Assembly (NCBI GenBank): GCA_028713575.1
Contig: JAQTOB010000014.1
Location: forward strand, 1-9,451
DNA: 9,451 nucleotides
Source: Patescibacteria group bacterium
GTDB lineage: Bacteria; Patescibacteriota; Patescibacteriia; UBA2591; UBA6264
Direction: 5' to 3'
In this document: piece after piece, positions 1-9,451 of the stretch
Layout: every line of letters starts with the position of its first letter
Position numbering within the stretch: position 1 is the stretch's first letter
Made by a program: the position numbers and the translations under genes
The notes under the pieces: model-generated
Told to the model about the DNA's origin: nothing
Databases searched by the model: none
The model's input: only the letters and a program-made list of their open reading frames with translations

Positions 1-19
1 CTCGAAAGACGTACTAGGT

Positions 20-96
20 TGGCTCCGGAGGGCGGACTCGAACCGCCGACACGCTGGTTAACAGCCAGCTGCTCTGACCAACTGAGCTACTCCGGA
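20..96 (-). tRNA. tRNA-Asn (anticodon GTT), 77 nt, CCA encoded
   Basis: The reverse complement folds as a full cloverleaf: TCCGGAG-TA-GCTC-AGTTGGTCA-GAGC-A-GCTGG-CTGTTAA-CCAGC-GTGTC-GGCGG-TTCGAGT-CCGCC-CTCCGGA-G-CCA. The anticodon loop is CTGTTAA, giving GTT. Confidence 0.9.
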
Positions 97-105
97 ATAT
101 TGTTA

Positions 106-351
106 CTATTTTATATTGTTAATATCTAACCACTTTCTTCCTTGACCTGTTTTTAAAAACTTTTCTCTCTTCATTGCCTCCTTTTTGGTTTCAAATAACT
201 CTTTATAGATTAAAATTAATGGCTTATTTTGTTTGGTCCATTTATTACATCCTTTGTTGTGCTCTTTTAATCTTATCTCTGGATCTTTAGATGTATAACC
301 AACGTATCTTTTGGAATTTTTTAAACTTTTTAAAATGTATGTAAAATGCAT
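106..351 (-). CDS. Minimal GIY-YIG (URI-domain, COG2827/UPF0213-like) nuclease, 81 aa
   Basis: ATG at 351 and TAG at 108-106. Motifs are FTYIL...YVGYT (GIY/YIG), RLKEH, and EAMKREKFLKTGQGRKWL (conserved Glu/Lys C-terminal helix). It is a paralog of ORF 5455..5718. The stop codon lies 9 nt from the tRNA-Asn 5' end. Confidence 0.8.
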   Translation of the reverse strand: MHFTYILKSLKNSKRYVGYTSKDPEIRLKEHNKGCNKWTKQNKPLILIYKELFETKKEAMKREKFLKTGQGRKWLDINNIK

Positions 352-366
352 ATTAATTATATATTG

Positions 367-396
367 CCAGCCAGAGGCTGGTCCGCCTTCGGCGGA
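367..396. repeat. Two abutting GC-rich hairpins (ccagcc-aga-ggctgg at 367-381; tccgcc-ttc-ggcgga at 382-396)
   Basis: Each has a perfect 6-bp GC-rich stem and a 3-nt loop, with no spacer between them. They lie directly between the tRNA-Asn 5' fragment and the GIY-YIG ORF. No U-tract follows on the minus strand, so they do not look like terminators. Confidence 0.75.
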
Positions 397-412
397 AGCT
401 ACTCCGGAATAT
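397..412 (-). repeat. 16-nt direct repeat of 85..100, made of 4 nt of leader (ATAT) plus nt 1-12 of tRNA-Asn (TCCGGAGTAGCT)
   Basis: agctactccggaatat occurs identically at 85-100 and 397-412. The flanking bases differ on both sides (84 g vs 396 a; 101 t vs 413 g). Confidence 0.9.
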
Positions 413-429
413 GAATTTTAATAAATTTT

Positions 430-457
430 ATTATACCGCTTTTATTTTTTTTGACAA
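430..457 (-). promoter_or_regulatory. Sigma70-type promoter candidate (TTGTCA-16 nt-TATAAT) upstream of the tRNA-Asn fragment/GIY-YIG/tRNA-Asn unit
   Basis: On the minus strand the -35 TTGTCA is at 457-452, the spacer is 16 nt, and the perfect -10 TATAAT is at 435-430. The predicted start is about 15-20 nt upstream of tRNA fragment position 1 (408). AT-rich DNA gives chance matches. Confidence 0.45.
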
Positions 458-462
458 TGATG

Positions 463-486
463 AAAACGGGTCATTTGACCCGTTTT
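463..486 (-). terminator. Rho-independent terminator candidate (bidirectional hairpin) ending the dnaG-rpoD-small ORF unit
   Basis: aaaacgggtc-attt-gacccgtttt has a 6-bp GC core (467-472/477-482) extended by A/T pairs. A T-run follows the stem on either strand. Confidence 0.6.
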
Positions 487-501
487 AAACTTTTTTAATT
501 C

Positions 502-669
502 TTAATTCCCGAATATCACGCTTATAAAAGAAACGGGAATTATAAAAATTACGTGAACAATGATAATTAAACATACTGTCATTGTTCCTGCTATTAACGC
601 CCCTACGGCGATAATAGTTAAAATTAAAAAAGGAAATAAATAAGTAAAAAAATTAATAATTTTTTCCAT
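502..669 (-). CDS. Small hydrophobic protein, 55 aa, two predicted TM segments (not in the supplied ORF track)
   Basis: Hand translation gives MEKIINFFTYLFPFLILTIIAVGALIAGTMTVCLIIIVHVIFIIPVSFISVIFGN, then TAA at 504-502. ATG at 669 is preceded by AAAGGAGGGAGAAAA, a strong SD. It lies 23 nt downstream of the rpoD stop and is followed by the 463-486 terminator. Confidence 0.5.
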   Translation of the reverse strand: MEKIINFFTYLFPFLILTIIAVGALIAGTMTVCLIIIVHVIFIIPVSFISVIFGN

Positions 670-692
670 TTTTCTCCCTCCTTTTTAATATA

Positions 693-1901
693 TTAATAAT
701 AATCTTTAACTTTTTGAATGCCTTTTTGTTGCCTAATTCTCTCCAGGGCTCGCGCCTCAATTTGCCTGATTCTTTCCCGAGTAACATTAAAAACCCTGCC
801 CACTTCTTCCAATGTATGAGCTACGCCGTCGGTCAGGCCGAACCGAATATCCAAAATTCTCTGTTCTCGTGAAGATAATTCCACAACAATTTCTTTAATG
901 TATTTCCTTAAAAGCATCAAAGCGGCAGCCCGATCGGGCGCAATTGATTTTACGTCCTCAATAAAATCCCTTAATTCCGTGTCCTTGTCATCGTCATCGC
1001 CAACCGTGGTTTCTAAAGAGATAACGTCCTGAGATATTTTCAACAAATATCTGGCTTCATCAACCGGCACGCCCATTTCTCCGGCGATCTCTTCCGGTGC
1101 AGGCTGACGTCCCAATTGCTGTAGCAACCATCGTTCTGCTTGATGAAACTTACCTAAAATTTCCACCACATGAACCGGAATTCTAATAGTTCTTGATTGG
1201 TCGGCCAAAGCTCTAATAATCGCTTGTCTAATCCACCAAGTGGCATAAGTGGAAAATTTATATCCTTTTCGCCAATCATATTTTTCCACAGCCCGAAACA
1301 AACCAATATTTCCCTCCTGAATTAAATCTAAAAAGGTTAAACCATAACCGGAAAATTTCTTAGCAATACTAACTACTAAACGCAAATTGGCTTCAATTAA
1401 TTTTTTAGTTGCCTGCTTGTCATTTTTATCCTTTCTTTTTGCTAATTCTACTTCTTCTTTAGGAGAAATTAAAGGCACCCGGCCAATCTCTTTTAAATAC
1501 ATCTGAATTGAATCGGCAGAAAGCTGGCTCAAATCAAAAAACATCTCTTCGCCCTTACTTTCTTTTTTTGGTTCTTCTAAAAGACTTTCTTTGGATTCTT
1601 CAATTTTAATTCCGATTTTTTCCAAAAAATCCAAAAATTCTTCATAGGCCAAGAGATATTTTTCCACTCTGGGAAAAGCATAAAAAAGTTCGTTTTCAGT
1701 AACAAAGCCCCGCTGCTTCCCTTTTCTTAGTATCTCTTGCGCTTCCTGTTCCGGCCATTTTATTGAAGAAGATTTAATTTTCCCAACATTTTTTGAAATC
1801 CGCCCCTTTTTCTTAAAAAATTTTTTTTTAAAAATTTTCTTTATTTTTTTATTTTTAAACATATTATTAACAATCATTAATCTCTTGAGAAACTTTGACA
1901 A
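693..1901 (-). CDS. rpoD: Primary-type RNA polymerase sigma-70 factor
   Basis: Region 1.1-like: [36 protein letters not shown]. Region 1.2: [15 protein letters not shown]. Regions 2.x: [45 protein letters not shown]. Region 4.2: [24 protein letters not shown]. The start is uncertain: 1901 is TTG, and in-frame ATGs occur at 1877 and 1862. Confidence 0.93.
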
Positions 1902-3654
1902 TCTTCTGACTTATTCTTTCAATTTCTTTTTTGTCTTCGCCCTTTTCCGCCTCCTTTAATTCTTGAATTAATTTTTCCATTCTTTTATTCAGGTATTTCT
2001 TTTTTAAAAGATTAGCTAAGCATTTTAATTCTTTTTCTATCTCTTTTAATTTATAATTCTCAAATTCTTTTTCCGCCAAAAAAACAAGAAAATCAAAATA
2101 GGCCTTTGTTTCTTCGTCTTTCGCTTCTTTTTTTATTTTTTCCAAATTAATTTTTTTATTTTTTATAAAAAAATCTTTCATCTTTCTCGCCGCGGCCTGA
2201 TCGCGCGGGTCTAAAAACATCTCTAAAACAACTTCCTTTAATGTTTTTGCCTGGTCCGGATATTTAAGAATTAGGGCTAAAAATTTTTGTCCGGCTTTTT
2301 GTTCAGCGGAAATTTTTTCTGAAAAAACTTCTTCTGAATCGGAAATTTGTTTTAATTGACTAATATTTCTCAAATTATCCCTTAAAGAAATTTCTGAAAC
2401 ATTTAAATCATTGCTTAATTTTTTTAACCAAAGGTCTTGTTCTACTGAATCGCCCAGTTTGGCGATAATGAGCAAAAGAATTCGGCTAATCTGTTTTTTG
2501 TCTTCTATTTTATTTAAATCCTTATCTTTAAACGCCAAAGAAAAATAGTATTCCATAATAGGCTGGGGCTCTTTAACCGCTTTTTTCCATCCGGATAAAT
2601 CAGTGCGAATAAACTCATCGGGGTCTTTCCCTTTCCTCAGTCGCAACACATTAACATTTAAACTTTGTTGAAGAAGCATATCAATGCTTCTTTGCGTAGC
2701 GGCCTGTCCGGCTAAATCAATATCAAACGCCAAAACAATATTAGAAGTATATCTTTGTAAAATCTTGATTTGGTCATGGGTCAAGGCCGTGCCAGAAGTA
2801 CAAATAACATTCTCATAACCTGCTTGATAGCAAGCTAAAACATCCATATTCCCTTCAACTAAAATAAGAAAATCTTCTTTTTTGGCTTTATTTTTTGCCT
2901 TATTTAAACCGTATAAAATCCTGCTTTTATTATAAATTAAAGTATCTGGGGTGTTAATGTATTTAGGCGATTTTTTTTCATCCTCTGACCCAGGTAAAAT
3001 CCTAGCAGTAAAACCGACAATTTGGTCATGAACATCGGCAATAGGAAAGGTAAGGCGATGGCGAAATCGATCATAAAAGCCGCCTCTATTTGATTTAATA
3101 ATCATGCCTGCGGCTTCAATGTCTTTTTCTTTAAATCCCCTTTTGGTTAAAAACTTTAATAAAGCATCCCATTTGTCAGGGACAAAACCAATTTGAAACT
3201 CATTAATGATTTTTTTATTTAATTTTCTTTCTTTTAATAAATAATTTCTCGCTTTTTCCGCCAATGGAGATTCCCAAAAAACCTTGTGATAAAATTCGGC
3301 CGACCAGCGGCAAATGTCAAATAATTTTGTTTTTTGACTGACGGCCTGAGGATTATAACGGTCAATGGTGACACCCGCTCTTTTGGCCAAAACTCTTAAG
3401 GCTTCAGGAAATTCCATATTCTCCATTTTCATAATAAACTTAAAAATATCTCCTCCTTCGTTGCAAGCACCAAAGCAGTGCCAAATTTGTTTTTCCGGGG
3501 AAATAAAAAAGGACGGGGTTTTCTCCCGATGAAAAGGACAAAGAGCGCGAAAACTATTACCAACTTGTCTTACCTGGACATATTCGGAAATCAAATCAAT
3601 AATATCTATTTTTGATTTTATTTCTTCAATTAAATCCATAAATGAAAACAACAA
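1867..3654 (-). CDS. dnaG: DNA primase
   Basis: CHC2 zinc finger: [34 protein letters not shown] polymerase core and TOPRIM: [17 protein letters not shown]. It is adjacent to rpoD, the classical dnaG-rpoD linkage. The tracked start at 3654 is TTG; ATG at 3639 (MDLIEEIK...) is the more likely start. Confidence 0.93.
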
Positions 3655-3747
3655 AATACTTGAGAAAAATTTTCTCTTTTTAATGTTTGTTTATATTATA
3701 TTATTGATTATTAATTAATATAGCAAATTTTAATTAAAAAATCAAGG

Positions 3748-4281
3748 TCAAAACCGATAAACATAAACCAGTGGTCCGTTTTCCCTGATTCTCTCTTTTT
3801 TTTCCGGCACTAATCCATGAATAGAAAAAACGTAAGAAACCACACGACTGCCGGGTCTAAGTTCTTTTTTAAATTTATCTTTTAATTTTTTTTCCAAAAT
3901 TTTCGGTAAAAGATAGGTATAAACCACATCTGCCTGAGACAAATCTTCCTTAAACATACTTTTGGCTTTAAAAACAACTTCTTTGTTCCCTTTTAAAAAA
4001 GCAATAAATTTAGAATATAAAACAAGAGGCAGAGCCGTTTCCAAACCAATGGCCTTTGCCTTAAATTTTTCCTGAGCAAAAAAGACAACCCGACCGTCTC
4101 CGGAACCGAGTTCATAAAATTTTTCTCCCGGTTTTAATTCCGCAATTTGAAAAATTTTCTCCAAATCTTTTTTTTTGGTCGGCACCCAGGGCGCTACAAA
4201 AAAGCAAGCCAAAAACATGGTGATAAAAACATAAATTAAAAACAAACCGATTAAAACCAATAAATATAAAAATATTTGCAT
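3748..4281 (-). CDS. Membrane-anchored class I (seven-beta-strand) SAM-dependent methyltransferase, 177 aa
   Basis: N-terminal TM helix: IFLYLLVLIGLFLIYVFITMFLACFF. Then PWVPT and SAM motif I: YELGSGDGRVVFFA. Its small size is consistent with a single MTase domain. Confidence 0.75.
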   Translation of the reverse strand: MQIFLYLLVLIGLFLIYVFITMFLACFFVAPWVPTKKKDLEKIFQIAELKPGEKFYELGSGDGRVVFFAQEKFKAKAIGLETALPLVLYSKFIAFLKGNKEVVFKAKSMFKEDLSQADVVYTYLLPKILEKKLKDKFKKELRPGSRVVSYVFSIHGLVPEKKERIRENGPLVYVYRF

Positions 4282-4307
4282 AAAAATAAAAAATTATCTC
4301 TATAAAT

Positions 4308-4841
4308 TTACCAAACGGCGCGATTAATATTCGCATCTACTCTAATTCTTTCTCCAGCTACTATTGTAAATGGCATACAAGCGCATTCTTTACCCGGCGG
4401 ACAACTCCATCTATCACAAACATATAAATCGCTGTTACTGCCAGACAAATTATCATAAATAAACAAACTATAATCTCCAGGCTCCAGCTCTGATTCAAAA
4501 TAACCATTCTCGTCTGTTTTAGCTGAAGAAACCAATAAATCGCTGCTATATTTATTAGCCGGCTTAGTGATAAAGACAGTAGTTTTTAGTCCTTTAGGAC
4601 TACAAGGAGCTCTGCCCGGGTCCGGCATACAATTTCCTTGATATATACCAATATTACCAAAAACTGTTCCTCTTTTTTGAATAAACGTTTCCTGTTCTTC
4701 AGTATTGTTAATTTGAAAAGCACATCCAGTAAAAAAAATTACTAAAAAAAATAATCCTATCCCAATATAATATCTTTTTTTTGTCCCATTTTCCCGGGTT
4801 AAATTCCGAATAGTATTAATTATTTTTTTATTGTTATTCAT
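4308..4841 (-). CDS. Secreted/lipoprotein-like Cys-rich protein with a carboxypeptidase-regulatory-like (prealbumin/beta-sandwich) signature
   Basis: N-terminal TM/signal with the lipobox-like motif FFTGC. TDENGYFESELEPGDYSLFIY is typical of CarboxypepD_reg-type folds. The mature part has six further Cys. Confidence 0.65.
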   Translation of the reverse strand: MNNNKKIINTIRNLTRENGTKKRYYIGIGLFFLVIFFTGCAFQINNTEEQETFIQKRGTVFGNIGIYQGNCMPDPGRAPCSPKGLKTTVFITKPANKYSSDLLVSSAKTDENGYFESELEPGDYSLFIYDNLSGSNSDLYVCDRWSCPPGKECACMPFTIVAGERIRVDANINRAVW

Positions 4842-4930
4842 ATAATTATTGTTTTATTTTATAAAAACATCCGAATACTGTCTTTTCTTTATTATATAAC
4901 AAAAACTGACGCGCCGGATAAAATTCTTCT

Positions 4931-5326
4931 TTATTTAATATTTAAAAGAATGGTTTTTTCATTTATTATTCCATCTTCAACGATAATTTGTTCCGGCTCA
5001 GGCATTCTCAAATTTTTTGGAAATGTATTTTGATTAAAATAAAGAAAATAACTGCCGGGCTTAACGTTAAACTCCGCTACCCCGTTTTGATCGGTAATGA
5101 CCACTCCTCCTGCCGGCGGTTGACCCGGTTGCTGGGCCAAATCAATTTCTAAATTCGGTACCACGACATTATTATTTTCCATTTTTGCCACAACGATAAG
5201 TTGCGCTTCACCACGAATACTGTTTAATTTTTCTGCAGAAAAACTTGAATTAAAAGGAAATATATTTCCCACAATATAGCCAAAAATTAAAGCAAAAATA
5301 AGAATAATCCATATAATATTTTTCAT
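4931..5326 (-). CDS. Secreted/membrane-anchored protein with a carboxypeptidase-regulatory-like beta-sandwich signature, 131 aa
   Basis: N-terminal hydrophobic helix: IIWIILIFALIFGYIVG. TDQNGVAEFNVKPGSYFLYF parallels the motif in the neighbouring ORF 4308..4841. Confidence 0.65.
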   Translation of the reverse strand: MKNIIWIILIFALIFGYIVGNIFPFNSSFSAEKLNSIRGEAQLIVVAKMENNNVVVPNLEIDLAQQPGQPPAGGVVITDQNGVAEFNVKPGSYFLYFNQNTFPKNLRMPEPEQIIVEDGIINEKTILLNIK

Positions 5327-5360
5327 AATTTTATTTAATAAAACAATTGATTAGATTATT

Positions 5361-5450
5361 TGGCGGAGAGGGCGGGATTCGAACCCGCGATACCGTTTCC
5401 GGTATACGTGCTTTCCAGGCACGCCCTTTCGGCCGCTCAGGCACCTCTCC
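5361..5450 (-). tRNA. tRNA-Ser (anticodon GGA), 90 nt, long variable arm, CCA encoded
   Basis: The reverse complement is GGAGAGG-TG-CCTGAGCGGCCGAAAGG-G-CGTGC-CTGGAAA-GCACG-TATACCGGAAACGGTATC-GCGGG-TTCGAAT-CCCGC-CCTCTCC-G-CCA. It has the class II variable arm expected for Ser. Confidence 0.9.
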
Positions 5451-5735
5451 AAAATTACTTTTTGCCAATTTTTTCAAAAAGAACTGATAATTGTTGTTTT
5501 AAAAATCTTTTACCGTCGCTGGTTTTTAAAAACTTTTCACGGCGCAAAGCATCCTGCTTTAAAAAATATGCCTCATAGTGTATTAACTTCAATGGCCTTC
5601 GTTTAATTGTAGACCTAACTTTTCCTTCGCAATGTTCTCTCAGCCGCCTTTTTAAATTTTTTGTGAAGCCTGTGTAGATTTGATTGTTGTTCAGTAATAA
5701 AATATAAATATAATACATTTTATTATGTAAATTAT
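5451..5735 (-). mobile_element. Putative tRNA-Ser-associated GIY-YIG cassette between the truncated and intact tRNA-Ser copies
   Basis: The ORF plus short AT-rich flanks (17 nt upstream, 4 nt downstream) is the only sequence separating tRNA-Ser nt 1-76 (upstream copy) from the intact gene. Mobility is inferred. Confidence 0.4.
5455..5718 (-). CDS. Minimal GIY-YIG (URI-domain, COG2827/UPF0213-like) nuclease, 87 aa
   Basis: ATG at 5718 and TAA at 5457-5455. Motifs are YYIYIL...YTGFT, RLREH and [18 protein letters not shown]. Hand alignment gives roughly 35-40 percent identity to ORF 106..351. The stop codon lies only 4 nt (TTTT) from tRNA-Ser position 1. Confidence 0.8.
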
Positions 5736-5740
5736 GGATT

Positions 5741-5827
5741 CGCCCCGAGATGAACTCGGGGCGCTACGGGTTAATCCCGTGTTAGCGCCCCGAGATGAAC
5801 TCGGGGCGCTACGGGTTAATCCCGTAG
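5741..5827. repeat. Tandem 45/42-nt repeat, each unit carrying two hairpins (cgccccgag-atgaa-ctcggggcg and ctacggg-ttaat-cccgtag), inserted in the T-loop of the truncated tRNA-Ser
   Basis: Unit 1 is 5741-5785 and unit 2 is 5786-5827. They differ only by 3 extra nt (cccgtGTTag vs cccgtag). The stems are 9 bp and 7 bp and perfect. GC is about 64 percent against an AT-rich background. Confidence 0.9.
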
Positions 5828-5882
5828 CGAACCCGCGATACCGTTTCCGGTATACGTGCTTTCCAGGCACGCCCTTTCGGCC

Positions 5883-5922
5883 CCTGCCTGCCGGCAGGCA
5901 GGCCTGCCTGCCGGCAGGCAGG
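5883..5922. repeat. Two tandem copies of the 20-nt perfect palindrome cctgcctgccggcaggcagg, inserted in the D-loop of the truncated tRNA-Ser
   Basis: 5883-5902 and 5903-5922 are identical. Each is its own reverse complement and 80 percent GC. The insertion lies exactly between tRNA nt 16 and 17 by comparison with the intact gene. Confidence 0.92.
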
Positions 5923-5942
5923 GCTCAGGCACCTCTCCACAC

Positions 5943-5957
5943 CTCGCTTTAAGCGAG
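5943..5957. other. Small hairpin (ctcgc-tttaa-gcgag) 4 nt upstream of the truncated tRNA-Ser copy
   Basis: A 5-bp stem seen directly. Function unknown; it could be a leader structure or a transcript 5' end. Confidence 0.4.
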
Positions 5958-5960
5958 TAA

Positions 5961-5988
5961 ATTCTAAACTCTAAGCTCCAAATTCCAA
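5961..5988 (-). promoter_or_regulatory. Weak promoter candidate (TTGGAA-16 nt-TAGAAT) upstream of the tRNA-Ser fragment
   Basis: On the minus strand the -35 is at 5988-5983 and the -10 at 5966-5961. Both hexamers fall inside repeated AAATTCYAAA motifs. The alternative TTGCCT-16-TATAAT at 6090-6063 is also possible. Specificity is low in AT-rich DNA. Confidence 0.25.
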
Positions 5989-6095
5989 ATAATATCTAAA
6001 TCCAAAATTCTAAATAAAAAACTAAAATATAAAAACCAGAATTAGAATAAAATTATAAAAATATTATAGCAAAATAATAAACAAAGGCAAGAAAA

Positions 6096-6118
6096 AGGGC
6101 CCCATAATACGGGGCCTT
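6096..6118 (-). terminator. Rho-independent terminator (bidirectional) after ORF 6126..6386
   Basis: The ggcccc-ataatac-ggggcc stem is at 6098-6103/6111-6116. T-runs follow on both strands (minus: CTTTTTC; plus: cTaTTTTTT). It starts 8 nt past the stop codon. Confidence 0.7.
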
Positions 6119-6125
6119 CTATTTT

Positions 6126-6386
6126 TTAATTCAGGATAAATACATATCCATATATACGGATATATATATGTCCCTCAGGGGCAAGAATCGCTGTTCCTGC
6201 AAAAGGAACAGGCCTTTCCTTCCCCTCGCTGTTTCCGACGCGAACGTCAGAACAGCAAATATTCTTTACTACTATACCATCTTCTCGACGGTGTAGTAAA
6301 ATTTCTTCATTCTTTGCCAGCCATTGATTGGCCGGCATTCCTTTAATCTTCTTCCTCTTTGGTTGAAGATCAAAAATTCTCCCCAT
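6126..6386 (-). CDS. Hypothetical protein, 86 aa, no family recognised
   Basis: ATG at 6386 is preceded by AATAAGGAGGTTAA (consensus SD). It has its own promoter candidate and a strong terminator. GC is locally higher than the surroundings. I recognise no motif. Confidence 0.6.
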   Translation of the reverse strand: MGRIFDLQPKRKKIKGMPANQWLAKNEEILLHRREDGIVVKNICCSDVRVGNSEGKERPVPFAGTAILAPEGHIYIRIYGYVFILN

Positions 6387-6414
6387 TTAACCTCCTTATT
6401 ATTAGATTAGATAT

Positions 6415-6442
6415 ATTATGGCAAAAATATAAAATTTGTCAA
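6415..6442 (-). promoter_or_regulatory. Sigma70-type promoter candidate (TTGACA-16 nt-CATAAT) for ORF 6126..6386
   Basis: On the minus strand the perfect -35 TTGACA is at 6442-6437, the spacer is 16 nt, and the -10 CATAAT is at 6420-6415. This is about 30 nt upstream of the start codon. Confidence 0.5.
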
Positions 6443-6455
6443 GATAAAATGTCTT

Positions 6456-8846
6456 TTATTTTTTTGACTTTTTTTCGGTTTTGAGAATATCTAATGTTGT
6501 TTCTATAATCGTGTCCGGGTTAAGAGAAATTGAATCTATTCCCTCTTTGACCAGAAAACGGGCAAATTCGGGAAAATCGCTGGGCGCTTGTCCGCAAATT
6601 CCGACTTTTCTTTTGTATTGATGCGCGATTTTAATAATTTGCCTAATCATTCTTTTAACGCTTTCATTTCTTTCGTCAAAAACATGGGCCACCAAACTAG
6701 AATCTCTATCCAAGCCCAAGGTTAGTTGAGTTAAGTCATTGCTGCCAATGGAAAAACCATCAAATATCTTGGCAAATTCATCGCCCAAAATAACATTGGA
6801 GGGAATTTCACACATTACATATACTTTTAAAGGATTAATTCCTTTTTTTGGTTTTCTTAATCCATGCTGGTCAATAATTTTCAAAATCTTTTTGCCTTCT
6901 TCTACGGTCCGACAAAAGGGCACCATTACAATCACGTTATCCAGTCCCATCTCTTCCCTAACTTTTTTAATCGCTTGGCATTCTAAAGAAAAAGCTTGGG
7001 CAAAATTTGGGCTGTAATAACGGCTGGCGCCGCGCCATCCAATCATAGGATTTTGTTCAATGGGTTCAAAAATTCGGCCACCAATCAAATTAGCGTATTC
7101 ATTTGTTTTAAAGTCGGAAAAACGGACAATCACGTCTTTGGGATAAAAAGCCGCGCCAATCCGACCAATTCCCTCGGCTAATTTGTCAATATAAAATTGG
7201 ACCTTATTGCTATAACCGGCAGTAATTTTATTTATTTGATTTTTAACTTTTTTATCTTTTAATTGAGAATAATTAATTAAAGCTAAAGGATGAATTTTAA
7301 TGTAATTGTTAATAATAAATTCTTCCCGCGCCAAACCCACACCGTCATTGGGAATAAAAGAAAAACCAAAAACTTGTTCCGGTTCGCCAACATTCATCAT
7401 AATTTTTGTTTTAGGTCTTTTTAAATTTTTGATTTTCGTTCTTTTTACCATAAAGGGCAAAAGTCCTTGATAGACATTTCCTGTTTCTCCTTCGGCGCAG
7501 GAAACTGTAATTTTCTGATTTTGTTTTATATTTTTAGTGGCATTGCCTGTTCCAACAATACAAGGAATACCAAGTTCCCTGCTTACAATCGCCGCATGAC
7601 ATGTTCTTCCGCCAGCATCGGTAATAATAGCAGAAGACATTTTCATAATCGGCACCCAATCGGGGTCTGTCATTTCTGTCACTAAAACTTGGCCAGGTTT
7701 AAATTTAGAAATATCTTTAACATTTTCAATAACATTCGCTTCTCCTTGGGCAATTTTAGAACCTACGGCCACACCGGAAATTAACACCTTGGGCTTGCTT
7801 TTTTTGTCGGTTAAAACATATTTTTCCAAATAATCTAAGGATTTTTGTGACTGGACCGTTTCTGGTCGGGCTTGGAGAATATAAAGTTTTTTATCTTGAC
7901 CGTCTTTCGCCCACTCCATATCCATAGAACGGCCATAATGCTTTTCAATAATTACTGAATATTTTCCTAATTCCATAATTTCTTTATCATTAAGAGTAAA
8001 TTTACTCCTTTCTTTAGGTGTTGTTCTGATATTTTTCACCGGACTTTTTTTGTTTTTTGTGTAAATCATTTTCCATTCTTTAAGTCCTAAATGCTTGCCG
8101 ATTATTGGCCGATATTTATTTATCAAAGGCTCATAAACCAAAAATTCATCCGGGCTAACCTTGCCCTGAACAATATTTTCTCCCAAACCCCAAGAGGAAG
8201 TGATGACTGTCACATCGCCAAAGCCTGATTCTGTCTGGCAAGAAAAAATAACGCCAGAACAAGCCTTATCAGAACGAATCATTTTTTGCACGCAAACGGA
8301 AAGCGCGACTTTAAGGTGGTCAAATCCTTTTTCTTGCCGATAAACAATCGCCCGATTGGTAAAAAGAGAAGCCATGCATTTTTTCACCGCTTCCAATAAC
8401 TGCTTTTCTCCCCTTATATTAAGATAAGTTTCCATTTGTCCGGCAAAACTGGCAGTCGGCATATCTTCGGCCGTAGCGGAACTGCGTACCGCCACGTCAA
8501 CTATTTTTGTTCCGTATTGACGCGATAAATTATGATAAGCGGAAATTATTTTTCTTTCAAAATCAGCAGGCAGTGGCGTTTTTAAAATCATTTCTCTGAT
8601 TTTTTTGCCTCGCTGAATTAAATCATTAATATTTTTAATATCCAATTTTTTTAAAACTTTTTCTATTTCTTTTCTTAAATTTCCTTGTTCTAAAAAATGC
8701 CAATAAGCCTCAGCCGTAGTGGCAAAGCCATTGGGAATTCTTACGCCCCTTTTGCCAAGACGACAATACATTTCCCCTAAAGAAGCGTTTTTGCCTCCAA
8801 CTTGAGGCACATCTTTAATACTAATTTCTTTGAACCATTTAATCAT
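6456..8846 (-). CDS. ppsA: Phosphoenolpyruvate synthase (pyruvate, water dikinase), 796 aa
   Basis: N-terminus: W..EISIKDVPQVGGKNASLGEM. Phosphohistidine swivel motif: TDAGGRTCHAAIVSRELGIPCIVG. C-terminal PEP-utilising TIM barrel: IGSNDLTQLTLGLDRDS. Length and domain order are typical of PpsA. Confidence 0.95.
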   Translation of the reverse strand: MIKWFKEISIKDVPQVGGKNASLGEMYCRLGKRGVRIPNGFATTAEAYWHFLEQGNLRKEIEKVLKKLDIKNINDLIQRGKKIREMILKTPLPADFERKIISAYHNLSRQYGTKIVDVAVRSSATAEDMPTASFAGQMETYLNIRGEKQLLEAVKKCMASLFTNRAIVYRQEKGFDHLKVALSVCVQKMIRSDKACSGVIFSCQTESGFGDVTVITSSWGLGENIVQGKVSPDEFLVYEPLINKYRPIIGKHLGLKEWKMIYTKNKKSPVKNIRTTPKERSKFTLNDKEIMELGKYSVIIEKHYGRSMDMEWAKDGQDKKLYILQARPETVQSQKSLDYLEKYVLTDKKSKPKVLISGVAVGSKIAQGEANVIENVKDISKFKPGQVLVTEMTDPDWVPIMKMSSAIITDAGGRTCHAAIVSRELGIPCIVGTGNATKNIKQNQKITVSCAEGETGNVYQGLLPFMVKRTKIKNLKRPKTKIMMNVGEPEQVFGFSFIPNDGVGLAREEFIINNYIKIHPLALINYSQLKDKKVKNQINKITAGYSNKVQFYIDKLAEGIGRIGAAFYPKDVIVRFSDFKTNEYANLIGGRIFEPIEQNPMIGWRGASRYYSPNFAQAFSLECQAIKKVREEMGLDNVIVMVPFCRTVEEGKKILKIIDQHGLRKPKKGINPLKVYVMCEIPSNVILGDEFAKIFDGFSIGSNDLTQLTLGLDRDSSLVAHVFDERNESVKRMIRQIIKIAHQYKRKVGICGQAPSDFPEFARFLVKEGIDSISLNPDTIIETTLDILKTEKKSKK

Positions 8847-8934
8847 AGGCAGTTTGTTGAATACAAAATATAAAAATTAAAATACAAAATAATAATTCAA
8901 ACTTTGGAATTGAAACAATCTTAACTTTTTAATT

Positions 8935-9291
8935 TTAAAATTTTACTCTATTGGCGAATCTATGCAAAAACGGAATTTTCCACTCTCGGCCAATAATTCC
9001 GTTAACTAATCCCATTAAAGACAAAACAAAACAAAGAATCCAGCTAACAAAACCGATAATCCAGCCAACAAAAGGAATAACCCAGATTAAAACAGAACAA
9101 ATTTCCACTAAGAATAAAAGCAGTCCTTGTTTGGCGTGAAAACGAACATATTCGTTTTTAATTTTAAAAATAAACGGAATTAAAGAAAAAACTCCCAAAT
9201 AAGAAATGGCGGCCAATAACCTGGATAAAATGCCATATTTCTTGATTTTTTTCGCTTTAGAATTAATTTTTTCAATAATATTTTCTATCAT
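8935..9291 (-). CDS. Small integral membrane protein, DUF4870-like, 118 aa
   Basis: Three hydrophobic segments and the FHAKQGLLLF motif, which I associate with DUF4870-type proteins. The family call is from memory and has not been searched. Confidence 0.65.
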   Translation of the reverse strand: MIENIIEKINSKAKKIKKYGILSRLLAAISYLGVFSLIPFIFKIKNEYVRFHAKQGLLLFLVEICSVLIWVIPFVGWIIGFVSWILCFVLSLMGLVNGIIGREWKIPFLHRFANRVKF

Positions 9292-9321
9292 AAATTTTAT
9301 TTATAACTTATTAATGAAACT

Positions 9322-9349
9322 ATTATACCATAAATTCAAAAATTGTCAT
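9322..9349 (-). promoter_or_regulatory. Promoter candidate (ATGACA-16 nt-TATAAT) for ORF 8935..9291
   Basis: On the minus strand the -35 is at 9349-9344 and the perfect -10 TATAAT at 9327-9322. This is about 30 nt upstream of ATG 9291. Confidence 0.4.
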
Positions 9350-9383
9350 GGGATAACCAGTGTACTTATCTTGTATAAAATCC

Positions 9384-9412
9384 TTGACAAAAGGGTAAAA
9401 ATGTGATTTAAT
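9384..9412 (+). promoter_or_regulatory. Divergent promoter candidate (TTGACA-17 nt-TTTAAT) pointing out of the window
   Basis: The perfect -35 is at 9384-9389 and an AT-rich -10-like hexamer at 9407-9412. No downstream gene is visible within the window. Confidence 0.3.
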
Positions 9413-9451
9413 ATAAACAGATAAAATAAATTTGATCTTTACAAATATAAA

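What the first reader, a model, noticed from the sequence alone, without database searches (positions are those of the whole stretch)
20..457. The same cassette layout recurs at tRNA-Asn(GTT): promoter, 12-nt tRNA 5' fragment, twin GC hairpins, GIY-YIG ORF, intact tRNA
On the minus strand, a TTGTCA-16-TATAAT promoter candidate (457-430) comes first. ATAT plus tRNA-Asn nt 1-12 follows (412-397). Two abutting perfect hairpins come next (396-367). CAATATATAATTAAT then leads to the 81-aa GIY-YIG ORF (351-106). TAACAATAT follows, and then the intact tRNA-Asn (96-20). The 16-nt string agctactccggaatat is an exact direct repeat bracketing hairpins plus ORF, like a long target duplication. CAATAT also occurs both right after the hairpins (366-361) and right before the intact tRNA (102-97). 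The homology breaks in the D-stem (nt 12/13), close to the D-loop position (nt 16/17) of the first hairpin insertion at the tRNA-Ser locus. Finding the same unusual arrangement twice, at different tRNAs within 5.4 kb, argues against coincidence.
Basis: partly seen in the sequence, partly recalled or inferred. Interest (0 to 1): 0.75.

Follow-up and report, generated by a model that had tools for sequence, protein, structure and literature searches.

The report
Mobile nuclease cassette invading tRNA genes
A 312-bp selfish DNA cassette, made of a tiny GIY-YIG nuclease gene and a 30-nt double hairpin, sits inside the start of a tRNA-Asn gene and rebuilds that gene; a nearly identical genome lacks it at exactly this spot, and relatives of it sit beside tRNA genes across many uncultivated bacterial phyla.

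Summary
The predicted empty site also exists. Two contigs 99.7% identical to the window (L081, L082) read ...AAAATTCATATTCCGGAGTAGCTCAGTTGG..., with one copy of the 16-nt repeat, an intact tRNA-Asn, no hairpins and no ORF.

- **Filled alleles.** A third near-identical contig is filled. A lineage whose rpoD is only 80% identical carries the same cassette (ORF 96% identical) at the same site.
- **Relatives.** Of the 80 closest relatives of the 81-aa GIY-YIG protein in species genomes, 69 lie directly upstream of a same-strand tRNA. Of 59 with an ARAGORN-called tRNA, 51 have a copy of that tRNA's 5' part upstream. That copy is typically split by a precise 30-nt twin hairpin (TCCGCC-ArA-GGCGGA / yCmGCC-TyT-GGCkGr).
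- **Interpretation.** I read this as a promoterless, homing-type selfish cassette. It inserts into tRNA genes, restores them by duplication and borrows the tRNA promoter.
- **Closest known.** T4 SegB, and Ssn nucleases with their hairpin repeats.
- **Literature.** I found no description of this tRNA-linked architecture.
- **Not shown.** Nuclease activity, its target and the role of the hairpins are inferred.

The parts
463..486 (-). Intrinsic-terminator-like hairpin ending the upstream 55-aa ORF (502-669). It marks the start of the native tRNA-Asn intergenic region.
   Evidence: 10-bp stem plus T run. Conserved in the empty alleles L081 and L082.
430..457 (-). Sigma-70-type promoter TTGTCA-16-TATAAT. 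In the empty allele it lies directly in front of tRNA-Asn. In the window it lies in front of the fragment, hairpins, ORF and tRNA.
   Evidence: 11/12 match. The same hexamers are present in L081 and L082, where the tRNA follows directly. Its function as a promoter is inferred.
422..471 (.). Cluster of 6 SNPs between the filled (window) and empty (L081) alleles, immediately upstream of the junction. It looks like a co-conversion or recombination tract.
   Evidence: There are 16 differences in 4970 nt, and 6 of them fall at 422-471 (Poisson P about 2e-7). The filled contig L083 has no difference from the window in 363-726.
397..412 (-). Direct-repeat copy 1: ATAT plus tRNA-Asn nt 1-12. This is the displaced resident 5' end of the tRNA gene.
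   Evidence: D13. It co-varies with the resident tRNA in L084.
367..396 (-). 30-nt twin hairpin: TCCGCC-GAA-GGCGGA followed by CCAGCC-TCT-GGCTGG. It forms the left edge of the 312-bp insert.
   Evidence: It belongs to a family of 96 twin hairpins in related loci, with 99.9% of stem positions paired and compensatory changes.
363..366 (-). CAAT, a relic of tRNA-Asn nt 13-16 of the CAATGG type (as in L084, L020 and L025). It does not match the window's own tRNA (CAGTTGG), so it travels with the cassette.
106..351 (-). 81-aa single-domain GIY-YIG nuclease ORF with no evident Shine-Dalgarno sequence and no promoter of its own.
   Evidence: Pfam PF01541, E=9.4e-18. Y5, Y16, R27, H31 and E63 are invariant in 31 relatives. 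AF2 model pLDDT 96.4. Nearest folds are UPF0213, Slx1 and the I-TevI catalytic domain.
85..100 (-). Direct-repeat copy 2: ATAT plus nt 1-12 of the functional tRNA-Asn.
20..96 (-). Intact tRNA-Asn(GTT).
   Evidence: ARAGORN. Rfam RF00005, 69 bits. 100% identical to the tRNA of the empty allele.
85..396 (-). The 312-bp segment absent from L081 and L082: hairpins, leader, ORF, TAACA and one repeat copy. It can equally be placed at 101-412.
   Evidence: blastn junctions. Alignment A2.
5736..5938 (-). Sister cassette, upstream part. This is a copy of tRNA-Ser nt 1 to the T-arm, interrupted by two 20-nt perfect palindromes (5922-5883) and by two tandem 45-nt two-hairpin repeat units (87 nt in all, 5827-5741).
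   Evidence: D3, D8, I7, I13. L084 has the empty arrangement, with the promoter directly before tRNA-Ser.
5455..5718 (-). Sister cassette: 87-aa GIY-YIG ORF, 43% identical to the Asn one.
5361..5450 (-). Sister cassette: intact tRNA-Ser(GGA).

Best explanation
The segment 396-85 is a small selfish mobile cassette lodged in the 5' part of the tRNA-Asn gene.

**Composition.** A two-fold-symmetric 30-nt twin hairpin, a short leader, a promoterless 81-aa GIY-YIG nuclease gene, and a second copy of ATAT plus tRNA nt 1-12 that regenerates an intact tRNA downstream.

**Consequence of insertion.** The resident 5' end (412-397) is left behind the native promoter. That promoter should now transcribe fragment, hairpins, ORF and tRNA as one RNA, from which RNase P would release the tRNA. 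This step is inferred.

**Spread.** The cassette moves between genomes by recombination into empty tRNA-Asn alleles. The most likely route is a homing-type process in which the nuclease breaks or nicks the tRNA gene DNA and repair copies the filled allele. This is inferred by analogy with free-standing GIY-YIG homing endonucleases such as T4 SegB, whose best site lies inside a tRNA-Asn gene.

**Hairpins.** The twin hairpins are a discrete module that inserts precisely after a T in redundant tRNA copies. They are probably the cognate DNA structure of the nuclease, by analogy with Ssn nucleases and their hairpin repeats.

**Life cycle.** The cassette then decays and is lost, giving a patchy gain-and-loss distribution.
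For: **Shown.**
1. Presence/absence at strain level. L081 (JGI, 113-kb contig) and L082 (Logan) are 99.7% identical to window 5366-397 and continue directly into window 100-20. They carry one repeat copy and an intact tRNA. L083, at 99.4% identity, is filled.
2. Flank co-segregation. Six of the 16 window-L081 differences lie within 75 nt of the junction. L083 shares the window's alleles there although it differs more elsewhere (P about 2e-7). This is what a recombinational import with co-conversion would leave.
3. Horizontal transfer. L084 has the same cassette at the same site, with the ORF 95.9% nt identical. Its rpoD is 80% and its dnaG 73% identical to the window's. Its repeat matches its own tRNA. 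The CAAT after the hairpin fits L084's tRNA, not the window's.
4. Family behaviour. Of the 80 closest loci, 53 have an intact same-strand tRNA within 60 nt after the ORF. Twelve have a tRNA-Asn split in the anticodon loop; Rfam reports a group I intron in 10 of the 12. Four have a tRNA 61-200 nt downstream. Of 59, 51 have an exact copy of 10 nt or more of the tRNA 5' part upstream.
5. Decay series and tandem arrays.
   - Truncated ORFs: L060, L095.
   - Solo fragment plus hairpin: L042, L052.
   - Tandem cassettes: L011, L017.
6. A second filled/empty pair, with tRNA 3'-end repeats. L093 and L094 are 99.93% identical, and L093 has an 855-bp insert with two GIY-YIG ORFs.
7. The locus is patchy within the clade: empty in L085/L086 and L091/L092, filled in L084, degenerate in L095/L096.
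8. The protein has a confident GIY-YIG fold and conserved catalytic residues.

**Precedent.** SegB (PMC2330249). Ssn nucleases with hairpin repeats (PMC11893778).
Against: - No nuclease activity, target site or cleavage polarity is known for this protein.
- At 81 aa it has no DNA-binding domain, whereas classical homing GIY-YIG enzymes need one for a long target.
- The intact tRNA copy in the filled allele keeps the same sequence from -4 to +76. A nuclease that recognised only tRNA sequence would also cut its own host allele.
- The flank SNP tract shows recombination but not that the nuclease caused it. Ordinary transformation and homologous recombination could move the cassette.
- Seven of the 10 nucleotide differences between the window and L084 ORFs change the amino acid. 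These particular copies may be drifting rather than active.
- A precise deletion between the 16-nt repeats could produce the empty allele just as insertion could produce the filled one.
- No circular or tandem junction was found in metagenome contigs.
Confidence: 0.7

Rival explanations
1. Single-strand 'peel-and-paste'-like transposition. The GIY-YIG protein would be an Ssn-type site-specific ssDNA nuclease that recognises the twin hairpin, which presents one purine-loop hairpin on each strand. It would excise and re-insert hairpin-bounded DNA 3' of a T in tRNA gene DNA. The 30-nt twin hairpin would be the non-autonomous element, and hairpin plus ORF plus tRNA 5' end the autonomous one. This is analogous to IS200/IS605 and REP/RAYT.
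For: - Twin hairpins are exact 30-nt insertions with no target duplication. They follow a T in 45 of 51 cases and sit at several tRNA positions: nt 8, 12/13, 16/17, 21, 28/29, 35 and the T-loop.
- Their orientation is conserved: the purine fraction is 0.88 in loop 1 and 0.17 in loop 2.
- G-U pairs are almost absent (2 of 780 stem cells), which points to selection on DNA of both strands.
- Three in-frame copies lie inside coding genes.
- The left edge of the 312-bp insert is the hairpin, and its right edge ends in the same ...GTAGCT as the target.
- Ssn enzymes bind hairpin repeats flanking their own genes and cut ssDNA upstream of them.
Against: - No GIY-YIG enzyme is known to rejoin DNA.
- The window cassette has a hairpin at one end only.
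- The SNP tract in the flank is not expected from transposition.
- The published Ssn repeat motif has no match in 369 kb of these loci.
- Some cassettes lack hairpins altogether: L060, L073 and L093.
Confidence: 0.2
2. A host-serving operon rather than a parasite. The small GIY-YIG protein would have a cellular role tied to tRNA genes or transcripts, such as repair, processing or defence, and would be kept next to a tRNA for co-expression. The hairpins would be RNA stability or processing elements. The empty allele would be a simple deletion between the repeats.
For: - The association with tRNA genes spans several phyla, and the catalytic residues are invariant, indicating long-term purifying selection on the protein.
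- The last hairpin usually lies 12-21 nt before the ATG, which would suit a 5'-UTR element.
- Precise deletion between 16-nt repeats is mechanistically easy.
Against: - The cassette is 96% identical between hosts whose neighbouring genes are 73-80% identical.
- The distribution is patchy even among strains.
- There are several paralogues at different tRNAs in one 9.4-kb window.
- Truncated ORFs and solo remnants exist.
- The two-fold symmetry of the twin hairpin and the lack of G-U pairs argue against an RNA-only role.
- Hairpins also occur in 3' tRNA remnants downstream of the functional tRNA and inside coding genes.
Confidence: 0.07
3. Chance resemblance or assembly artefact. The repeat and hairpins would be coincidental, or the empty and filled alleles would be mis-assemblies.
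For: The window and several related contigs end at or inside cassettes, showing that assemblers struggle here.
Against: - Four independent assemblies from JGI, Logan and NCBI (two) give consistent filled or empty structures.
- A 16-nt repeat is shorter than the k-mer sizes typically used by assemblers (general knowledge, not checked for these assemblies), so it is unlikely to cause a collapse.
- The architecture recurs in 51 of 59 unrelated genomes.
- The simulated expectation for such a repeat is 0.01 per window.
Confidence: 0.01

Closest known systems
Free-standing GIY-YIG homing endonuclease genes, especially phage T4 SegB (PMC2330249)
   Same: - A GIY-YIG nuclease gene lying among or next to tRNA genes.
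[quoted passage not shown]
- Inherited together with flanking markers.
- SegB's preferred site lies inside a tRNA-Asn gene, and it recognises a conserved tRNA motif, which allows it to jump between tRNA genes.
- Here there is filled/empty polymorphism, a flank SNP tract, and relatives at Asn, Val, Pro, Met, Phe, Ile, Ala, Arg, Gln, Ser and Lys tRNAs.
   Different: - From my own knowledge, SegB is about 220 aa. The paper notes a NUMOD3 DNA-binding motif. The protein here is a bare 81-aa catalytic domain.
- SegB is phage-borne. This family is almost absent from 2.9 million viral contigs.
- SegB loci have no duplicated tRNA fragment and no hairpin module.
Ssn single-domain GIY-YIG ssDNA nucleases with NTS/SRM hairpin repeats (Chenal et al. 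2025, PMC11893778)
   Same: - A single-domain GIY-YIG protein of about 90 aa.
- GC-rich hairpin repeats with purine-rich loops, of fixed orientation, placed next to the nuclease gene.
- The authors note the IS-like NTS-ssnA-NTS layout and the REP/RAYT analogy.
   Different: - The paper never mentions tRNA genes.
- The published SRM motif has no match in these loci.
- The repeats here are abutting twin hairpins of exactly 30 nt. They are not spread genome-wide but confined almost entirely to tRNA gene remnants beside the nuclease gene.
- Family assignment (cd10448) could not be checked.
REP/RAYT and IS200/IS605 (hairpin-recognising single-strand transposases)
   Same: - Small palindromic GC-rich elements associated with one nuclease gene.
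- Insertion 3' of a short target without target duplication.
- Strand-specific hairpin recognition is plausible.
   Different: - Those enzymes are HUH/Y1 transposases that form covalent intermediates.
- A GIY-YIG enzyme has no known strand-transfer chemistry.
- REPs are spread through intergenic DNA, not confined to tRNA remnants.
- These points rest on my own knowledge and on the discussion in PMC11893778.
Mitochondrial GC-rich hairpin elements (double-hairpin elements, sponge RHEs, yeast GC clusters) and mobile endonuclease ORFs that carry a partial copy of the invaded gene
   Same: - GC-rich hairpins invading AT-rich genomes (PMC2800124 and PMC4478555, found).
- From my own knowledge: the Allomyces atp6 mobile ORF, which replaces part of the gene and leaves the displaced fragment beside it. 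This is the same logic as the duplicated tRNA part here.
   Different: - Those are organellar systems with different hairpin sequences.
- No consistent pairing of one nuclease family with one hairpin family and one class of target gene has been described.
Integrase-driven genomic islands at tRNA genes
   Same: - They insert into a tRNA gene and restore it by carrying a copy of the displaced part.
- The result is a direct repeat of tRNA sequence at both ends.
   Different: - Those use tyrosine or serine recombinases, duplicate the 3' part and are kilobases long.
- The window cassette is 312 bp, has no recombinase and duplicates the 5' part. A 3'-repeat variant does exist in L093.

Membership tests
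GIY-YIG nuclease superfamily (Pfam PF01541) | Significant match to the GIY-YIG domain profile. | tested here: met
   E=9.4e-18, 64.7 bits against a cut-off of 22.6. The Ser-locus ORF gives E=8.4e-17.
GIY-YIG nuclease superfamily (Pfam PF01541) | Conserved catalytic set: the two Tyr of GIY and YIG, Arg, His and the metal-binding Glu. | tested here: met
   Y5, Y16, R27, H31 and E63 are invariant in 31 relatives. Their correspondence to I-TevI Y6, Y17, R27, H31 and E75 is from my own knowledge.
GIY-YIG nuclease superfamily (Pfam PF01541) | The GIY-YIG alpha/beta fold. | tested here: met
   AF2 pLDDT 96.4. Foldseek hits are UPF0213 BH0048, Slx1 (TMq 0.70, rmsd 2.3 A) and the I-TevI catalytic domain. 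Profile hits to 1zg2 and 1ywl have E about 3e-12.
Ssn family (cd10448, Chenal et al. 2025) | Single-domain GIY-YIG protein of about 90-100 aa. | tested here: met
   81 aa, with the domain covering residues 1-68 and no second domain.
Ssn family (cd10448, Chenal et al. 2025) | Assignment to CDD cd10448, or significant similarity to N. meningitidis SsnA. | not testable with these tools
   No CDD library and no SsnA sequence were available. NCBIfam gave no family. A plasmid tblastn found only a Listeria UPF0213 gene.
Ssn family (cd10448, Chenal et al. 2025) | Gene flanked by repeats matching the published SRM motif HGTCWYN(0-2)YYVSBRHN(0-5)WNVSBRGN(0-2)RNCYNB. | tested here: not met
   No match on either strand in the window plus 80 loci, 369 kb in all. 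A different hairpin family is present instead.
Ssn family (cd10448, Chenal et al. 2025) | Cleaves ssDNA only, next to its hairpin repeat. | not testable with these tools
   This requires biochemistry.
Free-standing homing endonuclease gene | Presence/absence polymorphism at the same site in close relatives. | tested here: met
   Window and L083 are filled; L081 and L082 are empty, at 99.4-99.7% identity. L093 and L094 form a second pair.
Free-standing homing endonuclease gene | Co-conversion of flanking markers with the gene. | tested here: inconclusive
   The SNP cluster at 422-471 co-segregates with the cassette. This rests on one pair plus one further filled contig, and the right flank (the tRNA) is invariant.
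Free-standing homing endonuclease gene | Horizontal spread: the element is more similar between hosts than the flanking genes are. | tested here: met
   ORF 95.9% identical, against rpoD at 80% and dnaG at 73%, for window versus L084.
Free-standing homing endonuclease gene | The encoded enzyme cleaves the empty allele, and the filled allele is immune. | not testable with these tools
   No biochemistry is available. The intact tRNA copy keeps the sequence from -4 onwards, so any immunity would have to depend on the leader or on structure.
Free-standing homing endonuclease gene | A separate DNA-binding module that recognises a long target, as in I-TevI or SegB. | tested here: not met
   The 81-aa protein is a catalytic domain only.
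Insertion sequence / classical transposon | Terminal inverted repeats at both ends and a fixed-length target duplication. | tested here: not met
   The hairpin is at one end only in the window. The direct repeat varies from 12 to more than 70 nt between loci and starts at tRNA nt -9 to +1.

The most novel reading that the evidence does not exclude
The 30-nt twin hairpin and the 81-aa GIY-YIG protein could form a two-part transposable system of a new chemical class. A minimal GIY-YIG ssDNA nuclease would mobilise a miniature two-fold-symmetric hairpin element, and itself when bracketed by it, into tRNA-gene DNA.

Only insertions into redundant tRNA copies would survive. The element would secure its place by supplying the replacement tRNA part and by taking over the tRNA promoter.

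This would be the first GIY-YIG-driven DNA transposon. It would also be a natural function for Ssn-like nucleases.
Probability: 0.2. Interest if true: 0.9.

Novelty: new variant of a known kind. Interest (0 to 1): 0.8.

Why it matters
**A widespread but apparently undescribed class.** These tiny selfish elements reshape tRNA loci in Patescibacteria, Omnitrophota, WOR-3, Ignavibacteria, Bacteroidota and Elusimicrobiota. One peptide pattern found 413 confirmed copies among 185,579 species genomes.

**A test of a design rule.** It gives a testable case of a homing-type or transposon-type element built from a bare 81-aa nuclease domain. That challenges the rule that GIY-YIG homing enzymes need a DNA-binding domain.

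**A link to Ssn nucleases.** The link is only that these are also single-domain GIY-YIG genes with hairpin repeats beside them. If the hairpins prove to be their target, they could be new ssDNA-cutting specificities.

**Practical consequences.**
- Cassettes break assemblies.
- They leave pseudo-tRNA pieces.
- They make gene callers extend ORFs through the hairpins, producing PPKADQP-type N-termini.
- The 30-nt hairpin can sit in frame inside protein genes.

Tried and rejected
- **SRM motif.** The published Ssn repeat motif had no match in 369 kb. The hairpins are not NTS/SRM as defined.
- **Obtaining a true SsnA sequence.** NCBIfam gave no family. A plasmid tblastn gave one Listeria UPF0213 hit. 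The paper's supplements are not held. Ssn membership is therefore left untested.
- **Fixed-length target duplication.** Rejected, because repeat lengths vary widely.
- **CAATAT as a second bracketing repeat.** Rejected, because it is not conserved in L084.
- **Phage vector.** Only 2 relatives were found in the viral contig collection.
- **Circular or tandem junction** (GTAACAATATTCCGGAGTAGCTTCCGCC). Not found in metagenome contigs.
- **Further copies of this exact cassette** (GGCTGGCAATATATAATTAATATG). Only the L084 contig was found.
- **Rfam.** Nothing was reported for the hairpins or the leader in the window. Only the two tRNAs were found.
- **Literature.** Eight full-text searches, combining GIY-YIG with tRNA-gene, hairpin, CPR-lineage or Ssn terms, found no description of this architecture.
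- **The same strain elsewhere.** The 21 kb of L081 hold no other GIY-YIG relative or twin hairpin.
Full report
**1. The observation**

- A terminator hairpin lies at 486-463, followed by the promoter-like TTGTCA-16-TATAAT at 457-430, an 11/12 match.
- ATAT plus tRNA-Asn nt 1-12 lies at 412-397.
- Two abutting perfect hairpins lie at 396-382 and 381-367.
- The 81-aa ORF runs 351-106 and matches Pfam GIY-YIG at E=9.4e-18.
- The intact tRNA-Asn(GTT) lies at 96-20.

The 16-nt repeat (412-397 and 100-85) is exact. Simulated windows give about 0.01 such repeats.

The tRNA-Ser locus 5.4 kb away has the same plan.
- A copy of tRNA-Ser from nt 1 to the T-arm (5938-5736) is interrupted by GC-rich palindromes at 5922-5883 and 5827-5741.
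- An 87-aa GIY-YIG ORF follows at 5718-5455, 43% identical to the Asn one.
- The intact tRNA-Ser lies at 5450-5361.

The window is a whole 9451-bp contig of a Patescibacteria MAG, since P0001 is 100% identical.

**2. The empty site exists**

I searched for relatives of the neighbouring RpoD and fetched their contigs.

*Empty alleles.* Two contigs from different sources are 99.7% identical to window 5366-397 and then continue straight into window 100-20. These are L081 (JGI, 113 kb) and L082 (Logan). The two alignments overlap by exactly the 16-nt repeat. In alignment A2 they read ...TATAATAAAATTTGTTAAAATTCATATTCCGGAGTAGCTCAGTTGG.... The difference is one 312-bp block: hairpins, leader, ORF, TAACA and one repeat copy.

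*Filled allele.* L083 (NCBI, 99.4%) carries the fragment and hairpins, and its contig ends inside the cassette.

*The flank.* Of the 16 differences between the window and L081 over 4970 nt, six lie at 422-471, within 75 nt of the junction (Poisson P about 2e-7). L083 differs from the window at 27 other positions but at none in 363-726. The flank therefore segregates with the cassette, as expected if the cassette arrived by recombination together with adjacent donor DNA.

**3. Horizontal movement**

L084 has an RpoD 90% identical to the window's, with rpoD 80% and dnaG 73% identical at the nucleotide level.
- It carries the same cassette at the same place.
- Window 412-19 aligns to it at 92%, and the ORF at 95.9%.
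- Its two repeat copies read ATATTCCGGGGTAGCT and match its own tRNA, where the window has A at that position. The repeat is therefore target sequence.
- The CAAT that follows the hairpin in both genomes equals nt 13-16 of L084's tRNA (CAATGG) but not the window's (CAGTTGG). The hairpin, the relic and the ORF therefore travel as a unit.
- L084's tRNA-Ser locus is empty, with the promoter directly before the tRNA.

Elsewhere in the same RpoD clade the locus varies.
- L085/L086 and L091/L092 are empty.
- L095/L096 hold a degenerate remnant: nt 1-13, a single hairpin, nt 18-29, then about 20 codons of a GIY-YIG ORF.
- L089/L090 have a group I intron with an HNH ORF in the tRNA.
- L093 has two other GIY-YIG ORFs inserted after the tRNA, each followed by a copy of the tRNA's last 16 nt. 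L094 has an identical RpoD, is 99.93% identical over 1498 nt, and lacks this 855-bp insert.

Taken together, the locus shows repeated gain, decay and loss.

**4. The family**

One peptide pattern found 413 confirmed relatives among species-representative genomes. I examined the 80 closest, which come from Patescibacteria, Omnitrophota, WOR-3, Ignavibacteria, Bacteroidota and Elusimicrobiota.

| Arrangement after the ORF | Loci |
|---|---|
| Intact same-strand tRNA starting within 60 nt | 53 |
| tRNA-Asn split in the anticodon loop (Rfam group I intron in 10 of the 12) | 12 |
| tRNA 61-200 nt downstream, with an extra fragment between | 4 |
| Contig ends within 120 nt | 6 |
| Variant layouts | 5 |

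- The tRNAs are mostly Asn, but also Val, Pro, Met, Phe, Ile, Ala, Arg, Gln, Ser and Lys.
- In 51 of 59 cases an exact copy of 10 nt or more of the tRNA's 5' part lies within about 200 nt upstream of the ORF.
- The copy starts at about nt -9 to +1 and extends to the D-loop, the anticodon loop or the T-arm.
- In 13 of 19 tRNA-Asn cases the copy ends exactly after G(G/A)CTGT. This is the position where the group I introns sit in related tRNA-Asn genes.
- The family is nearly absent from 2.9 million viral contigs.

**5. The twin hairpin**

I found 96 twin hairpins in these loci. Most are exactly 30 nt (78 of the 96 have the 6+3+6 x 2 geometry), with consensus TCCGCC-ArA-GGCGGA-yCmGCC-TyT-GGCkGr.
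- The first loop is purine-rich (fraction 0.88) and the second pyrimidine-rich (0.17). Each DNA strand therefore presents one purine-loop hairpin followed by one pyrimidine-loop hairpin, which gives two-fold symmetry.
- Stems are paired in 99.9% of cells, with compensatory changes.
- The outermost pair was not required by my hairpin finder. It is U-A or C-G in 65/65 cases for the first hairpin and 62/65 for the second, with only two G-U pairs. This points to selection on DNA rather than on RNA alone.
- The hairpins are precise insertions. The flanks are contiguous tRNA sequence (6/6 in 26 of 51 cases) and there is no target duplication.
- The base before the insert is T in 45 of 51 cases. Positions are nt 8, 12/13, 16/17, 21, 28/29, 35 and the T-loop.
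- Hairpins occur almost only in tRNA remnants beside these ORFs: 71 of 89 lie within 300 nt upstream of an ORF, and most of the rest lie just downstream.
- The downstream ones sit in 3' tRNA remnants that follow the functional tRNA (L001, L015, L027, L034, L037, L039, L040, L057, L075). In some loci the cassette therefore brought a whole tRNA.
- Three copies lie in frame inside protein genes, including a variable linker of DnaG.
- The Ser cassette of the window uses other palindrome families. One of them (CCTGCCTGCCGGyAGGCAGG) recurs in L044 and L062.

**6. The protein**

- Y5, Y16, R27, H31 and E63 are invariant in 31 relatives.
- The AlphaFold model is confident, with pLDDT 96.4.
- The nearest solved relatives are the UPF0213 proteins BH0048 and EF2693 (E about 3e-12), Slx1 (TMq 0.70) and the I-TevI catalytic domain.
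- There is no second domain.

**7. How it most likely works**

*Shown.*
- A 312-bp block is present or absent at one exact site in nearly identical genomes.
- Its flank co-segregates with it.
- It is shared by distant hosts at higher identity than their core genes.
- Its relatives are tied to tRNA genes and leave duplicated tRNA parts.

*Inferred.*
- The nuclease starts the event by cutting tRNA-gene DNA, and repair copies the filled allele. This is the homing model, and T4 SegB is a precedent.
- The ORF has no promoter of its own and is transcribed from the tRNA promoter at 457-430. RNase P then frees the tRNA.
- The hairpins are the nuclease's cognate DNA structure, as in the Ssn/NTS pairs.

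The main rival is a single-strand transposition-like process driven by hairpin recognition. It explains the precise, T-linked 30-nt insertions better, but it does not explain the flank tract. A host-serving operon and an artefact are both unlikely.

**8. Comparison and novelty**

The closest known systems are free-standing GIY-YIG homing endonuclease genes (SegB) and the Ssn nuclease/hairpin pairs described in 2025. Neither shows the combination found here: a bare catalytic domain, a duplicated tRNA part, and a 30-nt twin hairpin.
- The Ssn paper does not mention tRNA, and its repeat motif is not met here.
- A paper on CPR rRNA insertions notes GIY-YIG ORFs in non-intron insertions but says nothing about tRNA.
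- Eight full-text searches found no description of this architecture.

I rate it a new variant of a known kind, with high interest.

Noticed in passing
window 5361-5938; L084 1-600: The tRNA-Ser cassette uses palindrome families different from the twin hairpin: two 20-nt perfect palindromes, and two copies of a 45-nt two-hairpin unit. Its tRNA copy runs as far as the T-arm. L084 has the empty Ser arrangement but a filled Asn site.
   Followed up: partly
L002, L004, L014, L030, L035, L042, L043, L052, L054, L055, L056, L066 (about 30-350 nt after the GIY-YIG ORF); L089 3930-4302: tRNA-Asn genes here are split after CTGT in the anticodon. Rfam reports a group I intron (RF00028, 64-101 bits) in 10 of the 12 loci. 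In L089 the intron appears to carry a 123-aa HNH-type ORF (my reading of its translation; not scanned against Pfam). In 13 of 19 Asn cassettes the upstream tRNA copy ends at this same position.
   Followed up: partly
L093 3915-4769 versus L094 1498: This is a second filled/empty pair with identical RpoD. An 855-bp insert after tRNA-Asn holds two other GIY-YIG ORFs (95 and 88 aa). Each is followed by a copy of the tRNA's 3'-terminal CCGCCCTCCGGAGCCA, and no twin hairpins are present. It is a 3'-repeat version of the same theme. L072, L073 and L087 look similar.
   Followed up: partly
L001 748-777 (dnaG linker); L060 524-553; L076 379-410: Twin hairpins of about 30 nt lie inside protein-coding genes; for the dnaG copy the frame was checked (offset 0) and it adds the decapeptide PARGGSAFGG. 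The other two genes were read by eye (L076 looks like the start of an alanyl-tRNA synthetase gene). This resembles Rickettsia palindromic elements.
   Followed up: partly
L081 1-6510 and 11547 onwards, versus window 5366 and window 1-19: In the empty-allele strain, homology to the window starts at the CCGCCA 3' end of tRNA-Ser. Upstream lies a restriction-modification island (HpaII, Vsr, methylases) with no tRNA-Ser. Downstream of tRNA-Asn, L081 also diverges exactly at the tRNA 3' end. The window's own 3' flank (ACCTAGTACGTCTTTCGAG) matches L093 and L094, so it is the native one.
   Followed up: partly
P0037 and P0041 (N-termini); L083 end; window end: Gene callers extended some homologues upstream through the hairpins, producing false N-termini such as FPPKADQPRAE. 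Several contigs, including the window and L083, end at or inside cassettes, so these elements break assemblies.
   Followed up: partly
L092 1-2437; L093 1-2496: DnaG in these relatives is about 1000 aa and has LAGLIDADG_3 hits inside it. This suggests an intein in the primase gene.
   Followed up: no
window 502-669: A 55-aa hydrophobic ORF lies between rpoD and the tRNA-Asn promoter. It is conserved in L081-L084 and has a counterpart in L095, but is absent from L085. It has no Pfam match.
   Followed up: no
L060 2735-3012: This is a tandem arrangement without a hairpin. tRNA-Ala nt 1-35 is followed directly by a truncated 39-aa GIY-YIG ORF and then an intact tRNA-Ala of different sequence. It appears to be an old decayed cassette inserted in the anticodon loop.
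   Followed up: no

Follow-up and report, generated by a model that had tools for sequence, protein, structure and literature searches.

One of the questions raised by this stretch of DNA, a window of 9,451 nucleotides from a Patescibacteria group bacterium, is why two small genes of the same kind should each lie directly against a different tRNA gene, with a part of that tRNA repeated on the far side. What sort of gene takes up such a position, and how does the tRNA survive it? The answer favoured here, which we regard as probable though not secure, is that each gene encodes the nuclease of a selfish, homing-type cassette of 0.3-0.5 kb lodged in a tRNA gene; such cassettes appear to be widespread and are, as far as could be found, undescribed in the literature. 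The two genes are as follows.

106 to 351, minus strand: ORF A, an 81-residue predicted single-domain GIY-YIG nuclease of the Slx1/UPF0213 type (Pfam, alignment, predicted fold).
5455 to 5718, minus strand: ORF B, an 87-residue predicted single-domain GIY-YIG nuclease (Pfam, BLASTP, pN/pS).

Both proteins match the GIY-YIG family PF01541 in Pfam, with E-values of 9e-18 for ORF A and 8e-17 for ORF B and scores of 64.7 and 61.7 bits against a curated cut-off of 22.6. That they are related paralogs had been proposed from an alignment by hand and stands; their identity, put at 35-40% on that occasion, comes to 43% over 75 residues with BLASTP. Across 50 sequences the residues Y5, Y16, G18, R27, H31, E51, E63 and K67 (ORF A numbering) are invariant, and by analogy these would represent the catalytic set of GIY-YIG enzymes, with the GIY and YIG tyrosines, the arginine, the histidine and the metal-binding glutamate. 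The AlphaFold2 model of ORF A (pLDDT 96) has the three-stranded sheet and helices of a GIY-YIG domain, for which Foldseek matches 1ZG2, Slx1 (TM 0.70), I-TevI and the N-terminal domains of UvrC, with 1ZG2 and Slx1 the closest, and by sequence the nearest are the UPF0213 structures 1ZG2 (5e-15) and 1YWL (1e-14), then SLX1. Profile, motif and modelled fold place both ORFs in the GIY-YIG superfamily, within its UPF0213 or stand-alone Slx1-like branch, with a predicted role as nucleases. The domain covers residues 1-68 of proteins that carry no extensions, and neither Pfam nor AlphaFold2 reveals a separate DNA-binding domain in ORF A or ORF B, which consist of the catalytic domain only. The profile of this nuclease family matches 28,377 sequence clusters at 50% identity, and ORF B, compared with its counterpart in relative L082, is under strong purifying selection (pN/pS 0.09). 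An identical 17-mer that codes for (R)EKFLKT is found in both ORFs at 149-165 and 5522-5538, one base away from the 148-164 and 5523-5539 of the first-pass annotation, and is present in none of 80 related loci; it is weak evidence because a conserved peptide and AT-rich codon use would, on a rough estimate, produce such identity by chance in a few percent of cases.

The tRNA-Asn locus that houses ORF A reads, in the direction of transcription, as follows.

430 to 457, minus strand: a predicted sigma-70-like promoter, TTGTCA-16-TATAAT, matching at 11 of 12 positions, the native promoter of tRNA-Asn.
397 to 412, minus strand: leftover 5' fragment of tRNA-Asn, 4 leader nt and nt 1-12, identical (16/16) to 85-100.
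367 to 396, minus strand: consensus double hairpin, TCCGCCGAAGGCGGA and CCAGCCTCTGGCTGG, inserted after leftover tRNA nt 12 (DNA fold, stem covariation).
352 to 366, minus strand: AT-rich spacer CAATATATAATTAAT, from the hairpin element to the ATG (sequence; relatives are arranged alike).
20 to 96, minus strand: complete tRNA-Asn(GTT), the functional copy (ARAGORN; Rfam tRNA 69 bits).

The tRNA-Asn repeat is exact over its 16 nt, as had been reported, and the spacing claimed between each stop codon and tRNA nt 1 (4-9 nt) is likewise correct, being 9 nt for ORF A and 4 nt for ORF B. The hairpin at 367-396 folds as DNA with -12.2 kcal/mol (z -4.9), and the spacer on its far side begins CA, continuing the tRNA with nt 13-14. 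Upstream, the leader of the leftover fragment matches that of a relative with an empty site (L098, ..CATAT then TCCGGAG), and the promoter aligns with that of empty-site relatives, so placed that it now faces the fragment, ORF A and the tRNA. The tRNA-Ser locus of ORF B is more elaborate.

5961 to 5988, minus strand: candidate promoter TTGGAA-16-TAGAAT, upstream of the leftover tRNA-Ser (sequence).
5923 to 5939, minus strand: 5' end of the leftover tRNA-Ser, 1 leader nt and nt 1-16, identical (17/17) to 5435-5451.
5883 to 5922, minus strand: palindrome CCTGCCTGCCGGCAGGCAGG twice in tandem, 40 nt, in the leftover D loop (sequence, fold).
5828 to 5882, minus strand: leftover tRNA-Ser segment, nt 17-71, identical (55/55) to 5380-5434.
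5742 to 5828, minus strand: two tandem double hairpins (GCTACGGGATTAACCCGTAGC and GCCCCGAGTTCATCTCGGGGC) that separate GGTTC from GAATCC in the leftover T loop (sequence, fold).
5719 to 5741, minus strand: GAATCC, the T-loop continuation of the leftover tRNA-Ser, and the AT-rich spacer ATAATTTACATAATAAA before the ATG (sequence).
5361 to 5450, minus strand: complete tRNA-Ser(GGA) (ARAGORN).

Here a repeat of 76/76 had been described, the blocks of which are indeed exact but not contiguous: the 17-nt and 55-nt blocks, completed by AATCC at 5736-5740, are interrupted by inserts of 40 nt (5883-5922) and about 86 nt (5742-5827). The longer of these, in the T loop, folds as DNA with -41.9 kcal/mol (z -10.8), and in relatives L082, L083 and L172 the double hairpin occurs once, against twice at the ORF B locus. 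The palindrome insert at 5883-5922 appears to be recent, because it is missing from close relatives, and CCTGCCTGCCGGCAGGCAGG is also found inside the tRNA fragments of L086 and L051. A stronger candidate promoter, TTGCCT-16-TATAAT, lies on the tRNA-Ser side at 6063-6090, and in L082 TTGCTT-N17-TACAAT stands immediately upstream of the tRNA fragment. No promoter was found between ORF and tRNA in the window loci or in L082, and the arrangement suggests co-transcription of ORF and tRNA from a promoter upstream of the fragment. The hairpins within the fragments, the upstream tRNA promoter and the empty sites of relatives had not featured in the first-pass annotation.

How general is this organisation? 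Within a sample of 89 relatives the layout runs from the native tRNA promoter, through a 5' tRNA fragment with its GC-rich double hairpin and an AT-rich spacer of 10-25 nt, to a GIY-YIG ORF of 81-87 residues and the complete tRNA, with the hairpin 2-9 nt ahead of the point at which the leftover tRNA breaks off. Counting tRNAs that start -15 to +200 nt from the domain end, a same-strand tRNA comes right after the ORF in 63 of the 81 relatives whose downstream DNA extends for 120 nt or more, and an opposite-strand tRNA in none of the 81, so that the family-level association with tRNA genes that had been suspected is supported; relatives without a counted tRNA are mostly intron-bearing tRNA-Asn genes, units of tandem arrays or mirror-image layouts. 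Chance is excluded because direct repeats of at least 12 nt flank the ORF in 62 of 77 relatives, compared with 3 of 167 control positions. Upstream 5' tRNA fragments are present at 57 of 62 loci (46 of the 57 begin at nt 1-3) and overall differ from the complete tRNAs by 59 mismatches in 1879 aligned nt, and at 13 loci the ORF runs 10-11 nt into the tRNA 5' end, its stop codon coinciding with tRNA nt 8-10 where the sequence was read, a further pointer to co-transcription. A single local segmental duplication is excluded as the source of the two pairs, as had been argued. Many contigs end at these repeats.

At least 13 tRNA isotypes, across several phyla, are used, and the junctions fall at conserved positions of the tRNA gene, namely the D loop, the anticodon arm and the T loop at GGTTC^GAATCC, the GAATCC junction of ORF B recurring in 20 T-loop cases among relatives. 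The nearest protein relative shares the isotype in 39 of 59 comparisons (permutation mean 8.5, maximum 21), which together with the number of isotypes means that both co-divergence and switching, posed earlier as alternatives, have occurred; switches are seen between close proteins. The suggestion of recent insertion or continuing gene conversion is also supported, for in a relative whose ORF has diverged (pS 0.31) the tRNA-Ser differs at 4 positions, yet the fragment equals the complete tRNA within each genome.

A quite ordinary origin, whether as the decayed remains of a group I intron and its endonuclease, as an island of the integrase type or as an artefact of metagenome assembly, has been largely refuted and is barely credible. 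Group I introns do occur at the anticodon loop of related tRNA-Asn genes, there is a weak NCBIfam match to a group I intron endonuclease (TIGR01453), many contigs break at these repeats and integrated islands typically come with tRNA fragments (PMC9897764). Against an intron, the window holds no RF00028 match (E up to 1) and the downstream tRNAs are complete, and the TIGR01453 score is 21 bits against a cut-off of 56; against an island, the sole cassette ORF is the GIY-YIG gene, with no recombinase, the duplicated part of the tRNA is the 5' and not the 3', and the insert measures only about 0.3 kb; against an artefact, more than 60 independent assemblies, produced by different pipelines, share the layout.

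The distribution of the cassette among relatives bears on whether it belongs to the host. Close relatives have an empty site, as in L098, where rpoD is followed by an uninterrupted tRNA-Asn; among rpoD relatives the cassette is present in 0 of 80 and a plain tRNA-Asn follows rpoD in 22. Elsewhere there are contigs that carry several cassettes at different tRNAs, tandem arrays (L010, L058, L064), remnants without an ORF (L099, L065) and displaced pieces of the resident tRNA that differ in sequence (L001, L027, L029). Such patchiness, multiplicity and foreign tRNA pieces speak for mobility and count against a domesticated host gene that serves the tRNA locus, for instance by resolving R-loops or branched DNA where tRNA genes are highly transcribed or in precursor processing, with fragments and hairpins as regulatory leaders, and the leftover tRNA pieces would have no obvious use in it. 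That the gene is under strong purifying selection and has co-diverged with its host locus (pS 0.31) would also fit domestication, and to this may be added the apparent obligate co-transcription with an essential tRNA and the very large size of the family, but we judge domestication decidedly unlikely.

Fundamental to the proposed homing cassette is a cycle of breakage and repair. The nuclease would break a tRNA gene at or near its D-loop, anticodon-arm or T-loop positions, and the break would be repaired from a cassette-bearing copy. The cassette would supply or duplicate the 5' part of the tRNA, and as it brings this part the essential tRNA would be rebuilt downstream with the old 5' part left upstream. 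A single transcript of ORF and tRNA would arise from the tRNA promoter, the RNase P cut at the tRNA 5' end setting the 3' end of the mRNA. The rebuilt tRNA would be a target once more, and repeated cutting and repair would explain the tandem arrays and the identity of fragment and tRNA. Cutting of, and copying into, a cassette-free allele would fit the GGTTC^GAATCC junction, the arrays and the concerted evolution. However, sequence-specific recognition of tRNA genes goes unexplained, since the protein has no DNA-binding module, unlike I-TevI and SegB. With the tRNA rebuilt the presumed target exists again, and recutting of the host chromosome would be expected, which only low expression or a structure-dependent target would avoid. 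Simple homing also has no need of a hairpin that is conserved in sequence, covarying and two-fold symmetric, and leaves the 2-9 tRNA nucleotides that follow the hairpin unaccounted for.

What, then, is the hairpin for? Stem covariation is seen in 57 of 66 distinct copies. Loop 1 agrees in composition with loop 2 once the latter is reverse-complemented, position 3 being A in 63 of 66 for each, whereas the outer stems are unlike in 62 of 66. The element hardly occurs outside these cassettes: 54 of 87 copies begin no more than 100 nt upstream of the ATG, only 3 of 87 lie more than 1 kb from a reference GIY-YIG ORF, and 280 kb of rpoD loci contain one copy, in a remnant. The same counts dispose of REP- or MITE-like dispersed repeats. 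In the leftover copy the hairpin would split the target, and the nuclease probably uses it as a DNA-level site. An alternative makes it the real cis site, with a Slx1-like nuclease, probably as a dimer, reading a cruciform or symmetric duplex and cutting a few nt outside, and with spread by repair or recombination at hairpin sites and not into naive tRNA genes. Besides the confinement and the symmetry of the loops, this alternative draws on the predicted fold, nearest to the structure-specific Slx1, on divergent protein clades whose hairpins are divergent and still double, on the distance from hairpin edge to junction, about 5-12 nt on either side (2 nt in the Asn copy of the window) in the usual layout as in the mirror-image one (L051, L063, L071), and on direct repeats of half-site, hairpin and half-site that flank L001, L051 and L063. 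But the first entry into a hairpin-free tRNA gene is not accounted for, within a clade the hairpin always has one orientation relative to the tRNA, a pattern that descent alone could explain, and the idea is partly compatible with the homing cassette; as a separate explanation it is rather unlikely. A bolder version of the homing cassette, offered tentatively, is a new class of minimal mobile element whose nuclease, without a DNA-binding domain, would target by DNA structure (the cloverleaf-prone tRNA gene, its own double hairpin, or both), could colonise any tRNA gene at its loops while rebuilding the tRNA, and would give UPF0213, or a big part of it, a role.

If the homing cassette is the right reading, a very large family of tiny nucleases would gain a role as selfish invaders of tRNA genes, able to colonise an essential single-copy gene without its loss by rebuilding the tRNA and using its promoter. 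In practical terms it would mean split contigs and false partial tRNA calls in streamlined Patescibacteria genomes, and tRNA genes dependent there on read-through of a parasite gene. The symmetric double hairpin and catalytic-domain-only nuclease would also form a compact system for studies of structure-guided DNA targeting.

Among known systems, integrase-type islands have tRNA genes as their targets and restore them, a partial direct repeat of the tRNA being left behind. They are kilobases long, have a tyrosine integrase and duplicate the tRNA 3' part, whereas here an insert of about 0.3 kb without a recombinase comes with duplication of the 5' part. REP/RAYT systems associate short GC-rich palindromes in cis with a small nuclease-type gene, the RAYT being an HUH enzyme and the REPs scattered intergenically; the present hairpins, in contrast, lie almost only beside the GIY-YIG ORF and inside tRNA fragments. 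In the Allomyces mitochondrial atp6 element, in work attributed to Paquin, Laforest and Lang (1994/2000), a GIY-YIG ORF reportedly inserts into an essential gene and brings a replacement gene piece, and the displaced part stays as a pseudo-fragment, and GC-rich double hairpins are said to occur in the same genomes, also beside the insertion point. There the 3' part of a mitochondrial protein-coding gene is replaced and the double hairpins are dispersed genome-wide; here it is the 5' part of a tRNA gene and the hairpins are confined to cassettes. As proteins, ORF A and ORF B resemble the UPF0213/YhbQ stand-alone Slx1-like proteins (1ZG2, 1YWL; Dunin-Horkawicz et al. 2006, PMC1564403), with a minimal single domain and conserved Y, Y, R, H and E, a family to which the searched literature assigns no biological role and which it does not connect with tRNA genes, repeats or mobility. 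The closest precedent appears to be SegB of phage T4, a free-standing GIY-YIG homing endonuclease in a tRNA cluster that recognises GGTTCRANTCC; its mRNA is part of the tRNA precursor, its presence varies among relatives, and the end of its ORF abuts the next tRNA, so that tRNA processing removes the stop codon (PMC2330249). F-TflI-III of phage T5 are likewise free-standing GIY-YIG homing endonucleases in tRNA clusters, as cited in PMC2330249. Like segB, the present genes lie among co-oriented tRNA genes (63 of 63), in the window outside any intron, and are present or absent at the same locus among close relatives (the empty rpoD-tRNA-Asn sites), and their T-loop class, ORF B included, is broken exactly at the SegB core GGTTCRANTCC. 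SegB, however, is a phage protein that joins a C-terminal DNA-binding region (NUMOD3) to its N-terminal GIY-YIG domain, whereas the present proteins of 81-87 residues are catalytic domains only and reside in bacterial chromosomes, where they are accompanied by a duplicated tRNA 5' fragment and a conserved double hairpin, neither of which is reported for SegB.

The window, the entire 9451-bp contig from a Patescibacteria genome bin, carries two small nuclease genes, ORF A and ORF B, each followed by a complete tRNA gene on the same strand. The features that make up the two loci are as follows.

20-96, minus strand (as ORF A): tRNA-Asn(GTT), starting 9 nt past the ORF A stop codon
106-351, minus strand: ORF A, 81 aa, Pfam GIY-YIG match far above threshold
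430-457, minus strand: sigma-70-like promoter of the Asn locus
5361-5450, minus strand (as ORF B): tRNA-Ser(GGA), starting 4 nt past the ORF B stop codon
5455-5718, minus strand: ORF B, 87 aa, Pfam GIY-YIG match far above threshold
5742-5827: tandem double-hairpin insert of about 86 nt in the T loop of the leftover tRNA-Ser copy, parting the Ser repeat blocks
5883-5922: palindromic insert of 40 nt, parting the Ser repeat blocks
5961-5988, minus strand: sigma-70-like promoter of the Ser locus

The first-pass annotation had described two divergent GIY-YIG paralogs ending 4-9 nt before a tRNA, and this picture stands in all but one respect, in that their identity is 43% over 75 residues rather than the 35-40% estimated there. 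The 17-mer that it found in both genes is real and lies at 149-165 and 5522-5538, which corrects its positions slightly; the 17-mer encodes the conserved peptide EKFLKT, and its identity carries little weight as evidence. Common to both loci, on the minus strand, is the order promoter, 5' tRNA part, GC-rich double hairpin, 2-6 further tRNA nucleotides, AT-rich spacer of 13-17 nt, ORF and complete tRNA. As had been claimed, the Asn duplication is free of mismatches (85-100 is identical to 397-412, composed of 4 leader nucleotides and tRNA nt 1-12). The Ser repeat is made up of two exact blocks, 17 nt and 55 nt long, and AATCC, such that the 76 matches in 76 reported for it do hold as an absence of mismatches, and as a figure only with the inserts at 5883-5922 and 5742-5827 spliced out. 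Since the interval between ORF and tRNA has neither space for a promoter nor a consensus match in either locus, we infer that the functional tRNA must be transcribed through the nuclease gene. A single hairpin, CTCGCTTAAAGCGAG, is also present at 5943-5957, separated by 4 nt from the leftover tRNA-Ser copy downstream of it; past this hairpin (5960-6060), where relatives have a plain promoter, the sequence is AT-rich, of low complexity and contains short repeats.

How general is this partnership of nuclease and tRNA? With each species represented by a single genome, a scan gave 547 confirmed loci, the best 80 of which were kept in a family set of 89 ORFs that includes the window; for 81 of the ORFs the downstream DNA extends for 120 nt or more. 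Among these 81, a same-strand tRNA starts between -15 and +200 nt from the domain end in 63 cases (within 41 nt in 55) and an opposite-strand tRNA in none, which bears out the family-level association with tRNA genes that had been proposed from the two loci. In five or six further cases the ORF precedes a tRNA-Asn that a group I intron divides; four ORFs lie as inner units in tandem arrays, and another four have the mirror-image layout of tRNA, ORF and 3' fragment. With hairpins removed first, 57/62 ORFs are preceded by 12 nt or more from the 5' part of their own tRNA, 46 of these fragments beginning at nt 1-3 and 33 being perfect; pooled, fragment and own tRNA differ by 59 mismatches in 1879 aligned nt. 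Direct repeats of at least 12 nt surround 62 of 77 ORFs, as against 3 of 167 control positions. Thirteen tRNA isotypes are used, and a protein's nearest neighbour shares its isotype in 39/59 cases (permutation mean 8.5, maximum 21), so that the protein tree tracks isotype with many switches; isotype thus reflects both descent and switching. The hosts span many Patescibacteria classes together with bins labelled Omnitrophota, Ignavibacteria, Bacteroidota, Elusimicrobiota and Acidobacteriota, and at 50% identity 28,377 clusters fit the family profile, for 7,329 of which the E value is 1e-10 or lower. Six IMG/VR contigs labelled viral (L086-L091) carry family members; because one of them, L086, has the same fragment-palindrome-ORF-tRNA layout, either phages may carry the cassette or its label may be wrong. 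Many contigs (L084, L085, L081, L019-L023, L042 and others) end inside or beside cassettes, short-read assemblies being broken by tRNA and hairpin repeats.

Evidence for mobility comes from cassette-free sites. Relatives with 85-92% identical rpoD share with the window rpoD, a small membrane ORF and the promoter, and behind these have an unbroken tRNA-Asn. In one of these, L098, the tRNA-Asn differs from that of the window by one base and the leader is shared (..CATAT/TCCGGAG), so 312 nt have been inserted at the nt 12/13 boundary of the tRNA-Asn in the window. For the Ser site, both contigs with the 131-aa neighbour of tRNA-Ser end at the tRNA. Elsewhere, cassettes form tandem arrays (L010, L058, L064), occupy several tRNAs within one cluster (L065, L067) or leave displaced pieces of the resident tRNA whose sequence is unlike that of the cassette's own adjoining tRNA (L001, L027, L029). 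Remnants consisting of tRNA fragment, double hairpin, short AT-rich spacer and complete tRNA, in L099 (300-480 nt after rpoD) and L065 (1380-1530), show that the nuclease gene can go while the scar stays. Target-site duplication by one staggered cut is ruled out, as repeat length ranges from 12 to about 70 nt. Downstream of rpoD in L093, which is 90% related to the window, tRNA-Asn is occupied past nt 28 by a member of another GIY-YIG subfamily (MEYLVYAIYN...KIYIGQ), here accompanied by just one hairpin, TCCGCCAGCTGGCGGA; this contig ends in a repeated partial unit.

The relationship between fragment and tRNA can be followed at the ORF B locus. The homologue in a relative (L082/L083) differs from ORF B with pS 0.31 and pN/pS 0.09, and its tRNA-Ser differs from that of the window at positions 16, 19, 29 and 43; nevertheless, fragment and complete tRNA match exactly within each of the genomes, the result expected from the recent insertion or ongoing conversion put forward earlier. 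A further locus, L172, has the same identity pattern as L082/L083. As relatives have just one double hairpin in the T loop and lack the D-loop palindrome, the tandem hairpin copy in the window and its 5883-5922 insert are recent. The latter belongs to a second palindrome type, CCTGCCTGCCGGCAGGCAGG, which recurs within tRNA fragments at unrelated loci (L086, L051, L089, L067). The window holds two copies of it where close relatives have none, which suggests that this palindrome can insert or expand by itself.

The double hairpin is itself tied to the ORF. Two adjoining perfect GC-rich hairpins, searched for blind in 408 kb, turned up 87 times: 54 begin no more than 100 nt upstream of the ATG, most others lie just past the ORF, and only 3 are at a distance above 1 kb. 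In unrelated rpoD loci, 280 kb in all, there was just one, within an ORF-less remnant. A relaxed search requiring the core GCC-NNN-GGC twice gave 66 distinct copies. All six outer stem pairs are Watson-Crick in 57 of these, with at least 2 pair types at each position, and the two stems are unlike each other in 62/66. Loop 1 has the composition of the reverse complement of loop 2, A occupying position 3 in 63/66 in both, and there is no correlation within the element across the 66 copies, which rules out loop-loop pairing of the two hairpins. With differing stems, matching loops and no such correlation, the consensus is two-fold-symmetric, and such symmetry would suit a hairpin that is recognised as DNA better than one that acts as RNA. 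No known RNA family was found for the window's hairpins (Rfam, E up to 1). Their positions in the tRNA recur (7/8, 12/13, 17/18, 20/21, 28/29, 35/36 and, in 20 cases, the T loop at GGTTC^GAATCC), always 2-9 nt ahead of the point where the fragment breaks off. In the ORF B clade the hairpin sequences are other ones, yet a double hairpin always lies between GGTTC and GAATCC. The main rival explanation, a structure-guided mechanism centred on these hairpins, is considered unlikely. A role purely as homology breakers would not account for the hairpins, since unbroken runs of identity 54-55 nt long are still present.

By sequence the proteins most closely match 1ZG2 and 1YWL, then SLX1, and the predicted structure (pLDDT 96) has a TM of 0.70 to Slx1; on these matches and this model they belong to the stand-alone Slx1/UPF0213 branch. 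The sole NCBIfam match, to a group I intron endonuclease, is sub-threshold, PHROGs gives a weak 'homing endonuclease' match for ORF A only, and PADLOC gives no link to a defence system, only a marginal UzuA match. Rfam, at E up to 1, finds in the window the two tRNAs and chance microRNA-type matches on the palindromes, and no intron. A split or 'intron-like' tRNA in L079 and L054 is ruled out by the complete tRNA that Rfam detects directly after the domain. In L003, L013, L025, L031 and L039 the tRNA-Asn(GTT) downstream of the cassette carries an anticodon-loop group I intron (RF00028, 64-95 bits), as it does by eye in L037 and L086, and Asn-clade 5' fragments end near that intron position.

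With regard to mechanism, the parallels with phage T4 SegB argue that both ORFs are probably homing-type cassettes. The nuclease would target conserved positions in tRNA genes and the cassette would rebuild the tRNA, which might then be re-cut to give tandem arrays and concerted evolution. No description of the tRNA-linked cassette was found in the literature searched (GIY-YIG/tRNA, Patescibacteria, UPF0213, double hairpins); tRNA linkage is not mentioned in a 2006 survey of the family (PMC1564403), nor in a 2024 CPR rRNA-insertion study, where GIY-YIG ORFs are described in rRNA inserts only. The closest known system is SegB, a free-standing GIY-YIG homing endonuclease within a tRNA cluster that recognises GGTTCRANTCC and is transcribed together with the tRNAs, whose processing severs its stop codon (PMC2330249). 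Among the cassettes, for comparison, 13 loci show an overlap of 10-11 nt between stop codon and tRNA 5' end, the codon falling on tRNA nt 8-10 where the sequence was read, and RNase P processing would produce stop-less mRNAs wherever the tRNA contains this codon. In five other loci, L045, L046, L052, L066 and L078 (Ignavibacteria/Bacteroidota) the ORF runs about 23 nt into tRNA-Ser before its stop codon. Free-standing homing genes of the GIY-YIG type sited at tRNAs are already known, and the cassettes are read as a variant of these; their structure-guided side stands a fair chance of being without precedent.

Follow-up and report, generated by a model that had tools for sequence, protein, structure and literature searches.

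On the minus strand of the DNA analyzed here, a 9,451-nt stretch from a Patescibacteria group bacterium (in the following, the window), a gene for an 87-residue nuclease and a conserved DNA double hairpin were found between a broken and an intact copy of tRNA-Ser(GGA). This arrangement was found again in hundreds of uncultured bacteria, next to many different tRNAs. Based on these sequence comparisons, we consider it probable (roughly 60%) that the locus represents one copy of a widespread selfish element living in bacterial tRNA genes, a mobile element of the homing type. Such an element, which is apparently undescribed, would invade tRNA genes and always leave a working tRNA behind.

Read 5' to 3' on the minus strand, the locus starts with the upstream leader of the remnant (5943-5988), which contains a promoter-like site (TTGGAA-16-TAGAAT, 5988-5961) and a small hairpin (5957-5943). 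This is followed by GTGT and a copy of tRNA-Ser nt 1-16 (5923-5938). A 40-nt insert in the D-loop, between nt 16 and 17, contains the perfect 20-nt palindrome CCTGCCTGCCGGCAGGCAGG twice in tandem (5883-5922), after which the copy continues with nt 17-70 (5829-5882). An 87-nt insert of two tandem two-hairpin modules of about 45 nt (5742-5828) is located at GGTTCG/AATCC of the T-loop (here and below, the slash marks the insertion point), and the copy ends past it with nt 71-76 (GAATCC, 5736-5741), a T-loop/T-stem stretch. The module reads CTACGGG-ATTAA-CCCGTAG CG CCCCGAG-TTCAT-CTCGGGG CG, with a repeat of 40 nt that is 100% identical. An AT-rich leader of 17 nt (5719-5735; 10-60 nt at homologous loci) connects the remnant to the ATG of the GIY-YIG nuclease ORF (5455-5718), and TTTT separates the stop side of the ORF from the functional tRNA-Ser (5361-5450; 90 nt with encoded CCA, detected by ARAGORN and, with a tRNA-like end, in Rfam). 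All coordinates given for fragment, inserts, ORF, and tRNA in the original prediction proved correct. Without its inserts, the upstream copy corresponds to nt 1-76 of the intact tRNA-Ser with identity at 76/76 positions, and it is, as had been proposed, not a tRNA itself, with ARAGORN and Rfam detecting none there and one intact tRNA downstream.

The site at 5988-5961 is likely the native tRNA promoter, which, as judged from a consensus scan only, would now drive remnant, ORF, and tRNA. The same kind of scan revealed a stronger promoter-like site at 6090-6063, outside the leader range, and none on the minus strand between the remnant and the intact tRNA-Ser. Since ORF and tRNA share the same strand in all classified loci, the ORF-tRNA spacing is tight (in L214, the ORF stop even lies inside the tRNA), and no promoter-like site intervenes, co-transcription of these parts is suggested. 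As single-stranded DNA, the hairpin region has a predicted folding energy of -88 kcal/mol compared to -43.7 +/- 3.3 for shuffled sequences (z = -13.6), and an Rfam search returned no family match for it. A group I intron carrying a GIY-YIG homing gene was ruled out: no ribozyme core surrounds the ORF, and Intron_gpI was not found in the window even at E <= 1, a negative result that is reliable because the identical search detects such an intron in L211.

Two independent ENA assemblies from other samples (L001 and L002) run from the fragment through the ORF into the beginning of the intact tRNA. The identity of L002 to the window is 99.9% over 855 nt, and L001 is 99.8% and 100% identical in two pieces, with a single 45-nt module. 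Three independent assemblies thus agree on the layout, which is therefore not an assembly artefact, and module copy number varies between near-identical strains (one in L001 vs two in the window).

The original prediction had expected related small GIY-YIG genes to be enriched beside tRNA genes and to be flanked by partial tRNA copies, and both were observed in an analysis of 80 homologous loci. A same-strand tRNA starts between -60 and +100 nt from the end of the ORF match at 52 of these loci, compared to 16 of 780 control ORFs (2%), and a same-strand tRNA ends within 70 nt before the ATG at 18 loci, compared to 8 of 780 control ORFs (1%). Upstream partial copies of the own tRNA, with exact matches of 18-69 nt, are present at most homologous loci, while controls yielded mostly 6-9 nt and, at about ten loci, 10-19 nt. 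The layout was identified in most of the 80 loci and at more than 15 tRNA species, with partner tRNAs for Ser (4 anticodons), Gln, Arg, Tyr, Lys, Asn, Pro, Thr, Leu, Gly, Glu, and Cys. Many homologous loci are located at contig ends, and the layout is also found in long-read MAG contigs (L011). The tRNA partner switches between closely related ORFs. Furthermore, at least 10 loci exhibit a mirror layout, in which the intact tRNA is followed by the ORF, the hairpins, and a 3' tRNA remnant, and both layouts occur among close ORFs. The units span only 0.1-0.4 kb and can form tandem arrays, as in L011 (3 x 394 nt, units 2 and 3 identical) and L163 (3 x 80 nt).

With the fragment-ORF-tRNA layout occurring twice, the window contains two GIY-YIG elements within 9.4 kb. 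The second, also on the minus strand, comprises a copy of tRNA-Asn nt 1-12 (408-397) with 4 nt of leader (412-409; together 397-412), a double hairpin of another type (367-396), a second GIY-YIG ORF of 81 aa (106-351; Pfam PF01541, E = 9e-18; 40% identical to the first ORF), and an intact tRNA-Asn(GTT) (20-96; ARAGORN; Rfam tRNA 69 bits). Its hairpins, TCCGCC-GAA-GGCGGA (396-382) and CCAGCC-TCT-GGCTGG (381-367), follow nt 12 of tRNA-Asn (GTAGCT/CAG). The same hairpin type, together with an AGCT or AGCY target, is found in four homologous loci (L206, L209, L211, and L214), and the target of this second family is AGCT in the D-arm or the anticodon stem. The two ORF families each use a hairpin type and a target of their own (TCG/AA vs AGCT/). 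As had been pointed out for the tRNA-Ser locus, no integrase is present: the ORF list and a Pfam search revealed neither a tyrosine/serine recombinase nor an integrase among the window ORFs.

The comparison of remnants with the working tRNAs provided information about the origin of the two copies. At at least 5 loci, the remnant carries a compensatory, fully paired alternative stem (anticodon stem), and in L138/L139, reciprocal tRNA-Arg variants occur between remnant and working copy. Because the remnants differ by compensatory stem changes, the two copies derive from different functional alleles at several loci; the tRNA-Ser copies in the window are identical, and this signature comes from other loci. 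The predicted insertion that split a tRNA gene and supplied a replacement 5' portion gained support insofar as the recurrence of the layout, the mirror layout, and these allele differences all point to it. A duplication bounded by the mature tRNA ends, which would have hinted at an RNA intermediate, was rejected as a rule: the shared native leader comprises at most 4 nt in 36 of 53 copies, but L011 duplicates about 13-17 nt of it and other copies share 8-27 nt. Furthermore, it should be noted that the T-loop of the working tRNA is unchanged, which counts against homing, because the immunity of the host copy would be unexplained if the T-loop were the cut site. Simple homing also does not account for the constant stretch of 4-7 nt of tRNA sequence that separates the hairpins from the ORF side.

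Rather than incidental decay, the two-hairpin module at TCG/AA of the T-loop represents a conserved component of the element that is under structural constraint. Modules like that at 5742-5828 were also found in L003, L013, L023, L026, L041, and L081. In an ORF-independent metagenome scan, 90 hairpin doublets could be assigned an orientation from a tRNA or ORF in their vicinity, and the nearest tRNA lies at a median distance of 44 nt. Their flanks follow G53-T-T-C-G57/A58-N-T-C-C in 76-84 of the 90 doublets per position. In hairpin stems (at least 12 variants), 95% complementarity was observed compared to 46% for shuffled partners in an unbiased test, and double changes were found in 12 of 14 pairs, among hairpins pre-selected for pairing. 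G-T is rare among the stem mismatches (4 vs 20), a ratio more consistent with pairing in DNA than in RNA. With respect to a MITE-like non-autonomous element (terminal inverted repeats with a target-site duplication), the hairpin pair forms an inverted pair that is flanked by CG...CG in 42 of 58 cases, but CG also occurs internally and the unit includes tRNA sequence. Neighboring hairpins share the CG. A derivation of the hairpin stems from the local T-stem was rejected, as no relation was seen.

These data also bear on the alternative that two independent parasites merely co-occur, with the hairpins standing outside the nuclease mechanism. One would be GC-rich palindromic mini-elements resembling REP, MITE, or mitochondrial GC cluster sequences, with CG-centered sites, that survive only in non-essential tRNA copies, and the other a freestanding homing endonuclease gene, with cutting and repair duplicating the tRNA genes. 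In line with this, ORF-less doublets outnumber those with an ORF alongside in the metagenome scan (51 vs 32), several hairpin families exist, similar ORFs of the main family use two hairpin loop types, and single hairpins are scattered at other positions within remnants. In addition, the palindrome CCTGCCTGCCGGCAGGCAGG also occurs at L031, L060, L171, and L187, and it turns up away from recognizable tRNA remnants as well. However, the hairpin pair has a fixed place beside the ORF (within 110 nt upstream of the ATG at 39 of 80 loci and directly past the ORF at 12 of 80 by the strict definition, with more by inspection), and 63 of 72 strict doublets (in 410 kb) are located within 450 nt of a tRNA. 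Moreover, a separate hairpin type and a separate target characterize the distant second ORF family, and the point where the tRNA duplication ends is tied to the hairpin site, at a distance of 4-7 nt, with the copy running merely 4-6 nt beyond the hairpins in 33 of 48 related units. We therefore regard two separate parasites as unlikely, and favor a single selfish element in which nuclease gene and hairpins belong together.

The ORF at 5455-5718 matches Pfam PF01541 (E = 8e-17), as had been predicted; the bit scores of the two window ORFs are 61.7 and 64.7 (cut-off 22.6), and an NCBIfam profile search returned zero models at cut-off. The Pfam match of the single sequence stops at residue 68, while the family alignment covers the whole 87 aa. 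Across 30 sequences, Y5, Y15, G17, R25, H29, E49, and E61 are invariant, and by analogy these residues can be assigned putative catalytic roles (the GIY/YIG Tyr pair, Arg, and metal-binding Glu). A profile search against the PDB matched only 1YWL and 1ZG2 (~1e-13), which correspond to the UPF0213 proteins EF2693 of E. faecalis and BH0048 of B. halodurans. For the AlphaFold model (pLDDT 93, confident throughout), Foldseek ranked 1ZG2 and 1YWL ahead of Slx1 entries, including Slx1 bound to 5'-flap DNA, with I-TevI at rank 13 (probability 0.23). As judged from sequence and modeled fold, the window protein belongs to the Slx1/UPF0213 clade and is closer to UPF0213, and then Slx1, than to I-TevI/UvrC. 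The earlier description as a bare catalytic core thus holds with respect to the missing appended domain, but not as a reduction of an I-TevI-type enzyme: a missing DNA-binding domain is typical of the clade, because its bacterial members normally stand alone as minimal domains of about 80-100 aa, a size matched by both window ORFs (87 and 81 aa). Without such a domain, the 87-aa protein alone is a poor candidate for sequence-specific recognition. To our knowledge, this clade has no member whose nuclease activity has been measured. The family of minimal nucleases comprises 6,028 clusters at 50% identity, and the literature searched does not describe a function, target, or mobile-element context for UPF0213 proteins. 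A phage or defence origin of the ORF was rejected: a PADLOC search for defence systems returned at most a marginal partial match, PHROGs gave a weak "homing endonuclease" match for the second ORF (106-351) only, and 2.9 million viral contigs contained 1 relative, which leaves no evident transfer vector.

As judged from substitution rates, the ORF is under strong purifying selection, with a dN/dS of 0.07 for the 87-aa ORF compared to L003 and a range of 0.05-0.14 among the compared ORFs, and it is retained at orthologous tRNAs over a dS of 0.4-1.4. Typical homing endonuclease genes decay once fixed. In contrast to this, strong selection and retention make a host benefit possible, and the locus could accordingly be read as a domesticated, host-beneficial module, in which the co-transcribed nuclease acts on tRNA genes or transcripts (repair, quality control, or processing), remnant and hairpins form a structured 5' or 3' untranslated region that stabilizes or regulates the mRNA, and the duplications are old and mobility is lost. 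Besides selection and retention, this is supported by the maintenance of the ORF in very small CPR genomes, twice within 9.4 kb, by compensatory changes that conserve the hairpins, and by the near absence of the family from viral contigs. Furthermore, a link of bacterial Slx1-like GIY-YIG proteins to tRNA biology has been suspected from gene fusions, as these proteins are fused to or adjoin tRNA methyltransferases (PMC1564403). However, closely related ORFs change their tRNA partner and exhibit both mirror-image layouts, ORF-less units and tandem arrays occur, remnants stem from other alleles, stem mismatches are DNA-like with few G-T, and hairpin copy number differs between near-identical strains. 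Domestication therefore appears to us as improbable as the co-occurrence of two parasites, and a mobile selfish element accounts better for these observations.

Even less probable, in our view by a wide distance, is a toxin-decoy pair, in which the nuclease would attack the T-arms of tRNAs as RNA and the transcribed hairpins would serve as a neutralizing decoy, comparable to an RNA antitoxin. While the hairpin loops do carry the T-loop sequence TTCGA or TCGAAT and the hairpins are always transcriptionally linked to the ORF, they physically interrupt partial copies of tRNA genes, at a position that is precise at the DNA level, most hairpin units lack an ORF, and PADLOC returned no match of note; moreover, GIY-YIG enzymes are, as far as we know, DNA nucleases. 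Finally, the present data, as far as they go, refute an assembly artefact (short-read assemblers could be misled by the duplicated tRNA sequence) as well as attachment sites left behind by an integrase-type island (for which tRNA genes are a classic target), given three concordant independent assemblies, the layout in long-read contigs, a window free of integrases and other recombinases, and a duplicated part that is the 5' portion, beginning at tRNA nt 1, instead of the 3' end that is duplicated by integrase islands.

The favored selfish element would consist of (a) the gene for an Slx1-like GIY-YIG nuclease that stands alone, (b) a cognate double DNA hairpin located precisely at a motif that is universally conserved in tRNA genes (for the family of the 87-aa ORF TCG/AA, mostly GGTTCG/AATCC of the T-loop), and (c) a replacement portion of the invaded tRNA. 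Because the unit carries this portion, insertion would leave one complete tRNA and a displaced, hairpin-disrupted remnant, presumably the native 5' part with the promoter in the window layout and the native 3' part in the mirror layout. The ORF, lacking a promoter of its own, would depend on transcription that starts at the tRNA promoter and passes through the remnant, and normal tRNA end-processing would part the mRNA from the tRNA. The nuclease may cleave the conserved motif of naive tRNA genes or a branched structure made by the hairpins, and repair of the break from the occupied allele, with remnant and intact tRNA as the two homology arms, would copy the whole unit. Without the hairpin pair, the junction at which it lies would form a second target again; the pair is probably the cis site of the nuclease. 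ORF-less units would be non-autonomous derivatives, and tandem arrays could result if the intact copy is cut repeatedly, or through unequal exchange. More tentatively, and at somewhat less than even odds, we propose a new class of bacterial mobile element, in which an Slx1-like GIY-YIG nuclease and its own double hairpin are copied into conserved tRNA motifs. The targets would be TTCG/AA in the T-loop and AGCT in the D-arm, the working tRNA would always be rebuilt, and the hairpin pair may act as a branched or cruciform cis site that is not read as sequence.

The original prediction stated that no cellular system with a comparable layout was known. A full-text literature search of incomplete coverage, in which absence is not proof, indeed returned no description of the fragment-ORF-tRNA layout. 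However, mobile endonuclease ORFs (mORFs) of fungal mitochondria represent a close conceptual precedent: in Allomyces macrogynus atp6 and in Glomus atp6, atp9, cox2, and nad3, a LAGLIDADG or GIY-YIG ORF has entered an essential gene and brought along a copy of the portion that it displaced, so that the gene stays functional and the native end becomes an unexpressed remnant, and inserted and native portions can differ through horizontal transfer (PMC3630166). The mirror layout has exactly the order of these mORFs (tRNA, ORF, native 3' remnant), and the compensatory differences between remnant and tRNA resemble their "native versus inserted C-terminus" signature (PMC3630166). Unlike the mORFs, the element described here resides in bacterial chromosomes, mostly of Patescibacteria, instead of mitochondria, targets an RNA gene in both 5'- and 3'-replacing layouts, combines a minimal Slx1-like nuclease with a conserved double hairpin at the junction, and is accompanied by abundant ORF-less units and arrays.

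SegB of phage T4, also a GIY-YIG gene among tRNA genes, is a freestanding homing endonuclease gene in a tRNA gene cluster, and its enzyme cuts the tRNA gene region of a related phage and reportedly leaves mostly 2-nt 3' ends, which would fit the 2-nt CG repeat around the hairpin pair (PMC2330249). SegB differs from the window element in being I-TevI-like with a DNA-binding part, in having neither a partial tRNA duplication nor a hairpin module, and in being phage-borne and spreading via co-conversion in co-infection. Integrase islands and prophages likewise target tRNA genes and restore the tRNA by a carried displaced portion. Such islands depend on a tyrosine/serine recombinase and create a short direct repeat by duplicating the 3' end, whereas here a recombinase is absent, the 5' portion is replaced in the window layout, and the units are 0.1-0.4 kb.

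With REP/REPIN-RAYT and IS200/IS605 systems, the element shares short GC-rich inverted hairpin pairs tied to one small nuclease gene, non-autonomous hairpin units that outnumber the gene, and stems that conserve structure and not sequence. These systems use an HUH Y1 transposase, which the window protein is not (GIY-YIG is its sole Pfam domain), and, unlike here, they are not confined to tRNA genes and lack partial gene duplications. For mitochondrial GC clusters, we know of neither a dedicated nuclease nor a defined tRNA-motif target. The likeness to these clusters and to the double-hairpin elements of yeast, Allomyces, and sponges (the topic of PMC4478555 and PMC2800124) consists in mobile GC-rich palindromic hairpins in AT-rich genomes, sometimes inside genes. 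The closest relatives by sequence and fold, the UPF0213 proteins, share the minimal domain without appended modules.

If the proposed element is real, it would provide a biological role for a large family of minimal nucleases without known function, the first for UPF0213 proteins, and would represent a recombinase-free tRNA-gene parasite common in the Candidate Phyla Radiation, Cloacimonadota, Lentisphaerota, and Kiritimatiellota, as well as a bacterial counterpart of the mitochondrial strategy of an endonuclease ORF plus a replacement gene end. In CPR genomes, remnants of tRNA genes, hairpin units without an ORF, and arrays would then be products of one system, which would also explain why contigs break at tRNA genes, why MAG annotation yields partial tRNA hits, and why these ORFs receive false N-terminal extensions where gene callers read through the hairpins. 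Should the specificity be real, a nuclease of roughly 85 aa, a 40-nt hairpin module, and an 11-nt universal target would make a compact and possibly useful tool.

With regard to mobility, the most similar ORFs at different tRNAs share at most 79% DNA identity, and no recent jump was found among them. An empty tRNA-Ser site was not found, as homologs of the downstream gene (4931-5326) are located on non-syntenic contigs, and an all-against-all indel comparison of about 200 loci revealed no empty/occupied pairs. Large indels between the near-identical contigs L110/L134 and L135/L185 were rejected as element indels, since they represent unrelated repeats. Among close relatives, the differences that were seen concern the copy number of units and hairpin modules only.

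The 9,451-bp window represents the complete NCBI contig of a Patescibacteria MAG; it is AT-rich and carries every gene on the minus strand. Read on this strand, the order originally predicted for 5957-5361 matches the sequence exactly: a small hairpin and GTGT are followed by tRNA-Ser nt 1-16, a 40-nt insert (a perfect 20-nt palindrome present twice in tandem), nt 17-70, an insert of 87 nt (two ~45-nt modules in tandem, each with two hairpins), nt 71-76, 17 AT-rich nt, the 87-aa ORF (5718-5455), TTTT, and the intact 90-nt tRNA-Ser(GGA). As proposed, there is one intact tRNA and one fragment, with ARAGORN calling only the downstream copy, and the upstream copy without its inserts corresponds to nt 1-76 of the intact tRNA-Ser, with the claimed identity at all shared positions (76/76). 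Folding of the region as single-stranded DNA is far more stable than that of shuffles (z = -13.6). Since the same arrangement was found in two independent assemblies from other samples, one of which carries a single 45-nt module, the locus is not an assembly artefact, a possibility that the original prediction had raised. Furthermore, near-identical strains of different samples (homologous locus L001 vs L002 and window 5742-5828) are polymorphic for module copy number, with one vs two 45-nt modules.

The assignment of the 87-aa ORF to the GIY-YIG nucleases is borne out by a Pfam GIY-YIG match (E = 8e-17). The only solved structures matched by the family profile are the UPF0213 proteins EF2693 and BH0048, which are also closest to the confident predicted model of the protein (pLDDT 93), followed by eukaryotic Slx1 entries, including Slx1 on 5'-flap DNA; I-TevI ranks only 13th. 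The protein lacks a DNA-binding domain and is a member of the 'Slx1-like' clade. Bacterial members of this clade have been described as stand-alone minimal domains of unknown function (PMC1564403). Catalytic-type residues are invariant across the family alignment, and dN/dS values of 0.05-0.14 were obtained for close orthologous ORF pairs. The family comprises 6,028 clusters at 50% identity (E <= 1e-3), and viral contigs are almost free of its members. Many database entries, among them the family proteins P0028, P0052, P0066, and P0103, contain 20-60 surplus N-terminal residues, including the peptide VRPVIRQGATSDDVANP; since this peptide is the translation of GGTTCG, the hairpin pair, and AATCC, gene callers have read through the hairpin module.

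A second element of like layout, absent from the original prediction, was identified at 20-412 on the minus strand. In 5' to 3' order, it comprises a 4-nt piece of leader with tRNA-Asn nt 1-12 (412-397), two GC-rich hairpins of another type (396-367), and a second GIY-YIG ORF (106-351; 81 aa, 40% identical to the first), which lies directly upstream of the intact tRNA-Asn (96-20). The stretch at 6314-6340 resembles the hairpin region of this element (74% identical to 364-390) and could be a decayed hairpin unit; it is located inside ORF 6126-6386 (86 aa, without Pfam match), which has the PEP-utilising enzyme gene on one side and the tRNA-Ser remnant on the other and may be spurious.

Among 80 genome loci with an ORF related to the first one, a same-strand tRNA starts at -60 to +100 nt relative to where the ORF match ends in 52, and a same-strand tRNA ends <=70 nt before the start codon in 18, compared to 16/780 and 8/780, respectively, for other ORFs in those loci, confirming the suspected enrichment beside tRNA genes. 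The partner tRNA differs widely among these loci. Flanking partial tRNA copies are likewise a usual feature of the homologs: the 500 nt upstream of the ORF typically repeat the downstream tRNA exactly over its first 18-69 nt, whereas matches in control regions are mostly 6-9 nt long (10-19 nt in about ten loci). In L211 (1524-1778), whose ORF is related to the second family, the tRNA-Asn downstream of the ORF contains a group I intron (Rfam RF00028, 93 bits) in its anticodon loop; this tRNA gene, which ARAGORN does not call because the intron interrupts it, houses two different mobile elements.

Nearly all loci carry a pair of GC-rich hairpins (~18 nt) beside the ORF, with CG after each hairpin, as in GGTTCG/CCCTGTCATTCGACAGGG CG CCATGTCGGATGACGTGG CG/AATCC, the second hairpin being the reverse-complement type of the first. 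Within the non-functional tRNA copy, this pair occupies the T-loop or, for tRNA-Ser(CGA), the anticodon loop (CTCG/AAAAC). A pattern scan of metagenome contigs that relied on the hairpin pair only gave 90 doublets orientable by a nearby tRNA or ORF; their median distance to the nearest tRNA was 44 nt, and their flanks read G T T C G before and A N T C C after the pair (76-84/90 at each position). This conservation identifies the centre of the palindromic T-loop sequence TTCGAA as the target. In the unbiased metagenome set, variable stem positions are complementary in 95% of cases vs 46% for shuffled partners, and at least 12 stem variants occur, with a stem never common to both hairpins of one pair. 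Because G-T pairs are rarer than other stem mismatches, the sequences fit hairpin pairing in DNA better than pairing in RNA. The module is kept between orthologous loci, with compensatory changes. Hairpins of the second ORF family (TCCGCC-RAA-GGCGGA and CCAGCC-TYT-GGCTGG) sit after AGCT or AGCY, in the D-arm or anticodon stem. Loci L018, L068, L078, and partly L028 have the T-loop TTCA/AA instead of TTCG/AA and the module CA-hairpin-TG-hairpin-CA; in these 3-4 cases, the only ones seen, the middle dinucleotide complements that of the target, as if target bases were part of the stems.

Two layouts were distinguished, in both of which the hairpins are always within the non-functional tRNA copy. 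Class 1, the window type, consists of tRNA nt 1 to p, hairpins, 4-6 nt more of the tRNA, a leader, the ORF, and the intact tRNA, while its mirror, class 2, consists of the intact tRNA, the ORF, 5-8 nt (GGTTCG), hairpins, and the tRNA from p+1 to the 3' end. An ORF and tRNA are present at 32 of 107 distinct hairpin pairs (19 class 1, 13 class 2), and ORF-less units adjoin an intact tRNA at 51; 22 of the remaining 24 have no intact tRNA within 450 nt, partly owing to contig ends. Units also form arrays, with three 394-nt units, two of them identical, ahead of one tRNA-Gln in L011, three 80-nt ORF-less units behind tRNA-Ala in L163, and further arrays in L069 and L192. Eight class 1 loci contain an extra hairpin pair <=110 nt after the intact tRNA, which lies inside a 3' remnant in L004 and L005, those inspected. 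The ORFs of these two loci are 96% identical, but in only one of them does a tRNA-Ser(GCT) remnant with hairpins separate tRNA-Ser(TGA) from the ORF. In both loci, ORF-less remnants also flank the two tRNAs on their outer sides; the Ser-Ser pair is a rearrangement hot spot.

At the window locus, remnant and working tRNA are identical. Elsewhere, the anticodon stem differs from that of the working tRNA in 22/49 upstream copies, and at least 5 loci show compensatory differences, the remnant stem being different yet fully paired. Exact matches to the working tRNA make up 12 of 38 3' remnants; the others are 60-95% identical and still tRNA-like, and L138 and L139 carry reciprocal variants of tRNA-Arg(GCG). 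Since a dead copy cannot evolve compensatory pairs, the sequences indicate that remnant and working tRNA at loci other than the window are from different functional alleles. A like argument showed horizontal transfer of inserted gene ends for fungal mitochondrial mobile ORFs (PMC3630166).

We count as established the anatomy and how it recurs, the conservation of the target, the constraint on hairpin structure, selection acting on the ORF, and that the two tRNA copies are of mixed origin. The overall picture of a nuclease and hairpin unit copying itself into tRNA genes has, in our estimate, a probability of about 0.6, and any single mechanistic step is rated far lower. The tRNA promoter would drive ORF expression; in favour of this, ORF and tRNA are on one strand and tightly spaced, the ORF of L214 stops within the tRNA, and promoter-like sites lie only ahead of the remnant. 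The nuclease might cut tRNA genes that are still naive, with either the conserved motif or a branched structure as its site, and the unit would then be copied by repair from the occupied allele, with remnant and intact tRNA as homology arms. The hairpin pair, probably the cis site of the nuclease, would mark and block the junction that otherwise recreates a second target. ORF-less units would be non-autonomous, and arrays could arise by re-cutting of the intact copy or unequal exchange.

Several features do not fit this mechanism, namely the target sequence retained in the working tRNA, the constant spacing of 4-7 nt that separates the hairpins from the ORF side, and the absent DNA-binding domain. 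Neither an empty site in relatives of the tRNA-Ser locus nor a recent jump among homologous loci was found. Moreover, the ORF is under strong purifying selection at orthologous sites, which is unusual for homing endonuclease genes and leaves room for host benefit. Three rival explanations are rated less probable: hairpin parasites that are independent of a co-occurring homing gene, domestication of the module, and pairing of a toxin with a decoy.

The strategy of the proposed self-copying unit is already known. Fungal mitochondria likewise combine an endonuclease ORF with a replacement gene portion, leaving the native portion as a remnant; integrase islands target tRNAs with regeneration; and REP-RAYT ties hairpin repeats to one nuclease gene. 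None of these systems unites all the features described here: a minimal GIY-YIG nuclease of Slx1-like type, a double hairpin cognate to it, a target made up of universal tRNA-gene motifs, layouts that replace the 5' and others that replace the 3' portion, and mini-units that abound in bacterial chromosomes. Full-text literature searching, with incomplete coverage, found no description of the fragment-ORF-tRNA layout.

Other repeats were observed as well. L110 (4630-5010) contains ~100-nt repeats, three in tandem, that all terminate in a hairpin-like GC-rich motif; in their place, a 96%-identical contig (L134:12100-12230) has a short stretch; these show no relation to tRNA genes. The D-loop palindrome of the tRNA-Ser remnant (5883-5922), a perfect 20-nt CCTGCCTGCCGGCAGGCAGG, also occurs in the unrelated contigs L031 (1558), L060 (5980), L171 (4174), and L187 (147). 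In L187, it adjoins a hairpin pair beside tRNA-Gln; outside this contig and the window remnant, it has no obvious tRNA context, and these palindromes look like a separate palindromic repeat family.

Follow-up and report, generated by a model that had tools for sequence, protein, structure and literature searches.

Islands and prophages that integrate into tRNA genes carry a tRNA segment that regenerates the intact tRNA, while a partial copy is left behind as a direct repeat. Structure-specific DNA cleavage, in turn, is known for eukaryotic Slx1 acting with its partner Slx4, not for the bacterial UPF0213 proteins, for which we know of no established function. In the T4 phage, the Seg genes lie beside tRNA genes (SegB in the T4 tRNA cluster), are inherited together with flanking sequence, and behave as selfish, horizontally moving genes. 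GIY-YIG enzymes, SegB among them, are reported to leave 2-nt 3' overhangs (PMC2330249). Hairpin-forming repeats constitute a further group. The double-hairpin elements (DHEs) of fungal mitochondria, as outlined in PMC10085805, are short GC-rich units of two adjacent stem-loops in AT-rich genomes, scattered in intergenic regions and rRNA genes, conserved in sequence across species and thought to be mobile (Paquin, Laforest & Lang 2000). REPs (e.g. GTAG/CGTC-tagged, PMC3733652) and the GC clusters of yeast mitochondria are short GC-rich palindromes found at many unrelated, mostly intergenic sites.

In this study we examined a window of 9,451 nucleotides (the whole stretch of DNA analysed) in which a partial tRNA-Ser copy, upstream of a small GIY-YIG gene, is interrupted by GC-rich inserts in its D-loop and its T-loop. 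A previous sequence-only reading had treated these inserts and the hairpins of a tRNA-Asn locus as one phenomenon; we distinguish at least two, a double-hairpin module in the T-loop (hereafter H) and a dispersed palindrome in the D-loop. Judging from sequence comparison, the Ser locus probably represents, with a probability that we would put at roughly 0.6, one copy of a selfish cassette of ~0.4 kb that would consist of a minimal single-domain GIY-YIG nuclease gene, a redundant partial tRNA copy, and H interrupting that copy.

Anatomy of the tRNA-Ser and tRNA-Asn loci

Every gene in the window is encoded on the minus strand (Table 1). The intact tRNA-Ser(GGA) begins 4 nt past the stop codon of the GIY-YIG gene, and a second copy, covering tRNA positions 1 to ~62, occupies 5736-5938 and equals the intact gene outside the inserts; the two form a direct repeat of 58 nt (98%), whose sole mismatch falls at the palindrome junction. 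In the fragment, the entire 3' acceptor strand is missing, as are the final 3 bases of the 3' T-stem strand, contrary to the earlier statement that every tRNA stem had been left intact. The intact downstream tRNA and the partial-duplication architecture had been overlooked in that reading, as had a mirror form of this layout found in related loci (see below). A tRNA intron or a split tRNA was discarded because a complete uninterrupted tRNA adjoins and most partial copies are truncated.

Table 1. Positions in the window of the features making up the Asn and Ser loci.
Feature	Positions	Strand	Basis
Intact tRNA-Asn(GTT)	20-96	-	ARAGORN
81-aa GIY-YIG nuclease gene, Asn-type subfamily	106-351	-	Pfam PF01541
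Asn-type double hairpin, TCCGCC-GAA-GGCGGA (382-396) and CCAGCC-TCT-GGCTGG (367-381)	367-396	-	Sequence, hairpin scan
12-nt 5' tRNA-Asn fragment TCCGGAGTAGCT, copy from the intact gene	397-408	-	Direct repeat
Intact tRNA-Ser(GGA), working copy	5361-5450	-	ARAGORN and sequence
87-aa single-domain GIY-YIG nuclease gene, UPF0213/YhbQ-like	5455-5718	-	Pfam PF01541
AT-rich 17-nt leader, from tRNA tail to ATG	5719-5735	-	Sequence
AATCC, 5 nt of tRNA (positions 58-62) after the hairpin module, 'b5' tail	5736-5740	-	Sequence
Double-hairpin module copy 2, 45 nt, 3 extra bases in first hairpin	5741-5785	-	Sequence, repeat
Double-hairpin module copy 1, 42 nt, after G57 of the T-loop	5786-5827	-	Sequence, repeat, family alignment
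tRNA-Ser fragment, D-loop 3' part to T-loop G57	5828-5882	-	Equals intact gene
Two tandem copies of the dispersed 20-nt palindrome CCTGCCTGCCGGCAGGCAGG, fragment D-loop	5883-5922	no strand	Sequence repeat
tRNA-Ser fragment, positions 1-16, GGAGAGGTGCCTGAGC	5923-5938	-	Sequence
Promoter-like site TTGCCT-16-TGnTATAAT	6063-6090	-	Consensus match only

The T-loop insert (5741-5827, bounded by GGTTCG and AATCC) contains two copies of H with a 45-nt period, each combining a 7-bp hairpin, CTACGGG-ATTAA-CCCGTAG, and a 9-bp hairpin, CGCCCCGAG-TTCAT-CTCGGGGCG. The D-loop insert is exactly 2 x CCTGCCTGCCGGCAGGCAGG (5883-5902 and 5903-5922, bounded by GAGC and GGCC). Both had been recognized from the letters alone, as two 42-45-nt units and as a tandem pair of 20-nt perfect palindromes, and both are real and beyond chance, the DNA fold of 5719-5945 on the minus strand reaching -82.9 kcal/mol compared with -41.8 +/- 3.4 for shuffles (z = -12.2). 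A scan of the whole window for GC-rich hairpins found stems of at least 8 pairs only in the inserts of the Ser fragment, and a cut-off of at least 6 pairs added the two Asn hairpins (367-381 and 382-396) together with two short chance palindromes within coding regions. No Rfam 15 family reached its gathering score over the inserts, where sub-threshold, microRNA-like chance matches were scattered over 5737-5924. An intrinsic terminator reading was rejected, in agreement with the sequence-only reading, since the inserts are not followed by any T-run (U-tract in the transcript); terminators were predicted in the scan only at 6096-6118. Leaders preceding the ATG are short and unconserved from cassette to cassette, and the promoter-like site could give rise to a single transcript of fragment, ORF and tRNA. 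The 131-aa flanking protein was also looked up for an empty site, and both contigs stop at the tRNA.

The two small proteins match PF01541 above the gathering cut-off (E = 8.4e-17 and 9.4e-18 for the 87-aa and 81-aa proteins, respectively). Residues Y5, Y15, G17, R25, H29 and E49 are invariant across 30 aligned sequences, and we take their catalytic roles to be analogous to those in I-TevI. The catalytic domain spans residues 1-68 of these 81-87-aa proteins, in which no further Pfam domain, including a separate DNA-binding domain, was detected. For the 87-aa protein 249 homologs were found, and its nearest relatives of known structure in the PDB are the UPF0213 proteins EF2693 and BH0048. Proteins 60-70% identical are encoded next to tRNA genes of at least 10 species of tRNA, in MAGs of Patescibacteria, Lentisphaerota, Kiritimatiellota and Cloacimonadota. 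The family thereby displays the patchy horizontal spread at a conserved target that characterizes homing genes, and its copy number is polymorphic. PADLOC and PHROGs returned nothing meaningful for the locus, and viral contigs yielded one distant relative and no exact hairpin match; an origin in a defence system or a phage was consequently discarded.

At the Asn locus, the nuclease is 43% identical to its Ser-type counterpart and is accompanied by its own family-specific double hairpin, unlike H, at the equivalent junction. Both Asn hairpin types recur at homologous tRNA-Asn loci (L223-L232).

Conservation of H and dispersal of the D-loop palindrome

Among 84 related GIY-YIG ORFs (loci from 79 species), 68 are adjoined by an intact same-strand tRNA and 62 carry H, either one or the other being present in 81; some of the 22 ORFs without strict H are degenerate, masked or placed at contig ends. 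Homologous loci lacking hairpins, an outcome that the sequence-only reading had set against its own proposals, are thus not what the T-loop module presents. H always breaks a redundant partial copy of the adjoining tRNA, the break usually falling on a CG within one of the loops, and two mirror layouts are found, fragment-H-ORF-tRNA (36 clean cases) and tRNA-ORF-H-fragment (12 cases), besides some rearranged variants (L024, L028, L041). On the far side of H, the tRNA tail has a target-specific sequence and measures 5-8 nt in 30 of the 37 loci measured. More than 100 H sites were counted in 265 kb of GIY loci as opposed to 0 matches in 564 kb of control contigs, and none was located away from GIY-YIG/tRNA-fragment junctions in either set. 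The fragment as an RNA decoy or antitoxin was set aside; arrays repeat the whole unit, including the ORF, and the mirror form has the fragment downstream.

Some variation was observed between closely related loci. Contig L001, from another sample and encoding an identical protein, bears a single T-loop module, copy 2 being missing; the tandem duplication of H in the window is a strain-specific polymorphism. A matching H is found at the matching T-loop site in L004, L006 and L013, with proteins 85-94% identical and different tRNA-Ser genes. The dinucleotide flanking H, usually CG, recurs at the end of the module and its complement appears in the middle, resulting in a CG-hairpin-CG-hairpin-CG arrangement; in L038, L045 and L048 these dinucleotides are CA or TG, changing together. 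This rule fits the 2-nt 3' staggered cuts of GIY-YIG enzymes such as SegB (PMC2330249).

In the family alignment, 98.5% of the cells in H stems are paired, with changes on both sides in 15 of the 16 pairs and 80 double changes, and the covariation score amounts to 0.516, compared with 0.174 for shuffles (0/500) and at most 0.107 for slid controls. G-U cells number 3, and mismatches are G-T and A-C in equal, though small, counts (4 each). The loops, ATYC/GRAT (or ATRAA/TTYAT), are conserved and mutual reverse complements, their class tracks protein clusters or clade, and a covariance model of H scores both strands almost equally. A single long stem formed between hairpins 1 and 2 was also considered and rejected; its cells were 80% paired, as in shuffles, and covariation was absent. 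Covarying stems, reverse-complement loops, two-strand scoring, the lack of G-U preference and the association of loop class with clade together suggest that H acts in cis within the cassette at the level of DNA, as an element that most likely splits or marks the nuclease cut site.

An RNA-level role, in which the hairpins would stabilise the 5' end of the nuclease mRNA, serve in its processing or regulate its translation on a transcript from the tRNA promoter, appears in this light distinctly unlikely, even though the stems covary and, in the layout of the window, H is found 9-55 nt before the ATG within a probable tRNA-promoter transcript. The strand symmetry of loops and scores would be needless for RNA, and G-U pairs, as noted, are rare and no commoner than A-C. 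The position of H is fixed by the tRNA break, not by the ORF, and H lies 3' of the ORF in at least 12 loci, with the ORF of L065 running into H and stopping in a hairpin loop. This symmetry, the absence of G-U enrichment, and an H placed 3' of the ORF or overlapping its end in the mirror form likewise disfavour the 5' mRNA stabiliser that the sequence-only reading had listed among its options.

The D-loop insert is unrelated to H and is a generic dispersed palindromic repeat that has recurrently landed in dead tRNA pieces. At least 120 metagenome contigs contain its 20-mer, for the most part at a distance from any tRNA or GIY-YIG gene, which corresponds to the REP/MITE-like pattern of one short palindrome at many unrelated loci. 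Among the matches listed, palindrome-bearing contigs vary in GC content from 0.29 to 0.71 and hold up to 4 copies, with ~8% falling within tRNA fragments next to GIY-YIG genes and the remainder at other places. The palindrome is lineage-specific, being missing from L004, L006 and L013; L001 and L002 both have a C>T in the second copy. Target duplication was absent at 6 precise palindrome insertions in tRNA fragments, including that of the window D-loop. A sequencing artefact was discarded, as many independent projects and assemblers have produced contigs with the 20-mer in their interior, and its contexts vary.

Independent selfish palindromes had also been put forward earlier. On this view, the hairpins would be elements similar to REPs, MITEs or the mitochondrial double-hairpin elements that gather in neutral tRNA remnants with no functional tie to the nuclease. 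This holds for the D-loop palindrome and not for the T-loop module, and the extra solo and duplicated hairpins in some fragments (L048, L071, L097, L100, and the duplication in the window) may be counted in its favour. As a general explanation of the hairpins we find it very unlikely, considering that the T-loop module has no match in the control DNA and is constantly at the tRNA break in both orientations, that its loop class goes with protein clade, and that the hairpin pair differs from one nuclease subfamily to the other. Dispersal mostly unrelated to tRNAs and GIY-YIG genes, which the sequence-only reading had named as an outcome counting against its proposals, is what the D-loop palindrome displays, whereas H is essentially confined to the junction of GIY-YIG gene and tRNA fragment.

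Snap-back synthesis can give rise to palindromes, and the position of H coincides exactly with a putative cut site bearing a 2-nt repeat, as might be envisaged for functionless filler DNA derived from error-prone repair of nuclease-made breaks. Such scars are a highly improbable origin for H, which has kept its loops and closing pairs from phylum to phylum, whose pairing has been kept through the double changes mentioned above, and which is present in at least 60 species.

A candidate selfish cassette and its signs of mobility

In the selfish cassette that we favour, the partial copy and the intact tRNA would provide tRNA-derived homology at both sides, and these arms would allow recombination into the corresponding tRNA gene of a different genome, leaving a working tRNA behind. 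H would be placed exactly on the 2-nt staggered cut site of the nuclease, here G57|A58, splitting and inactivating this site in the tRNA piece that remains. Were the site intact, a break there would lead to deletion of the cassette via recombination between the repeats. H probably doubles as a structured binding site of the nuclease, in which stems would be free to change while pairing is maintained and loops would be kept matching the nuclease clade. Two of the roles proposed in the sequence-only reading, a nuclease recognition element and the disruption of a target site, fit this anatomy and seem the best readings of H.

Several observations bear on mobility. Cassettes form tandem arrays in L013, L031 and L087, their copy number is polymorphic (L013 vs L015), and one MAG may hold several copies. 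Some fragments differ from the intact tRNA, with a compensatory pair at least once (L030) and 5-8 substitutions in L046 and L058. No integrase or recombinase was identified in the element, the GIY-YIG gene being the sole ORF between the repeats. An unoccupied tRNA-Ser(TGA) in L006 bears the same GGTTCGAATCC, which argues that the T-loop alone does not set the target and is consistent with the homology arms doing so.

The cassette proposal is open to some objections. The presumed target persists in the restored tRNA and the working copy is uncut, so that simple homing with immunity is an incomplete account. A conserved symmetric structure would be needless in a mere site disruptor, sequence-specific homing is not assured for a protein devoid of a DNA-binding domain, and the proposal gives no account of how a new tRNA 5' part is gained.

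H might instead be a working substrate and not a shield, if Slx1-like structure-specific cutting took place at the CG steps flanking extruded hairpins, either excising and inserting CG-ended hairpin units or starting the transfer or excision of the cassette. The CG-hairpin-CG-hairpin-CG layout and its co-varying dinucleotides, the tandem duplication in the window by whole CG-ended units, the solo hairpin insertions, and a minimal catalytic domain of the UPF0213 type with no DNA-binding domain are all in line with this, as are the arrays and contig L002 (sample ERZ27247361), which joins the ORF to a palindrome-bearing fragment as would an array or a circle. Nevertheless, the cassette should be lost if H were cut between the direct repeats, and H is not dispersed; we regard this alternative as unlikely.

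A broader reading, which we offer only tentatively and which is, taken jointly, possible but doubtful, would see here a new class of minimal mobile element of ~0.4 kb, based on a bare Slx1-like GIY-YIG domain recognizing DNA structure, not sequence. The targets, cut at CG steps, would comprise the element's double hairpin with its two-fold symmetry as well as those arms of tRNA genes that can form hairpins, and the element would move across phyla via tRNA-derived homology arms, perhaps through a stage as an excised circle or array, with the intact tRNA always regenerated. Both the 20-nt palindrome and the hairpins of the Asn type would, on this view, be mobilised by such an enzyme as non-autonomous passengers.

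If the proposed selfish cassette is correct, it would add a very small and very widespread selfish element, common in Patescibacteria (CPR), PVC and Cloacimonadota lineages, that inhabits essential tRNA genes with neither an intron nor an integrase, and would provide the first biological context for the large UPF0213/YhbQ family of mini GIY-YIG proteins. A minimal nuclease recognizing hairpins, together with a defined cognate DNA structure, would likewise constitute a simple model for structure-specific DNA cleavage. Such loci also explain a practical nuisance, as assemblies break at them and spurious ORFs and N-terminal extensions are called across the hairpins.

Comparison with known systems

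The cassette is apparently new to the literature, in which we found no account of tRNA-associated mini GIY-YIG cassettes with hairpins, although most subscription journals were not covered and this absence is no proof. Its components do resemble described systems. The D-loop palindrome is comparable to REPs and yeast mitochondrial GC clusters as a short, perfect GC-rich palindrome at many, mostly intergenic sites; in contrast to REPs, no RAYT-type transposase was noticed, the identical 20-mer is found in contigs of 29-71% GC among the matches listed, implying a very wide host range, and the T-loop module behaves otherwise. H itself resembles DHEs in form, sharing with them two adjacent GC-rich stem-loops kept by compensatory change, an AT-rich setting and conservation across species. 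In contrast to DHEs, H is bound to one junction beside a nuclease gene and does not show their many dispersed copies (0 in the 564 kb of control contigs), and no sequence relationship is claimed.

With tRNA-integrating islands and prophages, the cassette shares insertion in a tRNA gene, regeneration of the intact tRNA and a partial copy remaining as a direct repeat. It differs from them in its size of ~0.4 kb, in having no integrase or recombinase, in duplicating either the 5' or the 3' part of the tRNA, and in a leftover copy that is split by a hairpin module. The 87-aa protein consists, like the UPF0213 proteins (YhbQ, EF2693, BH0048), of a single URI/GIY-YIG domain. Finally, the T4 Seg genes resemble the cassette in the association of a GIY-YIG gene with tRNA genes, in inheritance with flanking sequence and in selfish horizontal movement. 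To our knowledge, neither a partial tRNA duplication nor a double hairpin accompanies the Seg genes, whereas the cassette carries both a partial duplication of its target tRNA and a conserved double hairpin, resides in a bacterial chromosome and not in a phage (with 1 distant match in viral contigs), and encodes only the ~85-aa catalytic domain, devoid of a DNA-binding domain.

The Ser locus and its close relatives

A mini GIY-YIG gene and a partial tRNA copy interrupted by a double hairpin (H, about 42 nt) form, beside an intact tRNA, a cassette whose architecture and signatures of mobility are demonstrated here together with the conservation, symmetry and specificity of H; we place high confidence in this descriptive account. 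The minus strand carries every gene of the window, and the partial tRNA-Ser copy differs from the intact gene solely by two insertions. This copy ends with AATCC, so that the 3' acceptor strand is missing altogether and the 3' strand of the T-stem for the most part. The sequence-only reading had located GC-rich hairpin inserts in the D-loop and T-loop; inserts and coordinates alike proved correct, as judged from sequence repeats and from DNA folding, in which the stability of the insert region lay 12 standard deviations above shuffles.

Features of the window at the Ser and Asn loci
Feature	Position	Strand	Remark
Promoter-like site	6090-6063	-	upstream end of Ser locus
Low-complexity quasi-repeat, aaattctaaa / aaattccaaa / aaatccaaaattctaaa	5941-6040		between promoter-like site and partial tRNA copy, just upstream of the latter
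Small palindrome, ctcgctttaagcgag	5944-5958		between promoter-like site and partial tRNA copy
Partial tRNA-Ser(GGA) copy	5938-5736	-	tRNA positions 1 to about 62
D-loop insertion	5883-5922		2 x CCTGCCTGCCGGCAGGCAGG
T-loop insertion	5741-5827		87 nt, between GGTTCG and AATCC; two copies of two-hairpin unit
Hairpin 1	within 5786-5827		starts CTAC, finishes GTAG
Leader	between partial tRNA copy and GIY-YIG ORF	-	17 nt
GIY-YIG ORF	5718-5455	-	87 aa; Pfam PF01541, E = 8e-17
Spacer	between GIY-YIG ORF and intact tRNA	-	4 nt
Intact tRNA-Ser(GGA)	5450-5361	-	
ORF across GC-rich inserts	5691-5870	-	59 aa
ORF across GC-rich inserts	5734-5952	+	72 aa
tRNA-Asn	20-96		
Asn hairpins	367-396		stems CCAGC/GCTGG and CCGCC/GGCGG

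The 59- and 72-aa ORFs are artefacts of palindromes without stops; in other genomes, gene prediction wrongly lengthens the N-terminus of the nuclease by translating the hairpins (e.g. '...SDDVANP' in P0028, P0052 and P0066). The ends of hairpin 1 recall the GTAG-type tetranucleotide that tags one REP superfamily (PMC3733652), probably by coincidence, because other clades carry CCAC...GTGG and similar ends.

The T-loop module occupies the identical place in contigs coding for the same or a similar protein, namely L001 and L002 from other samples (identical protein), L004 (94% identity), L006 (86%, its tRNA-Ser(GGA) differing in sequence) and L013 (85%, beside tRNA-Ser(CGA)), which share the order GGTTCG, CTACGGGAT(T/A)AACCCGTAG, CGCCCCGAGTT(C/T)ATCTCGGGGCG, AATCC, AT-rich leader and ATG. 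The module is single in this group except in the window and L002; since L001 has one copy against the two of the window, the tandem pair is a polymorphism of recent origin among strains. L004, L006 and L013 lack the D-loop palindrome. Downstream of the same GIY-YIG gene, L002 (835-861) runs into a tRNA copy bearing this palindrome, unlike L001 (846-900) and the window, where a clean tRNA follows, a difference indicating that the cassette unit is present in the population as tandem arrays or else as excised circles.

Distribution of the T-loop module and the D-loop palindrome

The proposal that the hairpins are tied to tRNA fragments and GIY-YIG genes held beyond the window for the T-loop module, whereas it failed for the D-loop palindrome. 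A covariance model recovered more than 100 H sites in 265 kb of GIY-YIG loci, while unrelated metagenome contigs of comparable habitat, 564 kb in total, gave none; the exact hairpin had no match in the viral collection. In L006 a second tRNA-Ser, with anticodon TGA and the same GGTTCGAATCC T-loop, is unoccupied; the T-loop by itself is thus not what sets occupancy, which is probably determined by the cassette-borne part of the tRNA.

The exact D-loop palindrome, in contrast, occurs in at least 120 contigs of the metagenome collection. Among the matches listed, the GC content of these contigs ranges from 0.29 to 0.71, any GIY-YIG relative is encoded in 10 of 120, and in only about ten does the palindrome fall within a tRNA piece next to a GIY-YIG gene, mostly of Asn type. 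Contigs with the palindrome in a tRNA piece include L146, L152, L175, L181, L196 and L201, while in L137 it adjoins a tRNA; L051 and, with one mismatch, L052, both Ser-type loci of unrelated MAGs, contain it as well. Its insertions in tRNA pieces are precise, without target duplication, and often bracket the D-loop. Other copies among the matches listed lie in intergenic low-complexity DNA and even within long open frames, with as many as four in one contig (L162). The palindrome is a generic dispersed repeat, over-represented in dead tRNA pieces but not specific to them.

Many copies sit in quasi-repetitive intergenic DNA like that upstream of the window's tRNA-Ser fragment (e.g. L105, L145, L148, L128). 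The four copies of L162, a contig of 32% GC, cluster within 1.5 kb (987-2469), and L192 (5312-5478) has two within a longer repeated unit bearing 'gtcatatcgagggaagcaaagcgacgaga'; the palindrome may ride on, or belong to, larger repeats.

The double hairpin and the cassette across species

The covariation sought for the hairpins was borne out for the T-loop module. In an alignment of 29 modules with 4-nt loops, scored on the two-hairpin structure, 98.5% of cells were paired, 15 of the 16 pairs had changed on both sides (80 cells), and the covariation score reached 0.516, against 0.174 +/- 0.015 in shuffles (0/500) and at most 0.107 with slid partners. A single long hairpin joining both halves was unsupported in this alignment. 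Loops 1 and 2, ATYC and GRAT (ATRAA and TTYAT in the window's class), are reverse complements of each other, and H therefore reads alike on both strands, a one-strand covariance model scoring the opposite strand nearly equally (e.g. 76.3 vs 72.6 bits). Wobble is rare and unbiased, with 3 G-U cells against 80 double changes, and with four G-T and four A-C mismatches in 43 modules. The position of H tracks the tRNA break and not the ORF: in one layout H lies on the 5' side of the ORF, in the other it comes 3' of the ORF or overlaps with the ORF's end. Strand symmetry, lack of wobble bias and a position fixed to the tRNA break are arguments that H is an element at the DNA level and not an RNA.

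The stems are free to vary while the loops and the closing GTC/GAC are conserved, which indicates that an extruded hairpin with a specific loop, and not a duplex binding site, is the conserved entity. Loop class parallels protein clusters, the 5-nt class being confined to the window's cluster, with L029 as one exception, and to the clade of L033, L046, L059, L090 and L099; one protein cluster can be present at different tRNAs and in both layouts. The dinucleotide preceding H recurs at its end, with its complement between the hairpins, and is CG in most loci, CA/TG in L038 and L048 and TG/CA in L045, all three positions changing together. GIY-YIG enzymes, SegB among them, are reported to leave 2-nt 3' overhangs (PMC2330249) and, by analogy, the repeat would match the outcome of a 2-nt staggered cut at the insertion point.

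The 81-aa protein of the Asn locus shares 43% identity with the 87-aa protein. Its relatives (L223-L232, 56-76% identical) all lie just upstream of tRNA-Asn(GTT), each gene being preceded by a tRNA-Asn 5' piece in which a pair of 15-nt hairpins (YCMGCC-NNN-GGCKGR and TCCGCC-NNN-GGCGGA, their order being variable) interrupts the tRNA sequence at 12|13 or about 28|29; 6-9 more tRNA bases come after the hairpins. The second subfamily thus repeats the architecture with a hairpin pair of its own, which argues that a double hairpin is required and matched to the nuclease. In the window, the Asn hairpin stems equal anticodon-stem and T-stem strands of the locus's own tRNA-Asn in swapped order, and homologous loci keep the hairpin sequences also when the tRNA stems are different (L223); the identity would reflect either ancestral derivation or coincidence.

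Scanning one genome per species with an alignment of GIY-YIG proteins returned 80 loci, from MAGs of Patescibacteria, Lentisphaerota/Victivallales, Kiritimatiellota, Verrucomicrobiota and Cloacimonadota; layouts were counted for 84 ORFs in 79 of them. An intact same-strand tRNA directly adjoins 68 of the 84 ORFs, a strict double hairpin (at least 14 of 16 Watson-Crick pairs) accompanies 62, and one or the other 81. The tRNAs concerned are Ser (GGA, CGA, GCT, TGA), Gln, Arg, Tyr, Lys, Pro, Leu, Asn, Thr, Gly, Cys and Glu. In the commoner layout, that of the window (36 clean cases), the tRNA 5' part is followed by H, 5-8 tRNA bases, a short leader, the ORF, 0-40 nt and the intact tRNA. The break follows CG in most loci: TTCG|AATCC in the T-loop, CTCG|AAAAC in the anticodon loop of tRNA-Ser(CGA), and elsewhere TTGCG|GACC, TTCG|GGTT or CTCCG|GAGC; the D-loop break AATGG|TAGGA follows GG, not CG. 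At least 12 loci (e.g. L061, L062, L063 and L065, about 1380-1900 in each) have the mirror layout of intact tRNA, spacer, ORF, GGTTCG, H, the 3' part of the same tRNA to CCA and the native terminator; the L065 ORF continues into H, where the TGA in the loop of the second hairpin (GAATGA) ends it. Whichever the layout, H occurs in the redundant partial copy at the same position of the tRNA, lying between the ORF and this copy.

Whole units form tandem arrays (L013/L014 x2, L031 x3, L087 x3), with single-unit alleles of an array-bearing locus in other samples (L015, L017), and several cassettes occur at different tRNAs within one MAG (L029/L030; L084/L100). The partial copy equals the neighbouring tRNA exactly in 29 of 42 cases, and differs in others by several substitutions (L046, L058); a compensatory anticodon-stem pair in L030 (A27-T43 against G27-C43) indicates that this fragment derives from a different functional allele.

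Less regular arrangements were also observed. In L024 (1860-1960) the partial tRNA-Ser(GCT), split by hairpins, is located on the downstream side of the intact tRNA without adjoining the ORF, which begins directly after another intact tRNA, and in L028 (1860-2040) a 76-nt unit (gaggttcg, H and tRNA 3' end) is repeated three times in tandem. L041 and L048 (about 1250-1500) carry a tRNA-Thr fragment with double hairpin, intact tRNA-Thr with no ORF between, the GIY-YIG ORF and tRNA-Tyr, which resembles a relic lacking its ORF, or else a compound arrangement within tRNA clusters. Contigs bearing these genes are mostly below 2 kb, and L233 and L234 terminate at the tRNA; evidently, short-read assembly fails at the repeats of cassette loci.

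Proposed mechanism and relation to known elements

The cassette probably spreads by recombination in which its two flanks, one the partial tRNA copy and the other the intact tRNA, serve as conserved homology arms; this would explain why the repeat starts at the end of the tRNA or no more than a few bases from it, and why an intact tRNA is regenerated in every case. The two mirror layouts and the arrays would result from one crossover of a circular unit as well as from repair of a double-strand break. H would lie on the putative cut site of the nuclease in the leftover tRNA copy; because a break at this site, flanked by direct repeats, would lead to loss of the cassette, splitting the site would protect the element. 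Because its structure is conserved, clade-matched and symmetric, H may also be bound by the nuclease, which is probably dimeric. We hold this combined shield and binding-site role with moderate confidence, and two points stand against it: the presumed target is still present in the regenerated intact tRNA, and the GIY-YIG protein has no DNA-binding domain. The main alternative is that H is the nuclease's true substrate, cut at CG steps, with hairpin units or whole cassettes being moved thereby.

By sequence, the 87-aa protein belongs to the uncharacterised UPF0213/YhbQ branch (PDB 1ywl, 1zg2). No published description of the cassette was found in the literature searched, whose coverage is incomplete, and we thus rate the cassette within known kinds, with a real chance that it constitutes a mobile element of a new class. 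Its nearest functional analogues are T4 SegB and other free-standing GIY-YIG homing endonucleases, tRNA-integrating islands, which have the partial tRNA duplication in common with it, and fungal mitochondrial double-hairpin elements, which resemble the module in form (PMC10085805); the cassette departs from each of the three in at least one defining feature.
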